Source: Escherichia phage vB_EcoM_VR20. Taken from it: DNA of 64,000 nucleotides. The position numbers were made by a program, and so were the translations under genes. Below, piece by piece: positions 1 through 64,000 of this stretch. How positions within the stretch are numbered: position 1 is the stretch's first letter; every line of letters starts with the position of its first letter. Below the pieces are notes generated by a model. The model saw nothing but the letters and a program-made list of their open reading frames with translations. It searched no databases and was not told where the DNA came from. The stretch is taken from the sequence record NC_028894.1. The stretch is one strand, 5' to 3'.

Positions 1-798
1 GTTAATAAATGGAATGCTCCTGTTAAATCCCGTAAATTGAAAACTGCATTAACTGTTGAGCTTGCTCAGGATATGGAAGCAAATGGCTTTAATGCTCCTG
101 CGTTCCTGGAAGACCTGCTTGCTACTATTATGGCAGATGAAATTAACAAGGATGTTCTTCAGTCTCTTATTACCGTTTCCAAGCGTTATAAAGTAACTGG
201 CGTTTCTGACAATGGCACCATCGATTTAACATATGATGCAGCTCCAGAAGGTGCACGTAAACTGTACGAACTGGTTTGCGAAATGAACTCCGAAATTCAG
301 AAAACTACATCTTATTCCGGTACCTTTGTTGTTGCCTCCAGCCGTGTTGCTGCTATGTTGGCTGGTTCTGGCTGGCTGAAGCATAAACCTGAAGACGAAC
401 AGTGGCTTCCTGAAACAGCGTACGGTTATTTGATTAATGGTCTTCCTGTATTCTGTGATGTTAACAGTCCATTGGATTATGTAACCGTTGGCGTTAAAGA
501 AAATTACGGTGGAAACGAAGTCGTAGGCTCAATCTTCTATGCTCCTTATACCGAAGGCCTGGACTTAGATGATGAAGAACACGTAGGTGCGTTTAAGGTC
601 ATTGTGGACCCAGACAGCTTGCAGCCATCTATCTCCCTGATGGTTCGATATGCGCTTTCAGCTAACCCTTACACCGTTGCTAAAGACGACAAAGAAGCTC
701 GTATTATCGATGCAACTAATATGGATTTAATGGCCGGCCAGAGCAATATGTCTTATCTGCTCGGTGTTAAACTTCCGCCAATCATTTATGAGGCGTAA
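1..798 (+). CDS. 23: Major capsid protein gp23, C-terminal part (5' end lies outside the window)
   Basis: Frame 1 is open from base 1; paralogous to the downstream gp24 ORF; recalled gp23 C-terminal similarity and position upstream of gene 24. Confidence 0.85.
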   Translation, partial: VNKWNAPVKSRKLKTALTVELAQDMEANGFNAPAFLEDLLATIMADEINKDVLQSLITVSKRYKVTGVSDNGTIDLTYDAAPEGARKLYELVCEMNSEIQKTTSYSGTFVVASSRVAAMLAGSGWLKHKPEDEQWLPETAYGYLINGLPVFCDVNSPLDYVTVGVKENYGGNEVVGSIFYAPYTEGLDLDDEEHVGAFKVIVDPDSLQPSISLMVRYALSANPYTVAKDDKEARIIDATNMDLMAGQSNMSYLLGVKLPPIIYEA

Positions 799-2082
799 AT
801 GCAAAAGATTAACGCACTAATTCACGAATCAACATTAACGGCGGCCAACCAGGTCGCCCGTCCTAATTTGCTTTCTTATACTCAGGCCACGAATAAACGA
901 ATTTTTAAAGCACTCGTGGCCGAACAGAAAACTACTCAGCCAGTTGCAGCGTTGTATGGTGTTCGTGTTCTGAACCCAGATGATAAAATGACATATCTTG
1001 GTGGAGCAACGTTTGCGGGTCAAATTGGTATGTTCGAGCGTAAGAATATTCCAGAATTTACAAACAAAGACGAAGCTTATGCAGTCGGCGATATGTTCCA
1101 GTTTGAAAGTGTTGTGTTCAAAGTTTTGGAAGCATCACCATTCGCCGGGACTCTTGAAACTGATTTGGGTGAAGTTATTTCTGAAGCCATTGCTGCTGGC
1201 CATATAAGAATGATGTCGGATGCGGCTTTCACTGATAAATTTGAACAAGGTCATCCTGAAATTGCTGAAGCCGGTTTCCGTATTGATAAATGGCAGACCG
1301 AAGTCAAATCCAGAAAGCTGAAAACTTCTTTAACGGTCGAGCTTGCACAGGACCTGGAAGCAAACGGTTTCGATGCAACAGACTTCATTGATAATATTCT
1401 CGGTATTCAGATGGCAGAGGAAATTAATAAGGATGTACTGCAATCCCTTATTACTGTCAGTTCTCGCTTCAAGGTGCAAGGTGTTTCTGAAAAAGGTGTA
1501 TTGAATCTAACTGACCCGAAATATGATAACGCTCAGGACCGTGCGCGAACCCTGTATTATTATATGTGTGAAATGAACTCCGCAGTTCAACGTCAGACTT
1601 CGTTTGCTGGTACATATGCAGTCGCTTCTTCCCGGTGTGCAGCTATTTTAGCAGCTTCTGGTTGGGTTGAGAAAAAGGAAGACCAGGATGAATTAGCCTA
1701 TGGCGTTCTGAAGAACGGTTTACCACTTTATGCAGATATGAATAGTCCATGTGATTATGTTATTGTTGGTGTAAATGCTGATATGGGTGAAGGTCAGACG
1801 GTCGCATCTTTGTATTATGCGCCTTATACGGAAGGACTTAGTGAAGTTGATGATGAGGGTGATACCTCGGTCGGGGAATTCAAGGTTATTGTTGACCCTG
1901 AAAGCTTGCAGCCTACTGTTGCGCTATTAGCTCGTTATGCATTGACAGCGAACCCTTATACGGTTGCGAAAGATGATAAAGAAGCTCGCATTATTGATGG
2001 TGCTGATATGGATAAGATGGCCAACCAAAGCCAATTGAGTTCTTATCTTGGTGTTAAACTTCCACCACTGGAAAAAGAATAA
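799..2082 (+). CDS. 24: Capsid vertex protein gp24
   Basis: 427 aa, same length as T4 gp24; ATG start; gp23-like fold paralog; followed by hairpin terminator. Confidence 0.88.
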   Translation: MQKINALIHESTLTAANQVARPNLLSYTQATNKRIFKALVAEQKTTQPVAALYGVRVLNPDDKMTYLGGATFAGQIGMFERKNIPEFTNKDEAYAVGDMFQFESVVFKVLEASPFAGTLETDLGEVISEAIAAGHIRMMSDAAFTDKFEQGHPEIAEAGFRIDKWQTEVKSRKLKTSLTVELAQDLEANGFDATDFIDNILGIQMAEEINKDVLQSLITVSSRFKVQGVSEKGVLNLTDPKYDNAQDRARTLYYYMCEMNSAVQRQTSFAGTYAVASSRCAAILAASGWVEKKEDQDELAYGVLKNGLPLYADMNSPCDYVIVGVNADMGEGQTVASLYYAPYTEGLSEVDDEGDTSVGEFKVIVDPESLQPTVALLARYALTANPYTVAKDDKEARIIDGADMDKMANQSQLSSYLGVKLPPLEKE

Positions 2083-2102
2083 GGGCCTTGCGGCCCTTTT
2101 TT
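2083..2102 (+). terminator. Hairpin gggcc-ttgc-ggccc plus T-run after gene 24
   Basis: GC stem followed by TTTTTT seen directly; between convergent genes 24 and rnlB. Confidence 0.6.
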
Positions 2103-3108
2103 ATTCACTAATTAATGCAATCCAAACATGTCTTAATGTTTCTCTTACATTTGCGATGAGTTGCTTTTTAACTTCAACAGGATTTTCCGTCAGAGTCAAT
2201 TCAAGGCCTTCGCGACCGGCTTCTTCCAGAATATCTTGGACCGTTAGCCCCATTACCTTTCCAAAATCCTTCGGTGATACTTCACCAATCTTACTGATAA
2301 CATTATTGATGCGGTTAACAGTCACATAATCAGTGAAATTCCACAGTAAATCCATATCATTTTGGCTCAGAACCACTGCAGCCTTAATAGGCTTATCAGA
2401 CTTTTTCTTTTCACTGAATTTAGAGTTCTTACATTTAATCGCTACGCGCTCGCCGTTAGGTAACCATGCAGGAACATCAGGTTTTAATACAAATCCTTCA
2501 GCAGTGAATACTTTACCTTCCACCTTTGCATCAAAATCAGTGGTATTTGCTGTAGTCAAACCCGCGTTATCCACTGTAAAATTGTAATCAGGGACAACAG
2601 AATCCAGGTCATTAGGGAGCTTAATTAATTCTTCAAAACTACCTGTAGCCAGGCGCGGCGCAACCTTAAACTTATGGATAATACAGAATGCTTCCATAAG
2701 GGTGTCAGTCAGGACAGATTCAGTCCCATCTTCTTTAGTAACGCGGATATCAAATACATAAAAATCTTTATCACCGTAATCCACATTCTTCTGGATACCT
2801 GCCCCGGCAAACTCACCATAAATCTGGTATGCCTGGTAATTAATATCCTGCAAAAGTTTCTGCACAGATTTAATAGAATCTGCATAGTTCTTTAATACAA
2901 TTTCATAACCATAGAAATCTTCTGCAGGCAGGATAGGTCCAGTGCGTTTCGCACATGTCACATTGTCTTGTTCAATGATTAATGAAAAGTTGGTACCATG
3001 AATCTTCTCGCGAGCTACCCATTCACCGCTGGTGAAGCCTTGCAGGCGAATCTTTTCAATGAACTTGTTGTTATAGTGATTTTCAAGGCTGTTGTATTTC
3101 TTAAACAT
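2101..3108 (-). CDS. rnlB: RNA ligase 2
   Basis: 335 aa; N-terminus [14 protein letters not shown] with the ligase lysine motif, matching recalled T4 Rnl2. Confidence 0.85.
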
Positions 3109-3207
3109 AATCTCTCACTTTTGATGTTATAAATATCATTATAAATTAGACCCACTATACTTTCTTTCTCTGAAAGGAATTAATAGTCACAAAGGGGTCT
3201 AGAACCA

Positions 3208-3232
3208 TTATACCACAATTTTATTTTAAGCA
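3208..3232 (-). promoter_or_regulatory. MotA-type middle promoter upstream of rnlB (TGCTTAA box, about 13 bp, TATAAT)
   Basis: Minus strand reads TGCTTAAAATAAAATTGTGGTATAAT; shares the motif ggtctagaaccattata with the uvsY promoter. Confidence 0.45.
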
Positions 3233-3238
3233 AAAAGG

Positions 3239-3502
3239 TCAGAATTTTACATACAATGTTGGTTTGCCTTCTTGCCAATCATAATTCCAGGTAAATGATG
3301 TAAATTTTTCTGCTCGCAGAAATTCAGATATCTTTGCGCGGTTTCCTTCTTCATACTCTTTTTCAGAAACTGCCATATTAACAAAATCTTTGCCATTTTG
3401 AGCAGCGGCAACTGCCACTTTACGGAATATAGCAATAAAATCATTTGCAACTTTATCTTGTGACTCTTTTGCGATTTGACGTAGTTCTTCTGCAAATGTC
3501 AT
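3239..3502 (-). CDS. Hypothetical protein (T4 24.2 position)
   Basis: 87 aa, ATG start with AAAGGTGA Shine-Dalgarno. Confidence 0.55.
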   Translation of the reverse strand: MTFAEELRQIAKESQDKVANDFIAIFRKVAVAAAQNGKDFVNMAVSEKEYEEGNRAKISEFLRAEKFTSFTWNYDWQEGKPTLYVKF

Positions 3503-3702
3503 TTCTTCACCTTTTTGTTATTCAAACGTTTACGATAAACAATCTTTTCTTTTGCTTTAAATTTAGCTTTGGCCTGTTCTACATCAACCCAGGCCTTTGC
3601 CATTTCTTTAGCAGTCCCGCCTAATACCTTGGCGATTTCAATAAATGTCATACCAGATTCATGCAGAAAATGTACTTTAACCTTATCCATAATGATTCTC
3701 AT
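3499..3702 (-). CDS. Small hypothetical protein with helix-turn-helix-like segment (T4 24.3 position)
   Basis: 67 aa; segment MTFIEIAKVLGGTAKEMAK resembles an HTH; start may be the internal ATG at 3690. Confidence 0.5.
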   Translation of the reverse strand: MRIIMDKVKVHFLHESGMTFIEIAKVLGGTAKEMAKAWVDVEQAKAKFKAKEKIVYRKRLNNKKVKK

Positions 3703-3786
3703 GTTGAGTTAGTGAAGCTATCTTAACATGGAATTTTTAACTTGTAAACAGGGTTTTTATGCCAGGCAACGTTTGTACAGTACCAT

Positions 3787-3811
3787 AAAAACAAAGGGAC
3801 CCGAAGGTCCC
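3787..3811 (-). terminator. UUCG-tetraloop hairpin terminator downstream of hoc
   Basis: gggacc-cgaa-ggtccc with flanking A and T runs. Confidence 0.55.
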
Positions 3812-3818
3812 TTTTTAA

Positions 3819-4952
3819 TTAATAAACGTAATCGTATATAATACCAGCTTCTAAAGCGGTGCGATGAATAATTCGACCATTACGAGATTCTTGTACATCA
3901 ACCTCTGGATAGTCGGTAATCATTTTTTGAAGGGTATATCGGTGCAAATAATACGGGCTATCTGGAGCATCAGTTTTCCAGTCTTGCCCAGCAAGAGTCA
4001 TTTTCTGAATTTCGTCCATAACCCACCAACCACACCAGATATAAGCTGAATTACGAACTGGCAGCGGATGAACGTAAGGTAGTTCACCCTCTGGTTCAGG
4101 TGCGACTTTAGCGGTGACTGTTACATTACCAGTTTTTGTTACCGTCACTGGGTTATAATCAGTCGCCGAAACCACAACAGAAACTTCAATAACCTGTGAA
4201 CCTTCGGCGCTTGTATCGATTACCAGAGTATCCGTGGTGCCATCTACAGGAGAACCATCTTTCTTCCAAGAATAAGCAAAAGTAGCTCCACTCGGCGCGC
4301 CGACTACATCCGCTTTAAAAGAAGCTGGAGTACCTTCAGAGACAGTAATAGAAGCAGGCGTTAAAGTAACAGAAACACCCGACATAGTTTTCTTAACAAA
4401 CGTTACCTCAGCTCCTTTAGTTGCGGTGCCATTATTATAATCGGGTGCAGAAACAGTAACTTCGCAGTTCAATGTATAATTTGCTTCTGCTGATTCGGTA
4501 ACAGTAATAGTTTCACCAGTTTGACCTGGGATTACGCTAGTGTTACGTTTCCAAACATAAGCAATTGTTGCACCAGAAGGAGCACCTGTCACGTTAGCAG
4601 TAACAACTTGAGATTGCCCTATTTCTTTAGTAACAGAGGCCGGGTCTAAAGTCAGCGTGATTGCCGGCATTGTTTTATTCTGGATAGTTAAAGTTGTTTC
4701 AGCTTCAGCAGTTTCCGGTTCCCCGTCTGCCGGAGTGGTGGTTGCAACAACTTTAATAGTCTTACTGCCTGCTGGACCAACAGCGACATAATCCATTGCA
4801 GCAGTCACAGAAGATTGAGGAACGCCATCAACGGTCCAGACAAATGATTCGGTACCTTCAGCTGCAGCGCCAGCGCCGGTTGCAGTGAAATTGGTTGTTG
4901 CTCCAATAACGGCCGTAGCCGCCAAAGGAGCAATAGTTACGGTATAAGCCAT
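3819..4952 (-). CDS. hoc: Hoc, highly immunogenic outer capsid protein
   Basis: 377 aa (T4 Hoc 376); repeated Ig-like T/V/S-rich segments; conserved C-terminal capsid-binding region. Confidence 0.8.
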   Translation of the reverse strand: MAYTVTIAPLAATAVIGATTNFTATGAGAAAEGTESFVWTVDGVPQSSVTAAMDYVAVGPAGSKTIKVVATTTPADGEPETAEAETTLTIQNKTMPAITLTLDPASVTKEIGQSQVVTANVTGAPSGATIAYVWKRNTSVIPGQTGETITVTESAEANYTLNCEVTVSAPDYNNGTATKGAEVTFVKKTMSGVSVTLTPASITVSEGTPASFKADVVGAPSGATFAYSWKKDGSPVDGTTDTLVIDTSAEGSQVIEVSVVVSATDYNPVTVTKTGNVTVTAKVAPEPEGELPYVHPLPVRNSAYIWCGWWVMDEIQKMTLAGQDWKTDAPDSPYYLHRYTLQKMITDYPEVDVQESRNGRIIHRTALEAGIIYDYVY

Positions 4953-4961
4953 AATAAACCC

Positions 4962-5627
4962 TTATTTTAAAGTGACAAAAGATGAGTTACGAGTTTCTCG
5001 TACTAGAACAGACCCATTACGATTAATGTAATAAATCAAACTGAATAGAGTTTGGTGCGCGGTGGGATGTGGGAAAGCAGTTGGACGTTCTTTCCAATCT
5101 GGAGTCTCGGCAATCCACTGATAAATCCACCATGGAACAGTACAGAATCCAGGGTTCTTACCAATAAGCATAAGATTTGGGCTAAAGTTTTTTGGCAGAG
5201 CAAATACAGGTTTTTCAGATTCGATAACCTTAGCAACAGCTGCTTCGAACTTTTCTTCGACAAACGGAACGTCCTCTTCGACCACAACAACTGGTTCTTC
5301 GATTTCAACAACTTCAACCTTTGCTTCGGTTGGAGCATCAAATAAGAGCTTAGCTTCTTCTTTAGCTGACTCATCGCCATCAAATTTAGCACCTGACAAT
5401 TCATCATCGGCATCGATAAGGTCAGTGATGCTCAAGCCTTCATTATCATCAGGCATAGGCATGTCAGCAAATGCTTTAAGTCCTGCTTCCAGGTCAGCCA
5501 ACATATTATCAAAGGTTTTTGTTTTCTTAACATCAACACCAAGTGATGCTGCATATTCGGCTAATTTTTCTTTGGCTTCTTTTTTCTCGAGGACACGAAT
5601 TTCCTCAATGTAGTTCTTGTCAATCAT
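4962..5627 (-). CDS. inh: Putative Inh, inhibitor of prohead protease
   Basis: 221 aa acidic protein between hoc and uvsW as in T4; ATG with GAGG Shine-Dalgarno. Confidence 0.55.
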   Translation of the reverse strand: MIDKNYIEEIRVLEKKEAKEKLAEYAASLGVDVKKTKTFDNMLADLEAGLKAFADMPMPDDNEGLSITDLIDADDELSGAKFDGDESAKEEAKLLFDAPTEAKVEVVEIEEPVVVVEEDVPFVEEKFEAAVAKVIESEKPVFALPKNFSPNLMLIGKNPGFCTVPWWIYQWIAETPDWKERPTAFPHPTAHQTLFSLIYYINRNGSVLVRETRNSSFVTLK

Positions 5628-5645
5628 GATGAACCTCGGTTAGTG

Positions 5646-5653
5646 TATAAATA
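5646..5653 (+). promoter_or_regulatory. T4-type late promoter TATAAATA upstream of uvsW
   Basis: Exact TATAAATA about 30 bp upstream of the uvsW ATG. Confidence 0.55.
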
Positions 5654-5681
5654 TAGATATATTTATTACCTTGGAATCATC

Positions 5682-7181
5682 ATGGATATTAAAATCAACT
5701 TTCTAAATTTTAGTCACGTGCATGTTGAATGTGAAGATGGAATCTTCTACGAACTCCGTGATTACTTCAGCTTCGAAGCTGAAAACTATCGCTTCAATCC
5801 AAAGTTCAAGCAGGGAGTTTGGGACGGACGAATCCGCCTCCTGGATTACAATCGTAAATTACCATACGGTTTGGTTAATCAAATTAAAAAGTTCGCTGAC
5901 CAGTTTGGTTATTCATTCTGGATTGACCCGCAAATCACCGAGAAAGAAGAAATCTCTCGCGAAGAATTCGACAAATGGGTCGAGTCAAAAGAAATCTATT
6001 CAGGCAATACCAAGATAACGCCCCATTGGTATCAATCTGACGCCGTATATGATGGTCTGGTCAACAGAAGAAAGATTCTGAACTTACCTACGTCTGCGGG
6101 TAAAAGCCTCATCCAGGCGCTTCTGGCGCGATATTATCTCGAGAACTATGAAGGCAAGGTTCTTATCCTTGTTCCTACAACTGCCCTTGTCGACCAGATG
6201 ATTAATGACTTTGTTGATTATCGGCTTTTCCCTCGTGCAGCTTGTCTGGGTATTCGTTCCGGGACTAAACGCGATTCTGATGCGATGATTTATGTATCGA
6301 CTTATCAGACGGCTGTAAAACAACCTAAAGAATGGTTTGAACAGTTTGGCCAGTTTATGAATGACGAATGCCACATGGCTACAGGTAAATCGATTTCGAC
6401 GGTTATCGAAGGCCTTACGAATTGCATGTTTAAATTTGGTTTGTCAGGTTCACTCCGTGATGGCAAAGCCAACCTTATGCAATATATGGGTCTGTTTGGT
6501 GATATCTTTAAACCAGTATCAACATCTAAATTAATGGAAGATGGCCAGGTTACTGACCTTAAAATAAATAGTATTTTCCTTCGTTACCCTGACGAATTCA
6601 CCGTTAAAATGAAAGGTAAAACTTATCAGGATGAAATCAAGGTAATTACAAAAGCTACACGCAGAAATAAATGGGTAACAAACCTTGCACTCAAGCTTTC
6701 TAAAAAAGATGAAAACGTCTTTTTGATGTTTAAGAATATCGAGCATGGTAAATCGATGTTTGAAATGATTAAAGAAGCTGGTCATGAGAAAGTGTATTAT
6801 GTTTCCGGGGAAGTTGATACCGAAACCCGTAATGCTCTGAAGGTCATGGCAGAGAATGGAAAGGGAATTATTGTTGTAGCTTCATATGGTGTATTCTCAA
6901 CGGGGATTTCCGTTAAAAACCTCCATCATATTATTTTCGCTCACCCGGTCAAGTCAAAGGTAATTGTACTCCAGACAATTGGCCGCGTGCTTCGAAAACA
7001 TGAATCCAAATCGACCGCAAACGTGTGGGACATTGTGGATGATATGGGGGTCAAACCCAAATCAGCAAACGCTAAAAAGAAATATGTTCATATTAACTTT
7101 GCGCTTAAACATGCACTAGAACGTATTCAGCGGTATGCAGACGAAAAATTCAATTATGTAATTAAACAGGTGGAAATATAA
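5682..7181 (+). CDS. uvsW: UvsW RNA-DNA and DNA-DNA helicase
   Basis: Starts MDIKINF..; Walker A TSAGKS; strong recalled identity to T4 UvsW. Track start at 5643 is a GTG. Confidence 0.9.
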   Translation: MDIKINFLNFSHVHVECEDGIFYELRDYFSFEAENYRFNPKFKQGVWDGRIRLLDYNRKLPYGLVNQIKKFADQFGYSFWIDPQITEKEEISREEFDKWVESKEIYSGNTKITPHWYQSDAVYDGLVNRRKILNLPTSAGKSLIQALLARYYLENYEGKVLILVPTTALVDQMINDFVDYRLFPRAACLGIRSGTKRDSDAMIYVSTYQTAVKQPKEWFEQFGQFMNDECHMATGKSISTVIEGLTNCMFKFGLSGSLRDGKANLMQYMGLFGDIFKPVSTSKLMEDGQVTDLKINSIFLRYPDEFTVKMKGKTYQDEIKVITKATRRNKWVTNLALKLSKKDENVFLMFKNIEHGKSMFEMIKEAGHEKVYYVSGEVDTETRNALKVMAENGKGIIVVASYGVFSTGISVKNLHHIIFAHPVKSKVIVLQTIGRVLRKHESKSTANVWDIVDDMGVKPKSANAKKKYVHINFALKHALERIQRYADEKFNYVIKQVEI

Positions 7182-7408
7182 TGAAATCCTTCGAAGAAAT
7201 TATGTACGAAGCATCAATTGAAGGCTTTATGGCTAAGATTGGTTCCTGTCAGACCATGGACGGTCTGAAGGAGTTGGAAGGCTATTATAAGAAACGCAGC
7301 AAAGAAGCTGAACTGAAAGATTCCGATGATATCAGTGTTCGCGATGCTCTTGCCGGTAAACGCGCCGAGCTTGAGGATATGGACGACGAAGAAGACGAAG
7401 ATTTCTAA
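7181..7408 (+). CDS. uvsW.1: UvsW.1
   Basis: 75 aa acidic protein overlapping the uvsW stop, as in T4. Confidence 0.7.
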   Translation: MKSFEEIMYEASIEGFMAKIGSCQTMDGLKELEGYYKKRSKEAELKDSDDISVRDALAGKRAELEDMDDEEDEDF

Positions 7409-7410
7409 AT

Positions 7411-7438
7411 AAAAAGGCCCCAACCAAAAGGAAGGGGC
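7411..7438 (-). terminator. Hairpin plus T-run downstream of the uvsY operon
   Basis: ggcccc..ggggc stem followed on the minus strand by TTTTTATTT. Confidence 0.45.
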
Positions 7439-7465
7439 AAAACCAAAAATGGTTAACAACACTAG

Positions 7466-7633
7466 CTAAATTAAAAGTTGGGTCTCGTTCAGTTGCTCTT
7501 CTGTATTTTCCGTAACTGGCAAACTCTGAACATAATTATAACAGGCGCCCGGATGCACCGGACCTTGGTCTGTATCCACAACCAATGCAGAATCGATTGG
7601 AGTTTTACAGACAACACAAATCTTATCTGACAT
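7466..7633 (-). CDS. Small protein with CxxC..C spacing (T4 uvsY.-2 position)
   Basis: 55 aa, MSDKICVVCKTPID..; below the track length cutoff; ATG with GAGGAGAC Shine-Dalgarno. Confidence 0.5.
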   Translation of the reverse strand: MSDKICVVCKTPIDSALVVDTDQGPVHPGACYNYVQSLPVTENTEEQLNETQLLI

Positions 7634-7661
7634 GATTGTCTCCTCAGTTAAACTTACATAT

Positions 7662-7778
7662 CTATTTAGTGCTCTTCATAATAGCAGCACGAGCTTTCAT
7701 CTCGTTAACAATTTCAGTTATTCGGTTTGCAGAGATAACCATCTCGTCGAGAATCTTACTAATATTCTGTTTCATCAT
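7662..7778 (-). CDS. Small protein (T4 uvsY.-1 position)
   Basis: 38 aa, MMKQNISKILDEMV..; ATG overlaps the uvsY stop (ATGA coupling). Confidence 0.5.
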   Translation of the reverse strand: MMKQNISKILDEMVISANRITEIVNEMKARAAIMKSTK

Positions 7779-8209
7779 TTACCTGCCTCGAATTGTCTTA
7801 TTTCTAACATATGTTTAAGTGCGAAACTTCGTGACTTAACACCATCTAATGCAGCGCTACAGAAGTCCTGGAGCAGTGCCCAATACTGAATTGAAGTATC
7901 AATCTTCAACACGCTTGAATCTGCGGCCATGACTGTTTTCAATTCTGACTTCTCGTATACATCCATGCATACTTCTTCCCCTGGGTCACCCCTTCCCGTA
8001 TAATGGTCTAGTCGTTTTTTCAGTGCAGTTTTCTTCTGAATCTCAAGACGCATTATTTCTTTCTTGCAGTTGGTATACAATCTCAACCATTTGCTATGCA
8101 ACAAAACGTTGTTTTGTGTTTCATATTGAAGTTGTGTACCATCAATTTTTAAATCTGCATCTAACTCGTCCTGAAATACTTCTAACTTATATTCAATCTC
8201 TTTTTTCAT
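7775..8209 (-). CDS. uvsY: UvsY recombination mediator
   Basis: Recalled T4 UvsY identity (QLQYE..HSKWL, C-terminal IRQFEAGK); internal ATG gives 144 aa. Confidence 0.85.
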   Translation of the reverse strand: MKKEIEYKLEVFQDELDADLKIDGTQLQYETQNNVLLHSKWLRLYTNCKKEIMRLEIQKKTALKKRLDHYTGRGDPGEEVCMDVYEKSELKTVMAADSSVLKIDTSIQYWALLQDFCSAALDGVKSRSFALKHMLEIRQFEAGK

Positions 8210-8237
8210 AATGTATCCAATGTAAGGGTCTAGAACC

Positions 8238-8262
8238 ATTATACAGCCATAAAATTAAAGCA
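8238..8262 (-). promoter_or_regulatory. MotA-type middle promoter of uvsY; candidate oriF-like origin element
   Basis: Minus strand GCTTTA box, 12 bp, TATAAT; T4 oriF coincides with the uvsY middle promoter. Confidence 0.45.
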
Positions 8263-8652
8263 TTAACCGTTTTGACTTAGCTGAATCCTGATTTGTTCGA
8301 GGGTATCAGGGTCATCAACAATGCTGAACTGAACCGTTACGATAATGGAGTTATCATCATACATAGGGACAACTGCAACCTGTAGATTGCTTATCCTTGG
8401 TTCGAAGTTCCGCACCGCGGAGACGATGTTGCGTTTAATGGTATCTGTGATTAATGGAGTGATATTCTCAAAAAGCTGATTACTTATATCACATCCAAAT
8501 TCAGGCATAAAAGGCCTTGACCCTTTTCTTGTGGTGATTATTCCCAGAAGACTGTTCTTAACAGACCTTGCACCGGTTACTTTAGCAACGTCTTTATCCC
8601 AACTCATTGACAAGTCAGGAGACACATCGCTATACATTTTGTTTATATTCAT
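8263..8652 (-). CDS. 25: Baseplate wedge subunit gp25
   Basis: 129 aa; recalled T4 gp25 identity (LLGIITTRKGSRPF.PEFGCD). Confidence 0.9.
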   Translation of the reverse strand: MNINKMYSDVSPDLSMSWDKDVAKVTGARSVKNSLLGIITTRKGSRPFMPEFGCDISNQLFENITPLITDTIKRNIVSAVRNFEPRISNLQVAVVPMYDDNSIIVTVQFSIVDDPDTLEQIRIQLSQNG

Positions 8653-9276
8653 TTACATAAACTTAAAGAATTCTTTAAGCCCCTTAATTACATGGACAGA
8701 ATGCGCTCCACACTCGCAAGAGATAGGAATAGCCATTTGGACCTGTGGCTTGAGAAGTTCTTCCGTTAGTGCATTTATATCATCGAGGGTAATTGCATTG
8801 TACAGGTCCTCGATTTCGGCTTCATTTAAGTCATCAACAACGATGCGCTCACCGCCTTCCGTGATAATATATTCGATACAACAAGCAATCATTTTTCCTT
8901 TATCGCCATCTTCAAACAGTCCCGGATAACGGAATTTAATTTTAAACGCCCCGAAATCACGAATAACCTCAGACTCATCCACGATGCTTGCACGACTTAT
9001 AGTCACAGGAATATCTTGTTCCTTTCCACACTCGCATACCCATGTATGCTCGACGTTAACAGCTCCGAGACTATTTGCCCAGAGATTAATAAGAAGCAGT
9101 TCAGCTTCCTGTTTGTTTAACCCTTTAGCATCAGTGCATTTATTAAGCAGTTCAATTATTGCGGGTTCCATACGCTTTTCTAATTTTGCCTGAAGCAAAT
9201 CTTTGTATTCGCGCAAGGTAAAAGCCCTACAATTTATAGTTTTATTTTTAATTTGGACAATAAATTCATAAGTCAT
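8653..9276 (-). CDS. 26: Baseplate hub subunit gp26
   Basis: Internal ATG with AGGAGCA Shine-Dalgarno gives 207 aa (T4 208); gene order 26-25. Confidence 0.75.
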   Translation of the reverse strand: MTYEFIVQIKNKTINCRAFTLREYKDLLQAKLEKRMEPAIIELLNKCTDAKGLNKQEAELLLINLWANSLGAVNVEHTWVCECGKEQDIPVTISRASIVDESEVIRDFGAFKIKFRYPGLFEDGDKGKMIACCIEYIITEGGERIVVDDLNEAEIEDLYNAITLDDINALTEELLKPQVQMAIPISCECGAHSVHVIKGLKEFFKFM

Positions 9277-9293
9277 AATTTGCTCCTTTACTG

Positions 9294-9305
9294 TATTTAT
9301 AAATA
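9294..9305. promoter_or_regulatory. Divergent late promoter tatttataaata serving 26 (minus) and 51 (plus)
   Basis: Palindromic sequence contains TATAAATA on both strands between divergent late genes. Confidence 0.55.
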
Positions 9306-9329
9306 TCAATAAAGATAAAAGGGGATTCT

Positions 9330-10082
9330 ATGGCCAATATCGTAAGATGTGAAATGCCAGACGGAGTTCATCGTTTCAAACCGTTTACAGTCGCTGATTA
9401 CCGTGATTTACTGCTTGTGCGGAATGACATGAACAACAAACCCGTCGAAGAACAAAAACAATTATTAGACGAACTGTTGGAAGATTATTTTGGAGAGTAT
9501 CCGAAAGCATGGAGACCTTACATATTCCTGAAGGTATTCACTTCCTCTATCGGTAAGACAAAAGTCCCGGTAGCGTTCGAATGTCAAAAATGTAAAAAAA
9601 CAAAGCAGACTTTGTTTAACATGAGTCAAGGTCCATTGATAAATCCAACGATGGAAACTGCAGGGATAAAAATACAATTTAAGTTCCCTGAAATGGAATA
9701 TAAAGATAAGTCGGAGCTTGTTCTAAACACCATCCAGACTGTCGAAGACTCAGAACAAAAGTACAATTGGGAAGACCTTCCTGAAGAAACGAAGATGCAG
9801 GTTATTGATGCCATTGATATAGAGAGTCTCGAAGAGCTCCTTAAGAAAATGCATTCAGTTTATATTCCATTTACATATGGTTGCTGCGAAAAACACAAAA
9901 CCGAATATACAGACTTGATTGATGTCTTTAAGCTTATCCTTAACCCGGATGAAGTCTTTGTATTTTATCAAATTAACCACTTGCTGGTAAAGAACCAATA
10001 TACGCTCGATAGCATCATGCACATGATTCCCATCGAACGAGGTATTGCTTTATCGTTAGTTGAGAAGGACTTGAAAAAATGA
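9330..10082 (+). CDS. 51: Baseplate hub assembly catalyst gp51
   Basis: 250 aa (T4 249); position and order. Confidence 0.75.
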
Positions 10083-11248
10083 CAGCTAAATCTATGCAGC
10101 GTGAAGGCTTTCCTAATATCAGCATACGCCTTTACGAAGATTATGATGCCTGGCTCGAACACCGTTTTGTAGAACTGGCTGCAACATTTACAACCATGAC
10201 CATGCGTGATTCTCTTTACGGAAGAAACGAAGGCCTGTTGCAATTCTACGACACAAAGAACTTGCATACAAAAATGAACGGTGAACAAATTATACAAGTC
10301 TCCGTTAAGAATGCCAACTCAGACCGAACCCAATCCAGGATATACGGAAGTAAGCACTTTGCTGTTTCCGTGGATTCAAAGGGTGATAACATAATTACAA
10401 TTCAGCTGGCACCGATTCATGAAATTGAAGACCTGAAATTTAGTCGTATGTTTTATCCGAGTGTGCAAGAAACATTGGTCGAAATGACCGGGGTAATTTA
10501 TCAGGACAGACCTTTGCTTGCTCCTCCGATAAACGGTATAAACGTTTATGCTCCTAATGTTCCATGGTGTGATTCGATGAGCCAATACATGGAATTCATT
10601 AGGGAAGTTGGGCTTGCAGTTGAATCTGATAAATTTGTATTTGTATGGCAGGATATCGACGGCATAAGTATCCAGGATTATGAATGGTTAACTACACAAG
10701 AACCAATTAATTTTGTAGTAGGGGAACCTCGATTGGTTGGTCAGTTTGTACAAAACCTCGAGACTCCATTGGCATTCGATTTCGAATGGTTAACAAAGGC
10801 AAACCAACACACAAGAAAACCATACGAAAACGCAACCGTGTACGCACATTCATTCCTTGATAAGAACGCAACCAGAATAACTTTTGGGGAAGGACAAAAC
10901 AGCATTCTGGTATCTCGTTCCGGTGGCTATTCGGATTACACATATCGAAATGGTTTCGAGGAAGCACAACGATTAATAACCATGTCACAATATGACGGTT
11001 ATGCGCATTGCAAAACATACGGGAACTTTGAATTAACTCCGGGCGATAAGATAAATTTCTATGACCCGAAGAACCAATTCAAATATGATTTTTACGTAGA
11101 CGAAGTTATTCATGAAGTGAGTAACAATACATCAATTACAAACCTCTATATGTTTACCAATGGTAAGCCTATCGAAGTTGAAGAACCACCGAAGGTTAAA
11201 AATGAACTTAAAACTGATTCTGCCGACGAAGAAAATACAGCTGGGTGA
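10079..11248 (+). CDS. 27: Baseplate hub subunit gp27
   Basis: 389 aa (T4 391); ATGA overlap with gene 51. Confidence 0.8.
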
Positions 11249-11720
11249 TAAAGAGATTCACGTTCCCAAGCTTGGACTCAAGCATCACAATCTGATTAAA
11301 AACGAACCTAATCCTTATGTTGCATTAAGAAAGATTATGCAATCGATATTCCCTAATCTTACAGCAGCCGAATCCGACTTTGTATCTTTACATCTTCTGG
11401 AATTCAATGGTAAGCTAAAAGACAAACGCGAGATTAATGGATTTACATATAAGCTGGATGATGTTTATATCTGTCAGCGCCTTGAATTCTCTTATCAAGG
11501 AAAGACATTTAAATTCCGCTCCAATAAACCGTATGAAGAATTCGGACCAGTTGACAATCTCCTGGAGACCCTTTATCTCGGGGAAGATGTTCCAGACTTT
11601 CTGGATATGCCTGCTTTTGTTGCTAAGTGGGCAGACGATATCACAAGCACATTAGCAATCCCGGGTCCGAATGGTCCTGTTAAGGGGTTACTGAAAATAA
11701 TGGAACTCCTAAATGAATAA
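11202..11720 (+). CDS. 28: Baseplate hub distal subunit gp28
   Basis: Internal ATG with GAAGG Shine-Dalgarno gives 172 aa (T4 177); overlaps the end of gene 27. Confidence 0.7.
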
Positions 11721-13458
11721 GAACTCCGAACAAACGAGCTTCAGACGCGGTGGACCTAATAAAAAGCTTATCGAAGAATTAGCACCACAAAGGAGGGCGG
11801 AAGCCCTCTCTGCTGAACAGAATGATGAATTATCGAATCTGAATACAACTCTTACAAATACTCAAGCTGCAACCGAACTTGTGTCGGAAGCTATTGAGGA
11901 TAAGGGTAATCAGATTATTGAGAATATCCAGACCAACAATGGGGTCCTCCAGGATATCAGTGCGGGGGTCGAACTGACGGCTGAAGCCACCGAGAAGACT
12001 CAACAAGGGATTAAAAACCTCACGGATATTCTCTCGGATAAGCTCGACAAACTCAGCGCAATGATAAGCGGTAAAATAGGCGTCACGTCTCCTGTGGCTG
12101 GTTCTGAAAGCCTTAAACCTGTGGAGGACGCACTACCAGAGCCTGAAGAGAATAAGCCCACAGCGAGCGTTCCAGCGCTCATACCGCCAGAAGAACAAAA
12201 GCCCGACGCTGACTTCATTCCGGAACCAGAGCAACCAAAAACCGATGCAGAAGGTAAAGAGACTAATACCTGGTCACTTGGCGATAAGCTTGACACACTT
12301 TCGAAGATAACCGAAAAAGGATTTAAGGCATCGATTTCTGTAGCTGACCGAATCTCCGGGATGCTGTTCAAATATACAATTACGGCAGCAGCCGAAGCAG
12401 CCAAGCTTATTGGTGGATTATTGTTGTTAGTATTCGGTATCGATGCGATACGAGTTTACTTCCAATATTTCATGAAGCAATTCGAAAAAGGATGGGCCGA
12501 ATTTAATGACAAGTTCAAAGAATGGGGACCGTTGCTCGAAGGACTAATGACTTGGGCTAAGAACGCGCAAGCGATGTTTAGTGAAAAGAATTGGTTGGGA
12601 TTAGCTGAAGCTATTATCCGTGGGATGGTCAACTTAACGAAGAACATGGCTCAACTTCTTATGCTTGGTATTTCGAAACTGATTTCAGCTATCTTAAGCA
12701 AAATCCCTGGGATGGGCGATTTAGCAGATAATGTGGAAGCCTCAGCTTTGATGTCTTATCAGCAAAATACAGGGGCAACTCTGGATGATGAAGACCAAAC
12801 CAAGATAGCAAAATATCATGACAAACGTTCGGCCGAAGCAATGGAAGCTGCAGAGAAGATGAATAAGAAGTATAAGGATAAACCTGAACTAATTAATCAA
12901 GCCGAAAAATATGGTAACCTTACCAAGGAGCAAGCTGACCAGCTTCGCGCGGGTGGTATTGACACAAGCTTCAGAGACCTTCCAGAAGAAGAACGTCTGG
13001 ACTATTTCAAGAAGCGTGACAAAGCACAGGCTGATATTATTCGTTTGACCCAAACTGCGGATAACTTAATGAAGCCAGACGCAACCGATAAAAAGAATGC
13101 GATGGAAATGAGAGCTAACATTGAAAAACAATTAGCTGACCCAGCTATGGCAAAAGGTGGAGCTCCGAAAGACCTGAATATGCGCGCCCTGTTGGAAAAA
13201 CTTGATAAGTCTCTTGAGAAGTTCAAAGACGAACCGAAAGTTAAACCGCCGGATGTTAAGACTTCTCCGGATGCACAACAAGCTGCGAAGGTTGACGAAG
13301 GCATGAAGGCCAAAGAAAATAAATACAAGGATGCACCAGCTCAGGCACAAATTAACACGGTCAATAATATTCAGAAGACTTCCAGGACGCAATACAATAT
13401 GCCTCCTCAAAGTTCAACCCCTGCCCCTGGCATGAGACAGGCCACGAGAATTAACTAA
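11713..13458 (+). CDS. 29: Baseplate hub and tail length determinator gp29
   Basis: 581 aa (T4 590); position between 28 and 48. Confidence 0.8.
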   Translation: MNKNSEQTSFRRGGPNKKLIEELAPQRRAEALSAEQNDELSNLNTTLTNTQAATELVSEAIEDKGNQIIENIQTNNGVLQDISAGVELTAEATEKTQQGIKNLTDILSDKLDKLSAMISGKIGVTSPVAGSESLKPVEDALPEPEENKPTASVPALIPPEEQKPDADFIPEPEQPKTDAEGKETNTWSLGDKLDTLSKITEKGFKASISVADRISGMLFKYTITAAAEAAKLIGGLLLLVFGIDAIRVYFQYFMKQFEKGWAEFNDKFKEWGPLLEGLMTWAKNAQAMFSEKNWLGLAEAIIRGMVNLTKNMAQLLMLGISKLISAILSKIPGMGDLADNVEASALMSYQQNTGATLDDEDQTKIAKYHDKRSAEAMEAAEKMNKKYKDKPELINQAEKYGNLTKEQADQLRAGGIDTSFRDLPEEERLDYFKKRDKAQADIIRLTQTADNLMKPDATDKKNAMEMRANIEKQLADPAMAKGGAPKDLNMRALLEKLDKSLEKFKDEPKVKPPDVKTSPDAQQAAKVDEGMKAKENKYKDAPAQAQINTVNNIQKTSRTQYNMPPQSSTPAPGMRQATRIN

Positions 13459-13466
13459 GGAATAAC

Positions 13467-14561
13467 ATGAAAGTAAAAGAACTCGATATTGATATTGCGG
13501 GTTTATTTAACGGAGGTTCTAAGACCTCCGCTGGGCAGTCAAAAGCTGCCCAGACTCAAGCTACTATTGTGGCGCAATATCCAGCAGAACGAGCTTCCGG
13601 TAATGATTCTTCAGATGATATGCGAGTTAATGACCTTTATAAAAATGGTCTGTTATTCACGGCATACAATTTCAGTTCAAGAACATCTCCGGAATTACGC
13701 TCAGACAGGTCAAGCCAATTGACTTCATTAAAGAAAGTTTCCAATGGTGCTTCATTTAACCCGGTTAAAAGTTTAACATCTTTTGCTAAATCGAAATTAA
13801 CCGGTGCTGGGTCAACAGGTAAAAGTTTTGATTCAAACGCTGTCGCAAATATCCTGTTGCCTCGTTCGAAGTCTGATGTAGAATCCGTGTCGCATCGATT
13901 CAACGATGTTGGTGAGTCTCTTATTACGAAAGGCGGTGGCTCAGCTACTGGTATTCTTAGTAACATCGCATCGACCGCAGTTTTTGGTGCACTCGAATCA
14001 GTTACAAACGGTGTAATGGCCGACCATGGTGAACAGATTTACACAACGGCAAGAAGCATGTATGCTGGTCCAGATAACCGGACAAAAGTTTACACATGGG
14101 AAATGACTCCACGTTCGGCCCAGGACTTAATCCAGATAGTGAAGATATACGAGATTTTTAACTATTACTCCTATGGGGAAACCGGTAAAAGTTCGTTTGC
14201 TTCCGAGCTGAAAGAAAAAATCGATACATGGTATAAATCCACCTTCAAAAAAGAAGCAATCGATAACTTTGACGGCAAGTTGCTCGGTGAAGAGATAACA
14301 AGCTTCCTAACGAACGTTCTGGTGGTCTCTAACCCTACTATCTGGTATATCCGCAACTTCGGCGATACAAGCTCGTACGATGGTCGTGGGGAGCTATTTG
14401 GGCCGTGTCAGATTCAGAGCATAAGATTCGATAAATCTCCGGATGGTCATTTCGGTGGATTAGCTATTGCTCCTAACCTGCCATCGACTTTTGTACTTGA
14501 AATCACTTTCCGTGAAATCATTACGCTTAACCGTGGCTCATTATATGCGGAAGGTTTCTAA
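13467..14561 (+). CDS. 48: Baseplate tail tube cap gp48
   Basis: 364 aa, same as T4 gp48. Confidence 0.85.
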   Translation: MKVKELDIDIAGLFNGGSKTSAGQSKAAQTQATIVAQYPAERASGNDSSDDMRVNDLYKNGLLFTAYNFSSRTSPELRSDRSSQLTSLKKVSNGASFNPVKSLTSFAKSKLTGAGSTGKSFDSNAVANILLPRSKSDVESVSHRFNDVGESLITKGGGSATGILSNIASTAVFGALESVTNGVMADHGEQIYTTARSMYAGPDNRTKVYTWEMTPRSAQDLIQIVKIYEIFNYYSYGETGKSSFASELKEKIDTWYKSTFKKEAIDNFDGKLLGEEITSFLTNVLVVSNPTIWYIRNFGDTSSYDGRGELFGPCQIQSIRFDKSPDGHFGGLAIAPNLPSTFVLEITFREIITLNRGSLYAEGF

Positions 14562-15520
14562 TGTTTACTTTACAAGAATTTCAAACACAAGCGATTAATA
14601 TCGACTTGCAGAGGAATAACCTTTTTAGTGTGGTCTTCGCGACCGCACCTTCCTCTAAATCTCAGAATCTTCTGGACCAGTTTGGTGGCGCATTATTCAG
14701 TAACCTTCCTGTTAACTCAGATTGGTTCGGATTAACACAAGGTGACTTAACTCAGGGGATAACAACTCTTGTTACTGCCGGGACACAAAAGCTTATTCGC
14801 AAATCAGGGATAAGCAAATATCTTATTGGGGCAATGAGTAACCGTGTTGTGCAATCATTATTAGGTGAATTTGAGGTTGGTACTTACCTGCTTGATTTCT
14901 TTAATATGGCTTATCCAACGGCTGGTCTATTAGTTCACTCTGTTAAGCTTCCGGATAACACATTGAACTACGAAATGGACCTTAACCATAATGCGCCAAA
15001 TATCAAGATAACAGGGAGAGAATATTCTCCGTTGGTATTGAGCTTTAGAATGGATTCAGAGGCAGGGAACTTCAGAGCATTTAACGATTGGGTTAACTCT
15101 GTACAGGACCCAGTTACCCAGCTAAGGGCTTTGCCTGAAGACGTTGAAGCTGATATTCAGGTTAACCTTCATTCGCGTAATGGGTTACCGCATACGGTTG
15201 TTATGTTAACTGGTTGTGTTCCTGTAAGTGTATCAGCGCCTGAATTGAGTTATGAAGGTGATAATCAGATAGCTACATTTGATGTGACTTTTGCTTATCG
15301 CGTTATGTCAACTGGTGCGGTGGGAAGAGCTGCAGCATTGGAATGGTTGGAAGATAAGGTTATTAAAGGTGTATCTGGTATTAGTTCAGATAACAACTTG
15401 AACGCAGAAGTTGCCAAATTGAGTCGCTTGTCTGGTGCTCAATCTGGATTAACAAGTCTATACAATACGTTTACTGGTTCTGGGAGAACAGTCTCTGGTG
15501 GAAGTCAACGTATATTATAA
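14561..15520 (+). CDS. 54: Baseplate tail tube initiator gp54
   Basis: 319 aa (T4 320); paralogous to gp48 and gp19. Confidence 0.85.
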   Translation: MFTLQEFQTQAINIDLQRNNLFSVVFATAPSSKSQNLLDQFGGALFSNLPVNSDWFGLTQGDLTQGITTLVTAGTQKLIRKSGISKYLIGAMSNRVVQSLLGEFEVGTYLLDFFNMAYPTAGLLVHSVKLPDNTLNYEMDLNHNAPNIKITGREYSPLVLSFRMDSEAGNFRAFNDWVNSVQDPVTQLRALPEDVEADIQVNLHSRNGLPHTVVMLTGCVPVSVSAPELSYEGDNQIATFDVTFAYRVMSTGAVGRAAALEWLEDKVIKGVSGISSDNNLNAEVAKLSRLSGAQSGLTSLYNTFTGSGRTVSGGSQRIL

Positions 15521-15549
15521 AAAGAAAGGGACCCGAAGGTCCCTTTTTT
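15520..15549. terminator. Bidirectional hairpin terminator between gene 54 and the alt block
   Basis: aaaagaaa-gggacccgaaggtccc-tttttt; A-run and T-run flank a perfect stem. Confidence 0.6.
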
Positions 15550-15838
15550 ATTTGCGGAATGAAATGAAACCTGCTGCAGTCATGACAGCTTCTTTCTTAA
15601 CAAATACTGTAATTGCAATTGGTGCTTCAGATTCAAGTTGTCCAGTTACTACACCATTAAAAATATTTTCTGTTTGTTCAGAATTTACAAAGTTTTCAAC
15701 AGGGCGAAGGTCAAACTTCTTATCTTCGCCAAACACGCGCCGCAGTTCATTACCCACTGCGCTGTCAAACTCTTCTGAAGCCGGGATAACATTCTCAACT
15801 ACCAGTTCCTGACCATTAAAGCGAAAAGATGATTTCAT
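15548..15838 (-). CDS. Hypothetical protein (T4 alt.-1 region)
   Basis: Internal ATG with GAGGAAAACAAA Shine-Dalgarno; early promoter GTTTACA-17-TACAAT upstream. Confidence 0.5.
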   Translation of the reverse strand: MKSSFRFNGQELVVENVIPASEEFDSAVGNELRRVFGEDKKFDLRPVENFVNSEQTENIFNGVVTGQLESEAPIAITVFVKKEAVMTAAGFISFRK

Positions 15839-15901
15839 TTTGTTTTCCTCATGTGCAATTGATATGAACATTGTATCGCACTTCCTTGTGCTTGTAAACC
15901 C

Positions 15902-17962
15902 CTACGAAAGGAATTTAGGAGGAATAGCTTCCAAATTAATACAACTAGCAAGAATACCAAGACCTTGATTGACTTTCTTCGTTACCCCAGAGGATGCAAA
16001 CGATGCAAAGTCAACAGATTCTACTGGCTCTTCTGTTTCCTCGCCCTGATAAACGACAAGCTCACCAGTTTCCATCAACACATCACCATCATAGATAACT
16101 GCATTTTCATCCAGTTGGTCCGTAGTCTGGATATCAGCTTCCAGCATTTTGACGTTCGCGTTTCCTTGATACGAAGCATCAGTAATTTTGGTAATCTTAA
16201 CTACAGTCCCACGAGGAAGAATAACTTCCTGCTCGGACGGGTTGCTTGACAATTCACCAGGAACAATTACGTTAATTAAGTCCGCCCCAGAAATTTTCCA
16301 ACCAACATGCATCATTACGTGGTCGCGGCGTGCATCCGGCATATCTGGTAAAACAATTTCGTCATCAGCCTGGAAAGATGTCCCATCACGATAGTCCTGA
16401 TGAACTGCAGCCATAGCAACGTTCGCCACCCAGCCACCAAAGATAATCGGTTTAAACGACGTTGATACATAGTTCCTGAAATAAAATAATTTAGATTTCT
16501 TAATTTTATCAAATGTAGGAACGTTTAAATATTGACCACGCCAAAGAGTTGTATTAGGCGGCAACTTATGTCCAATTTCAAAGGCCGAATCCAATTCCTT
16601 AATTGTTTCGACAACTCTGTCTAGATTTAGGAATTCAGCTTCTTCTTCATAATATTTGCCCATCAAATAATTATTAATATCGGCATAGTTTGCTCCACAA
16701 TAATCTGCAATTGCTTCTCGCTGGCCATAATGGAAACGGTTGTCAGTATACCCTGCTGTGAAATTAAGAGTATTTTCTGATGCTTCTTCGGCAAAGTCTT
16801 TAACTGCAACACGAATGGCGCTTGTGTATTCTTTTTCCCAGAGCGAGGCTGCATAAGTGGCTGCATCCAGGTTAGGAGGAGCATCATTCATTTTTCTTTC
16901 GATAAATGCGGCTTTGCGAAGGTTAAGAATCTCTGCACATGATTCGGCAAAAATCTGCATCTGCTTCATACTGCCAACAGGAGCACGTTTAAGTTCACGA
17001 TGCATACGGTTAAAAATTGGGTCAGAGTCTTCAATACGAATTTCTTCTTTCCAAACACCATTTGCTCGCATAGCCGCATCTGCTGCGCGCATACGAGCCA
17101 TAGTATTCGTTTCGGAAGGTCGAACAAAAATTTCCAGTTCTTCATAATCATCGATAAGTTCTGCCGTAGCCGGTCGACTAAACTTAGCAGCTTCTGCATC
17201 AATTTCGTCCCAGCCATCGGGCACGGAATCACTTGGAGCATACTGGGCTTGTGCAATAGCTCGGCGACTGATTTTAGTTTTCTGGGCAACAGCAGCATCG
17301 GTCTTTTTGTTTGCTGCGTCAATCAGAACTTCGGCTGCGATTTCTTGTTTGGAGACTTGTGCGCCTGTATCTTTATTAGTGAATACATCGCCAACTTTAG
17401 TTTCAACTTTTTGATATTTCTCAGGGACTGGTGGCATACCATCAACCGAAAGCAGGTCAACACCCTTTTTGTACATAATTACATAAGCGTTCTTTTTACC
17501 GAGGCCAGAAGCATTCGGAAGAACATGATAACGCCCGCTGGTTTTCATTTGAATCAGTCGATTCATAATACGAATAACAGCTTGGTCTTGCCCTTTCATT
17601 TTTTTGGATGGGAAACGGAACAAGACTACATCAGGTTTGCCTAGTTTAATGCTTTCCCAGACTGTAACAAAAATCAGGTTAATCGCATCAAGAGGTTTTT
17701 CACCTAGACCACCCTTCAGAGGAACAGCATGGCCATGTGAAGTCCCGGAGAGCAGGAATACCTCGGCAATTGCATCGCCGCGTTTATATTGTTTAACTGT
17801 TTCTTTGCCCGTGAATTGCATCAAACGGGCCATAAGAGAATTGGTCCCAGGAACACCGAATTGCCAAACCTGTGGGACCTTGTATTTCGGATTCATATTA
17901 ATGACAGGATAACCGAAGGCTTCGATATATTTGTCAAAGAGTTCATTTAATTGTTCAGACAT
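15902..17962 (-). CDS. alt: Alt, ADP-ribosyltransferase packaged in the head
   Basis: 686 aa (T4 682); position between gene 54 and gene 30. Confidence 0.75.
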   Translation of the reverse strand: MSEQLNELFDKYIEAFGYPVINMNPKYKVPQVWQFGVPGTNSLMARLMQFTGKETVKQYKRGDAIAEVFLLSGTSHGHAVPLKGGLGEKPLDAINLIFVTVWESIKLGKPDVVLFRFPSKKMKGQDQAVIRIMNRLIQMKTSGRYHVLPNASGLGKKNAYVIMYKKGVDLLSVDGMPPVPEKYQKVETKVGDVFTNKDTGAQVSKQEIAAEVLIDAANKKTDAAVAQKTKISRRAIAQAQYAPSDSVPDGWDEIDAEAAKFSRPATAELIDDYEELEIFVRPSETNTMARMRAADAAMRANGVWKEEIRIEDSDPIFNRMHRELKRAPVGSMKQMQIFAESCAEILNLRKAAFIERKMNDAPPNLDAATYAASLWEKEYTSAIRVAVKDFAEEASENTLNFTAGYTDNRFHYGQREAIADYCGANYADINNYLMGKYYEEEAEFLNLDRVVETIKELDSAFEIGHKLPPNTTLWRGQYLNVPTFDKIKKSKLFYFRNYVSTSFKPIIFGGWVANVAMAAVHQDYRDGTSFQADDEIVLPDMPDARRDHVMMHVGWKISGADLINVIVPGELSSNPSEQEVILPRGTVVKITKITDASYQGNANVKMLEADIQTTDQLDENAVIYDGDVLMETGELVVYQGEETEEPVESVDFASFASSGVTKKVNQGLGILASCINLEAIPPKFLS

Positions 17963-17987
17963 AATAGGTTCCTTATAAAATATGATG

Positions 17988-17995
17988 TATTTATA
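17988..17995 (-). promoter_or_regulatory. Late promoter TATAAATA upstream of alt
   Basis: Minus strand AGTATAAATACAT about 25 bp upstream of the alt ATG. Confidence 0.45.
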
Positions 17996-17996
17996 C

Positions 17997-18015
17997 TAAA
18001 AAAGGGCCGAAGCCC
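17997..18015 (-). terminator. UUCG hairpin terminator downstream of gene 30
   Basis: A-run, gggc-cgaa-gccc, then tttt. Confidence 0.55.
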
Positions 18016-18020
18016 TTTTG

Positions 18021-19553
18021 TTATTTTAATCCAGTCTTTGACCAGTCGCCAAATACATCTTCGAATGTGTCTGCATGGTCTTTATCGAAACGGAACCCTT
18101 TGATAATCGGCAGGAACAATGCAACCGTATTATCTTTACGAGTCTCGGAAGTCAACCAACCATTACATTCACAGTCGGCAATCATTCCAACCAATTCACC
18201 TTTACGGGCTTTAACCATCAAGGCTTCACGGTCCATTTCATGACGCTCCTCAATCGGAATAGTAACCCATTTTTTGGTTTTCTTATCTTTAACTTGAGTT
18301 GTGTCTTTAAAACCAGAACCACAGTTATTTGTAATCTTACCACAAGAAGAACGAAGCACAACACCACCAATCTTATTCGGGTCTTTATCGTGCTCGTAAT
18401 ATCCAATGATTTCCATTGCAATGTCAATTACTTCTTTGAACTTGTACAAGTTCTTTGAGCGCTTGTTTTCCCAAATCGATGCCATGTTCTTAAGGATAAT
18501 ACCTTCAAGACCTTCATCCACATATTTCTTATAGATAACCTTCGCTTCATCGAGATTGTTAACAACATGGTTTTCAATCAGAATCATGCGGTCAAAACCA
18601 TGCAGCACCACGTTATCTGCAATCATCTTTTCCAGAACAGCAAAACGCACATCGTATTTCAACGGATTGAGAATCTTAACATCAGAATAGACTTCAATCA
18701 GTGGAACATAATCCCAAACCTGGAATTTCATACAAGCAGCTTCTGTTGCCGAAATAGTTCCTTTCAATGATTTGTTTGCCAGACCATTTGAAAAGGTTCT
18801 TGATTCCGCAGTTTCTTGTGCAGGGGCAATCTCATTTGAATCGTCAAAAAGGAAGCCCAAACCGTCATTCTGGGGAGCTACTTTCTGTTCATGGTATACT
18901 AACTCACCGTCAATCAAAACGCCCTCAGGATGTCTCTCACGCGCTTCACGAGTAGCTTCAATCAATTCCTTTTTAAGGAGGTCAAGCTTGAGGTATTCGT
19001 TGCCAGCTCGGGATAACAATCGAACATCATCCAACTCATCGCCACGAACTTCTGCAAAACACCGAGCGCCGTCGGCTTTCAATTGTGCAAAGGCCGGGAA
19101 CTTAATGTTCTTGGCAATACCGGCTTCATCATAGGAAGAAGCGAGCATCTGCGGTTGTTCTGGAATTAAACCTTTCCAAACCTTATTTGCAATTGATACG
19201 GATGCCCCGCATTCCAGGTCACGCATCATCACACGGCGCAGGACTTCAACATCTGCTTTTTTACCATCGGCAATATAGCCAGATAATTCCTCGATTGCAG
19301 CATTACCTGTTAATTTACGAGAGGCCAATGTGAATTCGATAAAGTCAAGCATATCATCGATATTCAGCATACCAAAGCTTTGAGTCGTTGTTCCAGGTTT
19401 TGGCCATTTCTTGATATAGAACTGGATGCCTTTGGAATATGTCAAACGATACACACGTTTGAGGGTTTCATTGTCAGAATACGATTCCAGAATAGCTTGT
19501 TTCTCTTTAGTAGAATCGGTTGCAGCAATTTCATTTAAAATATCTAAAATCAT
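18021..19553 (-). CDS. 30: ATP-dependent DNA ligase gp30
   Basis: Adenylation motif KADGARC; strong recalled T4 ligase identity; ATG with AGAGGTGA Shine-Dalgarno. Confidence 0.9.
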   Translation of the reverse strand: MILDILNEIAATDSTKEKQAILESYSDNETLKRVYRLTYSKGIQFYIKKWPKPGTTTQSFGMLNIDDMLDFIEFTLASRKLTGNAAIEELSGYIADGKKADVEVLRRVMMRDLECGASVSIANKVWKGLIPEQPQMLASSYDEAGIAKNIKFPAFAQLKADGARCFAEVRGDELDDVRLLSRAGNEYLKLDLLKKELIEATREARERHPEGVLIDGELVYHEQKVAPQNDGLGFLFDDSNEIAPAQETAESRTFSNGLANKSLKGTISATEAACMKFQVWDYVPLIEVYSDVKILNPLKYDVRFAVLEKMIADNVVLHGFDRMILIENHVVNNLDEAKVIYKKYVDEGLEGIILKNMASIWENKRSKNLYKFKEVIDIAMEIIGYYEHDKDPNKIGGVVLRSSCGKITNNCGSGFKDTTQVKDKKTKKWVTIPIEERHEMDREALMVKARKGELVGMIADCECNGWLTSETRKDNTVALFLPIIKGFRFDKDHADTFEDVFGDWSKTGLK

Positions 19554-19562
19554 AATCACCTC

Positions 19563-19841
19563 TTAGTCGTTGGCTCTATTATATGCCACATCTTCCAAAA
19601 GCAAATCCAGACGCTTATGATAAGAGAACACAAATCTCATTCGCCCATCTGGTTTAAACTTAGACATAAAGTGAACATAGATAAACCCTTGCTCAACGCA
19701 TTCACGCCAAACCGGATGGTCTTTGGCTGGGTTAATATCAAACGAGTAATCATGATTCACATGACGAATAAACTGATTAACATGGCCATAATCCATGGTA
19801 GTAGTAGGACCGTAATCAGAAATAGTATGAACGACAAACAT
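19563..19841 (-). CDS. Hypothetical protein (T4 30.1 position)
   Basis: 92 aa; ATGA overlap with the upstream gene. Confidence 0.5.
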   Translation of the reverse strand: MFVVHTISDYGPTTTMDYGHVNQFIRHVNHDYSFDINPAKDHPVWRECVEQGFIYVHFMSKFKPDGRMRFVFSYHKRLDLLLEDVAYNRAND

Positions 19842-20665
19842 CAATTACCCCCTTGGCCACCGGTCGGTTGATTGTACCAATATTCAATGCCAGTACCTAC
19901 GCGTGGACCATATTGATATGGATATGCTGGATTATATCCAGGGGTCCATGGTTGACCTGGTTGCCAGCCTTGCTGCATTTGTTGTTGAAGACGTCGAGTT
20001 TCACGAAACAGTTCGTCCAGTTTACGGAGTTCATCAGGGGTGAATTCTGGTTTGACTGGTTCATCTTTGTGTTTCAGTTTAAGCTGCCCAGCTACATCGT
20101 CCCAATTAAAAACTTTGGAAGCTGTTTTAGGAATAGCATTACGTTCGCCACGGGCCATCCAATAAACCGGGACTTCAAGGATTTCACTCGCATGGTCGCA
20201 ATGGTGTGCAAGGTCATCAATATAACAAACGACATTATATTTGGTCTTCGCTTTCTGGAATAACTCTTCTTTAGAGGCTGTATGGCCGCACATCATCACT
20301 TCTTTAAATGCACCAGGGAACAAAGCATTCAGGTTGAATTGACGATTCAGACGGGCGTCAATGGAATCACCCAGAGCCGTAACAGCCACAAAATCATATT
20401 GCTCTTTGAGGTTATTAATAACCCTTAACGCATCTGCGTAAGGAGACAAATAACGAATAAAATCTGAACAGTTATATTTCTCAATCAACTGTGCTCCCAA
20501 CTCTTCATCACAATTGAACAGTTTACCAGGGGTCACAAATTTTTCATCCTGAATCATCTTAAGGATATGTTCCAGGGGTAAATTATATTTTTGGGCGAAA
20601 TAAGGCAAGCCTGACTGCCATGACAAACATACGCCATCAATATCTGTTAAAATAACGGGTTTCAT
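19841..20665 (-). CDS. HAD-superfamily phosphatase-like protein with Q/P/G/Y-rich tail (T4 30.2 position)
   Basis: N-terminal ILTDIDGV is an HAD motif I, with a later DD motif; low-complexity C-terminal tail. Confidence 0.6.
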   Translation of the reverse strand: MKPVILTDIDGVCLSWQSGLPYFAQKYNLPLEHILKMIQDEKFVTPGKLFNCDEELGAQLIEKYNCSDFIRYLSPYADALRVINNLKEQYDFVAVTALGDSIDARLNRQFNLNALFPGAFKEVMMCGHTASKEELFQKAKTKYNVVCYIDDLAHHCDHASEILEVPVYWMARGERNAIPKTASKVFNWDDVAGQLKLKHKDEPVKPEFTPDELRKLDELFRETRRLQQQMQQGWQPGQPWTPGYNPAYPYQYGPRVGTGIEYWYNQPTGGQGGN

Positions 20666-21120
20666 AATGCATCTCTCAATTGGTTAAGTATGTCAATAAA
20701 TTCTTGTTCAGTCAATATTGTATCATGAACAGTAAGGTGGCTCGCCATCGAATGCTTTAAAACTTTGCCCTTTGTAGCTTGTAATGCGTCGCGGAATCCT
20801 TTGTTTTGGAGCGCTGCTTCAAAATATGCATTTGTATACAACTCTTTCCATGATGTAGAGTATCTTGAAAAGGGAATTCCAAGCCAGAAAAGCGTCCCAC
20901 GGTCCGCAGCTCTAGCATAAGCTCTTCCACTTTGCTGGGCGGCCAATCCGGACATCCCAAATATACGTTTTTGTTGTTCACAATTTCTCACCTTACACCC
21001 TTGCAGGAAGCCTTCAAGACCTCCAAACTGGATGCCCTCCATAACAAAAGGCCATTTAGCAAAGTTACTTAATGCGCATGATGGCCATGGGAAATTGCTT
21101 CTGATTTCTAACTCAGACAT
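20662..21120 (-). CDS. NADAR/YbiA-like protein, tentative (T4 30.3 position)
   Basis: Motifs LSNFAKWP and EGFLQGCK resemble YbiA/NADAR as recalled; not search-verified. Confidence 0.5.
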   Translation of the reverse strand: MSELEIRSNFPWPSCALSNFAKWPFVMEGIQFGGLEGFLQGCKVRNCEQQKRIFGMSGLAAQQSGRAYARAADRGTLFWLGIPFSRYSTSWKELYTNAYFEAALQNKGFRDALQATKGKVLKHSMASHLTVHDTILTEQEFIDILNQLRDAL

Positions 21121-21325
21121 CTTTGACACTTACTACATCAACGTTTGCCCAATGACCATAACCAGGTAGACGGTCTTTAATAGATAATCCACCGTCAGAT
21201 TTCAGCATTTTAATTGTTTTAGTATATGGTTCAATATTTCGGGCCCATGGACTCACGTCAGTTACGCGATAAGTAACTTCAACCATTTCTGTGCCCAAAA
21301 TTTTCTGAATCAGTTTCTTAAACAT
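21113..21325 (-). CDS. Hypothetical protein
   Basis: 70 aa ORF with ATG start in a tightly packed minus-strand array. Confidence 0.5.
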   Translation of the reverse strand: MFKKLIQKILGTEMVEVTYRVTDVSPWARNIEPYTKTIKMLKSDGGLSIKDRLPGYGHWANVDVVSVKDV

Positions 21326-21326
21326 A

Positions 21327-21521
21327 TTATCCTCGCCTTAAACATTTGATTACAGACAGTTCACCGTCCATGCGAACGTCTTCAGTTCCATCAACCCACA
21401 GGACTACGTAGGCTTCTTTAATTTGTGTATTACCCAATTTAAAAGCAGGCAAAACCTTAGAAATCATTCCAGGAATACCTACGCCTTTTAACTGGACAGT
21501 TTGTGATAAGAATAGTTGCAT
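21327..21521 (-). CDS. Hypothetical protein
   Basis: 64 aa ORF with ATG start. Confidence 0.45.
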   Translation of the reverse strand: MQLFLSQTVQLKGVGIPGMISKVLPAFKLGNTQIKEAYVVLWVDGTEDVRMDGELSVIKCLRRG

Positions 21522-21808
21522 TAAAACCTCATCTGAAACCCGTGTGATTTAACATTGCCACCATAGATGTCAGACGTATTGACTTCACGAGCAGCACTTG
21601 GGTCGATATTGATATCATGGTTGAGCTTAGTGATTGCCAGGGTATCACGACCATTAACAGTACGAAATTCTACCGGACATACAACATCGGCATAAGCCTT
21701 AATAGATTCACGAGTAGGTTGTTTGTCGGCAGGAACGTCTTTACCTGCTTTAGAGAAAACAACTTCACAGAAATTTTTACGAGTATCAAAATAAGTGGTC
21801 ATAAACAT
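21521..21808 (-). CDS. Hypothetical protein
   Basis: Internal ATG with GAGGAAAATATT Shine-Dalgarno; hairpin ggggctttcgcccc just upstream. Confidence 0.5.
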   Translation of the reverse strand: MFMTTYFDTRKNFCEVVFSKAGKDVPADKQPTRESIKAYADVVCPVEFRTVNGRDTLAITKLNHDINIDPSAAREVNTSDIYGGNVKSHGFQMRF

Positions 21809-21844
21809 AATATTTTCCTCAAGGGGCTTTCGCCCCATTTAAGA

Positions 21845-22210
21845 TTAGATATCAAATTCATTAAGAACTACATCAAAGATTGCTTCCAGGTGTTCAGGTT
21901 TTGCTTTGTTACCCAGGATATGACGAATCCAAGTTTTAACCAACAGCTTGCGATTAACACCATTCCAGCAAGGATGAGTACCTAAATCACGCTCGCGGAA
22001 ATCATCATCTAAAGCAATTTTAAAGGTTGAACCAGTCATAGTGATTGAAAGAGTGATACCATTTTCAAATCGCATATAAACGTAGTTAGGAGTCATGTAC
22101 TGTTCAATTTCGCACACTGAACCATTTTTATGTTTCCACAGGCAAATAACTTCAGAAGAACCTGGGATGCAGTTAGAAACATATTTGCGTTCAAAGTTGA
22201 TGTAGTTCAT
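21845..22210 (-). CDS. Hypothetical protein
   Basis: 121 aa; ATG preceded by the conserved GGAGAATAAA leader and promoter/stem-loop cassette. Confidence 0.55.
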   Translation of the reverse strand: MNYINFERKYVSNCIPGSSEVICLWKHKNGSVCEIEQYMTPNYVYMRFENGITLSITMTGSTFKIALDDDFRERDLGTHPCWNGVNRKLLVKTWIRHILGNKAKPEHLEAIFDVVLNEFDI

Positions 22211-22281
22211 TTTATTCTCCAGTTGTTTTCATTTGTTGGTACAGGTCTATAATATCATAACCTGTACCAAAGTAAACTGTT
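22211..22281 (-). promoter_or_regulatory. Early promoter with stem-loop (PeSL-like cassette)
   Basis: Minus strand GTTTAC-17-TATTAT; 8-bp stem ggtacagg/cctgtacc encloses the -10. Confidence 0.45.
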
Positions 22282-22650
22282 TTATGCGACTTTAATCCAA
22301 TTATCTAAATTTAATTCACCCTTAGCTTTCATTTTTTCAATCAAATCATCAGCAGTGGTGCGACCATTTTGATACCATGTAACATCTTCAGAATAACCAG
22401 TTTCTTCATCTTCATAGGTCTTACAACGAATCTTACCAAGAATCAAAGTTTTCAGTTCGTAGGTATCACCAGTAAAAAAGTTTGTTACCATAATTTTCCA
22501 GGAGAAGTCATCAGAAGGACCTTCTGGAGTCATGCAAGAAACGAATTCAAATTGTTCTTTATACAAGTGCCATTGCATTTCTTTAGTTTCAATGGCTTTG
22601 TAGCCGTCGTGGTCTTTACCTTTGATGTATGAGTTAAGATTGATTTTCAT
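22282..22650 (-). CDS. Hypothetical protein
   Basis: 122 aa; ATG preceded by the conserved leader repeat. Confidence 0.55.
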   Translation of the reverse strand: MKINLNSYIKGKDHDGYKAIETKEMQWHLYKEQFEFVSCMTPEGPSDDFSWKIMVTNFFTGDTYELKTLILGKIRCKTYEDEETGYSEDVTWYQNGRTTADDLIEKMKAKGELNLDNWIKVA

Positions 22651-22734
22651 TTTATTCTCCAGTGTTTTATTGTGTAACTCAGTATGGAATCATTATGCAC
22701 TGGACCAACCCTGTTGTAAACCTTTTATGGAAAT
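22651..22734 (-). promoter_or_regulatory. Early promoter plus conserved leader repeat
   Basis: TTTACA-17-CATAAT, then leader TCCATACTGAGTTACAC..CACTGGAGAATAAAATG shared with 38309, 57450 and 61474. Confidence 0.5.
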
Positions 22735-22758
22735 AAAAAAGGGACTCCGAAGAGTCCC
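22735..22758 (-). terminator. UUCG hairpin terminator
   Basis: A-run then gggactc-cgaa-gagtccc directly after the stop of the 53-aa ORF. Confidence 0.55.
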
Positions 22759-22763
22759 TGAAC

Positions 22764-22925
22764 TTATGCTTTCGGCTTACCAAAGCAAGCTGCATCGGCA
22801 CGCAATACCGCACGAGCACGAGCCTGAAGTTTATCAGTTACCTGATTGATTCGCTTGTTGGACGCACGCTTGTAACCAGCGCGTTTGGAGGAGCCATCAA
22901 CAACTTTAACTTCTTTCTTAGCCAT
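22764..22925 (-). CDS. Small basic protein, 53 aa
   Basis: MAKKEVKVVDGSSKRAGYKRASNKR..; AAGAG Shine-Dalgarno; terminator right after the stop; not in the ORF track. Confidence 0.45.
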   Translation of the reverse strand: MAKKEVKVVDGSSKRAGYKRASNKRINQVTDKLQARARAVLRADAACFGKPKA

Positions 22926-23222
22926 ATTAAATTCTCTTTAAAATAGAATGCAGGACTTATTGACATTGCCTGCGCAAGCCCTCGAAGGGAACATTAGGTT
23001 TCGGATATTTAACGACAGGATAACCATAAACCTCGTCATCATACCAACCACGACTTAGACAGATAACCTTTTTCTGACGCGTGATAGTACAAAATACATT
23101 CAAGAGGTACACCGTAAAACTGCTGGGGTCTTAAAACTATAATGATTCACAAATCATTAATCAGGCAGTTCGACAGCTCCTCGATTTTCTAGCCGCACTT
23201 AAGGTAGCGAATCACCTAAAAC

Positions 23223-23477
23223 TTACTTCAGAGTAACGACAAAATGTCGAACAGCTTTGCGAGCAGCAGATGCCAGCGGCTTAGCAAATTTCAGTTCATC
23301 TTTTGCTTCGAGCACAGCGCGAAGGTCGGTTTGTACCGGGTTAAGATGTTTGAAATACTGCAGAATTTCCAGTGCTTCGGCTTCAACATCAATAGATGCG
23401 CCGTAGTTTTCGTGACCGTTATTCCATGCAGTGCGTTGCAGTTCAAGAGCGTGTTGTAATTGTTTGTTTAAAGACAT
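23223..23477 (-). CDS. rIII: rIII lysis inhibition accessory protein
   Basis: Start MSLNKQLQHALELQR.. with GAGG Shine-Dalgarno; about 84 aa, close to T4 rIII. Confidence 0.75.
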   Translation of the reverse strand: MSLNKQLQHALELQRTAWNNGHENYGASIDVEAEALEILQYFKHLNPVQTDLRAVLEAKDELKFAKPLASAARKAVRHFVVTLK

Positions 23478-23617
23478 TTTAGAAGCCTCAATATGAGGTG
23501 AATATTTGGTGGACACGTTCTTCTGAATTTCACTTCCTTTCGACAAGTCTCTCAGTTGTAGTCCACCGTTTAGGATTCTCCGGGTAACTAACTGGTCCGG
23601 CAGCCAATCCATATTAT

Positions 23618-23625
23618 TATTTATA
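23618..23625 (-). promoter_or_regulatory. Late promoter TATAAATA upstream of rIII
   Basis: Minus strand GTTATAAATAATAAT about 140 nt upstream of the rIII ATG. Confidence 0.4.
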
Positions 23626-23634
23626 ACGCTAATT

Positions 23635-23982
23635 TTACTTATAAAGACAAGGAACAGCTTTATAATGACAGGTCACAAATTTCTGCTTAACTTCTTTAGC
23701 CTGCTTAAGTCCCAGAGCAACCAGAGGATGTGGAACGTTTGCAATCTTGCCAACCGGAAGAGGAGTCAAATCGCCTACTTCACAGAAGCCTTCAGGAACA
23801 TCTGAACCAATCGAAAATACTTCACACATCTCGGGAATTTCACCCTGATGAAGTTTTCCGATAACGATACCTGATGCCGTAGTTTCTTCATCACCAGCTT
23901 GCTTTGGCTCAGAAACCAAAATAATATATTCACCTACTGCTTTAATTGGTAATTCCATATTTAATCCATGTTGTTTGGTCAT
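23635..23982 (-). CDS. 31: Co-chaperonin gp31 (GroES-like)
   Basis: C-terminus ..[41 protein letters not shown] matches recalled T4 gp31. Confidence 0.88.
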
Positions 23983-24013
23983 GTATTAATAATAACACGC
24001 GTTGTTTGAAGCA

Positions 24014-24313
24014 TTAAAGGACGAGCAGAGTCTCGGTCTGCAAACCATTCACAGAAATCAATTTATTGAAACAGAATGAACGCCATTCATTAAGCTTGGT
24101 ATCAAATACCCGGATATAGCTAACTGGTTCTTTATGAGCTTCTGGACCAGGGGCCTGGATTTCTTTATACGGCAGCAGGTCCAGGTCGCGAGTGCAAGTC
24201 ATACGACGGATGCTACCATCTGCTTTTTCAAACAGAACTTCGTGAAAACCAACAGACAAAATAGTCTTGACTTTTTCACGGAGACGAATTGTTTCTTGTT
24301 CAGTTAAAATCAT
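24014..24313 (-). CDS. Hypothetical protein (T4 31.1 position)
   Basis: 99 aa, ATG start. Confidence 0.5.
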   Translation of the reverse strand: MILTEQETIRLREKVKTILSVGFHEVLFEKADGSIRRMTCTRDLDLLPYKEIQAPGPEAHKEPVSYIRVFDTKLNEWRSFCFNKLISVNGLQTETLLVL

Positions 24314-24315
24314 AA

Positions 24316-24549
24316 TTATTCCAAAACAGTTTTAATGGTTGTTGCATTACGCTCTTTTAGAGCTCTTAATAGGCTATGGCAATTTTCAAGAATAGGCACC
24401 GTTTTATAGTTCATTTCGGCGCGAGCCCACTCGGATTTATAGTACGATTTCCAACGAGAGAAAAAGTACTTTTTATATTCTACTGAATAGGCTACCAGGT
24501 TTTCACCTTTTGAGTTCAGACCTGAAAACTTAACTAGACGAAATTTCAT
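24316..24549 (-). CDS. Hypothetical protein (T4 31.2 position)
   Basis: 77 aa, ATG start. Confidence 0.5.
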   Translation of the reverse strand: MKFRLVKFSGLNSKGENLVAYSVEYKKYFFSRWKSYYKSEWARAEMNYKTVPILENCHSLLRALKERNATTIKTVLE

Positions 24550-25130
24550 TATTCACCACAAAATTCGTTAATGTTTTCCCAGTTCAATTTGTCTAAACTA
24601 CGCTTAGGCACATTGAACACCTCAATTCCTGCATTCTTCAGGATATCATCCCAACCAGGAATATTCTTATCATACGTTTCACAGTAAACCAATTTCTTGA
24701 TTCCTGATTGAGAAATTGCCTTTGCACAATCAGGACAAGGAGAAAGCGTCACATACATAGTAGCGCCTTCAATTGACGAACCCATTCTGGCTGCGAACAG
24801 AATCGCATTAAGCTCGGCATGAATTTCGTTGTTCTTTGACCATGCAGAATGTTCTTCGCGATGGGCTTTCGCCAATACAAAACGGTCAACCTTACTGAAT
24901 CTCACACATTCTGGCTTATGACCAGGGACGAGAACGGGTTTAGGTTTATTCAGTAACCAACCTTGCTCTTCCGCATGCTCGCAACAGTTGACCCCACCTG
25001 CAGGGGAACCATTATACCCTGTAGAAATAATGCGACCATTCTTTTCAATAACAGCTCCCACTTTCCAGGAGCAACATTTTGATTCTTGAGATACAAGGTA
25101 TGCGATTTGCAGAACAGTAGTTGGTTTCAT
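24549..25130 (-). CDS. cd: dCMP deaminase
   Basis: 193 aa, same as T4 Cd; zinc motifs HAE and PCxxC. Confidence 0.9.
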   Translation of the reverse strand: MKPTTVLQIAYLVSQESKCCSWKVGAVIEKNGRIISTGYNGSPAGGVNCCEHAEEQGWLLNKPKPVLVPGHKPECVRFSKVDRFVLAKAHREEHSAWSKNNEIHAELNAILFAARMGSSIEGATMYVTLSPCPDCAKAISQSGIKKLVYCETYDKNIPGWDDILKNAGIEVFNVPKRSLDKLNWENINEFCGE

Positions 25131-25466
25131 TTACATCACCACGAGATAATTGGTTTTAATAGTTTCAACACGATATAATTCATGTCGCAATTTAGTAATG
25201 CTCTTAACATGTGTTGTAATTATACTATCACCATCGCTGAAGCGTTTTTTCTTATCGTCAAAAATCACCCCAAACATTCGCTCACCAATTTCTACAGGAG
25301 CTTCTGTGATAACAACCGCATCATAATTACTTGGGTGAATACTTTTAAACAGAGCATCATTCGCAAGCGTTACTTTGATAAATGCAGTTGTTTCTGGGTC
25401 CAACTTACGATGGTCACCTAAATCATTTTTAAGTGATTCTTTGAAAATATCCATTAAATTCATCAT
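25131..25466 (-). CDS. Hypothetical protein (cd.1 region)
   Basis: 111 aa, ATG start directly upstream of cd. Confidence 0.5.
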   Translation of the reverse strand: MMNLMDIFKESLKNDLGDHRKLDPETTAFIKVTLANDALFKSIHPSNYDAVVITEAPVEIGERMFGVIFDDKKKRFSDGDSIITTHVKSITKLRHELYRVETIKTNYLVVM

Positions 25467-25708
25467 TGAATATACACTCGCTGCGCTTCAACCAGACCAT
25501 CAGAACCCAATTTCAGTTGGGTCAACTGGTCACCACCTTTTAGAGTAATTTTCGGATTAATGACAATCATAAAACTGCGTGCAGATTCCTGAATAACTTG
25601 CAAAGTCGCAGCAGGGAATCGCTGCGATACGCGGTTAATCATCTCTTGAGCAAATGCCTTCACTTTTTCGTGAAACTCTTCAACAGTAATTGGGGTTTCG
25701 CTAAGCAT
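25463..25708 (-). CDS. Hypothetical protein
   Basis: 81 aa; ATGA overlaps. Confidence 0.5.
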   Translation of the reverse strand: MLSETPITVEEFHEKVKAFAQEMINRVSQRFPAATLQVIQESARSFMIVINPKITLKGGDQLTQLKLGSDGLVEAQRVYIQ

Positions 25709-26250
25709 CAGATTGTCTCCTGTTTTACTTGTTTAACGATAGAAGCTTTTGTGATATCGCCCTTGATAATATAACAATCTTCTGCAGTACCACGGTTTAA
25801 CAGACGCTCTGCCTCGCCTTCCGCATATTCTTTTGACACATGACGAGAGTTAATCTCAATCTTGCCATTTTTAACCACAAGCAATTTCCAAACTGATGCA
25901 AGTTTTACTGGCACAGGTTCAACTTCTGGCTTAACGCCAACTTCCGCTTGGATGAAATAATCAAATTCATCAGACAATGGACCAGCAGAAACAAACATTG
26001 CCCCATGATGCCTGTTTTCTGCACCAGAAATTTTTGCCAAATCCACAAAATTCTTTTCATCAATCAAACGAATCTCACAAACTTTTCTTCCACCGCTAGC
26101 AGTATCAGGGACAATCTTAACTTCAAACGGAGTCATACCGATGTATTTGGCAATTTGGTAATTAGCTGCCCAGCCTCCGGCAATAAACTGTTTTTTGGCA
26201 TTTTCAGATGCGAACTTGTAAAACTTGCCTTCTTCAAAGAAATTACTCAT
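25708..26250 (-). CDS. Hypothetical protein, member of the GKFY..AKKQFIAG paralog family
   Basis: 180 aa; N-terminal motif shared with the ORFs at 38642 and 39359; early promoter upstream. Confidence 0.55.
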   Translation of the reverse strand: MSNFFEEGKFYKFASENAKKQFIAGGWAANYQIAKYIGMTPFEVKIVPDTASGGRKVCEIRLIDEKNFVDLAKISGAENRHHGAMFVSAGPLSDEFDYFIQAEVGVKPEVEPVPVKLASVWKLLVVKNGKIEINSRHVSKEYAEGEAERLLNRGTAEDCYIIKGDITKASIVKQVKQETI

Positions 26251-26279
26251 TTTGTTTTCCTCATGTGTTGATGAAATTC

Positions 26280-26309
26280 ATTATACACCATCCGTGGTGA
26301 AAGTAAACA
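26280..26309 (-). promoter_or_regulatory. T4-type early promoter GTTTAC-17-TATAAT
   Basis: Minus strand GTTTACTTTCACCACGGATGGTGTATAAT, then GAGGAAAACAAA Shine-Dalgarno. Confidence 0.55.
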
Positions 26310-26310
26310 C

Positions 26311-26622
26311 TTAAATTGCTTCGACAACTACCGTTTGTTTCTGGAAGTCCATTTTGCATGAAATGGCCAAAATGTGGTTATCAATTTTAAACGGAACAAT
26401 TGCAAATGCTGCACCAGGCGTGAGTTGAACAGTGATTGCATCAACTGCATCCGGGAACATGATTTCCAGAATAGCAGACAAACGACCATGCACCTTTAGT
26501 TCAGTCGACACGTCGACGCTTTCGTATAGATAATCAGATACAATCTGACTAAAAACTACTTTAACAATTTCAGAATACGTAGGAAACATTTTCTTTTCTC
26601 GCTTAGTTATTGGGGTATCCAA
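26311..26622 (-). CDS. Hypothetical protein
   Basis: 103 aa, ATG start. Confidence 0.5.
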   Translation of the reverse strand: MDTPITKREKKMFPTYSEIVKVVFSQIVSDYLYESVDVSTELKVHGRLSAILEIMFPDAVDAITVQLTPGAAFAIVPFKIDNHILAISCKMDFQKQTVVVEAI

Positions 26623-26636
26623 AGGACCTAGACCCC

Positions 26637-26660
26637 ATTATAACATAAAATTTTTAAAGC
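26637..26660 (-). promoter_or_regulatory. MotA-type middle promoter (GCTTTA box, 12 bp, TATAAT)
   Basis: GCTTTAAAAATTTTATG is nearly identical to the element upstream of rnh. Confidence 0.45.
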
Positions 26661-26661
26661 G

Positions 26662-26877
26662 TTAATGAACGGTATGCACCTTGACATTAACGATAAATCG
26701 GTCAATGACTTCAGTCAGCGGAACAAACTCAACATAGTACTCGCCTTTGTAACGTTCATTGAGGTCATTACGAAGGGCCGCTAGCGAGTTAATGAGGGCA
26801 GGAGACATATTCTGCCCTACCAGTTTCTGAAGCTCTTTATAAGCTTCTTCTTCAACTTCATGGTGTTTGTTATACAT
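26662..26877 (-). CDS. Hypothetical protein
   Basis: Internal ATG gives 71 aa; the track ORF with an alternative start overlaps its neighbour. Confidence 0.4.
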   Translation of the reverse strand: MYNKHHEVEEEAYKELQKLVGQNMSPALINSLAALRNDLNERYKGEYYVEFVPLTEVIDRFIVNVKVHTVH

Positions 26878-27066
26878 AATGTTCTTCCAAGAAGGCCAAG
26901 AGTTCTGGAGCGGATTTAAAAATACCACCATCGACCTTGTCTTCATCTTTATAGTCCATCACATCCAGGCCAATACGTCCATCAGTTAAAGGCCATACGC
27001 CGAAGAAAAAGCATTTACGTTTTTCAATTTCTTCGATTGTACGAAAAATCTTTTCGATATTATTCA

Positions 27067-27067
<1 letters not shown>
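26870..27067 (-). CDS. Hypothetical protein
   Basis: 65 aa from the internal ATG, which overlaps the pseT stop. Confidence 0.4.
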
Positions 27068-28285
<1,218 letters not shown>

Positions 28286-28289
<4 letters not shown>

Positions 28290-28768
28290 ACACCAAGCTC
28301 CTTATAAAGTTCTTCGCGACAGGTTTTAAGGATTTTACCAGTTTCATAAGCTGCACTTTCAGAAACATCACCAAGTGCAGCGGCAGATTGCATTTGTCCA
28401 TGGCGTTTAGCTGCATATTCAAAACTTTTTACTAGCTCACGAATACGTTCTTTTTCATTGTATTCTTCAATGAATTCAGGGTATTCCCAAACTGGGCGCA
28501 TCATACGATACCAATGCTGAATAGTAATATAATTACTTCCATCCAGATTAATAATTTGCGAAGGCTTAATAGCGCCCGGAGCATAAAAAGTTACCTGTCT
28601 TACTACATCAATACCGTCCACAATAGCCCAAGCAAAATCGAAAGTTGCCTTCTTTTCAATTGGTGTACTTGCACAGGACCCTAATTTTAAGAGCTTTTGT
28701 AATGCAGGGGATTTAACACCTGAAATGTATTCAGGATTAGCCACAAAACTGTTATCGCGTAATGACAT
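28286..28768 (-). CDS. Hypothetical protein
   Basis: Internal ATG with GAGGAAAATATT Shine-Dalgarno gives 160 aa; promoter/stem-loop cassette directly upstream. Confidence 0.5.
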
Positions 28769-28775
28769 AATATTT

Positions 28776-28840
28776 TCCTCAAATATTTTATAATCCGTGG
28801 GAGCATTATACTCTGCTCCCATGAGTTTGTACACTACTTT
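28776..28840 (-). promoter_or_regulatory. Early promoter with stem-loop (PeSL-like)
   Basis: TGTACA-17-TATAAT; stem gggagca/tgctccc encloses the -10. Confidence 0.45.
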
Positions 28841-28937
28841 CCAAAAAGACCCTGAACACATAAAGTGGCCGCAATTCCAAAACAAAAACAGAATGCACCA
28901 AATCTAACAATATCCCAACCAAGGCTACAGGTCTCTA

Positions 28938-29228
28938 TCATTTGCAACGTTCCTCTTTTAGTTCAGAACGATAATAACATAACATACCTTTTTGGTCACG
29001 TACATATCTTTTTACATCATTCATCCAAATCCTGAATTCTTGCGATGCTTCAAAAGGCATACCAACCCAGGCTTGACCCTCAATTACCTTCACTTCCCAT
29101 TGCTGCTTATAATCAGCCAATGCAACAGGCCAATTAGGATGAACTTGGATTGTGGGCTCCACAACGGGCTTCTGGGCGCATGAAACGAGTCCAATAGCCA
29201 AACATACTGCCATGATAGATTTCATCAT
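28938..29228 (-). CDS. Outer-membrane spanin lipoprotein (T4 pseT.2-like)
   Basis: 96 aa; signal peptide with lipobox LVSC-A; start overlaps the end of the upstream membrane/coiled-coil ORF. Confidence 0.6.
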   Translation of the reverse strand: MMKSIMAVCLAIGLVSCAQKPVVEPTIQVHPNWPVALADYKQQWEVKVIEGQAWVGMPFEASQEFRIWMNDVKRYVRDQKGMLCYYRSELKEERCK

Positions 29229-29578
29229 TTGGTGAGCTCCTGGAAGTCCTGGGCGAACTTATCAAAAGACTGATTAATCTGTTTTTCAACTAATTTAGGC
29301 TTCGCTGCCACAACCTTAGTACGTTTTGCATCTGCGCGAAGTTTATCATTTTCCTTCTGCAGGTGTTCAACATATTCCTGGCGCTGTTGGTCAAGGAGAT
29401 TAATTTGATTAACCTGGTCTTTTATTGATTGCAGATTTTTCGCATTATCTTCTGCGACTTTGGTGACTTCCGCCACCGCTGTCTTGAGATTATCCACTTT
29501 TGCTTTTAGATAGAAACCACTACCAGCAGTTACTACCAGGGCGAGCATAAGCCCTGCGGTGAGATTACTTATTTGCAT
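29225..29578 (-). CDS. Inner-membrane spanin (T4 pseT.3-like)
   Basis: 117 aa; N-terminal transmembrane helix then coiled-coil periplasmic domain. Confidence 0.6.
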   Translation of the reverse strand: MQISNLTAGLMLALVVTAGSGFYLKAKVDNLKTAVAEVTKVAEDNAKNLQSIKDQVNQINLLDQQRQEYVEHLQKENDKLRADAKRTKVVAAKPKLVEKQINQSFDKFAQDFQELTK

Positions 29579-30072
29579 AACTTGATGATTACCTCAACAA
29601 TATCATCCTGGGATAAACCATTCAGGAGGATGTGATTTGTACTGTCAGATGCTGAAATGCGGAACTGATTACCAACTTCATCCGCCATATCATCCTGGGT
29701 TAATACTGGGTGTTTAATTCCCAGGCGGTGCTGAAGTGTCAGGGGTTCAACCACAACATAACAAACACATCCATTGATATGCACATTAGGTTGGGTCTGA
29801 TTGATGAACACTTCTGCATCATATTTAACCAAATGGTTCTTTAAGAAGTCAACCATTTCAGGAACAGATTCATGCAGCGCTTCTTTCCGCTCTTCTGATT
29901 TTTTATCACGATATTCTTTTTGTTTCGCCTTCAACTTTTTATTGGAGGCGAGTTTTTTCCGCAAGTCAGTCATGAGACCAATTTTCTTGGTCCCTTTATA
30001 GACATAAATTCCGTCATGACGGTCACCATATTCATTGACAATCATTTCATTTGAAATCAGTTGCATATCCAT
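29569..30072 (-). CDS. alc: Putative Alc, host transcription shutoff factor
   Basis: 167 aa from the internal ATG with GAGGAAAATATT Shine-Dalgarno, same length as T4 Alc; position between the spanins and rnlA. Confidence 0.55.
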   Translation of the reverse strand: MDMQLISNEMIVNEYGDRHDGIYVYKGTKKIGLMTDLRKKLASNKKLKAKQKEYRDKKSEERKEALHESVPEMVDFLKNHLVKYDAEVFINQTQPNVHINGCVCYVVVEPLTLQHRLGIKHPVLTQDDMADEVGNQFRISASDSTNHILLNGLSQDDIVEVIIKLCK

Positions 30073-30085
30073 AATATTTTCCTCA

Positions 30086-30319
30086 TTAGTAGCGGTTGTA
30101 ACCCCGGGGGCCAAAAGAGTTGGCACCCAGACGTTCATCTTTCTTTTTGGCTCTTGCTCTAAACCCAGAATCACCTGTTTGAGCTTTCAGTTCTTTTAAC
30201 AATTTGGCCTTCAGGTCAGTAATGAAACCAATCCGGCGGTCTCCCTTGTAGACATAGATTCCATCATTTCTGTCGCCATATGCCTTTGTAACTCTGTCAT
30301 TTGAAATTAAGTTTAACAT
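30086..30319 (-). CDS. Small protein paralogous to the Alc N-terminal domain
   Basis: 77 aa; ..LISNDRVTKAYGDRNDGIYVYKGDRRIGFITDLKAKL aligns with Alc residues 1 to 45; basic tail. Confidence 0.5.
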   Translation of the reverse strand: MLNLISNDRVTKAYGDRNDGIYVYKGDRRIGFITDLKAKLLKELKAQTGDSGFRARAKKKDERLGANSFGPRGYNRY

Positions 30320-30390
30320 GTTTTGGTCCTCATCAGTAGTTGATGGAACCATTATGTATAGAAAGAAGGGGCTTGTACACCCCTTTTTTA
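30320..30390 (-). promoter_or_regulatory. Terminator/promoter cassette downstream of rnlA
   Basis: Hairpin gggg-tgtacaag-cccc overlaps the -35; TGTACA-17-CATAAT; leader CATCAACTACTGATGAGGACC. Confidence 0.45.
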
Positions 30391-31527
30391 TTATTCAGGC
30401 AGGATTACATCCGCTTGGTAGTCCACCGGGATGTAAAGTTTATGATTTTTAAGGAAAACATTATTGATTTGAGCGATGGTTTGCTCTGTTTCCTGGGGAC
30501 GTTGATAGGTGTTCATTAATACGGAGAACAAACCCGGATATGGTTTACACAACTCTTGACCTTTAATCGCAAACTCGCGTCGGTCTTTTCCCGCCAACTG
30601 TTTCTGGGCATCAAGCAACAGTCCCAGGGTATTGGACAGATAATCCAGATGTGCAATGGTAAAGGCATTAACTTTTTCACGAGCATAATCATCGCCAGTA
30701 AACATGGCAATAACATCATCTGCACCGCCTGCAACAACAACTTCAAACAGACGCTGGTTATTGTTAACAGAATCCTTTGTATGGTGTAAAGCACAATACC
30801 ATTCTGTCTTAACTTTAAATTTGCGACCATCGACCAGCTCATAGACAAAGCCTTCAATCTCTTTCATATCACGGACGTTTTCAATTGTAGTCGGGTCATA
30901 TGCTTCAACCAGGAATGGACGAAGCGCGGCATCTTTAAACAAATCCTGATAAGGGATATATTCGCCAGTTTCATTATGGCGAACGTTCAGTAAAATCAGG
31001 TCACGTTCCTGGTAAGGCAAAACAATGCGGTTGGTTGGTGCAACATATTCCATATTGCATGTATAACCAGCTTCAGTAATTTCAGTTACACGCTCACGGA
31101 AAGCTATACGGTGTTCTTGTTTGAATACCTGCAGTGCTTCTGCTGCCTGGGAGCTTTTGATTGACCCTTTGGATTTAAAAGCAATATTGGTCTGGTCCAT
31201 ATAAGTGGAGACAAGAGAGCCATCAGCCTTGGTCATGACCAGCGCAACTTCATCCATATTGATATCCATGGTCAACGGATTTTCACCCAGATTAAAGAAT
31301 TTTTCCATAGGACGAGCAGCAATGCGAACTGGACCATCGTCATCCATTTCAAACATAATACCACGGCACTCCAGTGCGTCATCAAGAAGCCAATCACTAT
31401 AGGAAGCATAGTTATAGCTAAAGATGCGGAACTTAGTTTCAAATGGAGAAACAAAATCCGTATAGAAAAACTTACCTTTATCGGATTCGGCGCAAAGCTT
31501 CATTAAGTTATCATATAATTCAATCAT
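30391..31527 (-). CDS. rnlA: RNA ligase 1
   Basis: 378 aa (T4 374); RIFSYNYASYSDWLL, ECRGIMFE and KADGSLVSTY match recalled T4 Rnl1. Confidence 0.88.
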   Translation of the reverse strand: MIELYDNLMKLCAESDKGKFFYTDFVSPFETKFRIFSYNYASYSDWLLDDALECRGIMFEMDDDGPVRIAARPMEKFFNLGENPLTMDINMDEVALVMTKADGSLVSTYMDQTNIAFKSKGSIKSSQAAEALQVFKQEHRIAFRERVTEITEAGYTCNMEYVAPTNRIVLPYQERDLILLNVRHNETGEYIPYQDLFKDAALRPFLVEAYDPTTIENVRDMKEIEGFVYELVDGRKFKVKTEWYCALHHTKDSVNNNQRLFEVVVAGGADDVIAMFTGDDYAREKVNAFTIAHLDYLSNTLGLLLDAQKQLAGKDRREFAIKGQELCKPYPGLFSVLMNTYQRPQETEQTIAQINNVFLKNHKLYIPVDYQADVILPE

Positions 31528-31934
31528 TTCTTCACCTTATGTTGGTAATTCCACGGGGGATTAAAAAGCTTGATGAACATCGGCTCTTCCAGAGACATCG
31601 TTTCGACTGACATTGTGCCAAGTTCATTGGTCATTGACAGATTGAAACATTGTCGTGCATAGAATACCACCTTTTTGCCTTCTTGTAAAGCTTCATGTAT
31701 CATCCGGGATTTGTTTGAATCACTCGTCTGGTCGATTCTGTTAATCGCAGTCCGGTAATAGTTGATACGCTTCTTAAGGTTGTTCGTCTTACCAATATAC
31801 ACTAGTTCATCATCAACTGAAATAGCATAGATAACATTTTTCTTGTTTGCGAGAGTAAGGATAGGGATTTTACCATCGACTAACTCTAACTCCGCGTATT
31901 TTATAAAACTGTATTCATCAGCGATTTGTTTCAT
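31524..31934 (-). CDS. denA: Endonuclease II, GIY-YIG family
   Basis: 136 aa from the internal ATG, same as T4 EndoII; GIY-YIG motif VIYAISVDDELVYIGKT. Confidence 0.7.
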   Translation of the reverse strand: MKQIADEYSFIKYAELELVDGKIPILTLANKKNVIYAISVDDELVYIGKTNNLKKRINYYRTAINRIDQTSDSNKSRMIHEALQEGKKVVFYARQCFNLSMTNELGTMSVETMSLEEPMFIKLFNPPWNYQHKVKK

Positions 31935-31936
31935 GG

Positions 31937-31955
31937 GCAAAAAGGGCCGAAGCCC
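31937..31955 (-). terminator. UUCG hairpin between nrdB and denA
   Basis: A-run then gggc-cgaa-gccc. Confidence 0.5.
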
Positions 31956-31960
31956 TTTCC

Positions 31961-33139
31961 TTATAGATATTTACGGAAACCAGCAAGAACGTTCTCATCG
32001 ACGTCATTGTCAATCTGGGCTACCAGGTAAGCGGACAACTCAACTTCTTGTGGTGCTGATTGCACATTATCAGAGTTAAGATATTCGCGAATCCATGGAA
32101 TCGGGTGCTTAGTAGATTCTAACACGATTTCACACGGGAGTCCACATTGCTTCATACGAGAAACCGTCAGGTAATCGATGAACCGGTTAAGAATCTCGAC
32201 GCTCAGCCCAGGGAGTCCACCATCTTTAAACAGATGCACGGCCCATTCTTTTTCCTGACGATTAACTTCCATGAAAATGGCTGCGGCTTCTGCTTCGCAT
32301 TCGTGAGCGATTTTAACCCATTCGTCACCGTCAACACCAGTCTGCAGTTGACGAAGAATATATTGGGTCCCCTTAAGGTGGAGCTGTTCATCACGGGCGA
32401 TGAACTTCATTATCTTCGCATTGCCTTCCATGATTTCCATGTTCTTATGGAAGTTGAAAGTACAAGCAAAAGATACATAAAAACGAATGGCTTCCAGGGC
32501 GTTAATAACATGCAGGCAGAGATAAAGAGACTTCATTAATGCTCGTTTGGCGATAGCTTCTTGTTTGATAGCACGTTCCAAACGTTCGTCCGCTTCGGGA
32601 GTTTCTTTGGCCAGTTCAACAAAAGCAATCTGGTTTTGCCATTGACGAGTTTTATTCAGAACATCATCATAGTAATGACCGATGGATTCAGCTCGCTTCA
32701 TGATTGCATCATCCAACAGGATTTCGTCGAATACCTTCGCCGGGTCCGTGTAGAGATTTCGCATGATGTGCGTATAAGAACGAGAGTGAATTGTCTCACT
32801 GAATGTCCAGGTCTGAATCCATGTATCAAGACTCGGGTCAGAAACTAATGCGGCTAATGCTGCAGCTGGAGCACGACCCTGGATACTATCCAGAAGTGAT
32901 TGGTATTTCAGGTTGTTGGTAAAAATATTTTGTTGATGTTCAGGAAGCTTATTAAATTGGGCTCCATCCATCATCAGGTTGACTTCCTCGGGTCGCCAGA
33001 AAAAACTCAACTGCTTTTCTGTTAATTCTTCGAAAACTTTATGACGCTGGATATCATAACGGGCGATGCCCAATCCTGAACCGAAGAACATTGGCTCGGC
33101 TAAAACATCCACCGGAGTGGTATTAAAAACTGTACTCAT
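31961..33139 (-). CDS. nrdB: Ribonucleotide reductase beta subunit
   Basis: 392 aa uninterrupted ORF with recalled NrdB identity; no intron. Confidence 0.9.
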   Translation of the reverse strand: MSTVFNTTPVDVLAEPMFFGSGLGIARYDIQRHKVFEELTEKQLSFFWRPEEVNLMMDGAQFNKLPEHQQNIFTNNLKYQSLLDSIQGRAPAAALAALVSDPSLDTWIQTWTFSETIHSRSYTHIMRNLYTDPAKVFDEILLDDAIMKRAESIGHYYDDVLNKTRQWQNQIAFVELAKETPEADERLERAIKQEAIAKRALMKSLYLCLHVINALEAIRFYVSFACTFNFHKNMEIMEGNAKIMKFIARDEQLHLKGTQYILRQLQTGVDGDEWVKIAHECEAEAAAIFMEVNRQEKEWAVHLFKDGGLPGLSVEILNRFIDYLTVSRMKQCGLPCEIVLESTKHPIPWIREYLNSDNVQSAPQEVELSAYLVAQIDNDVDENVLAGFRKYL

Positions 33140-33177
33140 TTTATTTCCTCAATAGCTCATCCATGAGCATAATTATA

Positions 33178-35433
33178 TCAAAGTTTACAGGCGGAGCAGT
33201 CTTCTGCTTTAGGAGCTTCGATTTCGTAATCGTCTGTACCGGAACCATCTCTAGTGTTATGATAATAAAGGTTTTTTCCACCAAAATACCAGAAGTACAT
33301 CAAGTCGTCAAGCATAACTGACATCGGAACTTTTCCTTTCGGATAATTCTGCGGGTCATAATACGTATTCGCCGATGCTGACTGACAAATCCATTTCAAC
33401 ATAATCGCGACTTGGGTCAGATAAGGTTTGTTACCCTGCTTAGCTAACACCCATGCGTAATCGTACAATCCTTTATTGTGCTCAATATTGGGCACGACTT
33501 GATTAAAGGAACCCTCTTTTGACTCTTTAATAGAGACTGGTCCACGCGGAGGTTCGATACCGTTTGTACTGTTAGAAACTTGGGAAGATGACTCACAAGG
33601 CATAAGTGCTGATAATGTGCTATTACGGATGCCATGTTCAACCAGGTCTTCCCGCAACTGCGCCCAGTCACAAACGTAGTTTGGAGCTGCGATTTGGTCA
33701 ATCTTTTTATTGTACCAGTCGATAGGTAATTCGCCTCGAGCCCAACGAGTGTCTGAATAATATTCGCAAGGTCCTTTTTCTTTGGCGAGCTTGATTGATG
33801 CTCGGATAAGGCCATATTGTAATCTCTCGAACAGTTCATGCGTTAAATCGTTTGCATCAGCGTAGGAAGCGAAATTGCTTGCCAGCCATGCAGCATAGTT
33901 AGTAACCCCAACACCCAGGTTGCGGCGTTTTTTGGCTTTCAGAGCTTCTTTAACCGGATAACCCTGATAGTCCAACAGGTTGTCAAGAGCACGAACTTGA
34001 ACTTCGGCTAGCTCGTTAATCTTATCTTGGTCCTGCCAGTCAAAACTATCCAGAACAAATGCAGACAATGTGCACAATCCGATTTCAGCATCTTCGCTGT
34101 TTACATCAGTGGTCGGGATTGCAATTTCGCAGCAAAGGTTCGATTGACGAATCGGAGCCTTGTCACGGATGAACGGAGTGTAGTCATTCACGTTGTCAAC
34201 GAACTGTGGATAAACCCTGGCTGTCCCGGAACGTTCGGTCATGAATAATTCAAATACATCTTTTGCTTTGATACGTTTCTTACGAACTGTCGGGTCTTTT
34301 TCTAAGGCTTCATATAACTCACGGAATTTATCCGGGTTATCAAAATATGAATAATACAATTCACCGCCAGCTTCGTGTGGACTAAACAGAGTGATGTAAT
34401 CATTCTTGGCCAGTCGTTCCATCATCAGGTTATTCAACTGGACACCATAGTCCATATGCCTGATACGGTTTTCTTCAACGCCTTTGTTGTTCTTCAGAAC
34501 GAGTAAATTTTCAACTTCCAAATGCCAAATAGGATAATAAGCAGTAGCAGCGCCGCCACGGATTCCACCTTGTGAACATGATTTAACAGCCGTTTGGAAA
34601 TGTTTCCAGAACGGAATAACACCAGTATGCTTGACTTCACCCATACCGATTTTCGAACCTTCAGCACGAATCATGCCAACGTTGATACCGATACCTGCAC
34701 GCTTACTGATATATTCGATGATTGAATTAGCAGTCTTATTGATTGACTTCAGGGAGTCAGCCGCTTCGATAACCACGCAGGAACTGAACTGTCTTGTAGG
34801 TGTTCTGGCGCCCGCCATGATAGGTGTGGGCAACGAAACCTGTCGTGTAGATACTGCATCATAAAAACGGCAAACGTGCTTCAGACGGTCCGTTGGTTCA
34901 TCCTGGTGCAGTGCCATGCCGATAGCCATGATAGCGAATTGCGGAGTCTCGTAAATTTTACCGGTGGTTTTATCTTTAACCAGGTATTTCTCTTTCAACT
35001 GCATCGCGCCTGCATAAGTCAGGTCAAAATCACGTTCGTGCTTGATACGAGATTCCAGATAAGTAATCTCTTCGGCAGAATAACTTGACAACAGTTCCGG
35101 GTCGTATTTGCCTTCATTGACACAATAAGAAATCTGGTCAATAAAAGAACGCGGTTCGAACTGGCCATAAACATCTTTACGCAGAGCAAACATCGTAGCC
35201 TTCGCTGCAACGTATTGGTAATCTGGTTCTTCAACCGAGATAAGCCCAGCAGACACTTTGATGATAACCGTCTGAATATCGCGAGTAGTCATACCATCGC
35301 GCAGATGTGGTTTGATTGTTTCGTATAATTCATACGGGTCGATATTGGTTCCTTCACATGACCAGGAAAGAACTTTAATAATTTTCTGGCCATCAAAATC
35401 TTGAGATACGCCACTACTTTTTTGTACTTGCAT
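33178..35433 (-). CDS. nrdA: Ribonucleotide reductase alpha subunit
   Basis: 751 aa (T4 754); ATP-cone N-terminus; uninterrupted; GAGGAAAACATG Shine-Dalgarno. Confidence 0.9.
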   Translation of the reverse strand: MQVQKSSGVSQDFDGQKIIKVLSWSCEGTNIDPYELYETIKPHLRDGMTTRDIQTVIIKVSAGLISVEEPDYQYVAAKATMFALRKDVYGQFEPRSFIDQISYCVNEGKYDPELLSSYSAEEITYLESRIKHERDFDLTYAGAMQLKEKYLVKDKTTGKIYETPQFAIMAIGMALHQDEPTDRLKHVCRFYDAVSTRQVSLPTPIMAGARTPTRQFSSCVVIEAADSLKSINKTANSIIEYISKRAGIGINVGMIRAEGSKIGMGEVKHTGVIPFWKHFQTAVKSCSQGGIRGGAATAYYPIWHLEVENLLVLKNNKGVEENRIRHMDYGVQLNNLMMERLAKNDYITLFSPHEAGGELYYSYFDNPDKFRELYEALEKDPTVRKKRIKAKDVFELFMTERSGTARVYPQFVDNVNDYTPFIRDKAPIRQSNLCCEIAIPTTDVNSEDAEIGLCTLSAFVLDSFDWQDQDKINELAEVQVRALDNLLDYQGYPVKEALKAKKRRNLGVGVTNYAAWLASNFASYADANDLTHELFERLQYGLIRASIKLAKEKGPCEYYSDTRWARGELPIDWYNKKIDQIAAPNYVCDWAQLREDLVEHGIRNSTLSALMPCESSSQVSNSTNGIEPPRGPVSIKESKEGSFNQVVPNIEHNKGLYDYAWVLAKQGNKPYLTQVAIMLKWICQSASANTYYDPQNYPKGKVPMSVMLDDLMYFWYFGGKNLYYHNTRDGSGTDDYEIEAPKAEDCSACKL

Positions 35434-35499
35434 GTTTTCCTCTGTTATAAAATGGGGTCATGCTTATACTAACACATGACCCCTGGAGCGGAATCGTAT

Positions 35500-35799
35500 T
35501 TATGCGCCCAAATCCTCGAGCGAAAAGGTGTCTTTGAAAAGTTTGTTAACAACCAGAGCGATGATATCCCCATGACATGACTTTGGTTTGCATGTACAAG
35601 CTAATCGCATTCCGCGAAGGGTTTCAAGGTGTTCTCTTTTGATTTCACCCGATTTAATCTTTGATATGAAATATTCTTTAAAGTTCTTTATGTTTTCTTC
35701 TCGGGTACCATCTTTATATGGGTTTCCCCACATGGTACCCCGTTGAATATTCACATCAAAGTCGGATTGATATTTGTTAACAACCCGACAGGCTTTCAT
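35500..35799 (-). CDS. Conserved hypothetical protein, DUF4326-like (nrdA.1 region)
   Basis: 99 aa; MWGNPYK and CxCxxxxCHGD resemble the DUF4326 pattern as recalled. Confidence 0.45.
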   Translation of the reverse strand: MKACRVVNKYQSDFDVNIQRGTMWGNPYKDGTREENIKNFKEYFISKIKSGEIKREHLETLRGMRLACTCKPKSCHGDIIALVVNKLFKDTFSLEDLGA

Positions 35800-35860
35800 A
35801 GTAGGAAGTTAAGCCCGACCATTATGGCCAGAAATAAAATACCGGCAATTTGAATTTTCA

Positions 35861-36057
35861 TTATACCTCGACAATAAACCAGATAGACCGATTGAAATCA
35901 TCATATTCATACGATTTAATCACACGCATAACATAAAGTTCTTTACCCTGGACAAAAATCGTTGTTTTCTCTTTAGGCAGTTCATCGAGACTTATATTCA
36001 TTTTTTCAAACAGCACCTCATTGGTGCCGTATCTATTGTTTACTATACGAATATTCA

Positions 36058-36058
<1 letters not shown>
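35861..36058 (-). CDS. Hypothetical protein
   Basis: 65 aa; overlaps the td start. Confidence 0.4.
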
Positions 36059-37716
<1,658 letters not shown>

Positions 37717-37720
<4 letters not shown>

Positions 37721-38058
37721 TTTAATTCCTTAACTGCCTTTTTGATGGCAGTAAAATCTTTGCGAATATCAAGAACCAATTTGTAAAGATGTTTAATTGT
37801 ATCTGTATCAAAATATGATACCACACAACGAGAATTGCGAATATCTTCTAATGAATACTTGCTTTCACTTGTGCCATATCCAATGATACCACTAATGCAC
37901 TTGTCATTAAGCGTATATTTCTGTGGACCATCAATAATATTTTTAGGATAGATGTAAAGACTCCAATCAAATTTTTGTTCAAGCGTATTAACCTTAACTT
38001 CAAGAATCAGTTCAGGATGTGCATCATCTTTAGCAAAACAAGTGTATTCAGTAAGCAT
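37717..38058 (-). CDS. Hypothetical protein
   Basis: Internal ATG with GAGGAAAATATA Shine-Dalgarno gives 113 aa; the longer track ORF overlaps its neighbour. Confidence 0.45.
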
Positions 38059-38068
38059 TATATTTTCC

Positions 38069-38308
38069 TCACGCTTTCTTAGCGACTTTCCAGTCAGCTT
38101 TAAATTGGTCAACGTCAGAGTGATGAATCCAGAAACCAGATGAGCTACCATCTTCATAAAGAGGACAACCATCACACTCATCTTTCCAACCCATTGCACA
38201 CAAAGTTTCTTCAGCTTTTTCTAGAGCTTCTGGATTGTTACCCTGGATTGTGAAATACCATTTGCCTTTAACTTCTGAATCTTTGATGCTCTCACGTTGT
38301 AATTTCAT
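38069..38308 (-). CDS. Hypothetical protein
   Basis: 79 aa, acidic with cysteine pairs; preceded by the conserved leader repeat. Confidence 0.5.
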   Translation of the reverse strand: MKLQRESIKDSEVKGKWYFTIQGNNPEALEKAEETLCAMGWKDECDGCPLYEDGSSSGFWIHHSDVDQFKADWKVAKKA

Positions 38309-38400
38309 TTTATTCTCCAGTGTTTTAGTTGTTAACTCAGTATGGGACCATTATGTCATAGCCCCATTTGGTTGTACACTACTTTTTAAATTTTATCAAG
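38309..38400 (-). promoter_or_regulatory. Early promoter plus conserved leader repeat
   Basis: TTGTACACTACTTTTT upstream element, -10 CATAAT, leader ..CCCATACTGAGTTAACAACTAAAACACTGGAGAATAAAATG. Confidence 0.5.
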
Positions 38401-38640
38401 CCATTTTCCAAGTTTAGTCATTTCCTTGGTGGCCTTTTCCATACTTCTGAACTTAACTAATAAAGGATGAACATCCATACCCATCACCAGATTGGTTGCA
38501 AGACTATGTTCACCAACAAGCCATAATGAGTATGTTTGAACATCCAAACCATAATTTCTGTCTTTATGCAAACGCACACCCATCACTTCAAATTGCTCAC
38601 TCGCCTTTTCTACTGCATCCAGGAAATCATCTTTAGTCAT
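38386..38640 (-). CDS. Hypothetical protein
   Basis: 84 aa from the internal ATG; overlaps the upstream promoter cassette region. Confidence 0.4.
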   Translation of the reverse strand: MTKDDFLDAVEKASEQFEVMGVRLHKDRNYGLDVQTYSLWLVGEHSLATNLVMGMDVHPLLVKFRSMEKATKEMTKLGKWLDKI

Positions 38641-38641
38641 A

Positions 38642-39010
38642 TTAGACCTCAAAAGTTGCTTTAATCAGTGCAATGACTTCTGCGGCATTTTTGTGATTGA
38701 CTTGCACATGAATGGTTTGGGTATCAACATCAGGAGCATCACTATCAACTTCCAGGAAGTGACAGAATTCCCATTCAGCGAGTTCAAAGTACTCATCAGC
38801 GTCACACATACTATTCAGGATGGTACCATCTTTCATTTCAACTTTTTCAACAAAATAATCACCTTCAATATAACACATATCCAGGATTTTGAAGGAATTG
38901 CCGTGTTGTTCCATCAACTTGACCATGCACGAATTATCATCAGGACTACCAGCGATGAATTGTTTTTTAGCAGCAGGGTCTAATACGTAAAATTTACCAG
39001 TTTCCATCAT
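38642..39010 (-). CDS. Hypothetical protein, GKFY..AKKQFIAG paralog family
   Basis: Start MMETGKFY.. with GAGGAAATTAAA Shine-Dalgarno; 8-bp hairpin gggaacat/atgttccc upstream. Confidence 0.5.
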   Translation of the reverse strand: MMETGKFYVLDPAAKKQFIAGSPDDNSCMVKLMEQHGNSFKILDMCYIEGDYFVEKVEMKDGTILNSMCDADEYFELAEWEFCHFLEVDSDAPDVDTQTIHVQVNHKNAAEVIALIKATFEV

Positions 39011-39068
39011 TTTAATTTCCTCATTTTTGTTGAGGGAACATATTATCATGTTCCCGTTGGTTTGTATA

Positions 39069-39296
39069 CTAAGCTTGAATCAAGCCCATATAAAATTCAG
39101 CGTCTTCCGGGTGCATCCCTTCGCAATATTCATTTTGCATAAAGCGAGTAAGGTCTTCAAGAGGACCTTGAACTTCAATTTGAATACTAAAGAATTGGGT
39201 ATCTTTAATGTAAGTCATACACAAAGAAGGATACCGATTACGAATAACTTCGTAAGTGTATTCAAAATCAACGATATCAATATTAACCTTAGCCAT
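39069..39296 (-). CDS. Hypothetical protein
   Basis: 75 aa acidic; GAGGAAAATAAA Shine-Dalgarno; hairpin ggtctat..atagacc upstream. Confidence 0.5.
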
Positions 39297-39358
39297 TTTA
39301 TTTTCCTCATGTAGTTGATAGGTCTATAATAACATAATCATAGACCCGTTGTAAACTG

Positions 39359-39722
39359 CTATTTGAAGGCTTTTTGTAGAAGTTCAATGATTTGGTCGAC
39401 GTTATTAGCATCTACAACACAATTAATAGAAACCGCCCCTGAAGGTGTTTTTGTATAACTGGAGTATTCACGGAAGCAATAAAACTCTTCTTCACTAAGT
39501 TCAAAATAATCATCACCCATACCATCATCATTATAGATTGCACCATTAGCACAAATTATTTCGGTTACATAATCATAGCCGTCTGCACTTGATATTGATT
39601 TAACTTCAAAACCAATCACCATTTTCTTGGATGATGTCGACCATACTAGCATTCGATGAACTAATATCAATGAAAGATTTAATACGATGTGGATTGAACT
39701 CATATTTTTTGCCAATTTCCAT
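39359..39722 (-). pseudogene. Frameshifted paralog of the 38642 gene: 38-codon frame A (39606..39722) plus 80-codon frame B (39359..39605)
   Basis: Both halves align in register with the paralog; the frames break at UGG-UUU-UGA over the A4 run at 39608..39611. Confidence 0.45.
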
Positions 39723-39803
39723 TTTTATTTCCTCAGTGGTTATCAGTAGTTGATGGAATCATTATGCACCGGGTCAAGGGACTTGTACACTACTTTTTGA
39801 AAA
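39723..39803 (-). promoter_or_regulatory. Promoter cassette, near-duplicate of the one at 57450
   Basis: TGTACA-17-CATAAT; leader CATCAACTACTGATAACCACTGAGGAAATAAAAATG. Confidence 0.5.
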
Positions 39804-39826
39804 TAAAAAAGGGACCCGAAGGTCCC
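39804..39826 (-). terminator. UUCG hairpin terminator downstream of gene 32
   Basis: A-run then gggacc-cgaa-ggtccc. Confidence 0.6.
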
Positions 39827-39832
39827 CTTATA

Positions 39833-40744
39833 TTAAAGGCCAGCCAGAAGGTCGTCAAGACCATCATCAGAAGGCTCTGGAGTGCTTGGAGCAGTCGCAG
39901 TGCGTTCAGACTTAGCAGGTTTGCTGGAAGTGAAGTCTTCCATATCTTTATCAAAATCGTCCAGGTCAGCGCCCAGTTTATCGGCTTGCGCAGCAGCTTT
40001 AGAAGCAGCACCACCGAGAGCAGCTGTACCCATTACTTTAGCGAATTTCTTCTGATTCTCTTCAAGAGATTTAAATACCAGCAATTCATTCAGGTCAGAC
40101 ATTTCGTCCCAAAGTTTTTTCTGGAATGCTTCATCATTGATGCCAGCGATTTCAGACTGGTTCATGAATTTGGAATCATCGTAGTTTTTATAGCCGGAAA
40201 CCATTTTAGATTTCAGTACGAAGTTCGCACCTTCAAAAGGACAGGTTACATCAATAGCTGTTTCGCCCATGTCAACATCGACTTCAACCATCTGGTTGAT
40301 TTTGTCCATGATTTTCTTACCAAAGCGATATTTGAATACTTGGCCTTCGTTAGACGGAACAGCAGGGTCTTTAATGACCAGGATGTTAGCCCAGTAAGAA
40401 GTATTACGCTTCAGTTTACGATATTCGGATTCGTTTGTATTGTACAGGTCATTCTTATTCATGTACGCACACACAGGGCAGTTTTCATAATCGCCGTGAG
40501 TAGAAGTACAGTTTTCAATATACCATTGACCAGCATTTTTAAAGCCGTGGTTAACGAGCTTGATGAATGGAGATGGATTTTCTTCATTCTTAGAAGGCAG
40601 GAAACGAATAACCGCAGAGCCGACGCCATCAGTATCTTTCAGTTTCCATTCTTTTTTATCGTCAGAAGAGAAACCAGCACCACCTTTCAGTGCATTAAGG
40701 GAAGCAGCCAGGTCAGCAGGGTTTTTACGTTTAAACATAGACAT
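39833..40744 (-). CDS. 32: Single-stranded DNA-binding protein gp32
   Basis: 303 aa (T4 301); strong recalled identity; zinc ligand residues and acidic C-terminus. Confidence 0.92.
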
Positions 40745-40804
40745 ATGATTTTCCTTAGATTATTTGATTTTTAGCAGTTGTTTTGATTACGTATTAATTA
40801 TACT
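40745..40804 (-). promoter_or_regulatory. Candidate gene 32 translational operator
   Basis: Hairpin cttcaa-tcact-ttgaag followed by an A/U-rich stretch before the Shine-Dalgarno, as in T4 gp32 autoregulation. Confidence 0.35.
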
Positions 40805-41473
40805 TCAAAGTGATTGAAGCGTTATTTGACAGTTTTTAACGGTCTCGATGAACAATTTACGAGCTTCAAGAGAATCTATATTTAAGATTTTCTTATAGGC
40901 ATTTAGTTTGGTCGAATACTTTTCCCAAACCAAGTCGTTAGTCTGTTCATCATGTTTATTTATAATACCTAAAAATGAATCAAGCAAACAAAACGTTTCA
41001 AATGAGATAACATTCGATTGGAGAAGTTTGAAAATATAACTTGTATTCACTTTAGTATTATACTCGAAAATCTCTTGGAGCGATTTGACTTCGACTTTCT
41101 TACTGAAGTAATAGATGTTCTTTATATCATCTTCGTATACTTGTCTAATTCTTTTAAGTCTGCCAATGTATTCTCTATAAAATATCAGAGCATCGGCATC
41201 ACTTATATCGCCTATCCATGCATCCTGGTTTGCAACCAGGTTTGACATGAATATTAACGTTAATTCTTTGAGAGTGTACTTATCGCTAAGCTTTTCGAAA
41301 AAATACTTATCGCGACGTTTTTGATAAGCACTATCGGAGATTCGCATGGTCCAGTTATATTTGATAATATCATAACGACCCGAAAAATGCTGTTTGATGG
41401 ATAAGTACAGTTGGTATACTGATTTACCATTTATATATCGGTTGTTATTTGGAGGCATGCGAATCGTAATCAT
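40805..41473 (-). CDS. 59: Helicase loader gp59
   Basis: 222 aa (T4 217); strong recalled identity (KYDIIKYNW.MR.SD.AYQKRRDKYFF). Confidence 0.88.
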   Translation of the reverse strand: MITIRMPPNNNRYINGKSVYQLYLSIKQHFSGRYDIIKYNWTMRISDSAYQKRRDKYFFEKLSDKYTLKELTLIFMSNLVANQDAWIGDISDADALIFYREYIGRLKRIRQVYEDDIKNIYYFSKKVEVKSLQEIFEYNTKVNTSYIFKLLQSNVISFETFCLLDSFLGIINKHDEQTNDLVWEKYSTKLNAYKKILNIDSLEARKLFIETVKNCQITLQSL

Positions 41474-41763
41474 AACAAAAAGTCCAGCGTATTAGTTTTC
41501 TGTGTACGAGACATACTCGGACGAAGCAGGTTATCATCATATGCTTCATTCATAATCTTATCGATGATTCCCGCAGGGATATATCGAGCAAAATTGCCTT
41601 CAGGGATTCCACGTTCTTCCAACCAGGCAGTCGCAGCTTCCAGATAAGACATTTCAGTTGACTCAACCATGGCTTCAATATCAAGCCCGTTTTGCTGCTT
41701 ACTAATCGCCCCGGAAGGCGATTCAGTTTTCTGTGTATCGAAATTAACTAAAGAGGACATCAT
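41470..41763 (-). CDS. 33: Late transcription co-activator gp33
   Basis: C-terminus ..LLRPS...KTNTLDFLL as recalled for T4 gp33; start at MMSSLVNFD with GGAG Shine-Dalgarno; start uncertain. Confidence 0.65.
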   Translation of the reverse strand: MMSSLVNFDTQKTESPSGAISKQQNGLDIEAMVESTEMSYLEAATAWLEERGIPEGNFARYIPAGIIDKIMNEAYDDNLLRPSMSRTQKTNTLDFLL

Positions 41764-42013
41764 AGAGCTCCACAGCTTCGGTTTTTTCATCTTCAAAACG
41801 TTCACGAGTGCCTTTATGATACAAGCCGAGCTGTGTATTGAACATCTTACCGTCAACGCCTAATTCAGTTTTTGCCTTATCTTTAAGGTCTTTAATTTCG
41901 TCTGCATATGCTTCCATTTTTAATTTGGTATCGGAAGCAGCTTTAATCAGCTTGGCCAGTTCAGCGCCATGAGTATCAGGGCAAAATTCAACTTTCACTT
42001 TTTTCTCTTTCAT
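41744..42013 (-). CDS. dsbA: DsbA double-stranded DNA-binding protein
   Basis: 89 aa, same as T4 DsbA; AAGG Shine-Dalgarno. Confidence 0.75.
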   Translation of the reverse strand: MKEKKVKVEFCPDTHGAELAKLIKAASDTKLKMEAYADEIKDLKDKAKTELGVDGKMFNTQLGLYHKGTRERFEDEKTEAVELYDVLFS

Positions 42014-42021
42014 AATATACC

Positions 42022-42966
42022 TTAATAAAATTCAGCAATATTTGCAGTTAGTTTAGACAGACCAGACTTAACAAAGTAAGGATAAACTTTACTTTTGGCT
42101 GGGATAACGTAGTTATTATATCGTTCTAAGATTGAAGCGGATATTTCCGTTGGGATAAAGTCCATATCAATCAACAATTGGTTTTCACAGAATCTATTAT
42201 ATTGCTCTTCTGTTAAAAGCGTTTTCAAAACGTCATGGTCGTAATAGTTGAGTGCAATTTGTTCAAGCTCAGCTGCGCGGGTTGGCGGAGTACGTTCACC
42301 TTCTTCATGAGTGTAATAAAAATCACCACGAACCTTGATGCTCGACACGTTATCTTTTTTGTCGCCTTTAACAACCTTTGTCACGCAATCCATAAGGGCA
42401 TCGCCTGATTTAGTTTTGACATATTTTTTCTGCATCGGGGACCATTGTTTCACCCCAGGGAATTTATGCAACTGCGTAAAGTCACCATCCGAAGAAACAA
42501 TCATAACCGGATGTCCGAGACCAGTGAGCAACTTCGTTAATACTGCAATATGGTCATCAGCCTCAACTTTATCCATATTCATCACGATGTAAGGCATATG
42601 TTTTTCCATTTCATCGATAATGATGTGCATAGCAGCATGTAGACCTTCCCAATCGAATTGAGACTCTTCACGAGCTTTCGCTCGGTTTTTCTTATAATAA
42701 TAAGATTTCGTCCGGCGCCAATAACCATTCTTCGAGTTATCAACACAAATAATTGGAATCGTATAACCGAGCTTCTTGAACTGCACAATATTTTTTCTGA
42801 TGGAGTTCAGAACCAGGTGACGGGTCATTGCGGTTGTTACCTTTGGATAACCAGCGTCTTTGCCGAATTCCTGGAAGGCTGCAGCCATGATGAGCTGACT
42901 AAAATCGAGTAACTGAAAACCATCTTTTTGACGGTCTTCTTCAGGGAGTAAAAAATCTAAATTCAT
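42022..42966 (-). CDS. rnh: RNase H, 5'-3' exonuclease
   Basis: 314 aa (T4 305); FEN-like acidic motifs; between dsbA and gene 34. Confidence 0.85.
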   Translation of the reverse strand: MNLDFLLPEEDRQKDGFQLLDFSQLIMAAAFQEFGKDAGYPKVTTAMTRHLVLNSIRKNIVQFKKLGYTIPIICVDNSKNGYWRRTKSYYYKKNRAKAREESQFDWEGLHAAMHIIIDEMEKHMPYIVMNMDKVEADDHIAVLTKLLTGLGHPVMIVSSDGDFTQLHKFPGVKQWSPMQKKYVKTKSGDALMDCVTKVVKGDKKDNVSSIKVRGDFYYTHEEGERTPPTRAAELEQIALNYYDHDVLKTLLTEEQYNRFCENQLLIDMDFIPTEISASILERYNNYVIPAKSKVYPYFVKSGLSKLTANIAEFY

Positions 42967-42997
42967 ATGAACCTCTGTTCAATTAGTTGACTCGATT

Positions 42998-43021
42998 ATA
43001 TTAGCATAAAATTTTTAAAGC
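42998..43021 (-). promoter_or_regulatory. MotA-type middle promoter upstream of rnh
   Basis: Minus strand TTGCTTTAAAAATTTTATGCTAATAT, same module as at 26637. Confidence 0.4.
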
Positions 43022-43023
43022 AA

Positions 43024-43031
43024 TATAAATA
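43024..43031 (+). promoter_or_regulatory. Late promoter TATAAATA of gene 34
   Basis: Exact TATAAATA about 30 bp upstream of the gene 34 ATG. Confidence 0.6.
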
Positions 43032-43061
43032 CACGTATACCAATCAATAAGGATAAAGCAC

Positions 43062-46000
43062 ATGGCCGATATTTTAAAACCAGCATTCAGAGCAACATCC
43101 GGTCTCGATGCTGCTGGTGAGAAAGTCATTAATGTCGCGAAAGCTGATTACTCAGTTTTGTCAGACGGCGTTAACGTAGATTTCTTTATAGAAGAAAACA
43201 CAGTTCAACAATATGATGCAACGCGCGGATACAAAAAGAACTTCGCAGTTATTAATGATAACCGTATTTGGGTTGCTCAGCGTGATATTGATGCTCCAGC
43301 AGGAGCATTTACCCCTCAGTATTGGTTAGCAACCCGTACTGACCCTAAATGGGAAACTGTTGCATCTCCAACTCGTCAGCTTAATTCAGGTGAATTTATC
43401 GCAGTCGACTCAGCTGCAAGCTTTACCACATTTACATTGCCTCCGAACCCGACTGATGGTGATACCATCGTTATTAAAGATATCGGCGGCAATACTGGTT
43501 ATAATGAAATCAAAGTTCAATCGAGCAACGTGCCTGGTCAAGGTAACCAAAAAATTGTTCGTTTTGGTAATCAGTATTCAGAAGTTTTAATTACCAAACC
43601 GTTCTCTTATAATATGCTTATTTTCTCCAACCGCCTTTGGCAGTTCTGGGAAGCAGGTAACGAAGAACGCGGAATAAGAATTGAACCAAGCTCTGGTAAA
43701 TATCGAACTCAAGCATCAGATTTTATTATGCGTCATTATACGACTGCAGAAAAAATTACATTTGTTCTTCCTAAGTATGCTAACCAAGGTGATATTGTCA
43801 AATCGGTAGACATAGATGGATTAGGGCCATTATATCACCTGGATGTTGAAACGTTTGACGAGTCAAGCTCTCTGGGTAAACAGGGCCAACACAGTATGGA
43901 ATTCCGTACAACTGGTGATGGCTTCTTCGTGTATAACGCAGTTGAAAAACTGTGGGTAACCTGGGACGGTGATAACAAAACTCGTTTGCGTGTAATTCGT
44001 GACAATGTAAAATTGTTACCAAACGAAAGTATCATCGTGTTCGGTAATGATAACAACACCTCGCAGACAATTAACATTGACCTTCCAACAGGTGTTCGTC
44101 AGGGTGATGTTGTTAAGATTGCTCTGAACTATCTCCGCAAGGCACAGACGGTTAATATTAGAGCTTCGGCTACTGATAAAATTGCATCTTCTGTTCAGTT
44201 GCTTCAGTTCCCGAAACGTTCGGAATATCCGCCGGACACTGAATGGGTATTTGTTGACTCTTTGACTTTCAATGGTAATATAAGTTATACTCCGGTTATT
44301 GAATTAAGTTACATGGAAGATACGGTTAATAACATTAACTACTGGGTTGTTGCTCAGAACGTTCCGACTATTGAGCGTGTTGACTCGAAGGATGATTTGA
44401 CCCGTGCTCGTCTGGGTGTTATTGCATTAGCTAACCAGGCTCAGGCTAACGTTGACCATGAAAATAACCCTGAAAAAGAATTAGCAATTACCCCGCAGAC
44501 TTTGGCTAACCGTGTGGCTACTGAATCACGTCGTGGTATTGCACGAATTGCTAACACTGCCCAGGTGAACCAGGATACGACTTTTGCTTTCCAGGACGAC
44601 ATCATCATCTCTCCGAAAAAGTTAAACGAACGTACAGCTACAGAAACACGTCGTGGTGTCGCAGAAATCGCCACACAACAAGAAACTGATGCAGGCACTG
44701 ATGATACTACCATCATCACTCCACGCAAGCTACAAGCTCGTCAGGGCTCAGAAAGCCTATCTGGTATCGTTAAGTATGTTCCTACTACCGGGACTACTCC
44801 AGCGACTTCTAGAGCAACTATAGGTACTAACGTTTATAATAAAAATACAACTACTCTGGTAATTTCTCCGAAAGCTTTGGACCAATATAAAGCTGACCAG
44901 AACAACCAAGGTGCTGTATATCTGGCTACTCAGTCAGAAGTTAACGCGGGGGCAACAAATACAGGATTCAGTAACTCGGCAGTGACTCCTGAAACATTAG
45001 GTGCCCGCAGAGCAACAGATTCAAACCATGGTTTAATCGAGATTGCAACTCAAGCAGAAGTTAATACAGGAACCGATTATACCAGAGCTGTGACTCCTAA
45101 AACGTTGAATGACCGTAAAGCAACAGAATCATTATCCGGCATAGCCGAGATTGCTACGCAATCAGAATTTGATAGTGGTACTGATGATACTCGTATTGCA
45201 ACGCCATTAAAAATTAAAACTAGACTGAATGATACTGCTCGTACTTCTGTTATTGCAGCAAGTGGTTTAGTAGAAACAGGGACGCTCTGGGACCATTATA
45301 CGCTGAATATTCTTGAAGCAAATGAGACTCAACGTGGCACCGCAAGACTGGCTACTCAACTTGAAGTTAATACTGGTACTGACGATAAAACAATCGTTAC
45401 TCCGCTTAAGTTGATGTCGAAAAAAGCCACAGAAGGCACCGAAGGTATTGTTCGCATCGCTACTCGTGCAGAAACTATCGCAGGAACAAGTTCAATCCTG
45501 GCTGTTTCTCCGGTTAGTCTGAAATGGATTGCACAGTCCGAACCAACATGGGCAGCAACCACGACGACCCGCGGCTTTGCTAAGATGTCTGAAGGCGCAA
45601 TTACTTTTGTCGGTAATGCAACTGCAGGTTCGACCCAGGCTCTTGACCTGTACGAGAAAAATAGCTATGCTATCTCTCCGTATGAGTTAAACAAAACCCT
45701 TGGTAACTTCCTGCCGCGTTTGGCTAAAGCAGCAGACTCGGATAAACTGGATAACCTGGATAGCACGCAGTTCATTCGTCGTGATATTGACCAAATCGTT
45801 GAAGGTACATTAACCCTTAGAAAGAACATAAGAGTTGATGGTCAGCTGGCGACTGGTGGTACCGGTGAATTTGGCGGCTCGTTGGCGGCTAACTCCACAT
45901 TTACTATACGCAACACAGGAACTCCGACCCGTATCGTTTTCGAAAAAGGTCCTGCCTCCGGTGCAAACCCGGTTCAGTCAATGAGCATCCGTGTATGGGG

Positions 46001-46961
46001 TAACCAGTATGGTGGCGGTTCGGATACGACTCGTTCTACCGTGTTTGAAGTCGGTGATGAAACATCTAACCACTTTTATTCGCAACGGAATAATCTTGGT
46101 AATATTACTTTCAGCATAAACGGTACAGTTCAACCGATTAACGTTAATGCATCCGGAACATTGAATGCTAATGGCGCGGCAACATTTGGACGTTCGGTGA
46201 CAGCACAAGGTGAATTTATAACCTATAGTGCAAACGCATTTAGAGCTATTAATGGTAATTACGGATTCTTTATTCGTAACGATAATGCTAATATCTATTT
46301 TATGCTAACTAATTCAGGTGACCAGACCGGTGGTTTTAATGGATTACGTCCTTTAGCTATTAATAATGCATCTGGCCAGGTTACAATTGGCGAAGGATTA
46401 ATTATTGCTAAAGGAGCTACTATAAATTCAGGTGGTTTAACTGTTAACTCAAGAATTCGTTCTCAAGGTGCTAAACCCGCTGACCTTTATTCTAGAAAAC
46501 CTGATGCAGATAATACAGGCTTCTGGTCTGTTGAAGTTAATGACTCTGCGACATATAATCAGTTCCCGGGTTATTTCAAAATGGTTGAAAAGACCAATGA
46601 AGTAACTGGCCTGCCTTATTTGGAGCGTGGTGAAGAAGTTAAATCACCGGGTACATTAACTCAGTTTGGTAATACGCTGAATTCACTCTATCAAGACTGG
46701 ATTACTTATCCGAATACGGCTAATGCCAGCACGACCCGCTGGACTCGTACATGGCAGCAGAACAAAAACGCATGGTCTGGTTTTGTTCAGGTCTTTGATG
46801 GTGGTAACCCGCCGCAGCCGTCGGATATTGGTGCATTGCCTGCTGATAACGCTTCGATGAGTAACCTGACCATCAGGGATTGGTTAAGAATCGGTAACGT
46901 ACGTATTGTTCCGGACCCAGTAACTAAATCCGTTAAATTCGAATGGATTGATACACCATAA
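43062..46961 (+). CDS. 34: Long tail fibre proximal subunit gp34
   Basis: 1299 aa (T4 1289); internal repeats of the ..ETRRG.AEIATQ.E.. type. Confidence 0.9.
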   Translation: MADILKPAFRATSGLDAAGEKVINVAKADYSVLSDGVNVDFFIEENTVQQYDATRGYKKNFAVINDNRIWVAQRDIDAPAGAFTPQYWLATRTDPKWETVASPTRQLNSGEFIAVDSAASFTTFTLPPNPTDGDTIVIKDIGGNTGYNEIKVQSSNVPGQGNQKIVRFGNQYSEVLITKPFSYNMLIFSNRLWQFWEAGNEERGIRIEPSSGKYRTQASDFIMRHYTTAEKITFVLPKYANQGDIVKSVDIDGLGPLYHLDVETFDESSSLGKQGQHSMEFRTTGDGFFVYNAVEKLWVTWDGDNKTRLRVIRDNVKLLPNESIIVFGNDNNTSQTINIDLPTGVRQGDVVKIALNYLRKAQTVNIRASATDKIASSVQLLQFPKRSEYPPDTEWVFVDSLTFNGNISYTPVIELSYMEDTVNNINYWVVAQNVPTIERVDSKDDLTRARLGVIALANQAQANVDHENNPEKELAITPQTLANRVATESRRGIARIANTAQVNQDTTFAFQDDIIISPKKLNERTATETRRGVAEIATQQETDAGTDDTTIITPRKLQARQGSESLSGIVKYVPTTGTTPATSRATIGTNVYNKNTTTLVISPKALDQYKADQNNQGAVYLATQSEVNAGATNTGFSNSAVTPETLGARRATDSNHGLIEIATQAEVNTGTDYTRAVTPKTLNDRKATESLSGIAEIATQSEFDSGTDDTRIATPLKIKTRLNDTARTSVIAASGLVETGTLWDHYTLNILEANETQRGTARLATQLEVNTGTDDKTIVTPLKLMSKKATEGTEGIVRIATRAETIAGTSSILAVSPVSLKWIAQSEPTWAATTTTRGFAKMSEGAITFVGNATAGSTQALDLYEKNSYAISPYELNKTLGNFLPRLAKAADSDKLDNLDSTQFIRRDIDQIVEGTLTLRKNIRVDGQLATGGTGEFGGSLAANSTFTIRNTGTPTRIVFEKGPASGANPVQSMSIRVWGNQYGGGSDTTRSTVFEVGDETSNHFYSQRNNLGNITFSINGTVQPINVNASGTLNANGAATFGRSVTAQGEFITYSANAFRAINGNYGFFIRNDNANIYFMLTNSGDQTGGFNGLRPLAINNASGQVTIGEGLIIAKGATINSGGLTVNSRIRSQGAKPADLYSRKPDADNTGFWSVEVNDSATYNQFPGYFKMVEKTNEVTGLPYLERGEEVKSPGTLTQFGNTLNSLYQDWITYPNTANASTTRWTRTWQQNKNAWSGFVQVFDGGNPPQPSDIGALPADNASMSNLTIRDWLRIGNVRIVPDPVTKSVKFEWIDTP

Positions 46962-46969
46962 GAGGTATT

Positions 46970-48106
46970 ATGGAAAGATTTATGGCTGAATTTGGACAGG
47001 GATATGTCCATGTTCCCGTGCTTTCTGAAAATAACGCAGTAAGATATAAATTGTCGATTGCTGGGACTTGTACCAAATCGCCAAACTATCCCTACGTTAA
47101 GTTTCAAGATGAGGCCTTCGGGCCTCAGACATTCCAGAATGGATTAAACCTTATTGAGATTGACCCAGTAACAAATACAATCACTGCAACCAAAAACTAT
47201 GGTTTCACAAAAGACTATGATGTCATTTCACAGGCCTTTGTGACTTATATTAATTCCATCCCAGCGGGTAGGATTGTTTGTTTGATATCGCAGGGAAAAT
47301 TGAATGCTTCCCAAACTTTAATTGATTGGTTCAGAACACATGGCTCGACTGCATTTCCGGATAAGTGGTTGATTGACCAAGTTGATACTTCGTATTCGGC
47401 TTTTTATATCTCTGGTCGAAATGCAATCGTTAAAGAGCATGTGCTATATAATGACGGGGTAACTGTTGAGGATGTATTGACTCCATTGGAAATGGTGTAC
47501 GACGACTTCGCTGATGTGGGTGGCACAGGATTCCCTCTGCGCATCGTGGAAGACGGAAACACATATTATAGTAATAGTACACAAGAAATAAAACGCTTCC
47601 CCACAGACTCCCCCATCACTCCTGCGGCCGATTATAATATGGCCCCTGGTGATACTTTTTATCTGAAGTTTCAGCTGACATATGACCAGGCACTTAAAGA
47701 CCTTGGAACAACTCAGATGTCTGTTCGATTCTTTAGTGGTCAGACGATGATTCAGTCAAACGATTATGATATCCCATCTACAGGTCAAGCAAGTCCACCG
47801 GCTGGCGCATGGATGACGTTTGAACGTTATGTAGTTGTTCCACCGAATGCTGATGGATTTACATTGTATGCAAGGAAGACCGTTGCTGCTGGACAAGGTG
47901 GAGTAAGGAATATTTTCTTTACAGAAATCGCGCGACAAGAAACACAAGCTAAATCTGCAGAAATCGGTGTCAACGGCATAAGAATGGTTGTAGCTGGAGA
48001 ACCGGGAAATCTTGGTAATGTCATTGCACAATTGAATGATAAAAATGCAACTAAAGCAAGTCAATCTGGATTTGTATTTGCTGCAGAATTCCGTGAAAAA
48101 GAATAA
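46970..48106 (+). CDS. 35: Long tail fibre hinge gp35
   Basis: 378 aa (T4 372); position. Confidence 0.85.
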   Translation: MERFMAEFGQGYVHVPVLSENNAVRYKLSIAGTCTKSPNYPYVKFQDEAFGPQTFQNGLNLIEIDPVTNTITATKNYGFTKDYDVISQAFVTYINSIPAGRIVCLISQGKLNASQTLIDWFRTHGSTAFPDKWLIDQVDTSYSAFYISGRNAIVKEHVLYNDGVTVEDVLTPLEMVYDDFADVGGTGFPLRIVEDGNTYYSNSTQEIKRFPTDSPITPAADYNMAPGDTFYLKFQLTYDQALKDLGTTQMSVRFFSGQTMIQSNDYDIPSTGQASPPAGAWMTFERYVVVPPNADGFTLYARKTVAAGQGGVRNIFFTEIARQETQAKSAEIGVNGIRMVVAGEPGNLGNVIAQLNDKNATKASQSGFVFAAEFREKE

Positions 48107-48126
48107 GGACCTTCGGGTCCTTTTTT
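48107..48126 (+). terminator. UUCG hairpin terminator after gene 35
   Basis: ggacc-ttcg-ggtcc followed by TTTTTT. Confidence 0.6.
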
Positions 48127-48129
48127 CAT

Positions 48130-48137
48130 TATAAATA
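48130..48137 (+). promoter_or_regulatory. Late promoter TATAAATA of gene 36
   Basis: Exact motif about 25 bp upstream of the gene 36 ATG. Confidence 0.6.
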
Positions 48138-48162
48138 CTCTTATCTAATAAAGGGGAATATT

Positions 48163-48822
48163 ATGGCCGATTTAAGAGTAGGCTCAACGACTGGGGGCTC
48201 AGTTATCTGGCACCAGGGCAACTTTCCGTTGACGCCAGTAAGCAATGATTTATTTTACAAAACATATAAAGTATATACAGAATTCAATAAACCGCAAGCA
48301 GCAGATAACGACTTTGTTTCTAAAGCTAATGGTGGGAATTATTTAAGTACAGTAAACTTTGATAAAGACTTACAATTTAAAGATTCCGATGGGTATTGGG
48401 TTAAATTGGGTAGAAAAACCAATACATCCCCAATGTCTGCTACATATTCTTTCTCATTTAGAATGAGCAAAGGTATGGGTCTTGAGACATCGGATGGTAC
48501 ACCGTTTGTAATTTTCGACCCGACTACTGTTATAGGTGCAAACCGTCTTACTGTAATGGGTGATATCCTTGGTCGTCAAATTAAAGACGAATCAGGTCGA
48601 GTGTTTTCTCCAGGGAATACTCCGTCAAAAGCACAAGTTGGATTAAGTGATGTGGATAACGCAAAACAGGTCCAAATAAATAATAGTAACATACAATCTA
48701 TGGCTGGCGTTCTTTCAGCCCCGAATTTCATATCTAGGAACCCAGGTACATTGAACGAACACGTTCCTCGTATTGACCAGGTTGTTCTTAGAGGCACATC
48801 TGAAGATTTTGGATATTATTAA
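48163..48822 (+). CDS. 36: Long tail fibre distal connector gp36
   Basis: 219 aa (T4 221). Confidence 0.85.
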   Translation: MADLRVGSTTGGSVIWHQGNFPLTPVSNDLFYKTYKVYTEFNKPQAADNDFVSKANGGNYLSTVNFDKDLQFKDSDGYWVKLGRKTNTSPMSATYSFSFRMSKGMGLETSDGTPFVIFDPTTVIGANRLTVMGDILGRQIKDESGRVFSPGNTPSKAQVGLSDVDNAKQVQINNSNIQSMAGVLSAPNFISRNPGTLNEHVPRIDQVVLRGTSEDFGYY

Positions 48823-48830
48823 GAGGCATT

Positions 48831-51800
48831 ATGGCTACTTTAAAATCAATACAATTTAAAAGAAGTAAAATAGCAGGAGCCAAGCCTACTGCAGCTCAGT
48901 TAGATGAAGGTGAACTGGCTATTAACTTACGCGACCGCACGATTTATACCAAAACCGACCAGAACCAGATTATTGACCTGGGTTTTGCTAAAGGTGGACA
49001 GGTTGATGGTGATATTCTCCAGAACGGCACATTTAACCTCAATGGTAATATGTTCGTTTACGCTGGTAAGTATATTGAATTTTTACCTAAAACTGCCGGT
49101 AATGGTGCCTGGGCTAACCAGCACTTGAATAAAGCTCCTATCTTTGCAGATTTAAGTTCAACTACCTCAGTATCAGAATATCATCCTCTGATTAAGCAAC
49201 GTTATAAAGACGGTACTTTTTCTGCTGGTACATTAGTAAACGAAGGTAGTTTTAAATTCCATTATATTGATGAAACCGGTGATTCGAAATATTGGACTTT
49301 TAATCGAAATGGTAATTTCATCGTAGATTCCGGTAGTATTGAAGTTCGTACCGGTAATATTTCTGCTTCAGGCAATATAAACTCTGCTAATGGTATTATC
49401 ACCGGTCCTGAAATTGTTACTAAAAATATTAATTTTAGTACAAAAACATTTGTAGCTAATGCTAACATTGGATATGATTGGGTTTCTTTACCTACTTGGG
49501 TTTATAACCCACCGGCTGATGGTTCTGATAATACTACTAACGGTTTAAACTATTTGCGTAAATTACGTGCATCAAGTGCATCAAGTATTTTCCATGAAAT
49601 TGCCGATTGCCGAAAAGGCAAGCCACAAGAAATTTCTTGGTGGACCGGTGTAGGTCCGGCATCTTTCCAATGGGCGTTTGATACTAGTGGGCGTATTACT
49701 GCAGGTAAATCTATTTCTGTTGGTCTTCCTGATAGTGGTACAAACGGCCGTTATCCTTTAGATTCTGCGATTTCTATAGGTATTGCCATCGGTGATAACG
49801 ATACAGGTATTAAATGGGTCCGTGACGGCGTTATCGATTTAATGGCCAATGGTATTTCATCTGCAACTATTCTTAATAACGGTATTAATAGTACTAAAAA
49901 ATTGATGGTTGGATATAGTCGAGATTCTGGTTCTACTTGGGATTTCCCAAATAACAACCAAGCAATGTTTACTGCTCGTACTGATATTGATGGCAATAAT
50001 AACGGTGATGGTCAGACTCATATCGGTTATAACAGCAATTCTAAAATGTATCACTATTTCCGTGGCACGGGTCGTATGGCTGTTGGTATGGCCGAAGGGC
50101 TTATTGTTGAACCAGGAATTTTAGATATTAAAACCGGTTCTAATAGCGTTGCTATTAGAGCGGACGGAACAATTAACTCCACCCAGCGTATTTCTATGCG
50201 TACGGGCTTGTTTTTAAATGGTGATGATAATACTAATGCTTTATCGTTTAAAGCGCCTTCTGGTGTTGATGGTACTAAAACTATCAATTGGGACGCAGGT
50301 ATTCGTAACGGTCAAAACAAAAACACTGTAACACTTAAAGCTTGGGGTAACTCCTTTAACGCAGGCGGCGGTAACAGAGAAACTGTATTTGAAGTATCAG
50401 ATTCACAAGGTTATTATTTTTATGCCCAGCGTACAAATCCGGCCGTTGCCGGAGGTATAGGACCTGTCAACTTTAAGTTTAACGGAACTGTTGAAACAGG
50501 CCATATCATAGGCCTTGGTGATATTACTGCTTCCGGTACAGGTTCTTTTGGTGGCAATGTTACCATGACTAATGGCCTGTTTGTCCAAGGTGGTTCTTCT
50601 ATTACTGGCCAAGTTAAAATTGGTGGAACGGCAGATGCATTAAGAATTTGGAATGCTGAATACGGTGCTATTTTCCGTCGTTCAGAAACAGCATTACATA
50701 TTATCCCGACTAATAAAGATGCCGGTGAAAGCGGTGGAATAAGTAATCTTCGCCCATTAAGTATTGGTCTTGATAATGGTATGGTACAAATGCGCCATTC
50801 TGTCACGATAGGCGATAATGGTACTGGCGGTAATATGATTACTGTGGACAACGATAGCAAACTTGTTGTTGTTACTAGTAATAGTCGCATTTCTCCTAAT
50901 TTCCGTATGCAGATAGGACAAGCATCGTATATTGATGCTGAATGTACTGACACAGTTCGCCCTGCGGGAGCTGGTTCTTTTGCTTCACAGAATAATGAAA
51001 ACGTCCGTGCTCCGTTCTATATGAATATTGATAGAGCTGATACTGGTACATATGTTCCGATTTTGAAACAACGTTATGTTCAAGGCAACGGCTGCTATTC
51101 ATTAGGGACTTTAATTAATAATGGTAACTTTAGAGTTCATTATCATGAAGGCGGAGATAACGGTTCTTCAGGTCCACAGACTGCTGATTTTGGATGGGAA
51201 TTTATTAAAAACGGTGATTTTATTTCACCTCGCGATTTAATAGCAGGCAAAGTCAGATTTGATAGAAATGGTAACATCACGGGTGGTTCTGGTAATTTTG
51301 CTAACTTGAACACAACTTTAGACCGCAAAGTTACCACGGGCTGGATTAATTATGTTGATAGTGGTTGGTATAAATTAGCAACAGTAACTATGCCTCAGGG
51401 TGTGGCTACGGCCCAATTTAAAATTACCGGTGGTTCTGGATTTAACGTTGGTATTTTCAGACAAGCAACAATTAATGAAATTGTATTACGCTCGGGTAAT
51501 AATACACCTAAAGGAATTAATGGCGTTTTATGGCAGCGTGAAACGGATGCTATTAAAGACATAGCATATATTAATATCTCTGGCGATGAATATGATGTTT
51601 ATATTAATTGTGGCACCTATTTAAATAGACTTACAATCGAATATAGCACGTCAGAAAATGCTTCAGTAGTAGTTCATGGATTATACGGGCCTACCCAATC
51701 ACCAATAGCAGAACTTCCTGTAGACAGTGTTAAAGGACGCGTTTTTAAACTTCTTAACAATAGCTCAGGTGTTTTTGATGCAGGTAGTTCTAATATTTCT

Positions 51801-52799
51801 ACAAACGCTACATTTGTTGCTAATACAACCATTGGATTCCGTCACAAATCTAATGGTGACGAAAGCGGTTCCGCTGCTACTTTGTTTTATAATGATGGTA
51901 CTACGTTCCACATATTATTAACAGATAAAAATACCGATGCTGATAAAACTAAAGCCTCAGGTTCTTATAATAGCTTGAGACCTTTTTCTATTAATATTGC
52001 TTCCGGTAAAGTAACTATTTCAAACTCTATGAGCGTTTCTGGGTTATCAGAGTTTTATAATGGCCTTAACATCAAAAATAATGGAAGCATTAACTTTGAT
52101 AAATCAGGTACTAACCCGAGAAACATGCGTATATTCCATGCTGGCGATGCTTCTCGTGGAAACCGTATTGAAATAGCTGATGACAGTAGTTACTTGGTTT
52201 ATTTTCAACGTTATGCAGCCGGCGGCATTGTTTGTTCATTTAACAACTCTGATATGACCGGGGTGCAAACTCTTAACGTCGAGACCAAAATTAATACCCC
52301 ACAAATTGGCTCATTTGGCGTTAATACGACCAACGCACTTGGTGGTAACTCGATTGCAATCGGTGATACTGACACTGGTATTAAACAGAGTGGTGATGGT
52401 ATTTTTGATATTATTACTAATGCCGCCCGCCGCATGAGATTCCAGTCAGGTGATACTTATTCGGATATGAATATTAACGCCCCGAACGTTTATATTCGTT
52501 CTGATATTCGTTTGAAATCTAACTTCAAACCTATTGAAAATGCTCTTGACAAGGTTGAACAACTAGACGGTTTAATCTACGATAAAGCAGACTACATTGG
52601 CGGTGAAGTTGTTCATACCGAAGCAGGTGTTATTGCACAGAGTTTAGAAAAAGTATTACCTGAAGCTATTCGTGAAGTTGACGACATTAAAGGTAACAAA
52701 GTTCTTACCGTTTCAACCCAGGCACAAGTTGCTCTGTTAATTGAAGCAGTTAAAACTCTGTCGGCTAAAGTTAAAGAACTTGAAGCAAAACTTAATTAA
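48831..52799 (+). CDS. 37: Long tail fibre distal subunit gp37, T2-type with C-terminal chaperone-like domain
   Basis: 1322 aa; N-terminal half matches recalled T4 gp37; last ~110 aa resemble an intramolecular chaperone domain with coiled-coil end. Confidence 0.85.
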   Translation: MATLKSIQFKRSKIAGAKPTAAQLDEGELAINLRDRTIYTKTDQNQIIDLGFAKGGQVDGDILQNGTFNLNGNMFVYAGKYIEFLPKTAGNGAWANQHLNKAPIFADLSSTTSVSEYHPLIKQRYKDGTFSAGTLVNEGSFKFHYIDETGDSKYWTFNRNGNFIVDSGSIEVRTGNISASGNINSANGIITGPEIVTKNINFSTKTFVANANIGYDWVSLPTWVYNPPADGSDNTTNGLNYLRKLRASSASSIFHEIADCRKGKPQEISWWTGVGPASFQWAFDTSGRITAGKSISVGLPDSGTNGRYPLDSAISIGIAIGDNDTGIKWVRDGVIDLMANGISSATILNNGINSTKKLMVGYSRDSGSTWDFPNNNQAMFTARTDIDGNNNGDGQTHIGYNSNSKMYHYFRGTGRMAVGMAEGLIVEPGILDIKTGSNSVAIRADGTINSTQRISMRTGLFLNGDDNTNALSFKAPSGVDGTKTINWDAGIRNGQNKNTVTLKAWGNSFNAGGGNRETVFEVSDSQGYYFYAQRTNPAVAGGIGPVNFKFNGTVETGHIIGLGDITASGTGSFGGNVTMTNGLFVQGGSSITGQVKIGGTADALRIWNAEYGAIFRRSETALHIIPTNKDAGESGGISNLRPLSIGLDNGMVQMRHSVTIGDNGTGGNMITVDNDSKLVVVTSNSRISPNFRMQIGQASYIDAECTDTVRPAGAGSFASQNNENVRAPFYMNIDRADTGTYVPILKQRYVQGNGCYSLGTLINNGNFRVHYHEGGDNGSSGPQTADFGWEFIKNGDFISPRDLIAGKVRFDRNGNITGGSGNFANLNTTLDRKVTTGWINYVDSGWYKLATVTMPQGVATAQFKITGGSGFNVGIFRQATINEIVLRSGNNTPKGINGVLWQRETDAIKDIAYINISGDEYDVYINCGTYLNRLTIEYSTSENASVVVHGLYGPTQSPIAELPVDSVKGRVFKLLNNSSGVFDAGSSNISTNATFVANTTIGFRHKSNGDESGSAATLFYNDGTTFHILLTDKNTDADKTKASGSYNSLRPFSINIASGKVTISNSMSVSGLSEFYNGLNIKNNGSINFDKSGTNPRNMRIFHAGDASRGNRIEIADDSSYLVYFQRYAAGGIVCSFNNSDMTGVQTLNVETKINTPQIGSFGVNTTNALGGNSIAIGDTDTGIKQSGDGIFDIITNAARRMRFQSGDTYSDMNINAPNVYIRSDIRLKSNFKPIENALDKVEQLDGLIYDKADYIGGEVVHTEAGVIAQSLEKVLPEAIREVDDIKGNKVLTVSTQAQVALLIEAVKTLSAKVKELEAKLN

Positions 52800-52802
52800 C
52801 AA

Positions 52803-52818
52803 GAGGGCTTCGGCCCTC
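52803..52818 (+). other. UUCG stem-loop between genes 37 and 38
   Basis: gagggc-ttcg-gccctc without a strong T-run. Confidence 0.4.
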
Positions 52819-52830
52819 TAAGGATTTTTA

Positions 52831-53619
52831 ATGGCAATTGTAGGTGTTCCTGGTTGGATTGGACAATCTGCCGTAGATGAAACGGGACAACGTTGGATGG
52901 ATGCCGCTATGCGCGATGTGCGAGTTGCAGTACCCGGTTGGATGGGGTCGATGGCAGGACAATCAAAAGAAATTTATCTATCTATAGGGGCTAATAACTC
53001 TTATGATAGAAACTCCCTTATTAACTGGATGAGGGCTCAAGGTGGTGCGCCTGTAGTTATTACAATCACCGGTAACTTAGTATCCAATAGCACCGGTAAC
53101 GCTTGTTTGGAATTTCCTAGCAATCTTCCTAACGCGTATATTCAACTTATCATTAATAGCGGTGTGACTGTTTATGGCCGAGGAGGTAATGGTTCTACTA
53201 ATGGTTCGGCAGGTGGAAACGGTGGTACAGCTATCCATAACGCAGCCGGAACTAAACTCCGTATTCGTAATAACGGCGCTATTGCCGGTGGTGGCGGTGG
53301 CGGTGGCGCAGTATCATTGCAAAATAGCTACCCGACTAATGGTACATGCGGTGGTGGTGGTGGTAGACCATTTGGCGTAGGTGGCAAAATAGGCTCTGAC
53401 GCTATATTGTCCGGTTCGAATGCGTCTTTAACAGCTGCCGGTACAGGTGGTGCTACAGTCCAATATGGTGGAGGTAATGGCGGTAACGTTGGAGCTGGCG
53501 GTGGACGAGGATGGGGCAAAAATGTTTATACCTCTGCAGGTGGCTCAGCTGGTGCTGCTGTCACTGGCAATGCTCCTAACTGGCAAAACGTAGGAACTAT
53601 TTACGGCTCAAGAGTCTAG
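52831..53619 (+). CDS. 38: gp38 receptor-recognising adhesin, T2/T6 type
   Basis: 262 aa; conserved N-terminus MAIVGVPGWIGQSAV.ETGQRWM, poly-glycine blocks, C-terminal GTIYGSRV. Confidence 0.75.
   Translation: MAIVGVPGWIGQSAVDETGQRWMDAAMRDVRVAVPGWMGSMAGQSKEIYLSIGANNSYDRNSLINWMRAQGGAPVVITITGNLVSNSTGNACLEFPSNLPNAYIQLIINSGVTVYGRGGNGSTNGSAGGNGGTAIHNAAGTKLRIRNNGAIAGGGGGGGAVSLQNSYPTNGTCGGGGGRPFGVGGKIGSDAILSGSNASLTAAGTGGATVQYGGGNGGNVGAGGGRGWGKNVYTSAGGSAGAAVTGNAPNWQNVGTIYGSRV
53287..53307 (+). repeat. GGY codon microsatellite encoding poly-Gly inside gene 38
   Basis: ggtggtggcggtggcggtggc seen directly. Confidence 0.6.
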
Positions 53620-53630
53620 TGCAAAAGCAT

Positions 53631-53638
53631 TATAAATA
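53631..53638 (+). promoter_or_regulatory. Late promoter TATAAATA of holin gene t
   Basis: Exact motif about 20 bp upstream of the t ATG, with AAAGGAGAAAAG Shine-Dalgarno. Confidence 0.6.
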
Positions 53639-53656
53639 TCTTTAAAGGAGAAAAGT

Positions 53657-54310
53657 ATGGAACCAAAAGTAGGAATCTCAATACCCGACCTACTTTTTGG
53701 ACTTCTTGATAGAATTTTTAAAGATAATGCAACCGGGAAAGTTGTCTTTTCCCGGGTACTAGTTATTGTTCTATTATTTTTAATGGCGGTAATCTGGTAT
53801 AAAGGTGATGCAATTTTAGATGCGTATAGGGATGCTTCATATGCCTCGTACACAGAAATGATAAGGCAAGACCAGGATAACAGATTTAAAATTGCAGCTA
53901 TCGAGCAAATCCAGATAGTTCACTCATCAAGCGGAGCAGACTTTACAGCGATATATTCCTTTAGACCAACTAACCTTAACTACTTCGTGGATATGGTGGG
54001 GTACGAGGGGATATTACCTGAATCAGTTGACGAAAAAAATTTGGGTGGGTTTCCAATAGATAAGACTTCAGCGGAATATTTGGCGGGGGTTAATGGTAAT
54101 TATTTTGAATCCGGCACGGAATCTGTATTCTTACCAACAAAGAAAAAAAGCAGCTTCGAATATATGTTCAGCTGCCCATTCTTTAATTTGGAAAACGTTT
54201 ACGCAGGCACAGTCTCGTTGTACTGGTATAAGCAAAAACCCGACCTTAGTTTTGATAGGCTTTCTGCTATGTGTGGGCAAGCAGGTCGTACGCTCGGGCG
54301 TACACGTTAG
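53657..54310 (+). CDS. t: Holin T
   Basis: 217 aa (T4 218); single N-terminal transmembrane helix; LFG.LDR.FKDNATGKV matches recalled T4 T. Confidence 0.88.
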   Translation: MEPKVGISIPDLLFGLLDRIFKDNATGKVVFSRVLVIVLLFLMAVIWYKGDAILDAYRDASYASYTEMIRQDQDNRFKIAAIEQIQIVHSSSGADFTAIYSFRPTNLNYFVDMVGYEGILPESVDEKNLGGFPIDKTSAEYLAGVNGNYFESGTESVFLPTKKKSSFEYMFSCPFFNLENVYAGTVSLYWYKQKPDLSFDRLSAMCGQAGRTLGRTR

Positions 54311-54582
54311 AATCCGGAGGTATACATCATCAGATATCGGTGTATATCTTCGAATCCTTCGTTAAATTGTTCAATGATTTGTTCAATTTCATCTTCAGAT
54401 AAACTTTTAAACAACTTGTTAAACGATACATTGTTTAACTCATTACCATTCTCATTCCTTAATCCCAACTCATTCAAAAACGCGATAAACACATCACGCT
54501 TCATCGTAATATCTTCCCGGTCGGTTTTAATCAAAATAGATGTAACGGTAACAATTTCAGAAACGATTTCAAATTTAGTCAT
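54307..54582 (-). CDS. asiA: Anti-sigma-70 protein AsiA
   Basis: 91 aa (T4 90); ..VTSILIK..REDI....FIAFLNE.G and FNEGFE..HRYL.MYT match recalled T4 AsiA. Confidence 0.82.
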   Translation of the reverse strand: MTKFEIVSEIVTVTSILIKTDREDITMKRDVFIAFLNELGLRNENGNELNNVSFNKLFKSLSEDEIEQIIEQFNEGFEDIHRYLMMYTSGF

Positions 54583-54622
54583 TTTAATTTACTCAAGTAT
54601 TCAATAAGACATTCAATTATTC

Positions 54623-54805
54623 AGTAAGGATATTGTACTATTATTCCTCTGGGTTGTACACATGATTTTCCATCTGTACAACATATGTCTGATACATATC
54701 TTCAATTGGTTCCTGGAACTTAAAATCAGCTCCAAGGAATTCCTCAAAGCAAGCTTGCTCGCGTGTACGCTGACCAGTAACGGTGTTCTCTAAGTTATGA
54801 CTCAT
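54623..54805 (-). CDS. Small hypothetical protein, 60 aa
   Basis: ATG overlaps the arn stop (ATGA); open frame found by hand, not in the ORF track. Confidence 0.3.
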
Positions 54806-55098
54806 ATGTTATTCCCCATTTCAATATAATCTTCTAGACCAAAATCATCGATTTCTTCTTGGATTTCTCTTAAAATTTGTTCTTCATCTAAGCCAGCGCC
54901 AAAGGTCACTTTAACATAACCGGGACGTTCACTAGAGAACCGAATTGTGTATTCCGGTTGGATATAGCCAAAACTACTATCCAAATCACAAAGAATTTCT
55001 GCATAGATTTCGTCGCCGACATCAGCATGAATTTTAAAAAGTTCATCAATGAGAATAACTAGTTCAGTTGCTTTGTACGTATGGAGTTTAGTAATCAT
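54802..55098 (-). CDS. arn: Putative Arn, anti-restriction nuclease
   Basis: 98 aa, strongly acidic, next to asiA as in T4; not sequence-verified. Confidence 0.45.
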   Translation of the reverse strand: MITKLHTYKATELVILIDELFKIHADVGDEIYAEILCDLDSSFGYIQPEYTIRFSSERPGYVKVTFGAGLDEEQILREIQEEIDDFGLEDYIEMGNNI

Positions 55099-55207
55099 AG
55101 CCTTTACCCTTGTGTTTCTGCTTGCGATTGGATTCTTTAAAGTTTTTCTTCTTGTCCTTATGGACAGACGCCTTATTGAAATCGTGCTTAGCTACCAAAT
55201 TGTTCAT
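55088..55207 (-). CDS. Lysine-rich micro-ORF, 39 aa
   Basis: MNNLVAKHDFNKASVHKDKKKNFKESNRKQKHKGKGYDY; TTGAGGAAATTAC Shine-Dalgarno; overlaps flanking genes in other frames. Confidence 0.3.
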   Translation of the reverse strand: MNNLVAKHDFNKASVHKDKKKNFKESNRKQKHKGKGYDY

Positions 55208-55469
55208 GTAATTTCCTCAATTGATATTCCAAAGAGCTAATAATTTCTTTATTAGTAGCAATATACATATCACGTAAAAATGGTTTTAAGCCGTTCATAA
55301 TTTTGTGAATATTATCAGGAGAAATATGGTTTATATATTCGTGGTCTAAAGCATCCCAGGCGGGTTGGTTAACATAAGTTCCCCAGTTATCTTCCATCAT
55401 AGCATTCAGACGTTTGATATGATTAATATGACCTTCGATTGCATCAATCTGGAGTTGTTTAAGGTTCAT
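55188..55469 (-). CDS. Hypothetical protein (arn to motA island)
   Basis: 93 aa, ATG start. Confidence 0.5.
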   Translation of the reverse strand: MNLKQLQIDAIEGHINHIKRLNAMMEDNWGTYVNQPAWDALDHEYINHISPDNIHKIMNGLKPFLRDMYIATNKEIISSLEYQLRKLHEQFGS

Positions 55470-55951
55470 TAGTAAAGGTCCTCTGAATAAAGTTCGTCTT
55501 CGCGTCCACCACGTTCAATACGTACCTGGCCTGCATAAGTAGCAATAATCATGGCTTCTTTACGAGTCCAATAATTGCTGTATTGGTCGATAAATCCTTG
55601 GTCGTCACCACATACCTGACATGAAACCACTTTGTCTTCAACTGCATCCAATACTGCAGCCATGTCTTTAGAATAATGACGAGCACCCGGAATAACGAGT
55701 GTTCCACCTTCCTTTAATTTAAAACGGTTCGCTGCTGAAACAATACGTCGTTGGAATTTCTGGTCATTACACCAGTACCCGAGTTCCCAACAGATTTCTG
55801 GGACTTCATCCAGGACATCTTGTTCTGTATATTCACCACCATAAGAAGCTAATTTAGCAGCCAGACTTTCAGGAGTCTCGCGTGACAGAGCCTTATCTAA
55901 CAGAGCTAAACGTTCTTCAAAGGATAATTCTTTACCTTTTAATGGATTCAT
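55469..55951 (-). CDS. Hypothetical protein
   Basis: 160 aa; ATGA overlaps on both sides. Confidence 0.5.
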
Positions 55952-56295
55952 TTGATATTCACCTTATAACCATTATATTTCACGAATTCATGAATTTTAT
56001 CACCAATACCAATCAGCTCGCCTTTATCAGGAGAAGCTAATTTGATATCAACTGTTTGACATACACCAAACGAAGTTATGGATACTTTTTCTATAGTAAT
56101 AATCTCAAGAAAACGTGATAACTGCATACCAAATTCAAGAGTAACATTATCAATTTGGAGATGAAGGTTATAAATTACCTTAATACCATTCACCAGGGCA
56201 CAGCGCTCATCCCAAGCGTTACGTTGCTCTTCAATCAATTTAAGGGAATGGCCTTCGCCATCCCAATTTAGTTCCATAGGAATCATTTGAACCAA
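55948..56295 (-). CDS. Hypothetical protein
   Basis: 115 aa. Confidence 0.5.
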
Positions 56296-56615
56296 CCTTT
56301 AACACGTTGCCACAGACTTTTCTGTTGAGCTTTATTAACACCAATTGAGCGAATAACTGGTTGTGATTCCTGGTATTCTTTGTAGTCAGCTTTATATACT
56401 TCATATGCTGCTGGAACAAAGGCACCAATCGCTGCCATGAAGTTCTTGCGTGCACCAAATGGAGCTACTGCATCATCTTGGCGGTGGATAAGATACTGAC
56501 CAGCTTTAACCTTGACAATAGTTCCAAGGTAAGCGCCATGATACCAAACATCCCAACCCTCTTGAGTAGGTTCTACACAAGCGCGCAATTCATTAACAAT
56601 ATTCAGCTTATTCAT
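56283..56615 (-). CDS. Hypothetical protein
   Basis: 110 aa. Confidence 0.5.
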   Translation of the reverse strand: MNKLNIVNELRACVEPTQEGWDVWYHGAYLGTIVKVKAGQYLIHRQDDAVAPFGARKNFMAAIGAFVPAAYEVYKADYKEYQESQPVIRSIGVNKAQQKSLWQRVKGWFK

Positions 56616-56622
56616 AATTTCC

Positions 56623-57231
56623 TCACTTTAAGATGTTAATAACATGTTGAATGTTTTCAGTTGACATAACGTTGTCAATGTAGGTATTCAATCCACCCAC
56701 TTTAACGCTAAATCCCACGTCTGTAAACTGTTTTACTATCTTTTGTTCAGTATTATACGCATGCACGCGAATCTGACCATCACGACGAACATCAATCTGT
56801 TTTAATGTCTTGACACGCTTGAACTTCACAATCAGATTGCTGCGGTCTTCTGAAATGCTCTTAAAGTCAATACCAATAGACAACAATTGCTCTTTGATAT
56901 ATTCTGCAGTCGCTTCCATTTCATCAGTCACACCGCGTTTTGTTCTTGTCTTCTTCACTTCCAGAAGGTCGGGATTATTTTCATTCGCCCAAAGTTCAGC
57001 TGCATCCAGAATAAGGTCAACACCTTTTTCTGTAACCATCAAACCATCACCAGAAGCTTCAACATAGTTGTTATTCAACAATGTCTGTACGCTATCAATT
57101 GATGTGTTCTGCTGGTCTAAAACAACCTCTGGACTCACAAAGTTGTTTTTGTATACAAACACCAGAGCATTGACATCAGTCTCATGCAGCGCGTTCTGGG
57201 AGCATTTAACGATATAATTTAACTTGTTCAC
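56623..57231 (-). CDS. motA: Middle transcription activator MotA
   Basis: 202 aa (T4 211); matches recalled T4 MotA (..ASGDGL..TEKG.DLI..AAELWA.EN.P.LL). Confidence 0.85.
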   Translation of the reverse strand: MNKLNYIVKCSQNALHETDVNALVFVYKNNFVSPEVVLDQQNTSIDSVQTLLNNNYVEASGDGLMVTEKGVDLILDAAELWANENNPDLLEVKKTRTKRGVTDEMEATAEYIKEQLLSIGIDFKSISEDRSNLIVKFKRVKTLKQIDVRRDGQIRVHAYNTEQKIVKQFTDVGFSVKVGGLNTYIDNVMSTENIQHVINILK

Positions 57232-57233
57232 AA

Positions 57234-57449
57234 TTATCCCTTAATAGATTTCATGTAATTTGATGCATATGATTGTACCACAGTACGTTTCATATGGGAA
57301 GTAGAAACAATCACATCAATCGCTTGTTTACGTTCTTCTTTAGAATTCGCCAGTTTGAACATGTCAAAGTAATAATAGCAAGCTTCTTTGTTAGATTTGA
57401 ATTTGATGTTGATGTATTCTTGACCTTCATTCTGTTGTGCAGTAAACAT
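57234..57449 (-). CDS. Hypothetical protein (motA.1 position)
   Basis: 71 aa from the internal ATG with GGAGAATAAA Shine-Dalgarno. Confidence 0.5.
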   Translation of the reverse strand: MFTAQQNEGQEYINIKFKSNKEACYYYFDMFKLANSKEERKQAIDVIVSTSHMKRTVVQSYASNYMKSIKG

Positions 57450-57540
57450 TTTATTCTCCAAAGTTTTTGTGATTCAGTGTGTAACTCAGTATGGAATCAT
57501 TATGCATCAGGTCAAGGGAATTGTACACTACTTTTTAAAA
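57450..57540 (-). promoter_or_regulatory. Promoter cassette, near-duplicate of the one at 39723
   Basis: AAAAAGTAGTGTACAATTCCCTTGACCTGATGCATAATGATTCCATACTGAGTTACAC. Confidence 0.5.
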
Positions 57541-57541
57541 T

Positions 57542-57563
57542 AAAAAAGGACCCCGAAGGGTCC
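57542..57563 (-). terminator. UUCG hairpin terminator
   Basis: A-run then ggaccc-cgaa-gggtcc. Confidence 0.55.
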
Positions 57564-57661
57564 TAGTCTTTATCTATCTTATTGCCAATAAACATACCAA
57601 CAATCACACCCGCGATTGCCGCGAAAACACAAAGTAATGCAAACTCCACTCCAAAACTCAT
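57563..57661 (-). CDS. Hydrophobic micro-ORF, 32 aa
   Basis: MSFGVEFALLCVFAAIAGVIVGMFIGNKIDKD; ATG overlaps the gene 52 stop; below the track cutoff. Confidence 0.35.
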   Translation of the reverse strand: MSFGVEFALLCVFAAIAGVIVGMFIGNKIDKD

Positions 57662-59037
57662 AGAGCCTCCAAGTCATTAAGGTATTCAGTTTTAACATCA
57701 GTTGCCTTCCAGTACTCATGCTCAGCTTTCTTAGCCTTTGCTTCGTCTGCAAGCTTCTTGGCTTCGTCAGAGGTCATATGGTAGATGTTCATCGCCACTA
57801 ACTTCTCTGCATAATCGCCATATATTTCGCTTGCCTGGAGCTCCTCAATCAACTTCTTACGAGGTTTCCCCTGGATAACAACCTTACCGTCAATCACTTC
57901 TTTAATAAAGAAGACTTTCGCCCGGGCCAGTTTAAATGCTGCTTCAGTTTCTTTAATCTTACTGTCAATTCGCACTTGGACATAAGTCTTACGGACATCA
58001 ACGAAATCGCGAATCAAGTCAAGCGTGTTGGTGTATTCAGCCAGCTTGCCTTTGTGATTAAGCACTGTTAAGTTCTGGGAGAGTTTCTCAATCAGACCAA
58101 AGTCTTTCATGATTTTCTCATGATTCTCTTCTTCAGTGCCGTCCAGCTTGTATTCTTTACGGAATTTAATCTTAAACCCAAAACCATGCTCGCCGCAATT
58201 ATCTTTCCAGGTTATAAAACCTTTCTCTTCCAGCGGGTCCAGGATTTTACTTGTATACTTTTCCAGGTTCCATTGAACTGGAATTTCAGTAATTTCCATT
58301 TGAGTTCTGGAGGTCATTTTGTATGTGCCATGGAGCTCATACTTACCAGGCTCTTCCAGCTCAACAACTTCACCACGGAATTCTGGATATTTTACTTTCG
58401 GAGCAACCGGCTCACGACCTTCCACGATAGCTTTAACAGCTTCCTTGACGTCCTGGAACGAATGAGGAAGAATATCAGTAGCGAAGCCAACAGCAATCCC
58501 AGAAGTGGCGTTAAGTAATACAGTAGGAATAACAGGAAGATAAAAAGCAGGAGGCTTATGTTCTTCATCAGGATGGACCGGAGCATATTCTGTATCCTTA
58601 AACAAGTTGTAAAAGTTCTTTGAAACCCTTGCGAATACATAACGAGCTGATGATGCTTCTGGAACCATTCTGGAACCAAAGTTGCCCTGTCCATCAAACA
58701 TGGGGTATTCATTTTTATATGTTGCGACCAAACCGGATGTTGCTTCTTCAGCTGATGCTTCACCATGGTGATAACCATAATCAGCTACGCCACCTGCGAT
58801 GGATGCAACCTTATGGAATTTATTCTTATCGCCACGAGCCAGGTCTAATGCTCTCGCCATAACAAATCTGTGAACTGGTTTAAAACCATCAATCATGTTT
58901 GGGATGGCGCGACCTTCCACAGTGTAGATAGCATATGACAATGCTTCCACATCAATAATGTCTTTTAGACTACGTGGGTTAAGGGACCCCATGGAATCAC
59001 TGAACTGTTTGGACATCATACTTAAAACGTCAGACAT
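57658..59037 (-). CDS. 52: DNA topoisomerase II medium subunit gp52
   Basis: 459 aa (T4 442); GyrA-like; TAAGGTGA Shine-Dalgarno. Confidence 0.9.
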   Translation of the reverse strand: MSDVLSMMSKQFSDSMGSLNPRSLKDIIDVEALSYAIYTVEGRAIPNMIDGFKPVHRFVMARALDLARGDKNKFHKVASIAGGVADYGYHHGEASAEEATSGLVATYKNEYPMFDGQGNFGSRMVPEASSARYVFARVSKNFYNLFKDTEYAPVHPDEEHKPPAFYLPVIPTVLLNATSGIAVGFATDILPHSFQDVKEAVKAIVEGREPVAPKVKYPEFRGEVVELEEPGKYELHGTYKMTSRTQMEITEIPVQWNLEKYTSKILDPLEEKGFITWKDNCGEHGFGFKIKFRKEYKLDGTEEENHEKIMKDFGLIEKLSQNLTVLNHKGKLAEYTNTLDLIRDFVDVRKTYVQVRIDSKIKETEAAFKLARAKVFFIKEVIDGKVVIQGKPRKKLIEELQASEIYGDYAEKLVAMNIYHMTSDEAKKLADEAKAKKAEHEYWKATDVKTEYLNDLEAL

Positions 59038-59045
59038 ATATCACC

Positions 59046-59186
59046 TTACCAGATTAACGAATGTACTGCCATTATAGCATCAGAAATAAAAAGCACAACC
59101 TGCACTAATGCAAACATAACTCCATAATACAGCGCTACCAATAAGGTAGCAAGGGCTAATGAATAGCCCAAGATTTTCTTAATCAT
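59046..59186 (-). CDS. Small membrane protein, 46 aa
   Basis: MIKKILGYSLALATLLVALYYGVMFALVQVVLFISDAIMAVHSLIW; ATGA overlap with the upstream ORF. Confidence 0.4.
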   Translation of the reverse strand: MIKKILGYSLALATLLVALYYGVMFALVQVVLFISDAIMAVHSLIW

Positions 59187-59347
59187 TTATTAACCGCTGA
59201 TTCCAGAAATTTGACTAAGGCATCCAGTACAAACCATGTGCAAATAAATCCTGCAAAAAGAGTACTTGGGACCCATACACCTGTAGCAAAAAGAGTCACA
59301 GCAACGATAACAGCTACGAGCCAGATAAAAGTAAAAACTGTTTGCAT
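59183..59347 (-). CDS. Small membrane protein, 54 aa (possibly ac-like)
   Basis: Internal ATG with GAGGAAAATATG Shine-Dalgarno; two predicted transmembrane helices. Confidence 0.4.
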   Translation of the reverse strand: MQTVFTFIWLVAVIVAVTLFATGVWVPSTLFAGFICTWFVLDALVKFLESAVNK

Positions 59348-59436
59348 ATTTTCCTCAAGGGCGTCCAAAGACGCCAGTTAATTTCAGATTATGACGATGC
59401 CATTGCATCACATGTTCGTTATGGAAATTACTCATA

Positions 59437-59886
59437 TTAATAGCTCTGCAGAATGAATTTAAAGTTATCAGCAAGCATGCGATTCATTTCTGAAAGGGTC
59501 TGGCAATCAGAACTATGCGAGCGAGTGAACGCCATCGCAATTTGACCTTTACCATAACCAGTTGTCAGAGGTTTCATTTTAGAAACCGGGACAAACAGGA
59601 CTTCATAGATAACCCCATTGTTCGCCATTGTGCGAGACAGTTGTGAACGCTGTTTGCGGATGTGACTTAATACAGTGTCAAACCCTTGTTGTGAACGTTG
59701 GTTACCAACATAAAAACGTGCAGCAACAATACGTGATTCGCCTTCACCTTTGACCACGAAATAAAAACCTGGTTGGGTAATAGCTTCTTTAGTTGGACGA
59801 CCCGCCACATAATTACCATTATGGATGTAAGCAATAGTGGTAGCGCCAGCATTCAGTACGTCACGACGAGTCATGTAAGTAGTCAT
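59437..59886 (-). CDS. ndd: Nucleoid disruption protein Ndd
   Basis: 149 aa (T4 151); [21 protein letters not shown] and [13 protein letters not shown] match recalled T4 Ndd. Confidence 0.85.
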
Positions 59887-59960
59887 ATTAATTTCCTCAG
59901 TAAGTTAAAGTTTTGTGCTCCAGTGGGGTCATTATACTCTGACCCCAAGAGTTTGTACAC
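59887..59960 (-). promoter_or_regulatory. Early promoter with stem-loop upstream of ndd
   Basis: TTGTACA-17-TATAAT; stem ggggtca/tgacccc encloses the -10. Confidence 0.45.
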
Positions 59961-60304
59961 TATTTTTGAAGCTGTTCTAAAATAAATCCGCTGGTGTAAA
60001 GGCTTGCATTATACAGGCGGTCAAGAGACAATGAATCCAATCCATAAGCTTCACGAATTGCATTGATAGCACTTTCGTAACTTGTATAATAAACATCGCG
60101 ATAATCACGGTCCATAGTCATGCGGAACTTAATAAATTTATAGAAACCAGTTTCAGGGTCCTGATAGAATGCAAATTCTGCAGACATCAAATTTTTAAGG
60201 TGAACAACTTTTGTGCCACCCGAATAACTTAAATCAAAGGCTTCTGATACGCTAATTTGTTTAAAGAACATAATGTTGCGATTACCAAAAAAGACTTTAG
60301 ACAT
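59960..60304 (-). CDS. Hypothetical protein (ndd.x region)
   Basis: 114 aa; GAGGAAATCATT Shine-Dalgarno. Confidence 0.5.
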   Translation of the reverse strand: MSKVFFGNRNIMFFKQISVSEAFDLSYSGGTKVVHLKNLMSAEFAFYQDPETGFYKFIKFRMTMDRDYRDVYYTSYESAINAIREAYGLDSLSLDRLYNASLYTSGFILEQLQK

Positions 60305-60320
60305 AATGATTTCCTCAATT

Positions 60321-60566
60321 TTATTCAGGGTCTACCGAGCCATCCCACAAGTCAACTTCTTCTGATGATTCCATCAGTTCATCGACCGTGAAGCACTCAG
60401 TATTATTTTCAATTGCAAAGCGCTTGCGATACCAGGGGTAATCCAAACAGTTTTCAGTGCGCACTGGATGTTCATTTGAATCCATCAATGGACTAATGCG
60501 AATCAGTTGTTGTCCATTACTCAGGACAAATTTTTCACCAACTACAATGTCTTTAAAAAGTTTCAT
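60321..60566 (-). CDS. Hypothetical protein
   Basis: 81 aa; GGAGCTAAGCA Shine-Dalgarno. Confidence 0.5.
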   Translation of the reverse strand: MKLFKDIVVGEKFVLSNGQQLIRISPLMDSNEHPVRTENCLDYPWYRKRFAIENNTECFTVDELMESSEEVDLWDGSVDPE

Positions 60567-60769
60567 TGCTTAGCTCCATTCCAAATTACGTCAACAACAG
60601 ACTTCAGACCATTATCCTGGATTTGCGTGAACACTTCAGCAGCAATCCAGACCTGGAAACCAATCATTGCAATGGCACCAATGAAAATCAGGATAATCAT
60701 CGCCACAATAAACTTGAACATAAAGTCAAAGCGACGATTGGATTTCTGAAAGTTTGAACTATACCGCAT
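60563..60769 (-). CDS. Small membrane protein
   Basis: 68 aa with one strong transmembrane helix; TGAGGAAAATATT Shine-Dalgarno. Confidence 0.5.
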   Translation of the reverse strand: MRYSSNFQKSNRRFDFMFKFIVAMIILIFIGAIAMIGFQVWIAAEVFTQIQDNGLKSVVDVIWNGAKQ

Positions 60770-60787
60770 AATATTTTCCTCAGTAAA

Positions 60788-60934
60788 TTAAAGAACTTCT
60801 TCAATTTGGATGTATTTGCTATAACCTTCCTCGATGAGGATATCACGAGCGCAGTCAGCACTAATATAAGCATTAAAGCTAAGAGTTTTAATCACTTTAC
60901 CGTGCAGCTTTACTTTATAAATTCGGTTACCCAT
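60788..60934 (-). CDS. Hypothetical protein
   Basis: 48 aa from the internal ATG with GAGGAT Shine-Dalgarno. Confidence 0.4.
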   Translation of the reverse strand: MGNRIYKVKLHGKVIKTLSFNAYISADCARDILIEEGYSKYIQIEEVL

Positions 60935-60944
60935 AATATTATCC

Positions 60945-61061
60945 TCAAAAGAAATAGTTAAAGTAAACACGCACATGGTCAATCATAAAAACAATTGGGA
61001 AAATGCTCAGGACAACAAACAGTACAAACATGTTCCAAATGGCTTTAAGTAACTTTTTCAT
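60945..61061 (-). CDS. Hydrophobic micro-ORF, 38 aa
   Basis: MKKLLKAIWNMFVLFVVLSIFPIVFMIDHVRVYFNYFF; GGAGATGATT Shine-Dalgarno; promoter upstream. Confidence 0.35.
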   Translation of the reverse strand: MKKLLKAIWNMFVLFVVLSIFPIVFMIDHVRVYFNYFF

Positions 61062-61206
61062 AATCATCTCCAGTAGTTGATAGGTTCATTATACTACAAC
61101 CACCGGAGATGTACACTCTTTTATGTAAGTTTCATTAATAATAAACTAAAACAAACACAAATTACTGGGATACACAACATCCAGATAAGACACCACATTT
61201 TGCTGC

Positions 61207-61473
61207 TCAAAATATCACCTCCTTTATCTCAATCAATCCCCTGTACAATGCAGTGCGGAGGTCATAAAGAATATCTATGCCATCAACATTATCCAGCTTG
61301 CCATCAATAAGCTTTTCCAAATCTTCCTTTGATGCAACCAATGGGCGAAGAAATTTACAATCAGAAAGAGATAACTCTGTAGTAACATCATCACCATCAC
61401 CTGACGCATCATACATAACGGCAACAACCATACCTGTAACTTTGTGTTTGGCGTAGTATAATTTAATATCCAT
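61207..61473 (-). CDS. Hypothetical protein
   Basis: 88 aa from the internal ATG; preceded by a promoter/stem-loop cassette and GGAGAAAAA Shine-Dalgarno. Confidence 0.5.
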   Translation of the reverse strand: MDIKLYYAKHKVTGMVVAVMYDASGDGDDVTTELSLSDCKFLRPLVASKEDLEKLIDGKLDNVDGIDILYDLRTALYRGLIEIKEVIF

Positions 61474-61550
61474 TTTTTCTCCAGTTGTTTGGTAACTCAG
61501 TATGGAATCATTATACATAGACTCCATACTGATGTACACTATTTTTTAAT
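61474..61550 (-). promoter_or_regulatory. Early promoter with stem-loop plus conserved leader
   Basis: TGTACA-17-TATAAT; 9-bp stem cagtatgga/tccatactg encloses the -10. Confidence 0.5.
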
Positions 61551-61825
61551 TAATTGTGCATTTGTTCTTTAACTTCTTTGTATGCGCCAACTGCATTCAC
61601 GACCCCAGTAAAATCTGCAGTCCCACGATAGAGATAGAAAGCGATTTCAGTCAAGTGGTAAACTTCAAATTCTGAAAGATAAACGATAACGTCATAATAG
61701 GCAACTTGACCCTGGACTTCATTGAATACTACATCAAAAATTTCATGGGTTGGAAAATTGATGTTGTTGTTTTTGAGTGCTTGAATGAGAATTTGTTTGA
61801 TGTGATGAGTAGTAACGTGTTCCAT
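61550..61825 (-). CDS. Hypothetical protein
   Basis: 91 aa from the internal ATG; its Shine-Dalgarno lies inside an 8-bp hairpin. Confidence 0.45.
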   Translation of the reverse strand: MEHVTTHHIKQILIQALKNNNINFPTHEIFDVVFNEVQGQVAYYDVIVYLSEFEVYHLTEIAFYLYRGTADFTGVVNAVGAYKEVKEQMHN

Positions 61826-61872
61826 GATAATGTCCTCATTTGTTGGTGTGAGGACATTATTACACAGTTGGT

Positions 61873-62466
61873 TCAGCTTGTAAACCGGTGATAGGGAAAT
61901 TTTTCTTCTGAACAAGAACGGAGGTACCAACCATCCCCTTGTGACTTCTGCACAAGACCAGACTCAGGAACGAAAGCACCAGGCCCAGCAAGGAATTTTG
62001 GTTTAAATCTATAACCTTTGATAGTCTCTTTAACATTGAACATAATCATAAGGTCAGCAAGCTTGTGTTGCATAAAAGGACCAAGATTAACCCCATAACC
62101 ATGTGGATAATCGCCCTGGTGGCCAGTATGCACTGATATCCATTTGGAACCAGACTGATGGGTCTTGACTTCGATTCTCACACCTTCCTTCGAAACTACA
62201 TCAAATGCAAAGGAATACGGATTATCGTAATCTTCATCACCACCGCATAAAAAGCCGGAGGTCCATTTGGCAATAGCTTGTTCAGCCATTGTAGCTACCA
62301 TACATCTTTGCATGACTTGCTCACGGTCCTGACCTGGGTCTTTACGCAATGAATACCTGGCAGTGTCTACAATCTTTTGCAGGGATTCAGGGGTTAAGTC
62401 TTCTTTTGTATAAAGAAAGGAGGGCATCTTTTTCAGATGCTCCCATGTTTTACTCTTCTGAATCAT
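61873..62466 (-). CDS. Hypothetical protein (in the region where T4 has denB)
   Basis: 197 aa from the internal ATG with AAAGGATGA Shine-Dalgarno; identity to endonuclease IV not verifiable. Confidence 0.4.
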   Translation of the reverse strand: MIQKSKTWEHLKKMPSFLYTKEDLTPESLQKIVDTARYSLRKDPGQDREQVMQRCMVATMAEQAIAKWTSGFLCGGDEDYDNPYSFAFDVVSKEGVRIEVKTHQSGSKWISVHTGHQGDYPHGYGVNLGPFMQHKLADLMIMFNVKETIKGYRFKPKFLAGPGAFVPESGLVQKSQGDGWYLRSCSEEKFPYHRFTS

Positions 62467-62470
62467 CAGC

Positions 62471-62791
62471 TCATCCTTTAAAATACATATCGGATTTTTC
62501 GACAATATCCAAAGAATTTTGCTCAGCTTGCTCTTGATAATCACTGCCAATATAAACTTTGTCTACATGAACGACGCCATAATAAATTCTGGCACTTTCG
62601 GCCAGAGTAGAATGGTCCAGACTACGAAGTTCTTCTTTCGTTGCAAGAATGATGTTCCCTGCATATAACCGACCAGTTGACTTTGTAGAAGCATAATGAC
62701 AATCCACACAATAAACAATATCCGCAACATGATTCCCATGCAACCGGATTTCGTTAATAGATTCATCGCCAACGTTCATATAGTTAATCAT
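62471..62791 (-). CDS. Hypothetical protein
   Basis: 106 aa, ATG start. Confidence 0.45.
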   Translation of the reverse strand: MINYMNVGDESINEIRLHGNHVADIVYCVDCHYASTKSTGRLYAGNIILATKEELRSLDHSTLAESARIYYGVVHVDKVYIGSDYQEQAEQNSLDIVEKSDMYFKG

Positions 62792-62794
62792 AAT

Positions 62795-62992
62795 TTATTC
62801 ACCAAAATAAGAGATACGAATTGCCAGAACATGAGCATAAGCACTCATTGCATCTAACTGGGCATTCAAAAGACCTTGTTGACGAGCATCGAGAGTTTCA
62901 AAAACTCCACCCTTAATAAACTCTTCAAGAGCATTAATTTTCAAAACCAGCTGGTCATATTCTTCAACTACACGTGCTTGGAAACCTAACAT
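62795..62992 (-). CDS. Hypothetical protein
   Basis: 65 aa, coiled-coil-like. Confidence 0.4.
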   Translation of the reverse strand: MLGFQARVVEEYDQLVLKINALEEFIKGGVFETLDARQQGLLNAQLDAMSAYAHVLAIRISYFGE

Positions 62993-63004
62993 AAAGCCTC
63001 ATTA

Positions 63005-63018
63005 GGGGCCGAAGCCCC
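63005..63018 (-). other. UUCG stem-loop downstream of rIIB
   Basis: ggggc-cgaa-gcccc without a T-run. Confidence 0.4.
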
Positions 63019-63025
63019 GATTAAT

Positions 63026-64000
63026 TTAGAATTGTTCAGTTACATCATCAAGGACCAGATAACCACAGACCCTCATTTTGGAATCATTATAATCCACCGG
63101 GATGCTTACAACATCACGCGGGTGAACTTTACAGGATACGATGCGCCCATCACCATGGCCAAAACCACTTCCGATATAGCCTTTAGAGCAAACATGCAGC
63201 CCGGTTGAACAGGTTTGCTCGTCATTATCGTTCACACGAGAGCGCGGCATTTTAACATATTGACCAGGGCTGTTGTCGAATGTATTTGAGTGACAATCTT
63301 TGTAAGTTGCACGAACCATTTTCCATGCGATGAAATGACCGTCTTCGGTGATTTCGATATCGTTCGCAACCAGGAAGTCAAACAAACGCTGTACGGCTTT
63401 CTCACTCGGGTTCTCAAGGAGATTCTCAAGGAACGGCAGATAGAATTCAAAGTCTTCGCCATTTTGCATTGAATCAATGATACGAGTAACCAGACCAGAG
63501 CGCAGTTCAATTCCCTGATAGAACAGACTACCGCCTTCAATACGCACATCGCCTTTCACATATTTTTGTACTGCAGCTTTGATTGAGATAAACTCGATAG
63601 CATCATCAAAACGAGATTCAATCAATGCCTGAATAATATCATTAAAGTGTTTATGGTCTTTTGTTGCGTTCCAGACCGTACGACCTTCGGTGATGGAAAC
63701 GAATTTGCTTGATGCATTCCATACGATTTCCGGGCGGCTTCCGCCGATTGTATCTTCAACAACCGGGACTTCAACCGTTACTGTCACCGGAGCATTAATC
63801 GCCACACCAACAGCTGCTTTCAGTGATGCAGAAATGGTTTTAGATAATTTTGATTCTTTATCATTTTTCAAAACACGGCGAATGGTGTCAACCGATACAC
63901 CGAAATTATCTGCTAGTTCCTGTTGGGTATAATTACCAGTTTTATAAAGAGAAACTACCTGGTTTTGGTCAAATTTGGATAAAGCTTTAATATTAAACAT
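63026..64000 (-). CDS. rIIB: rIIB
   Basis: 324 aa; strong recalled T4 rIIB identity (GNYTQQELAD..GVSVDTIRRVLKN, YFPFLENLLENPS); its ATG is the last three bases of the window. Confidence 0.88.
   Translation of the reverse strand: MFNIKALSKFDQNQVVSLYKTGNYTQQELADNFGVSVDTIRRVLKNDKESKLSKTISASLKAAVGVAINAPVTVTVEVPVVEDTIGGSRPEIVWNASSKFVSITEGRTVWNATKDHKHFNDIIQALIESRFDDAIEFISIKAAVQKYVKGDVRIEGGSLFYQGIELRSGLVTRIIDSMQNGEDFEFYLPFLENLLENPSEKAVQRLFDFLVANDIEITEDGHFIAWKMVRATYKDCHSNTFDNSPGQYVKMPRSRVNDNDEQTCSTGLHVCSKGYIGSGFGHGDGRIVSCKVHPRDVVSIPVDYNDSKMRVCGYLVLDDVTEQF

What the first reader, a model, noticed from the sequence alone, without database searches (positions are those of the whole stretch)
28938..29578. 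Two-component spanin pair located far from the holin gene
An overlapping pair, a membrane/coiled-coil protein and a lipoprotein with lipobox LVSC, lies in the pseT to alc interval, about 24 kb from holin t. The dispersed lysis-gene layout is known for T4 but is easy to miss in annotation.
Basis: partly seen in the sequence, partly recalled or inferred. Interest (0 to 1): 0.3.

Follow-up and report, generated by a model that had tools for sequence, protein, structure and literature searches.

The report
T4-type two-component spanin gene pair

Summary
The observation and the interpretation both hold. On the minus strand, window 29225..29578 encodes a 117-aa protein with one N-terminal hydrophobic helix and a long helical periplasmic part. 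Window 28938..29228 encodes a 96-aa lipoprotein precursor with lipobox LVSC (Cys17, +2 Ala). The genes share only the 4-nt ATGA stop/start overlap, exactly as in T4.

Both proteins match the PHROG 'Rz-like spanin' families (2.8e-36 and 1e-39). They are 48% and 65% identical to T4 PseT.3 and PseT.2, and more than 1000 T4-like phage genomes carry homologues at the same position, next to alc. The two C-terminal cysteines that T4 PseT.2 needs for function (C87/C98) are present here as C84/C95. The i-spanin has no cysteine, as in T4.

The flanks are pseT (27067..27972) and alc (29569..30072). Holin t lies at 53657..54310 on the plus strand, 24,079 nt away, behind a canonical late promoter.

The window is not T4 itself. 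It is a VR7/vB_EcoM_RZ-like Gaprivervirus, 92-98% identical in DNA. The spanins of VR7, VR25 and VR26 are already listed in the T4 spanin family by Kongari et al. 2018, who also showed that the T4 pair complements a lambda Rz/Rz1 defect. The finding is already known and of low interest.

The parts
29225..29578 (-). i-spanin gene (PseT.3 homologue), 117 aa; its start overlaps the end of alc by 10 nt, as in T4
   Evidence: ORF. phrog_739 'Rz-like spanin' 2.8e-36 over residues 1-117. 48% identity to T4 PseT.3 over the full length. 1041 phage records matched. No Cys.
29507..29563 (-). codons for the N-terminal transmembrane segment of the i-spanin (residues 6-24, LTAGLMLALVVTAGSGFYL)
   Evidence: This is the only 19-residue window with Kyte-Doolittle mean above 1.6 (1.73). 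It is helical in the AF2 model, where helix 6-89 is continuous. A hydrophobic segment sits at the same position in all 8 family members aligned.
29225..29228 (-). ATGA stop/start overlap of the two spanin genes (translational coupling inferred)
   Evidence: Sequence ACCAAATGATGAAA; the same 4-nt overlap is present in T4.
29237..29241 (-). AGGAG Shine-Dalgarno-like motif 8 nt upstream of the o-spanin ATG
   Evidence: Read directly from the minus-strand sequence 29250..29220.
28938..29228 (-). o-spanin gene (PseT.2 homologue): 96-aa precursor, 80-aa predicted mature lipoprotein
   Evidence: ORF. phrog_812 'Rz-like spanin' 1e-39 over residues 1-96. 65% identity to T4 PseT.2. 1189 phage records matched.
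29178..29189 (-). lipobox codons L14-V15-S16-C17 (CTC GTT TCA TGC); Cys17 is the predicted lipid-modified first residue of the mature protein
   Evidence: PS51257-type pattern match with Cys at 17 and +2 Ala. Cys17 is invariant in 8 diverse family members.
28944..28979 (-). stretch from the Cys84 codon (28977..28979) to the Cys95 codon (28944..28946), the two periplasmic cysteines of the o-spanin
   Evidence: They align with T4 PseT.2 C87/C98 and are invariant across the family. Both are essential for T4 spanin function (PMC6139136). In the AF2 model they lie on the two strands of a C-terminal hairpin, E82-87 and E92-95.
53657..54310 (+). holin t (context; functional partner in lysis, 24,079 nt from the i-spanin start)
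   Evidence: PF11031 Phage_holin_T 2.9e-66; phrog_860 holin 2.9e-93.
53631..53638 (+). T4 late-promoter consensus TATAAATA just upstream of t (context)
   Evidence: No exact TATAAATA lies on the minus strand between 29578 and 40957.

Best explanation

Inferred mechanism, taken from the T4 and lambda paradigms:
- The 117-aa protein is anchored in the inner membrane by its N-terminal helix (residues 6-24). It projects a long alpha-helix (to about residue 89) and a second short helix (95-115) into the periplasm.
- The 96-aa precursor is exported, lipid-modified at Cys17 and cleaved by signal peptidase II. Because residue +2 is Ala, the Lol system sorts it to the inner leaflet of the outer membrane.
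- The conserved C-terminal parts of the two proteins bind each other, so the complex spans the periplasm through the peptidoglycan mesh.
- Cys84 and Cys95 of the o-spanin form disulfides. In T4 these are first intramolecular and are then isomerised to two intermolecular o-spanin/o-spanin links.
- When holin T opens the inner membrane and endolysin E removes the peptidoglycan, the freed complexes fuse or disrupt the outer membrane. This is the last step of lysis.

The two genes are probably translationally coupled through the ATGA overlap and an AGGAG 8 nt upstream. They lie in the minus-strand alc-pseT gene string, apart from the late-promoter-driven holin gene.

Shown here: gene structure, targeting signals, homology, conserved cysteines and synteny. 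Inferred: topology, complex formation, membrane fusion and timing of expression.
For: - ORFs and junction.
- Family assignment: PHROG spanin families at 2.8e-36 and 1e-39, each covering the full length.
- Annotated relatives: the nearly identical genes in NC_070780, NC_028957, NC_014792 (gene names pseT.3/pseT.2) and others are annotated 'Rz-like spanin', 'I-spanin' or 'outer membrane lipoprotein Rz1'.
- Lipobox rule met with +2 Ala; single TM segment; no Cys in the i-spanin; Cys84/Cys95 in the o-spanin.
- Family-wide invariance across eight phage genera of the lipobox Cys, both C-terminal Cys and the i-spanin motif KP-L-E--N-S.
- AF2 single-sequence model of the i-spanin: helices 6-89 and 95-115, pLDDT 82.7.
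- AF2 single-sequence model of the o-spanin: disordered linker, then beta-hairpin, helix, beta-hairpin. Both models match the alpha1-alpha2 and beta1-alpha-beta2 organisation described for the T4 pair in PMC6139136.
- Experimental basis in the paradigm: T4 pseT.3/pseT.2 complement lambda RzamRz1am, and C87S and C98S abolish lysis. VR7, VR25 and VR26 are listed as members of the T4 i- and o-spanin families (PMC6139136).
- Holin t is present in the window.
Against: - Nothing substantive contradicts this reading.
- No dedicated SignalP/LipoP/TMHMM run was possible; the signals were tested with rule-based and hydropathy criteria only.
- The i-spanin N-tail (MQISN) has no basic residue, and Lys25/Lys27 follow the TM segment. 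The positive-inside rule therefore does not by itself favour the required N-in/C-out topology. T4 PseT.3 has the same pattern and is functional.
- The Pfam lambda-Rz model (PF03245) scores only 15 bits against a cut-off of 25.4, and the o-spanin has no Pfam hit. The assignment therefore rests on PHROGs and on direct homology to T4.
- The o-spanin AF2 model has only moderate confidence (pLDDT 65.7).
- No experiment exists for this particular phage's proteins.
Confidence: 0.95

Rival explanations
1. The N-terminal hydrophobic segment of the 117-aa protein is a cleavable signal peptide rather than a membrane anchor. The protein would then be a soluble periplasmic coiled-coil partner of the lipoprotein, not an inner-membrane-tethered i-spanin.
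For: The n-region has no positive charge. Small residues (T-A-G-S-G, residues 17-21) lie inside the hydrophobic stretch, and basic residues follow it. There is a precedent for re-interpreting a T4 lysis protein's N-terminal segment: RI, in PMC8385771 (title and abstract seen).
Against: The hydrophobic stretch is 19 residues long and continues without a break into the long helix in the AF2 model. There is no canonical AxA site. The T4 homologue is treated as TMD-anchored and functions as a spanin, which requires tethering to the inner membrane (PMC6139136). The segment is conserved in position across the family.
Confidence: 0.03
2. The pair is an envelope-protein module with a different primary role, for example superinfection exclusion or envelope remodelling early in infection. 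The spanin annotation would then be a transferred label only.
For: The genes lie in the minus-strand alc-pseT string of non-late-type genes. No exact late-promoter consensus lies on their strand for more than 11 kb upstream. No experiment exists on this phage.
Against: The pair is directly orthologous to T4 genes that were shown to replace lambda Rz/Rz1 functionally (PMC6139136). All residues known to be required are conserved. Promoter inference from consensus scans is weak: 7 sigma-70-like sites were found against 6.6 expected.
Confidence: 0.02

Closest known systems
Phage T4 PseT.3 / PseT.2 two-component spanin ('separated' architecture; T4 i-spanin and o-spanin families of Kongari et al. 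2018, PMC6139136)
   Same: - Gene order alc > i-spanin > o-spanin on the same strand.
- 10-nt overlap with alc and 4-nt ATGA overlap between the spanin genes.
- 117-aa i-spanin with an N-terminal TMD, no Cys and two helices joined at a conserved K-P.
- o-spanin with the lipobox Cys at position 17 and two C-terminal Cys 11 residues apart.
- 48% and 65% identity.
- Location about 24 kb from holin t.
   Different: - The o-spanin is 96 aa rather than 99 aa, with a 3-residue deletion in the region between the linker and the beta-domain, and lipobox LVSC instead of LVGC.
- The central part of the i-spanin helix (about residues 40-75) is strongly diverged.
- The gene downstream differs: a 178-aa gene of unknown function (phrog_4482) follows after a 115-nt gap, whereas in T4 pseT.1 overlaps the end of pseT.2.
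Spanin genes of Gaprivervirus phages (vB_EcoM_VR7 pseT.3/pseT.2, VR25, VR26, vB_EcoM_RZ, ECML-359)
   Same: Essentially the same genes: 92-98% DNA identity over 28700..29800. Both proteins are 100% identical in ECML-359. In vB_EcoM_RZ the i-spanin is 100% and the o-spanin 99% identical. They are annotated 'Rz-like spanin' in RefSeq and are listed in the T4 spanin families in PMC6139136.
   Different: Only point differences. Several GenBank versions leave them as 'hypothetical protein'.
Phage lambda Rz / Rz1 (embedded two-component spanin)
   Same: The functional design is the same: an inner-membrane-anchored helical protein plus an outer-membrane lipoprotein that spans the periplasm. The T4 pair substitutes functionally for Rz/Rz1 (PMC6139136).
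   Different: - No significant sequence relationship: PF03245 scores 15 bits, below the 25.4 cut-off.
- The genes here are not embedded.
- The o-spanin here is larger and predicted to be folded (beta-alpha-beta) rather than proline-rich and unstructured.
- The cysteines are in the o-spanin only, and both are required.

Membership tests
T4 PseT.3/PseT.2-type two-component spanin | Significant sequence homology of both subunits to PseT.3 and PseT.2 | tested here: met
   48% identity over 117 aa and 65% over 96 aa. tblastn E-values are about 4e-30 (i-spanin to T6) and 7e-34 (o-spanin to T2). phrog_739 at 2.8e-36 and phrog_812 at 1e-39.
T4 PseT.3/PseT.2-type two-component spanin | i-spanin has a single N-terminal transmembrane domain | tested here: met
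   One segment (residues 6-24) has a Kyte-Doolittle mean of 1.73 and no other exceeds 1.6. It is helical in the AF2 model. No TMHMM or Phobius was available.
T4 PseT.3/PseT.2-type two-component spanin | N-in/C-out (type II) topology of the i-spanin | not testable with these tools
   The charge distribution is uninformative: there is no basic residue before the TMD. A PhoA/LacZ fusion or protease-accessibility data would be needed.
T4 PseT.3/PseT.2-type two-component spanin | Periplasmic domain of the i-spanin is two alpha-helices joined by a short linker | tested here: met
   AF2 gives helices H6-89 and H95-115, with the break at the invariant K93-P94. Coiled-coil oligomerisation itself was not tested.
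T4 PseT.3/PseT.2-type two-component spanin | o-spanin has a signal peptidase II lipobox and an outer-membrane sorting signal (no Asp at +2) | tested here: met
   LVSC at residues 14-17 passes the PS51257-type rule, and +2/+3 are Ala-Gln. Cys17 is invariant in the family. LipoP and SignalP were not available, and lipidation was not shown.
T4 PseT.3/PseT.2-type two-component spanin | Two conserved periplasmic Cys in the o-spanin (T4 C87, C98) and none in the i-spanin | tested here: met
   Cys84 and Cys95 align with T4 C87 and C98. The i-spanin has no Cys.
T4 PseT.3/PseT.2-type two-component spanin | Adjacent co-oriented genes, i-spanin first, 'separated' architecture, next to alc | tested here: met
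   there is a 4-nt ATGA junction in both phages, with alc immediately upstream.
T4 PseT.3/PseT.2-type two-component spanin | Functional: required for outer-membrane disruption; complements lambda RzamRz1am | not testable with these tools
   This was shown for the T4 pair only (PMC6139136).
Lambda Rz (Pfam PF03245 Phage_lysis) sequence family | Score above the Pfam gathering threshold | tested here: not met
   15.0 bits against a cut-off of 25.4. The pair is a functional analogue, not a member of this family.
Unimolecular spanin (T1 gp11 type) | A single protein with both an N-terminal lipobox and a C-terminal TMD | tested here: not met
   The lipoprotein has hydrophobic windows only at its N-terminus. 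Its C-terminus is charged (ELKEERCK).

The most novel reading that the evidence does not exclude
The spanin genes lie in the minus-strand alc-pseT string, with no canonical late promoter on their strand for more than 11 kb upstream, whereas holin t sits directly behind TATAAATA. In this phage group the spanin complex might therefore be made from early or middle transcripts and pre-installed in the envelope long before lysis. The strongly diverged central helix of the i-spanin (only 48% identical to T4, against 65% for the o-spanin) might tune the complex to a different periplasmic width or add an early envelope function. This is speculation that the evidence does not exclude; it is not supported positively.
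Probability: 0.08. Interest if true: 0.3.

Novelty: already known. Interest (0 to 1): 0.07.

Why it matters
The value is for annotation only. The check confirms that the two small genes next to alc in this T4-like genome are the spanin subunits, which many GenBank records of near-identical phages still label 'hypothetical protein'. It also confirms the dispersed lysis-gene layout typical of T4-like phages: holin 24 kb away, rIII about 5 kb away, and no Pfam lysozyme domain in the eight mid-sized ORFs scanned. No new biology is implied.

Tried and rejected
- Pfam gave no usable family. The o-spanin had no hit. The i-spanin had only sub-threshold coiled-coil-type hits, including PF03245 at 15 bits.
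- PDB sequence searches found no solved relative of either subunit. The best E-values were 0.67 and 0.069, to unrelated coiled coils.
- An exact late-promoter search found no TATAAATA on the minus strand near the pair. One-mismatch variants and MotA-box scans between 28800 and 33500 gave nothing convincing.
- The sigma-70-like and terminator-like scan of 27900..30600 was at chance level for promoters: 7 found against 6.6 expected. The transcription timing is therefore left as inference.
- Recent literature (HIDEN-SEQ preprint, LIN review) added nothing specific on T4 spanins.
- I looked for an endolysin among eight mid-sized window ORFs (154-218 aa). Five matched other Pfam families (UvsY, gp28, gp30.3, MotA, baseplate protein) and three had no hit. 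None had a lysozyme domain.
- I deliberately did not spend the large protein-database searches or fold search. The answer did not depend on them, and the o-spanin model was of only moderate confidence.

Full report
**What is in the sequence**

The interval 28938..29578 is filled exactly by two minus-strand ORFs. One runs 29225..29578 (117 aa, ATG start) and the other 28938..29228 (96 aa, ATG start). The minus-strand junction reads ACC AAA TGA overlapping ATG ATG AAA, so the stop of the first gene and the start of the second share the four bases ATGA (29225..29228). An AGGAG lies 8 nt upstream of the second start. The first gene's start overlaps the end of the upstream gene by 10 nt.

**Targeting signals**

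- The 96-aa protein begins MMKSIMAVCLAIGLVSC|AQKP.
- It satisfies the PROSITE PS51257-type lipoprotein rule: Lys in the first seven residues, an uncharged h-region, the lipobox L-V-S-C and Cys at position 17.
- It has Ala, not Asp, at +2. In E. coli this specifies outer-membrane sorting (established '+2 rule').
- The predicted mature protein is 80 aa and contains two further cysteines, C84 and C95.
- The 117-aa protein has a single hydrophobic segment, residues 6-24, with a Kyte-Doolittle 19-residue mean of 1.73. No other window exceeds 1.6, and the protein has no cysteine.

**Homology**

- The two proteins match PHROG families phrog_739 and phrog_812, both labelled 'Rz-like spanin', over their full lengths at 2.8e-36 and 1e-39.
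- Pfam gives nothing above threshold. The lambda Rz model PF03245 scores 15 bits against a cut-off of 25.4.
- tblastn against the phage collection finds the i-spanin in 1041 records and the o-spanin in 1189. Almost all are T4-like phages of enterobacteria, and Aeromonas phages also match the o-spanin. Where annotated, the genes are called spanin Rz, I-spanin, o-spanin, outer membrane lipoprotein Rz1 or pseT.3/pseT.2.
- Direct alignment with the T4 reference (NC_000866, genes pseT.3 and pseT.2) gives 48% and 65% identity.
- In an eight-genus alignment (Tequatrovirus, Dhakavirus, Moonvirus, Krischvirus, Chrysonvirus, Chakrabartyvirus, a Klebsiella phage and the window), the lipobox Cys and both C-terminal Cys of the o-spanin are invariant. 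[quoted passage not shown]

**Identity of the window**

Over 28700..29800 the DNA is 92-98% identical to Escherichia phages P896, vB_EcoM_RZ, ECML-359, VR26, VR7 and VR25. This is the genus Gaprivervirus of the Straboviridae, not T4 itself. In RefSeq NC_070780 the two genes are annotated 'Rz-like spanin'. In VR7 they carry the gene names pseT.3 and pseT.2.

**Context**

Downstream on the minus strand:
- a 115-nt gap;
- a 178-aa gene of unknown function (phrog_4482);
- a 106-aa gene (phrog_2364);
- pseT at 27067..27972 (polynucleotide kinase; PF25109 and PF13671).

Upstream:
- alc at 29569..30072 (PF17527 1.3e-48);
- an 88-aa paralogue of the Alc N-terminus at 30086..30352;
- rnlA at 30391..31527.

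Holin t is at 53657..54310 on the plus strand (PF11031 2.9e-66; phrog_860 2.9e-93), just after gene 38. The T4 late-promoter consensus TATAAATA lies at 53631..53638, directly before it.

An rIII-like lysis-inhibition accessory gene lies within 23223..23612, about 5.3 kb from the spanins. None of the eight mid-sized ORFs scanned against Pfam had a lysozyme domain. This fits the T4 map, where gene e is about 70 kb away (T4 map position from my own knowledge).

**Structure**

Single-sequence AlphaFold2 gives the i-spanin as one long helix (6-89, TMD plus alpha1) and a second helix (95-115), with a break at A-K-P-K. Mean pLDDT is 82.7.

The o-spanin model has moderate confidence (65.7 overall, 74-83 over residues 51-96). 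It shows:
- a disordered linker after Cys17;
- a short low-confidence helix at 35-42;
- a beta-hairpin at 46-56;
- a helix at 63-78;
- a C-terminal hairpin at 82-87/92-95 that places Cys84 and Cys95 on neighbouring strands.

This reproduces the alpha1-alpha2 and beta1-alpha-beta2 organisation described for T4 PseT.3 and PseT.2 (PMC6139136). It is compatible with the intramolecular disulfide proposed there. No solved structure of a relative exists.

**What is known**

Kongari et al. 2018 (PMC6139136) report the following:
- T4 PseT.3/PseT.2 is the paradigm of the 'separated' two-component spanin architecture.
- The pair complements lambda RzamRz1am.
- C87 and C98 of PseT.2 are both essential.
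- vB_EcoM-VR7, VR25 and VR26 are members of both the T4 i-spanin and the T4 o-spanin families.

The feature in this window is therefore a catalogued member of an experimentally grounded family.

**Mechanism**

The mechanism is inferred from the paradigm.
1. The i-spanin is anchored in the inner membrane.
2. The o-spanin is lipid-anchored in the outer membrane.
3. Their C-terminal regions bind, so the complex spans the periplasm through the peptidoglycan mesh.
4. After holin triggering and murein degradation, the complexes disrupt or fuse the outer membrane.

Gene structure, targeting signals, conserved residues and synteny are shown here. Topology, complex formation, lipidation, membrane fusion and expression timing are inferred.

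**Caveats**

- The i-spanin N-tail lacks basic residues, so the positive-inside rule does not positively support the required orientation. T4 PseT.3 has the same pattern.
- Promoter scans near the pair were at chance level, so expression timing is unresolved.

**Verdict**

The feature is already known and ordinary, and the interest is low.

Noticed in passing
window 30086..30352 (-): An 88-aa ORF is a paralogue of the N-terminal third of Alc. It shows 50% identity over 64 aa to the full-length alc product at 29569..30072, PF17527 3.2e-9, and its own PHROG family phrog_17715 at 7.6e-54. It sits between rnlA and alc, is absent from T4, and is annotated 'inhibitor of host transcription' in NC_070780. 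Its function as a truncated Alc is unknown.
   Followed up: partly
window 28286..28937 (-): An extra 178-aa gene of unknown function (phrog_4482, 1.4e-72; annotated start at 28822) follows the o-spanin gene after a 115-nt non-coding gap. The gap carries a sigma-70-like TGTACA-17-TATAAT (28833..28805). T4 has no gene here; pseT.1 directly overlaps pseT.2.
   Followed up: partly
window 23223..23612 (-): An rIII-like lysis-inhibition accessory gene (phrog_1457, 6.6e-42, residues 48-129 of the ORF) lies about 5.3 kb from the spanin pair. A TATAAATA late-promoter consensus is at 23618..23625 (-), just upstream. It is another dispersed lysis-related gene in the window.
   Followed up: partly
window 53631..53638 (+): A canonical T4 late-promoter motif TATAAATA lies 19 nt upstream of the holin t start codon. 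No exact motif lies on the minus strand between the spanin genes and 40957. This suggests different transcriptional control of holin and spanins.
   Followed up: partly
L003 (Aeromonas phage phiAS5) 303..686 and L004 (Pseudomonas phage pf16) 309..710: The distant i-spanin homologues of phiAS5 and pf16 carry a C-terminal extension with two cysteines that the enterobacterial T4-like i-spanins, including the window's, lack. This implies a different disulfide arrangement within the same family.
   Followed up: no
L006 (Escherichia phage E26) 536..988: The annotated PseT.2 homologue is 150 aa because of a long N-terminal extension that overlaps the i-spanin gene. The extension does not align with other o-spanins, so the start codon is probably mis-called in that record.
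   Followed up: no

What the first reader, a model, noticed from the sequence alone, without database searches (positions are those of the whole stretch)
29569..30319. Alc N-terminal domain duplicated as a separate 77-aa gene
The small ORF directly upstream of the putative alc shares about half its residues with Alc residues 1 to 45 (LISN...YGDR.DGIYVYKG...IG..TDL.KKL), then diverges into a basic tail. It has its own Shine-Dalgarno and promoter cassette. A free-standing copy of this domain could modulate or mimic Alc.
Basis: partly seen in the sequence, partly recalled or inferred. Interest (0 to 1): 0.5.

Follow-up and report, generated by a model that had tools for sequence, protein, structure and literature searches.

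The report
Short Alc paralogue upstream of alc
A T4-like phage carries, just ahead of its host-transcription shut-off gene alc, a small conserved gene made from the first third of alc plus a new tail; databases already list this gene, its function is unknown, and it is a modest lead rather than a surprise.

Summary
On the minus strand lie rnlA (30391..31527), a 77-aa ORF (30086..30319), alc (29569..30072) and pseT.3.

- **alc:** it is a true Alc (Pfam ALC E 6.5e-49; 57% identical to T4 Alc).
- **Small ORF:** it matches Alc residues 3-62 (50% identity, E 3e-17). Profile comparison limits the homology to residues 2-50.
- **Real gene:** it is intact in all 14 relatives fetched (dN/dS 0.12). Four lineages that are saturated at synonymous sites all keep it.
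- **Structure:** the model gives Alc's N-terminal helix-hairpin-helix module, then a disordered basic tail. The tail carries an invariant R..N.FGP...N motif that Alc lacks.
- **Expression signals:** the gene has its own Shine-Dalgarno. The promoter-like site upstream sits where T4's lies in front of alc. It most likely serves both genes, because the small ORF's stop abuts alc's ribosome site.
- **Not new:** SP18 "alcb" (2010), VR7ORF243c and PHROG 17715 already record it. I found no functional study.
- **Distribution:** it occurs in Gaprivervirus and three metagenomic sister lineages only.
- **Function (inferred):** an early accessory factor that docks where Alc's N-module docks, probably on host RNA polymerase.

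Gaprivervirus reportedly lacks hydroxymethylcytosine synthesis, which makes its Alc system worth testing.

The parts
30391..31527 (-). rnlA (RNA ligase 1), the upstream neighbour
   Evidence: 378-aa ORF. Annotated as rnlA in VR7, SP18 and T4 at the syntenic position.
30366..30385 (-). G+C-rich hairpin AAGGGGTGTACAAGCCCCTT followed by CTTTCT; terminator-like, directly after rnlA
   Evidence: Terminator scan. Nearly invariant in 15 Gaprivervirus loci. Function inferred.
30351..30379 (-). Promoter-like site TGTACA-17 nt-CATAAT; the -35 hexamer lies in the hairpin loop
   Evidence: Scan, 9/12 match. Same position as TTTACA-17-TATAGT in front of T4 alc. GTTTAC-type sites precede the small ORF in L016 and L018 and precede alc in L019 and L022. 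Activity not tested.
30327..30331 (-). Shine-Dalgarno GAGGA of the small ORF, 7 nt before the ATG
   Evidence: Read from the sequence. Conserved in 14 of 15 loci; L013 has GCGGA.
30086..30319 (-). Small Alc paralogue (77 aa; equals SP18 alcb, VR7ORF243c, phrog_17715)
   Evidence: ORF. phrog_17715 E 4.7e-54 over 77/77 positions. Intact in 14 of 14 relatives, dN/dS 0.12.
30170..30316 (-). Codons 2-50: the part homologous to Alc residues 3-51 (helix, beta-hairpin, start of the long helix)
   Evidence: hhalign E 1.5e-23. AF2 gives H7-14, E22-25, E28-32, H33-48, with pLDDT above 90 for residues 11-40.
30095..30133 (-). Codons 63-75: conserved tail motif R-x-G-x-N-S/T-F-G-P-x-G-x-N in a tail predicted to be disordered
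   Evidence: R63, N67, F69, G70, P71 and N75 are invariant in 4 lineages about 45-50% identical. No nonsynonymous differences in codons 64-77 against pS 0.28 within the genus. pLDDT about 50. No counterpart in Alc.
30080..30084 (-). Shine-Dalgarno GAGGA of alc, 1 nt after the small ORF's TAA stop (30086..30088)
   Evidence: Read from the sequence. The stop overlaps the SD (TGAGGA) in VR7, L016 and L018. Translational coupling is inferred.
29569..30072 (-). alc (167 aa), inhibitor of host transcription
   Evidence: Pfam ALC E 6.5e-49. 57% identical to T4 Alc, E 2e-70. AF2 pLDDT 92: N-module 1-33, helix 34-80, alpha/beta domain 87-166.
29225..29578 (-). pseT.3 (Rz-like i-spanin), overlaps the end of alc by 10 nt
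   Evidence: ORF. Annotation in VR7 and T4.

Best explanation
Shown: the 77-aa ORF is a real protein-coding gene under purifying selection, and it is a truncated paralogue of alc.

Inferred origin: it most likely arose by an old partial tandem duplication. The duplicated piece ran from the alc leader and ribosome-binding site to about codon 50-60.

Build: it keeps Alc's N-terminal module (short helix, beta-hairpin, first four turns of the long helix) and lacks Alc's C-terminal alpha/beta domain. It has gained a disordered basic tail with a conserved R-x-G-x-N-S/T-F-G-P-x-G-x-N-(K/R)-(F/Y) peptide at the C-terminus.

Expression (inferred from sequence signals): it is transcribed with alc from the early-type promoter that precedes alc alone in T4. 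It is translated from its own strong SD, and its stop codon touches alc's SD.

Mechanism (inferred, not shown): the shared N-module docks on the same partner as Alc's N-module, most probably host RNA polymerase near the beta-subunit site defined by paf mutations. The new tail makes a second contact with protein or nucleic acid. The small protein would then act early in infection as an accessory to, or competitor of, Alc that tunes host-transcription shut-off.
For: Homology and its limits.

It is a real gene:
- It is intact in 14 of 14 fetched Gaprivervirus loci.
- 17 of 25 segregating sites are at codon position 3.
- dN/dS is 0.12 overall, 0.05 for codons 46-77, and shows no nonsynonymous change in codons 64-77.
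- Arg72 is kept through a CGG to AGA codon switch.
- Three metagenomic lineages, whose Alc is 75-77% identical where known, keep a 77-78-aa Pfam-ALC gene after rnlA; where the contig continues (L016-L018) alc follows it. Synonymous sites between lineages are saturated.

Duplication including the leader:
- The two ATGs are 247 nt apart.
- 20 of 30 nt upstream of the two ATGs are identical, including CTACTNATGAGGA.
- Only 1 of 2000 shuffles reaches the 74-nt alignment score.
- A similar leader resemblance, AACAAGT..GAGG, is seen in L016 and L018.

Fold: same secondary structure as Alc residues 1-48, with a disordered tail.

Operon: the promoter-like site lies only upstream of the small ORF, at the position of the T4 alc promoter, and the stop abuts the SD.

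RNA polymerase as Alc's partner: paf mutations at beta R368 and P372 are cited as a possible Alc-binding determinant (PMC2939025).

Against: - No result here shows what Alc's N-module binds, and no domain mapping of Alc was found in the searchable literature.
- The N-module has no structural analogue outside the Alc family that could hint at its function.
- Alc N-terminal haplotypes and small-ORF variants do not co-vary among the 15 genomes, so there is no co-evolution signal.
- Expression is inferred from sequence signals only.
Confidence: 0.45

Rival explanations
1. Alc-binding microprotein. The shared N-module (plus the start of the long helix) is Alc's self-association surface. The small protein would form mixed complexes with Alc and so titrate or redirect it, as a dominant-negative or adaptor subunit, rather than binding RNA polymerase itself.
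For: Alc has a 47-residue helix (34-80) of the kind often found in oligomers. The small protein keeps the N-module and helix 33-48. The two genes are made from one operon with adjacent or overlapping stop and SD, which favours fixed stoichiometry.
Against: Only about a third of the long helix is kept. The oligomeric state of Alc is unknown to me, and nothing on it was found in the papers searched. There is no co-variation between Alc N-terminal haplotypes A/B and the small-ORF variants. The conserved tail is not explained.
Confidence: 0.2
2. Neo-functionalised small basic protein whose role is no longer connected with Alc. For example, it could be a nucleic-acid-binding or other host-takeover factor that merely re-uses the N-module as a scaffold.
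For: pI is about 10 in all four lineages, against 6.65 for Alc. The tail motif has no counterpart in Alc. The N-module is as distant from its own Alc (53%) as from T4 Alc (51-55%).
Against: The gene holds a fixed position immediately upstream of alc in every locus where the downstream sequence is available. It shares alc's promoter-like site, and its stop abuts alc's SD. The conserved positions of the N-module are largely the same in both families.
Confidence: 0.2
3. Translational leader. The ORF would matter mainly because its translation delivers ribosomes to, or opens, the alc start (translational coupling). The peptide itself would be of little importance.
For: The stop codon lies 1 nt before, or overlaps, alc's SD in all lineages.
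Against: There is strong selection on the amino-acid sequence: dN/dS 0.05 in the tail and a synonymous CGG/AGA Arg switch. Motif residues stay invariant across saturated divergence. alc has a good SD of its own. Phages without the ORF express alc directly.
Confidence: 0.1
4. Decaying remnant of a duplication, or an annotation artefact, with no function.
For: It is short and restricted to one clade. One metagenome variant (P0002) is frameshifted in the tail.
Against: It is intact in 14 of 14 isolates and in three other lineages. dN/dS is 0.12, variation is biased to the third codon position, and it has a strong SD.
Confidence: 0.03

Closest known systems
T4 Alc (gene alc/unf; Pfam PF17527, phrog_1253)
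   Same: Residues 2-50 are homologous to Alc 3-51, with the same predicted helix-hairpin-helix module. Same locus, strand and promoter-like site. The downstream 167-aa gene is the true orthologue (57% identical to T4 Alc).
   Different: It lacks two thirds of Alc: most of the long helix and the whole C-terminal alpha/beta domain. It has a basic disordered tail with a motif absent from Alc. pI is 10.1 against 6.65. Termination activity on dC-DNA cannot be assumed.
Shigella phage SP18 'alcb' (ADO19581), VR7ORF243c (YP_004063924), PHROG phrog_17715
   Same: The same gene: 95-99% identical, same length, same position between rnlA and alc. The SP18 note already reads 'similar to N-terminal region of bacteriophage JS98 Alc'.
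   Different: Nothing of substance. Those records give only a similarity-based name ('inhibitor of host transcription'), and I found no experimental work.
MicroProteins: truncated single-module paralogues that titrate a larger relative or its partner (a general concept, from my own knowledge)
   Same: It is derived from a larger protein, keeps one module, and is co-expressed with the parent.
   Different: The retained module's binding partner is unknown. The added conserved tail suggests a gain of function rather than simple titration.
Small T4 early proteins that bind host RNA polymerase (AsiA, RpbA, Mrh, Srh; from my own knowledge and the VR7 annotation)
   Same: Small early proteins of the host-takeover programme. 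RNA polymerase is a plausible target.
   Different: No sequence or fold relationship was found. Binding is untested.

Membership tests
Alc (PF17527 / phrog_1253), for ORF 29569..30072 | Full-length sequence match to the about 167-aa family | tested here: met
   Pfam ALC matches residues 1-166 to profile 1-176 of 177, E 6.5e-49. phrog_1253 E 1.6e-73. 57% identical to T4 Alc, E 2e-70.
Alc (PF17527 / phrog_1253), for ORF 29569..30072 | Synteny rnlA - alc - pseT.3 - pseT.2 | tested here: met
Alc (PF17527 / phrog_1253), for ORF 29569..30072 | Terminates host RNA polymerase on dC-DNA but not on modified DNA; blocked by rpoB paf mutations | not testable with these tools
   Biochemical and genetic property (Kashlev 1993 and Severinov 1994, as cited in PMC2939025).
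Alc, for the small ORF 30086..30319 | Full-length architecture: N-module, long helix and C-terminal alpha/beta domain | tested here: not met
   Only profile positions 3-62 of 177 match. hhalign covers residues 2-50 only. The model has no C-terminal domain. It is a domain-level relative of Alc, not an Alc.
Alc, for the small ORF 30086..30319 | Significant homology to the Alc N-terminal region | tested here: met
   E 3e-17 against its own Alc, 8e-18 against T4 Alc, Pfam 37.5 bits against a 25-bit cut-off.
phrog_17715 / 'AlcB' short paralogue | End-to-end match to the 77-position family profile | tested here: met
   E 4.7e-54, residues 1-77 of 77. 95-99% identical to SP18 alcb and VR7ORF243c.
phrog_17715 / 'AlcB' short paralogue | Location between rnlA and alc, same strand | tested here: met
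   Window, 14 Gaprivervirus loci, L016-L018.
phrog_17715 / 'AlcB' short paralogue | Conserved C-terminal R..G.N(S/T)FGP.G.N motif (defined here) | tested here: met
Dominant-negative / microprotein regulator of a parent protein | Derived from, and co-expressed with, a larger paralogue | tested here: met
   Homology. Shared promoter-like site and abutting stop and SD. Co-expression is inferred from the signals.
Dominant-negative / microprotein regulator of a parent protein | Physically binds the parent or the parent's partner and alters its activity | not testable with these tools
   No multimer prediction was available and no experimental data were found.

The most novel reading that the evidence does not exclude
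The short paralogue is an Alc-derived factor with a newly evolved C-terminal docking peptide. It would adapt Alc-type transcription shut-off to a phage clade that has lost the hydroxymethylcytosine pathway. Gaprivervirus lacks gene 42 and both glucosyltransferase genes, yet keeps Alc, DenB and dCTPase. One possibility is that the paralogue protects phage transcription from Alc. Another is that it retargets RNA polymerase on DNA whose modification is still unidentified.
Probability: 0.12. Interest if true: 0.6.

Novelty: already known. Interest (0 to 1): 0.3.

Why it matters
How Alc recognises RNA polymerase and tells cytosine from modified cytosine has never been resolved at domain level, and no structure is deposited. 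A natural free-standing copy of Alc's N-terminal module is a ready-made reagent for asking what that module binds.

The clade that carries it reportedly lacks any known pathway for modified cytosine while keeping dC-directed weapons (PMC8056088). Its Alc system may therefore work differently from T4's.

The practical value is modest: a defined gene, a defined motif and clear experiments. It is not a new kind of system.

Tried and rejected
- **Programmed frameshift fusing the small ORF to alc.** The alc frame is open for 37-38 codons upstream in Gaprivervirus and in L016/L017, but for only 7 codons in L018, and it varies non-synonymously. Rejected.
- **The 88-aa start at 30352.** It is closed by an in-frame TAA in 5 of 15 genomes. 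Rejected.
- **Tail homologous to Alc's FINQTQPNV strand.** MAFFT suggested this in A4, but hhalign does not support it and the last tail codons align with the alc leader. Treated as an alignment artefact.
- **Gene conversion between the paralogues as the source of Alc's two N-terminal haplotypes.** Both haplotypes are equally distant (53%) from the small ORF. Not supported.
- **Tail motif elsewhere.** It occurs nowhere else in the window. In 50,697 phage records, tblastn with the tail alone finds only the same gene plus chance matches.
- **NCBIfam and Rfam.** Nothing relevant.
- **Long repetitive proteins** in the representative search (P0029, P0031, P0032, P0034 and P0035 were scanned with Pfam; P0036 was not). 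The scanned ones are compositional junk that hits many unrelated Pfam families.
- **IMG/VR scan.** It returned only VR25 and VR26 themselves.
- **Literature on Alc domains or on the short gene.** Nothing found. Drivdahl & Kutter 1990 is not held.

Full report
**What is there**

The minus strand of the window carries these genes in order:
- rnlA (30391..31527)
- a 77-aa ORF (30086..30319)
- a 167-aa ORF (29569..30072)
- pseT.3 (29225..29578)
- pseT.2 (28938..29228)

This is the T4 order rnlA-alc-pseT.3-pseT.2 with one extra small gene. The 2.4-kb region is 95% identical to phages TH15 and VR7. It matches 38 phage records, 32 of them over at least 80% of its length, and every record I fetched is classified as Gaprivervirus (Tevenvirinae).

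**Is the downstream ORF Alc?**

Yes.
- Pfam ALC matches end to end (E 6.5e-49), and phrog_1253 gives 1.6e-73.
- It is 57% identical to T4 Alc over 166 residues (E 2e-70).

**Is the similarity real?**

Yes.
- The small ORF aligns with residues 3-62 of its neighbour at 50% identity (E 3e-17).
- It aligns with T4 Alc at 51% identity (E 8e-18).
- It passes Pfam ALC's curated threshold on the N-terminal third of the profile.
- A profile-profile comparison of the small-ORF family with 21 Alc proteins confines the homology to small 2-50 and Alc 3-51 (probability 99.6%, E 1.5e-23). The rest of the small protein has no counterpart in Alc.

**Is it a gene?**

Within the genus:
- All 14 Gaprivervirus loci I fetched have the ORF intact at 234 nt.
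- Across the 15 sequences (the window plus these 14), 17 of 25 variable sites are third codon positions.
- Nei-Gojobori dN/dS is 0.12 overall. It is 0.32 for codons 1-45 and 0.05 for codons 46-77.
- Codons 64-77 show no amino-acid change, although synonymous diversity there is 0.28.
- These values compare with 0.10 for alc and 0.07 for rnlA.
- Arg72 is kept through a CGG/AGA codon switch.
- An alternative 88-aa start at 30352 is closed by an in-frame TAA in five relatives. The ATG at 30319, preceded by GAGGA at a 7-nt spacing, is therefore the start.

Beyond the genus:
- Metagenomic contigs whose Alc is 75-77% identical carry a 77-78-aa Pfam-ALC gene in the same place (L016, L017, L018).
- A further short contig (L025) ends just after such a gene.
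- Contigs whose Alc is 60-63% identical do not carry it (L019-L023).
- The four small-ORF lineages are about 45-57% identical to each other, and synonymous sites between them are saturated (pS 0.54-0.93).

Census:
- A profile search of 5.8 billion proteins found five clusters. One of them is a frameshifted variant.
- An exhaustive phmmer search of 1.84 billion representatives added none.
- Among 50,697 phage records, only 32 Gaprivervirus records have a full-length copy.

**Anatomy**

The AlphaFold model of the window's Alc (pLDDT 92) shows three parts:
- a small N-terminal module: helix 8-15 and beta-hairpin 23-33
- one 47-residue helix (34-80)
- an alpha/beta domain (87-166)

The small protein's model repeats the first part: helix 7-14, hairpin 22-32 and helix 33-48, with pLDDT above 90 for residues 11-40. 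Its residues 49-77 are predicted to be disordered.

That tail is basic (pI 10.5). It holds residues that are invariant in all four lineages: R63, N67, F69, G70, P71 and N75. The consensus is R-x-G-x-N-S/T-F-G-P-x-G-x-N-(K/R)-(F/Y)-end. A conserved peptide inside a disordered tail looks like a docking motif, but this is inference. I found the motif nowhere else in the window or in phage records.

**Origin**

- The two start codons are 247 nt apart.
- The 30 nt before each ATG share 20 identities, including CTACTNATGAGGA.
- Only 1 of 2000 shuffles reaches the score of the 74-nt leader alignment.
- L016 and L018 show a comparable leader resemblance.

The simplest reading is a partial tandem duplication running from the alc leader to about codon 50-60. 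The upstream copy would then read into the duplicated leader, which now encodes its last residues and its stop codon.

The N-module of the small protein is as far from its own Alc (53%) as from T4 Alc (51-55%). The event is therefore old. Acquisition of the fragment from another phage cannot be excluded.

**Expression signals**

- A hairpin (30385..30366) follows rnlA. Its loop holds the -35 hexamer of a promoter-like site, TGTACA-17-CATAAT (30379..30351). Both are nearly invariant in the genus.
- T4 has TTTACA-17-TATAGT at the same place, directly before alc.
- L016 and L018 have GTTTAC-type sites before the small ORF. L019 and L022 have them before alc.
- No promoter-like site, late-promoter box or MotA box separates the small ORF from alc.
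- The small ORF's stop lies 1 nt before alc's GAGGA in the window. It overlaps the SD in VR7, L016 and L018.

The two genes thus look like one early operon with possible translational coupling. None of this has been tested by transcript data.

**Mechanism**

The literature I could read gives these points:
- Alc associates with E. coli RNA polymerase.
- Alc terminates transcription on cytosine DNA.
- The paf mutations at beta R368 and P372 may mark its binding site (PMC2939025).

On that hint, the N-module and helix would be the docking part. The small protein would then occupy the same site and add a tail contact, tuning or competing with Alc.

The rivals are set out in the rival explanations:
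- It binds Alc itself.
- It has an unrelated new role.
- It serves mainly as a coupling leader.
- It is a dead remnant.

The last two fit the conservation data poorly.

**Novelty**

The gene is already in the databases:
- VR7ORF243c
- its own PHROG, phrog_17715

I found no paper that discusses it. What this analysis adds is:
- the evidence for selection
- the wider distribution in metagenomic sister lineages
- the limits of the homology
- the tail motif
- the operon reading

**Context worth noting**

- VR7 has no gene 42, beta-gt or alpha-gt at the T4 positions.
- T4 gp42 finds nothing in the window or in VR7 14-94 kb.
- Two papers state that Gaprivervirus lacks known enzymes for modified bases while keeping Alc, DenA, DenB and dCTPase (PMC8056088; PMC12115623).

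Whether the short paralogue is linked to this cannot be tested on the short metagenomic contigs available.

Noticed in passing
L024 (VR7 14000-44000), L027 (VR7 44001-94000); whole window: Gaprivervirus VR7 has no gene 42 (dCMP hydroxymethylase), beta-gt or alpha-gt at the T4 positions: uvsX is followed by VR7ORF049c, 42.1 and imm, and gene 47 is followed by a-gt.2 to a-gt.5 and gene 55. T4 gp42 gives no tblastn hit (best E 0.62) in the window or in VR7 14-94 kb. The genus still keeps Alc, DenA, DenB and gp56 dCTPase, so its DNA modification status is an open question (also stated in PMC8056088). VR7 1-14 kb and 94-107 kb were not searched.
   Followed up: partly
window 29905..30072 (alc codons 1-56), extending into 30086..30180: Among the 15 Gaprivervirus sequences, all Alc amino-acid variation but one lies in residues 1-56. 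It forms two haplotypes (MDMQ..NEYGD..GTKKIGLM and MNMQ..DVYGD..GSKNVGFL). Synonymous diversity is 0.34 there against 0.07 in codons 57-167. This is a small mosaic segment that recombines independently of the small-ORF variants.
   Followed up: partly
[not shown]
   Followed up: no
window 30351..30385, minus strand: The terminator-like hairpin after rnlA and the promoter-like site for the next operon overlap: the -35 hexamer TGTACA forms the hairpin loop. The arrangement is nearly invariant in the 15 Gaprivervirus sequences compared.
   Followed up: no
window 29569..30174 and 30086..30352; L007, L008; P0003, P0004: Public gene calls disagree on the starts. alc is called as 188-201 aa from upstream starts that overlap the small ORF (CJ20; P0003 and P0004). 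The small ORF is called as 88 aa in phage RZ. Homology to T4, the SD positions and an in-frame stop in relatives favour 167 aa and 77 aa.
   Followed up: yes
P0002 (ENA metagenome contig, 75 aa): This is a variant of the small ORF. Its reading frame shifts after residue 55 and runs across the alc start, which removes the conserved tail. It may be a natural deletion or an assembly error.
   Followed up: no
P0033; BFVD A0A3S7GSC5 (Escherichia phage vB_EcoM-G28, 63 aa): A T4-type Alc is cut short after about residue 48 by a frameshift in a Tequatrovirus record. It is a broken alc, or a sequencing error, and not a member of the short-paralogue family.
   Followed up: no
L027 21136-21561 (VR7ORF147c); L024 10374-10877 (VR7ORF049c): VR7 carries a cytidine/deoxycytidylate-deaminase-like ORF. 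It also has a 167-aa ORF of unknown function exactly where T4 has beta-gt and gene 42. Both are candidates to examine for this genus's nucleotide metabolism.
   Followed up: no

What the first reader, a model, noticed from the sequence alone, without database searches (positions are those of the whole stretch)
38309..38400. Family of conserved promoter-plus-leader repeats in front of small ORFs
At least seven minus-strand genes are preceded by TGTACA/GTTTAC, 17 bp, (C/T)ATAAT and then a conserved transcribed leader in two subtypes: TCCATACTGAGTTAC..CTGGAGAATAAA (22651, 38309, 57450, 61474) and CATCAACTACTGA (30320, 39723, 61062). Conservation past the -10 into the 5' UTR is more than promoter function needs and suggests an RNA-level role or recombination substrate.
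Basis: seen in the sequence. Interest (0 to 1): 0.4.

Follow-up and report, generated by a model that had tools for sequence, protein, structure and literature searches.

The report
T4-type early promoter cassettes (PeSLs)
The repeats are the standard early-gene expression cassettes of a T4-like coliphage (host-type promoter, short unstructured leader, ribosome-binding site). This is a known kind of element that also serves as a junction for swapping small genes, so the finding is real but largely ordinary.

Summary
The window comes from a Gaprivervirus, a T4-like coliphage of the SP18/VR7 group. It carries 14 strong early-type promoters plus two weaker ones, all on the minus strand, each in front of a small ORF. 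Their similarity continues past the -10 when the hexamers are ignored.

The conserved stretch after the -10 has four parts:
- A G-N2-CCC discriminator and an A+1 start.
- An 11-13 nt box at the start of the transcript. One form, AUCAACUACUGA, is shared with T4 itself. The other, AUACUGAGUUA, is specific to this genus and appears to differ by a 5-nt indel.
- A G-poor leader predicted to be unstructured.
- A Shine-Dalgarno box. In three of four subtype-A copies it is exactly GGAGAAUAAAA, the published cleavage site of the T4 RegB/S1 endoribonuclease.

About half the promoters also carry a covariation-supported hairpin enclosing the -10 and the start site. Others have a canonical terminator hairpin upstream.

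Comparison with five relatives places gene insertions and replacements at the cassette edges. All of this matches the published PeSL (promoter-early stem-loop) cassettes and T4 early promoters. I file it as a new member of a known kind. The function of the start-of-transcript box remains inferred.

The parts
38306..38392 (-). Focal cassette (subtype A) in front of the frd.1 homologue (79 aa, ATG 38308). A-tract 38392-38379; -35 TGTACA 38378-38373; -10 CATAAT 38355-38350; discriminator GGTCCC 38349-38344; predicted +1 A 38343; start-of-transcript box ATACTGAGTTA 38343-38333; SD/RegB box GGAGAATAAAA 38318-38308. Hairpin arms 38367-38358 and 38351-38342 enclose the -10.
   Evidence: hairpin -14.6 kcal/mol, z -3.8
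22648..22758 (-). Subtype A cassette in front of the gp30.8 homologue (122 aa). Intrinsic terminator GGGACTC-TTCG-GAGTCCC plus T-run 22758-22735; -35 TTTACA 22720-22715; -10 CATAAT 22697-22692; box ATACTGAGTTA from 22685; GGAGAATAAAA 22660-22650; ATG 22650.
   Evidence: In SP18 an extra ORF (gp30.6A) is inserted between the hairpin and the promoter.
57447..57564 (-). Subtype A cassette in front of a 71-aa ORF upstream of motA. Terminator hairpin 57564-57547 plus T-run; -35 57527-57522; -10 CATAAT 57504-57499; box from 57492; GGAGAATAAAA 57459-57449; ATG 57449.
61471..61552 (-). Subtype A cassette in front of an 88-aa ORF. -35 61538-61533; -10 TATAAT 61515-61510; 12-bp hairpin with arms 61531-61520 and 61509-61498, which reaches +6 of the leader; SD GGAGAAAAAAT; ATG 61473.
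   Evidence: -16.7 kcal/mol, z -5.9
39720..39827 (-). Subtype B cassette in front of the frd.2a homologue. Terminator hairpin plus T-run 39827-39805; -35 39788-39783; -10 CATAAT 39766-39761; box ATCAACTACTGA from 39754; SD GAGG; ATG 39722.
30317..30390 (-). Subtype B cassette in front of a 77-aa ORF. Hairpin GGGG-tgtacaag-CCCC 30383-30368 overlaps the -35; -10 CATAAT 30356-30351; box ATCAACTACTGA from 30344; ATG 30319.
61059..61128 (-). Subtype B cassette in front of a 38-aa membrane-like ORF. -35 61115-61110; -10 TATAAT 61093-61088; box ATCAACTACTGG from 61081; SD GGAG; ATG 61061.
59884..59972 (-). Early promoter cassette of ndd (149 aa). -35 59959-59954; -10 59936-59931; hairpin UGGGGUCA/UGACCCCA with arms 59947-59940 and 59931-59924; ATG 59886.
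   Evidence: z -3.3. The orthologous JS98 ndd promoter has entirely different but still complementary arms.
28766..28846 (-). Early promoter cassette in front of a 160-aa ORF that SP18 lacks. -35 28833-28828; -10 28810-28805; hairpin arms 28821-28814 and 28805-28798 (GGGAGC/GCUCCC, a compensatory double change relative to the 59931 copy); ATG 28768.
   Evidence: (z -4.8)
39294..39367 (-). JS98/T4-like cassette. -35 TTTACA 39355-39350; -10 TATTAT 39331-39326; hairpin arms 39347-39337 and 39330-39320; box TCAACTAC; ATG 39296 of a 75-aa ORF that SP18 lacks.
   Evidence: z -5.1
39008..39065 (-). Weak or degenerate cassette. TATACA, then GATAAT at 39047-39042, which sits as the exact loop of a perfect 8-bp inverted repeat GGGAACAT/ATGTTCCC (39055-39048 and 39041-39034). 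This is followed by TCAAC, SD GAGG and ATG 39010.
   Evidence: It scores below the PWM threshold.
22208..22276 (-). Cassette in front of the gp30.7 homologue. -35 TTTACT 22276-22271; -10 TATTAT 22254-22249; hairpin about 22267-22239; GGAGAATAAAA 22220-22210; ATG 22210.
   Evidence: (z -3.3)
54580..54672 (-). asiA early promoter cassette. -35 54660-54655; -10 TACAAT 54637-54632; ATG 54582.
   Evidence: It is 96% identical to the JS98 asiA promoter.
61823..61890 (-). Early promoter cassette in front of a 91-aa ORF. -35 TTTACA 61884-61879; -10 AATAAT 61861-61856. The leader hairpin GUCCUC...GAGGAC includes the SD. ATG 61825.
26248..26320 (-). Early promoter cassette in front of a 180-aa ORF. -35 TTTACT 26307-26302; -10 TATAAT 26285-26280; leader CATCAACACATGAGG; ATG 26250.
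15836..15905 (-). Early promoter cassette in front of a 96-aa ORF. -35 TTTACA 15898-15893; -10 TACAAT 15875-15870; leader ATCAATTGCACATGAGG; ATG 15838.

Best explanation
Each repeat is an early-gene expression cassette of a T-even-type phage. It is the Gaprivervirus version of T4 early promoters, i.e. of PeSLs (promoter-early stem-loops).

**Anatomy, 5' to 3' on the minus strand**
- One stem-loop. It is either a canonical GC/TTCG terminator with a T-run upstream, or a hairpin overlapping the -35, or a hairpin enclosing the -10 and start site.
- An A-tract.
- The -35 element G(T/G)TACA.
- A 17-bp spacer.
- The -10 element (C/T)ATAAT.
- A discriminator G-N2-CCC and the start A+1.
- An 11-13 nt start-of-transcript box.
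- A G-poor unstructured leader of 20-43 nt.
- GGAG or GAGG with an A-rich spacer, then the ATG of a small early ORF.

**Inferred mechanism (by homology with T4)**
- Host sigma-70 RNA polymerase fires these promoters immediately after infection.
- The discriminator, start site and start-of-transcript box are part of the extended consensus that makes them very strong.
- The open leader and strong SD give high translation.
- In subtype A the SD is GGAGAAUAAAA, so the phage RegB nuclease with ribosomal protein S1 would cut it. That would switch off these messages within minutes.
- The stem-loops would stop, attenuate or stabilise transcripts arriving from upstream.

**Recombination role.** The same roughly 80-110-nt cassette is repeated 10 or more times per genome. 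Its edges therefore act as short-homology junctions for inserting, deleting and replacing small ORFs.

**Shown here:** sequence anatomy, copy number, covariation of the stems, lack of leader structure, match to the RegB consensus, and breakpoints at cassette edges. **Inferred:** transcription start sites, RegB cleavage, terminator activity, and what the start-of-transcript box does.
For: **Identity of the phage and its gene set**
- The window is 94-97% identical to Gaprivervirus genomes.
- SP18 has the T4 gene order alt-30-cd-pseT-nrd-td-frd-32-59 ... asiA-motA-52-ndd-denB.
- VR7 is annotated with regB, alt and modA/B.

**Promoter family**
- 14 PWM hits, all on the early-gene strand, with 0 in shuffles.
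- An independent sigma-70 scan finds the same sites, and a terminator scan finds the hairpin at 57564-57547.
- All are followed by an SD and the ATG of ORFs of 38-180 aa.

**Relation to T4**
- T4's own early promoters (denB, motA, asiA, frd region) read TACTAT-ACAACTA-TCAACTACTGATAC. The T4 denB promoter also has TTTGGAGAATAAAATG.

**Genus-specific subtype A**
- A 53-nt query from the -10 to the ATG finds 346 places in 40 phage records.
- Gaprivervirus genomes hold 8-13 places each. Other phages hold one weak match each.
- ATACTGAG is absent from the T4 and JS98 stretches that were examined.

**Stems**
- On 31 promoters not selected for pairing, native spacer/downstream pairs fold better than chimeric ones (-4.8 vs -2.8 kcal/mol). 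None of 20000 permutations reach the native value.
- Fold z-scores are -3.3 to -5.9.
- 96.8% of cells are paired, and 5 of 7 pairs show compensatory changes. Slid controls give 41-57%.
- The sense strand folds better than the antisense in 24 of 32 cases.

**Published descriptions**
- PeSL stem-loops in five positions, including 'overlapping the -10 box', and with G-T pairs marked, are already described (PMC2839356).
- The PeSL definition with SD and ATG at the 3' end is (PMC4122927).

**Leader and RegB**
- Leaders are predicted to be unstructured.
- GGAGRAYARAA occurs 4 times against 0.36 expected. All four are exact GGAGAATAAAA in SD position.
- The consensus comes from PMC1702504.

**Recombination junctions**
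- At four promoters the cassette is 91-100% identical to SP18, while only 23-58% of the next 240 nt of CDS matches.

**Selection, measured among six Gaprivervirus genomes (extra alleles per site)**
- -35 and -10: 0.04-0.05.
- UP region, discriminator, SD box: 0.07.
- Start-of-transcript box: 0.09.
- Spacer 0.13 and mid-leader 0.16.
- Third codon positions: 0.19.
Against: - No transcript data are available. Start sites, early timing, RegB cleavage and terminator activity are all inferred from T4.
- regB itself is outside the window and was seen only in the relative VR7.
- The start-of-transcript box is significantly more conserved than synonymous sites (p = 0.0016). It is not significantly more conserved than the spacer plus mid-leader (p = 0.14), so selection on it specifically is only moderately supported.
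- Its 100% identity in 11 subtype-A copies is partly circular, because copies were recognised by that motif.
- Hairpins that enclose the -10 have no U-run after them, so they are not canonical intrinsic terminators.
- About a third of the promoters have no convincing stem at all.
- Breakpoint counts include the same event seen in several related genomes.
- The sequences in the covariation alignment A2 were picked because they pair in one register.
Confidence: 0.85

Rival explanations
1. The leader conservation has no function of its own. The cassettes are recent copies kept alike by duplication and gene conversion (concerted evolution), and only the -35, -10 and SD matter.
For: - Subtype A is confined to one genus.
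- Against JS98, the coding sequence is better conserved than the cassette at 38350 (92% vs 69%), 61510 and 39761. The cassette has therefore been replaced by a genus-typical version.
- Recombination junctions lie inside the cassettes.
Against: - Within subtype A the spacer is only 43% identical and +12..+22 only 51%, while +1..+11 is invariant. Gene conversion would not skip the spacer.
- The subtype-B box is identical in T4 and in this genus at non-orthologous genes, although the discriminators differ.
- In orthologous comparisons the box changes at less than half the synonymous rate.
Confidence: 0.25
2. The leader is a structured cis-regulatory RNA (riboswitch, attenuator or sRNA-like element) in the 5' UTR.
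For: The only support is the length of the conserved stretch after the -10.
Against: - All seven leaders, folded from the predicted +1 to the ATG, have MFE 0 to -1.6 kcal/mol, no better than shuffles.
- There is no Rfam match in the whole window.
- Leader length varies from 20 to 43 nt, with indels in the middle.
Confidence: 0.03
3. The start-of-transcript box (+1..+12), on DNA or at the RNA 5' end, is a recognition site for a phage factor. One candidate is the still unknown factor that shuts early promoters off.
For: - The box is invariant in 11 copies and shared with T4.
- Reviews state that early-promoter shut-off is not understood (PMC2988021, PMC3014915).
- A site at +1..+12 would be well placed for a repressor.
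Against: - The box has no dyad symmetry.
- Two or three different box variants coexist, and some early promoters lack them.
- Constraint is moderate rather than extreme.
- No candidate protein was identified.
- Initial transcribed sequences are known to affect promoter escape at very strong promoters (my own knowledge of the T5 N25 work). That is a simpler explanation.
Confidence: 0.1
4. They are MotA/AsiA-dependent middle promoters rather than early promoters.
For: The phage group encodes motA and asiA.
Against: - All copies have a -35 element (TGTACA or TTTACA) at 17 bp from the -10, plus an A-tract.
- They lack a Mot box (TGCTT near -30) as defined in PMC2988021 and PMC1524935.
Confidence: 0.02
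5. They are copies of a small mobile element (MITE-like) or targets of a homing endonuclease.
For: - They are multicopy, intergenic, and next to variable ORFs.
- Homing endonuclease genes do come and go in this region: segG and an intron-like endonuclease are present in SP18 and absent from the window.
Against: - The cassettes have no terminal inverted repeats or target-site duplications.
- They all have one orientation and always sit an exact SD distance from an ATG.
- The junctions show shared short homology (16-22 nt overlaps) typical of homologous exchange.
- The endonuclease indels are not at cassettes.
Confidence: 0.03

Closest known systems
PeSLs (promoter-early stem-loops) of T4-type phages RB49/phi1, T4/PST and KVP40/nt-1 (Arbiol et al. 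2010, PMC2839356; Comeau et al. 2014, PMC4122927)
   Same: - A composite intergenic cassette: AT-rich region, sigma-70-like -35/-10 at 17 bp, one stem-loop in a variable position (upstream, over the -35, between the boxes, or over the -10), with G-T pairs in the stems, then SD and ATG.
- Multicopy, lying in front of small variable ORFs.
- Indels between close relatives sit at the cassettes.
   Different: - The genus differs and so does the consensus. The -35 is the palindromic TGTACA, versus TTGACA in RB49 and TTTACW in T4/PST. The -10 is often CATAAT.
- A genus-specific invariant start-of-transcript box (AUACUGAGUUA) is not described in the text I read.
- Many junctions here lie in the SD-ATG box rather than in the stem-loop.
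- Promoter activity, terminator activity and mini-circle formation were shown experimentally for RB49/phi1 and are not shown here.
Bacteriophage T4 early promoters (Pe). Reviewed by Hinton 2010 (PMC2988021). Logos for relatives are in Nolan et al. 2006 (PMC1524935). The consensus of promoters and ribosome-binding sites by Liebig and Rueger 1989 is cited from my own memory.
   Same: - UP-like A-tract, GTTTAC-type -35, TATAAT-type -10.
- 'Additional regions of consensus' beyond the hexamers.
- C-rich -3 to -1.
- The same start-of-transcript sequence TCAACTACTGA and the same GGAGAATAAAATG box occur in T4 itself.
   Different: - T4 mostly uses GTTTAC and TACTAT/TATAAT with an ACAACT or TACCCT discriminator.
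- This genus uses GTGTACA, CATAAT and GATTCC or G-N-TCCC.
- Subtype A of the box was not found in the T4 or JS98 stretches examined.
RegB/S1 endoribonuclease target sites of T4 early mRNAs (Durand et al. 2006, PMC1702504; Uzan and Miller 2010, PMC3014915)
   Same: - The 11-nt single-stranded site GGAGRAYARAA, with T4 optimum GGAGAAUAAAA, lying in the SD of early genes.
- Three subtype-A leaders and one neighbouring gene carry the exact optimum in leaders predicted to be unstructured.
   Different: - Cleavage was not tested here.
- Subtype B and most other cassettes use GAGG or GGAA-type SDs. By the same papers these are poor RegB substrates, so RegB sensitivity would apply to only part of the family.
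Hairpin promoters of coliphage N4 virion RNA polymerase (from my own knowledge; used only as a contrast)
   Same: Early promoters that contain a short conserved inverted repeat at the start region.
   Different: - N4 promoters are recognised as extruded DNA hairpins by a phage-encoded polymerase and lack sigma-70 hexamers.
- Here full sigma-70 elements are present.
- The stem position varies between copies, and many copies lack a stem at the -10.

Membership tests
PeSL cassette | Sigma-70-like early promoter (-35 and -10, about 17 bp apart) with an AT-rich region upstream | tested here: met
   14 PWM hits with 16-18 bp spacers and an A-tract (AAAAAGTAG) before the -35
PeSL cassette | A stable stem-loop associated with the promoter, in one of several positions (upstream, over the -35, between the boxes, over the -10) | tested here: met
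   - Upstream terminators at 22692, 39761 and 57499.
- A stem over the -35 at 30351.
- Stems enclosing the -10 at 61510, 59931, 38350, 28805, 39326 and 22249.
- About a third of the promoters have no clear stem.
PeSL cassette | Shine-Dalgarno sequence and start codon of a downstream (often orphan) ORF at the 3' end | tested here: met
   All 14 are followed by GGAG, GAGG or GAG and the ATG of ORFs of 38-180 aa
PeSL cassette | Association with insertions, deletions and replacements between closely related phages | tested here: met
   - Window vs SP18, TH40, TH15, TH57 and TH22: homology breaks at the terminator hairpin (-66 to -98) or at the SD-ATG box (ATG-10 to ATG+15).
- The cassette is conserved where the downstream CDS is not, at four promoters.
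PeSL cassette | Demonstrated promoter and terminator activity; formation of mini-circles by exchange between neighbouring cassettes | not testable with these tools
   This needs reporter assays and inverse PCR on phage DNA, as in PMC2839356
T4-type early promoter (Pe) | GTTTAC-like -35, TATAAT-like -10, UP-like A-tract, on the strand of the early genes | tested here: met
   All copies are on the minus strand, which carries alt...denB.
T4-type early promoter (Pe) | Extended consensus around the start site shared with T4 | tested here: met
   - Subtype B TCAACTACTGA is identical to the T4 denB and motA early promoters.
- C at -3 to -1 matches what is reported for RB69, RB49 and 44RR.
- Subtype A was not found in the T4 stretch examined.
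T4-type early promoter (Pe) | Active immediately after infection with unmodified host polymerase, without phage protein synthesis | not testable with these tools
   This needs transcript mapping in chloramphenicol-treated infections
RegB/S1 target site | [quoted passage not shown] | tested here: met
   - Exact GGAGAATAAAA at 22660-22650, 38318-38308, 57459-57449 and 22220-22210. That is 4 hits against 0.36 expected.
- The 61510 copy (GGAGAAAAAAT) departs at positions 7 and 11.
RegB/S1 target site | The site is single-stranded | tested here: met
   Leaders are predicted to be unstructured. This is a prediction only.
RegB/S1 target site | The phage encodes RegB, and the site is cut in vivo | tested here: inconclusive
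   regB is annotated in VR7 of the same genus but lies outside this window. Cleavage cannot be tested here.
MotA-dependent middle promoter | Mot box (TGCTT) centred near -30 in place of a -35 element | tested here: not met
   All copies carry T(G/T)TAC(A/T) at the -35 position. The definition is from PMC2988021 and PMC1524935.
Known structured RNA family (Rfam) | Match to a curated covariance model at its gathering score | tested here: not met
   0 matches in the 64-kb window

The most novel reading that the evidence does not exclude
The invariant 11-13 nt at the very start of the transcript could be a signal in its own right, rather than part of promoter strength. The two forms are AUACUGAGUUA and AUCAACUACUGA, and the second is conserved from T4 to this genus. 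Two candidate roles are an operator or 5'-end tag read by a phage factor that shuts early promoters off, or one that sorts early mRNAs. Separately, the hairpins that enclose the -10 carry G-U pairs and are better on the sense strand. They may act as RNA in read-through transcripts, in processing or stabilisation, rather than as terminators.
Probability: 0.12. Interest if true: 0.6.

Novelty: new member of a known kind. Interest (0 to 1): 0.22.

Why it matters
As it stands, the result mainly annotates this phage group. It gives a precise map of 16 early expression cassettes, most of them in front of small early genes, many without a known function. It shows that the PeSL architecture and its role as a gene-swapping junction extend to a fourth lineage of T4-like phages.

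It also makes a testable prediction. Subtype-A genes, with a perfect RegB site, should be switched off faster than subtype-B genes.

The only part that could matter more widely is the start-of-transcript box shared with T4. If it proved to be a recognition signal, it would bear on the unsolved question of how T-even phages shut off early transcription.

Tried and rejected
- **14-nt scan of IMG/VR.** An exact scan with the subtype-A motif returned mostly chance hits in unrelated contigs. Only the contig that is evidently VR26 (171,541 bp) was relevant, so the scan was wasted.
- **T4 promoter annotation.** The T4 GenBank record lists no promoter features. I therefore had to find T4 promoters by pattern.
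- **Missing literature.** The T4 genome review (PMC150520) is not held. No open paper on VR7 promoters was found. The classical T4 consensus is therefore cited partly from memory.
- **One stem-loop per cassette.** I tested whether cassettes with an upstream terminator and cassettes with a hairpin round the -10 are mutually exclusive. The five clear TTCG-loop terminators all lack a strong -10 stem, but the overall table is not significant (Fisher p = 0.41). I treat this as a trend only.
- **A new kind of promoter hairpin.** I first thought the hairpin round the -10 might be new. Arbiol et al. 2010 already describe stem-loops 'overlapping the -10 box' with G-T pairs, so this was dropped.
- **Leader RNA structure.** Rejected.
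- **Extra motif matches.** The other 3-mismatch matches of the subtype-A motif (43886, 46656, 53072) and three further ATACTGAG 8-mers (60403, 49173, 43322) lie in coding sequence without promoter elements. They are chance matches.
Full report
**What the window is.** A 5-kb stretch round the finding is 94-97% identical to about 30 Escherichia, Shigella and Yersinia phages of the genus Gaprivervirus (Straboviridae, Tevenvirinae; SP18, VR7, VR25, TH44). The annotated relative SP18 shows the T4 gene order on the minus strand: alt, 30, cd, pseT, nrdAB, td, frd, 32, 59, rnh. The tail-fibre genes 34-38 and t follow on the plus strand. Then asiA, motA, 52, ndd and denB lie on the minus strand again. 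The finding therefore sits in the early-gene regions of a T4-like phage.

**Checking the observation.** The subtype-A motif is exact at three places and has two mismatches at the focal copy. Eight matches with up to 3 mismatches compare with 1.6 expected. The subtype-B motif is exact at two places and has two mismatches at the third. GTGTACA-N18-ATAATG occurs 11 times on the minus strand against 2.2 expected.

A two-block weight matrix finds 14 sites on the minus strand, none on the plus strand and none in shuffled sequence. Two weaker cassettes, at 22249 and 39045, were found by eye and by a relaxed pattern. Every site is followed at 20-43 nt by an SD and the ATG of an ORF of 38-180 aa.

With the hexamers set aside, the 25 nt after the -10 are 19-23/25 identical within subtype A and 16-21/25 within subtype B. 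Unrelated pairs score about 3-13/25.

**Anatomy of the conserved stretch.** I took 36 promoters of this genus from the window plus 78 kb of VR7, chosen only by their -35/-10. In this set G at -6, C at -3 to -1, A at +1 and T at +2 carry about as much information as -35 positions. C at -3 to -1 was already noted for RB69, RB49 and 44RR (PMC1524935).

After the start site come one of two boxes, AUACUGAGUUA (A) or AUCAACUACUGA (B). By eye, A appears to be B without the five bases CAACU.

T4 itself has box B. Its denB and motA early promoters read TACTAT-ACAACTA-TCAACTACTGATAC, and the T4 denB leader ends in TTTGGAGAATAAAATG. Most predicted JS98 (Dhakavirus) early promoters, about seven of those found, read GATACTATAGACCTA-TCAAC.

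Box A was found only in Gaprivervirus. A 53-nt query finds 8-13 copies per genome there and only single weak matches in other phages. ATACTGAG is absent from the T4 and JS98 stretches examined.

**No RNA structure in the leader itself.** Folded from the predicted +1 to the ATG, all seven leaders have a minimum free energy of 0 to -1.6 kcal/mol and are no more structured than shuffles. Rfam has no match in the window.

**Hairpins.**
- Three copies (22692, 39761, 57499) have a canonical GC-stem/TTCG-loop terminator with a T-run just upstream.
- One copy (30351) has a stem over the -35.
- Six copies (61510, 59931, 38350, 28805, 39326, 22249) have a 7-12-bp stem whose loop is the -10 region. Its 3' arm is the discriminator plus the first 1-6 transcribed bases. 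Fold z-scores are -3.3 to -5.9.

On 31 promoters not selected for pairing, native spacer/downstream combinations fold better than chimeric ones, and none of 20000 permutations reach the native value. In nine copies that share one register, 96.8% of cells pair and 5 of 7 pairs have changes on both sides. Slid controls give 41-57%. That set was chosen because it pairs, so the permutation test is the fairer one.

The orthologous ndd promoters of this phage and JS98 have completely different but complementary arms. The sense strand folds better than the antisense in 24 of 32 cases because of G-U pairs.

I first took this for something new. However, Arbiol et al. [quoted passage not shown]

**The 3' box.** Durand et al. 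2006 define the RegB/S1 target as 11 nt of single-stranded RNA. Its consensus is GGAGRAYARAA and the T4 optimum is GGAGAAUAAAA. RegB cuts early mRNAs in their SD and inactivates them.

The window has four matches to the consensus against 0.36 expected. All four are the exact optimum and all lie in SD position. Three of them are subtype-A leaders. VR7 of the same genus is annotated with regB.

Subtype B and most other cassettes use GAGG or GGAA-type SDs, which the same paper reports as poor substrates. The two subtypes may therefore differ in how fast their messages are switched off. This is an inference.

**Recombination.** Against SP18 the window shows several small-ORF indels whose junctions lie in cassette parts.
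- SP18 gp30.6A sits between the terminator hairpin and the promoter of the 22692 cassette, with hairpin and T-run repeated on both sides.
- Window-only ORFs at 28768-28290, 39296-39069 and 60932-60782 are joined at repeated SD-ATG boxes.
- At 61510, 61088, 39326 and 28805 the cassette is 91-100% identical to SP18, while only 23-58% of the next 240 nt matches.
- With four further genomes (TH40, TH15, TH57, TH22), homology again starts or stops at -66 to -98 (the hairpin) or at ATG-10 to ATG+15.

Against JS98, coding sequences are often better conserved than the cassettes in front of them. Cassettes are thus replaced by the genus-typical version. All this fits the PeSL model of modular shuffling.

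**Is the start-of-transcript box selected?** Among six Gaprivervirus genomes, the extra alleles per site are as follows.

| Region | Extra alleles per site |
|---|---|
| -35 | 0.04 |
| -10 | 0.05 |
| UP region, discriminator, SD box | 0.07 each |
| Start-of-transcript box | 0.09 |
| Spacer | 0.13 |
| Mid-leader | 0.16 |
| Third codon positions | 0.19 |

The box differs from synonymous sites (p = 0.0016) but not significantly from spacer plus mid-leader (p = 0.14).

Within 11 subtype-A copies the box is invariant while the spacer is 43% identical. That comparison is partly circular, because copies were recognised by the box.

Together with the identity of box B in T4, I conclude that the box is under constraint. 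The most likely reason is that it is part of the extended early-promoter consensus that Hinton's review calls 'additional regions of consensus'. A separate function is not excluded.

**Verdict.** The feature is real. The closest description is the PeSL, or T4 early-promoter, cassette, and all sequence-level defining features of that family are met. Activity could not be tested. It is a new member of a known kind, with a genus-specific start-of-transcript box and a clear link of subtype A to the RegB consensus as the only additions.

Noticed in passing
window 39606-39722 (minus strand), T-run near 39609: The frd.2a homologue behind the 39761 cassette stops after 38 aa. One extra T in a T-run (TTTT here, TTT in SP18) shifts the frame, and the remaining 82 codons continue in the +1 frame. 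This is either a homopolymer sequencing error or a recent pseudogene.
   Followed up: partly
window 61826-61855 (minus strand): The leader of the 61856 cassette has its own hairpin, GUCCUC...GAGGAC, which sequesters the Shine-Dalgarno GAGG. The other leaders are open. This may be a translational control of the 91-aa ORF.
   Followed up: no
window about 35452-35481 (minus strand), upstream of nrdA: A 9-bp inverted repeat GGGGTCATG/CATGACCCC encloses TGTTAGTATAAG. SP18 has a closely similar repeat. It has the same 'hairpin round a -10-like box' layout, but no early-type -35. It may be a middle promoter or a processing site.
   Followed up: no
window 35503-36049: A stretch of about 550 bp between td and nrdA contains small ORFs, one of them a Cys/His-rich ORF of about 90 aa. 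SP18 has only 53 bp here. It looks like another small-gene insertion at a translationally coupled junction.
   Followed up: no
window 54817-55095 and 60782-60932: Two further window-only small ORFs relative to SP18 are joined by 14-15-nt overlaps at SD-ATG boxes (GGGGAAT..ATATG and GAGGA(A/T)AATATTATG). Short conserved translation-initiation boxes therefore act as junctions even away from promoters.
   Followed up: partly
window 27066 and 40824-40835, compared with L001 11295-11994 and 24494-25114: SP18 carries an intron-like endonuclease gene and segG at these two points, and the window lacks both. This is homing-endonuclease presence/absence, unrelated to the cassettes.
   Followed up: partly
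L011 (IMG/VR contig of 171,541 bp, the same length as VR26) and L118 14726-15613 (VR7 64.7-65.6 kb): Three subtype-A cassettes stand in tandem at about 370-520-bp spacing, each in front of one small ORF. This is the arrangement from which PeSL mini-circles were reported in RB49/phi1.
   Followed up: no
all cassettes, e.g. window 38373-38378: The -35 hexamer of this genus is the palindrome TGTACA, usually as AGTAGTGTACAA. T4 has GTTTAC and RB49 has TTGACA. It matches the sigma-70 consensus in only 4 of 6 positions yet is the most conserved part of the cassette.
   Followed up: partly
window 57547-57564: The terminator hairpin of the 57499 cassette scores as a terminator on both strands (AGGACCC-TTCG-GGGTCCT). 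Only the minus-strand reading has a clean T-run.
   Followed up: no

Follow-up and report, generated by a model that had tools for sequence, protein, structure and literature searches.

Our analysis revealed that three small ORFs of Escherichia phage vB_EcoM_VR20, labelled "hypothetical" and located in two variable regions, belong with a probability of about three in four to GoF/MotB.1/Frd.2, a superfamily of early proteins already published for the Tevenvirinae. The window analyzed is a stretch of 64,000 nucleotides (NC_028894.1), and comes from a T4-like phage that belongs to the genus Gaprivervirus. The three ORFs, hereafter A, B and C, were all found on the minus strand (Table 1). A and B are paralogous frd.2 genes of the frd-32 variable region, and C, from the cd-pseT variable region, carries the same N-terminal domain, so that the small domain family across two islands of the original prediction was recovered. 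Searches with three profiles (Frd.2+GoF, the C family and a mixed N-terminal alignment) against the 845 stop-to-stop ORFs of the window retrieved only these three members. As judged from the main text of Kim et al. (2025; PMC12152347), both the family and its fold have largely been described already and C represents an additional architectural variant. The gain for the three ORFs is mainly one of annotation clean-up.

Table 1. Location of the genes, repeats and promoter-like sequences discussed in the text
Feature	Position	Strand	Description
cd	24549..25130		Landmark gene
C	25708..26250	-	180-aa protein; cd-pseT variable region
Early-promoter-like, C	26280..26308	-	GTTTAC, 17-nt spacer, TATAAT; spacer hairpin CACCA-cgga-TGGTG; read directly
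pseT	27067..27972		Landmark gene
frd	36915..37508		Landmark gene
Early-promoter-like, frd.1	38350-38378	-	
A	38642..39010	-	Intact frd.2b-type paralog, 122 aa, starts MMETGKFY
17-nt repeat, copy 1	39008..39024	-	ATGAGGAAATTAAAATG; ribosome-binding site and start codon, upstream of A; boundary of the frd.3 indel
Early-promoter-like, A	39034-39055	-	Hairpin GGGAACAT-gataat-ATGTTCCC
frd.3 ortholog	39069..39296	-	Separates B from A; outside the family; Pfam Phage_FRD3 (PF05798), E 5.5e-37
17-nt repeat, copy 2	39294..39310	-	Upstream of frd.3; other boundary of the 286-nt cassette
Early-promoter-like, frd.3	39326-39355	-	
B	39359..39722	-	frd.2a, ortholog of T4 Frd.2, split across two frames
Early-promoter-like, B	39761-39789	-	
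gene 32	39833..40744		Landmark gene

The frd.2 Paralogs A and B

After repair of the frame of B, A and B were found to be identical at 37 of 121 positions (31%; BLASTP pairwise E 7e-16), with a Smith-Waterman z of 19 and an observed score that was reached by none of 2000 shuffles. Both pass the Pfam FRD2 model (PF03197; gathering cut-off 29 bits), with 111.1 bits for A and 120.4 bits for repaired B, and both match PHROG 622 over their full length. The motifs quoted for the pair in the original prediction were also present, namely the core (DEYFELAEWEF in A, DDYFELSEEEF in B) and the C-terminal end (LIKATF and LLQKAF, respectively). The N-terminal block GKFY..AKKQFIAG..FEVK, which had been proposed as common to all three ORFs, is made of real pieces but is a composite: A and C have GKFY and AKKQFIAG in common, B and C have FEVK, and B itself reads GKKY..IKSFID..FEVK and does not contain the full set. 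Repaired B is 78% identical to T4 Frd.2 and is thus its ortholog, the respective value for A being 32%. The annotation of phage SP18 already names the pair frd.2a and frd.2b, A corresponding to SP18 frd.2b.

A presence/absence survey across T4-like genomes had been suggested as a check. Frd.2-like sequence was detected in 561 phage records and at 638 matched places, so that about 77 of these records would hold two matches. Copies of the A type with an identity of 60% or more were found in 65 records. The duplication that gave rise to A and B is old, since the two share only this low identity and both have been retained in a large number of phages.

The Single-Base Insertion in frd.2a

One copy had been predicted to be broken, and this is the case for B in the VR20 sequence. 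In the alignment, B carries TTTT at 39608-39611 (minus strand), while P479, SP18 and EAWsc9 carry TTT. As a result, the 5' piece ends in a stop after 38 codons (39606..39722, MEIGKKYEF...NGDWF) and the 3' piece continues in the +1 frame; removal of the T gives a 120-aa protein. The extra T was present in 0 of 23 related phage records, and the matches listed as best all span 70 bases, against 71 in the query. Both halves of B map to a single RZ protein in two frames, each with 97-99% identity, and B was the only frame-split gene among the approximately 60 RZ proteins that were placed on the window sequence (~40 kb compared). The comparison of these sequences indicates a single-base insertion private to the VR20 genome rather than a pattern of decay; it stems either from a mutation of very recent date or from a lone sequencing error. 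With a broken ortholog lying next to an intact paralog, this genome offers a natural experiment on whether the two copies are redundant.

The alternative that fares best is that B is not truly broken and the extra T is a homopolymer error of sequencing or assembly, a reading that we take seriously and place somewhat below even odds. It is favoured by the change of one base only, within a T run, in a gene with no other disabling change whose halves match the RZ protein so closely, and by the absence of the extra T from all 23 relatives; it is weakened by the T run of four, short for such an error, and by B being the sole frame-split, since one such case per ~60 genes means that the assembly is not generally error-prone.

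The context of the insertion deserves a comment. At 39605-39620 (minus strand) it can be read directly as GGUGAU UGG UUU UGA A (GGUGAUUGGUUUUGAA in the window), where the extra T creates UUU UGA in the upstream frame and GGUGAU, complementary to the 3' end of 16S rRNA, stands three bases upstream of UUU. This arrangement is like the +1 frameshift site of prfB, with GGUGAU, a 3-nt spacer, the slippery UUU and then the UGA stop. The downstream piece of B also has an in-frame ATG 14 nt before the stop codon. By analogy with prfB, the extra T may happen to make a leaky +1 site from which B would still be expressed at a reduced level, an idea that we regard as highly unlikely. Should it apply, tRNA-Phe slipping by +1 from one UUU to the UUU that overlaps it would, speculatively, give exactly the wild-type 120-aa Frd.2.

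Predicted Fold and Putative Role of the Barrel

The AF2 model of A, with a pLDDT of 88.9, places strands at residues 7-10, 39-48, 51-59, 64-66, and 85-88; two helices stand between the first strand and the other four, after which come a linker of low confidence and a helix at the C-terminus. The regions of the protein are an N-terminal SH3/LSm-like barrel (residues ~1-89), an acidic linker and a C-terminal strand plus helix. When the model was compared with a viral model library using Foldseek, GoF (E 4e-6) and T4 MotB.1 (E 1.6e-4) were among 54 matches at E <= 1e-3, and many of the rest were uncharacterised proteins of T4-like phages. As modelled, A has in its first half the bent five-stranded antiparallel beta-sheet domain by which the family is defined. 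No solved structure matching the Frd.2/GoF family by sequence was found. For C, AF2 gave a model that cannot be relied upon (pLDDT 47.4), its N-terminal order being broadly similar (strand, helices, further strands). Structure prediction, proposed earlier as a check, therefore delivered the barrel for A, but because of the poor model the barrel fold of C is predicted from sequence profiles.

The main text of Kim et al. (2025; PMC12152347) describes GoF and MotB.1, together with Frd.2, as a family of Tevenvirinae proteins whose N-terminal barrel is LSm/SH3-like and whose members combine a five-stranded bent beta-sheet at the N-terminus with a flexible linker and a variable C-terminus and are encoded by early, non-essential genes. 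According to the same text, GoF(D25Y) makes gene 41 mRNA more stable by a post-transcriptional effect, neither wild-type GoF nor MotB.1 acted in a reporter assay, and no confident multimer models were obtained. The text also reports that amber mutants were viable, those of T4 frd.2 plating normally. The latter observation conflicts with the fitness call of a CRISPRi-ART screen of T4, in which frd.2 was the only "Fit" gene of unknown function (PMC11879866).

On the basis of the GoF(D25Y) phenotype, we tentatively propose that the barrel is a putative module that binds RNA or a host factor associated with RNA. By means of this module, proteins of the family would tune the stability or the expression of mRNA in early infection, and the variable C-terminal parts would give specificity. 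We hold this proposal as a whole to be possible, though doubtful. Domains of CarD, CdnL, Mfd, and UvrD/PcrA dock on RNA polymerase, and they are the model for an alternative that sees in the barrel a Tudor/SH3-like module for protein binding, with the host RNA polymerase as its docking site, so that the family would act on transcription and not on RNA. This seems unlikely to us. As modelled, A is alike to the SH3-like domains of FeoA and DtxR-IdeR and to bacterial Tudor-like domains (CarD, UvrD C-terminal domain) at the level of the fold only: identity to A is 5-15%, Foldseek gave no significant match between A and any of these domains, and A differs from them in having no metal-binding histidines and in the two helices inserted between strands 1 and 2.

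Stand-alone barrels were also observed. An 85-aa Frd.2-like protein of phage VR25 (A0A0A7HGH0) matched with a target-normalised TM-score of 0.93, and a 101-aa C-type protein (P0125) comprises the N-terminal domain only. Because of these two proteins, the barrel domain can be said to exist also without any C-terminal part.

C, a GoF-Like N-Terminal Domain With a Different C-Terminus

C is composed of a GoF/Frd.2-type N-terminal domain (~1-103), a proline/valine-rich linker and a C-terminal domain (~118-180), the latter predicted as strand-strand-helix-strand-strand. The gene is an accessory one and is located between the cd.2 and cd.3 homologs, a junction at which T4 has only an early promoter. 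Pairwise comparison of A and C gave 13 identities in 20 N-terminal positions (E 5e-4; z 5.2; 0 of 2000 shuffles), while B versus C was not significant (z 1.7). Non-significant alignment statistics had been named as the outcome that would speak against the whole family; this similarity is significant for A with B and for A with C, but not for B with C.

The profile searches, which had also been suggested as a check, do connect C to the family. In hhalign, the A family was aligned to the C family with 92% probability (E 5e-7), and when the families were widened with the sequences from all searches, C was linked to Frd.2 (91%, E 1e-6, C 5-103 against A 2-89) and to GoF (88%, E 3e-6). A Frd.2+GoF profile built without C sequences retrieved C only (E 6e-6) when run against the window ORFs. 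C falls in PHROG 5804 (E 3e-70), its residues ~5-55 cross-match the "goF mRNA metabolism modulator" PHROGs (goF PHROG 2980, 1e-8) as well as PHROG 622, and reciprocally A matches PHROG 5804. These profile results argue that the homology of C to the family domain covers its whole N-terminal domain and goes beyond a motif. The least credible alternative is that C is unrelated and its similarity to A and B a short chance or convergent motif, for although the pairwise similarity is confined to ~20 residues, B and C do not align significantly, C has no Pfam FRD2 match, a C-only profile finds neither Frd.2 nor GoF at library-wide thresholds and the C model is of low confidence, it is opposed by profile-profile alignments of ~90 columns at E ~1e-6 to two separate subfamilies, by the reciprocal PHROG matches, by a profile free of C sequences that picks C alone out of the window and by the broadly similar order of N-terminal secondary structure in the A and C models.

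Homology at the level of this domain does not make C a further frd.2 gene. C gave no Pfam match at E <= 1, FRD2 included, and it is not an FRD2 member, since the cut-off of that model is not reached; the model itself omits the first ~25 residues, i.e., the part by which the Frd.2 family is connected with C and GoF. The last ~65 residues of C bear no relation to Frd.2. The "third copy" of the original prediction therefore holds for the common N-terminal barrel domain but not for the protein as a whole. In an exhaustive search of 1.84 billion representatives with the C-only profile, eight matches were obtained, all C-type except one repeat-protein artefact (P0127); Frd.2 and GoF were not reached at library-wide significance, and no cellular homologs of C were found. 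C-type genes occur in 82 phage records, with 88-100% identity within Gaprivervirus and ~45% in JS98-like phages, and C is absent from T4 both at the cd.2/cd.3 junction and in the record survey.

The C-terminal domain of C was also considered as Frd.3-like. Pairwise comparison with T4 Frd.3 yielded 28 bits (E 1e-6, z 8.9), the similarity being an ungapped one of 38 residues with 29% identity that takes in the linker as well as part of the C-terminal domain (C 108-145; 25708-25920). The profiles rejected this reading (hmmsearch E 0.11, hhalign 0.2%, no PHROG cross-match), and since they give no support the similarity is probably due to chance.

Gene Order and Turnover of Cassettes

The region containing the findings, whose genes are encoded on the minus strand, is 93-96.5% identical to its closest records, P479, DK-13, and RZ. 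SP18 covers only 82% of it, at 95.3% identity, and no identical copy was found among the database records compared. In the window the genes follow one another as 32, frd.2a, frd.3, frd.2b, an 88-aa ORF and frd.1, compared with 32, frd.3, frd.2, and frd.1 in T4 and 32, frd.2a, and frd.2b in SP18. A and B had been called tandem paralogs. They are paralogs, but because frd.3 separates them they are not strictly tandem in the window, while in SP18 the two frd.2 genes are adjacent.

SP18 was found to lack one 286-nt unit consisting of frd.3 and one leader (39008-39310 in the window, within repeat ambiguity), and its frd.3 leader runs directly into frd.2b (L002 2190-2295). The unit is bounded by two copies of a 17-nt repeat spaced by 286 nt (family D1; direct repeat form ATGAGGAAA(A/T)T(A)AAATG), and an indel so bounded fits the promoter-early stem-loop (PeSL) model of modular shuffling (Arbiol 2010; Comeau 2014; PMC4122927). 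In phages P896, TH54, and 212, a match coverage of ~82-84% suggests that the frd.3 cassette is missing there too.

A separate early-promoter-like sequence precedes each of A, B, and C, and the ribosome-binding sites of the three are alike. Upstream of at least frd.3, A, and C, the spacer of 17-18 nt holds a hairpin that overlaps the -10 hexamer. Promoter-like sites are not enriched, 14 having been found versus 13.1 expected in shuffled sequence, and the likeness to PeSL is therefore consistent rather than shown. A shared 5' leader pattern, TCAACWNNATGAGGAAA, was tried as a window-wide repeat and discarded, with three matches within two mismatches, one of them exact. Under the PeSL model, the copy number and order of A, B, and C would change by recombination between short promoter/RBS cassettes.

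The rapid turnover inferred from the broken copy and the scattered family needs to be qualified. It applies at the level of gene cassettes: some close relatives have the frd.3 module and others lack it, the single frd.2 copy of T4 stands in a different order, and T4 has no C. The copies themselves are old paralogs in a locus of modular build, with a break in B that is private to the VR20 genome.

A few further differences and labels were recorded elsewhere in the window. The long tail fibre genes (43062-52793, plus strand), homologs of genes 34-37, encode proteins only 65%, 57%, 65%, and 31% identical to those of RZ, the nearest relative, while the flanking genes are 95-100% identical; this divergence is a host-range module swap. 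Two homing-endonuclease genes of RZ have no counterpart in the window (~33139-33181 and 40744-40826), the first located between nrdB and nrdA and the second, segG-like, between gene 32 and gene 59; the RZ segments matching the two sites are 25447-26175 and 34019-34657 (L007). Three further small RZ ORFs also lack a counterpart. Downstream of frd.1, a 113-aa ORF (37720-38058, minus strand) is annotated as a PemK/MazF toxin in EAWsc9, a label that looks unsupported, since no Pfam match was found at E <= 0.1.

Comparison With Known Systems

Canonical Sm/LSm (Hfq-like) proteins are recognised by an N-terminal helix with five strands, Sm motifs and Sm/Hfq structural neighbours. A does not present this combination, and Hfq/Sm proteins are absent from both fold-search lists for its model.

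With T4 Frd.2, A shares the domain order, the core YFEL.E.EF and the C-terminal helix, as expected of a full-length paralog, and A and B occupy the frd-32 region, as frd.2 does in T4. The window differs in carrying two copies that flank frd.3, whereas T4 has one, downstream of frd.3, and in the frameshift of its ortholog.

The PeSL system seems to be resembled in the short repeated promoter/hairpin/RBS segments between small early genes of variable regions, and in the coincidence of these segments with the edges of gene-sized indels. In the window, however, the hairpins are inside the promoter spacer.

A further close system is the GoF/MotB.1/Frd.2 family itself, in that the A model retrieves the GoF and MotB.1 models and that the N-terminal domain of C is closest to GoF. 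C departs from it in its other, longer C-terminal domain and in its location in the cd-pseT region. C-type proteins thus join a GoF-like barrel to at least one further C-terminal domain, which supports the view of the barrel as a reusable binding module.
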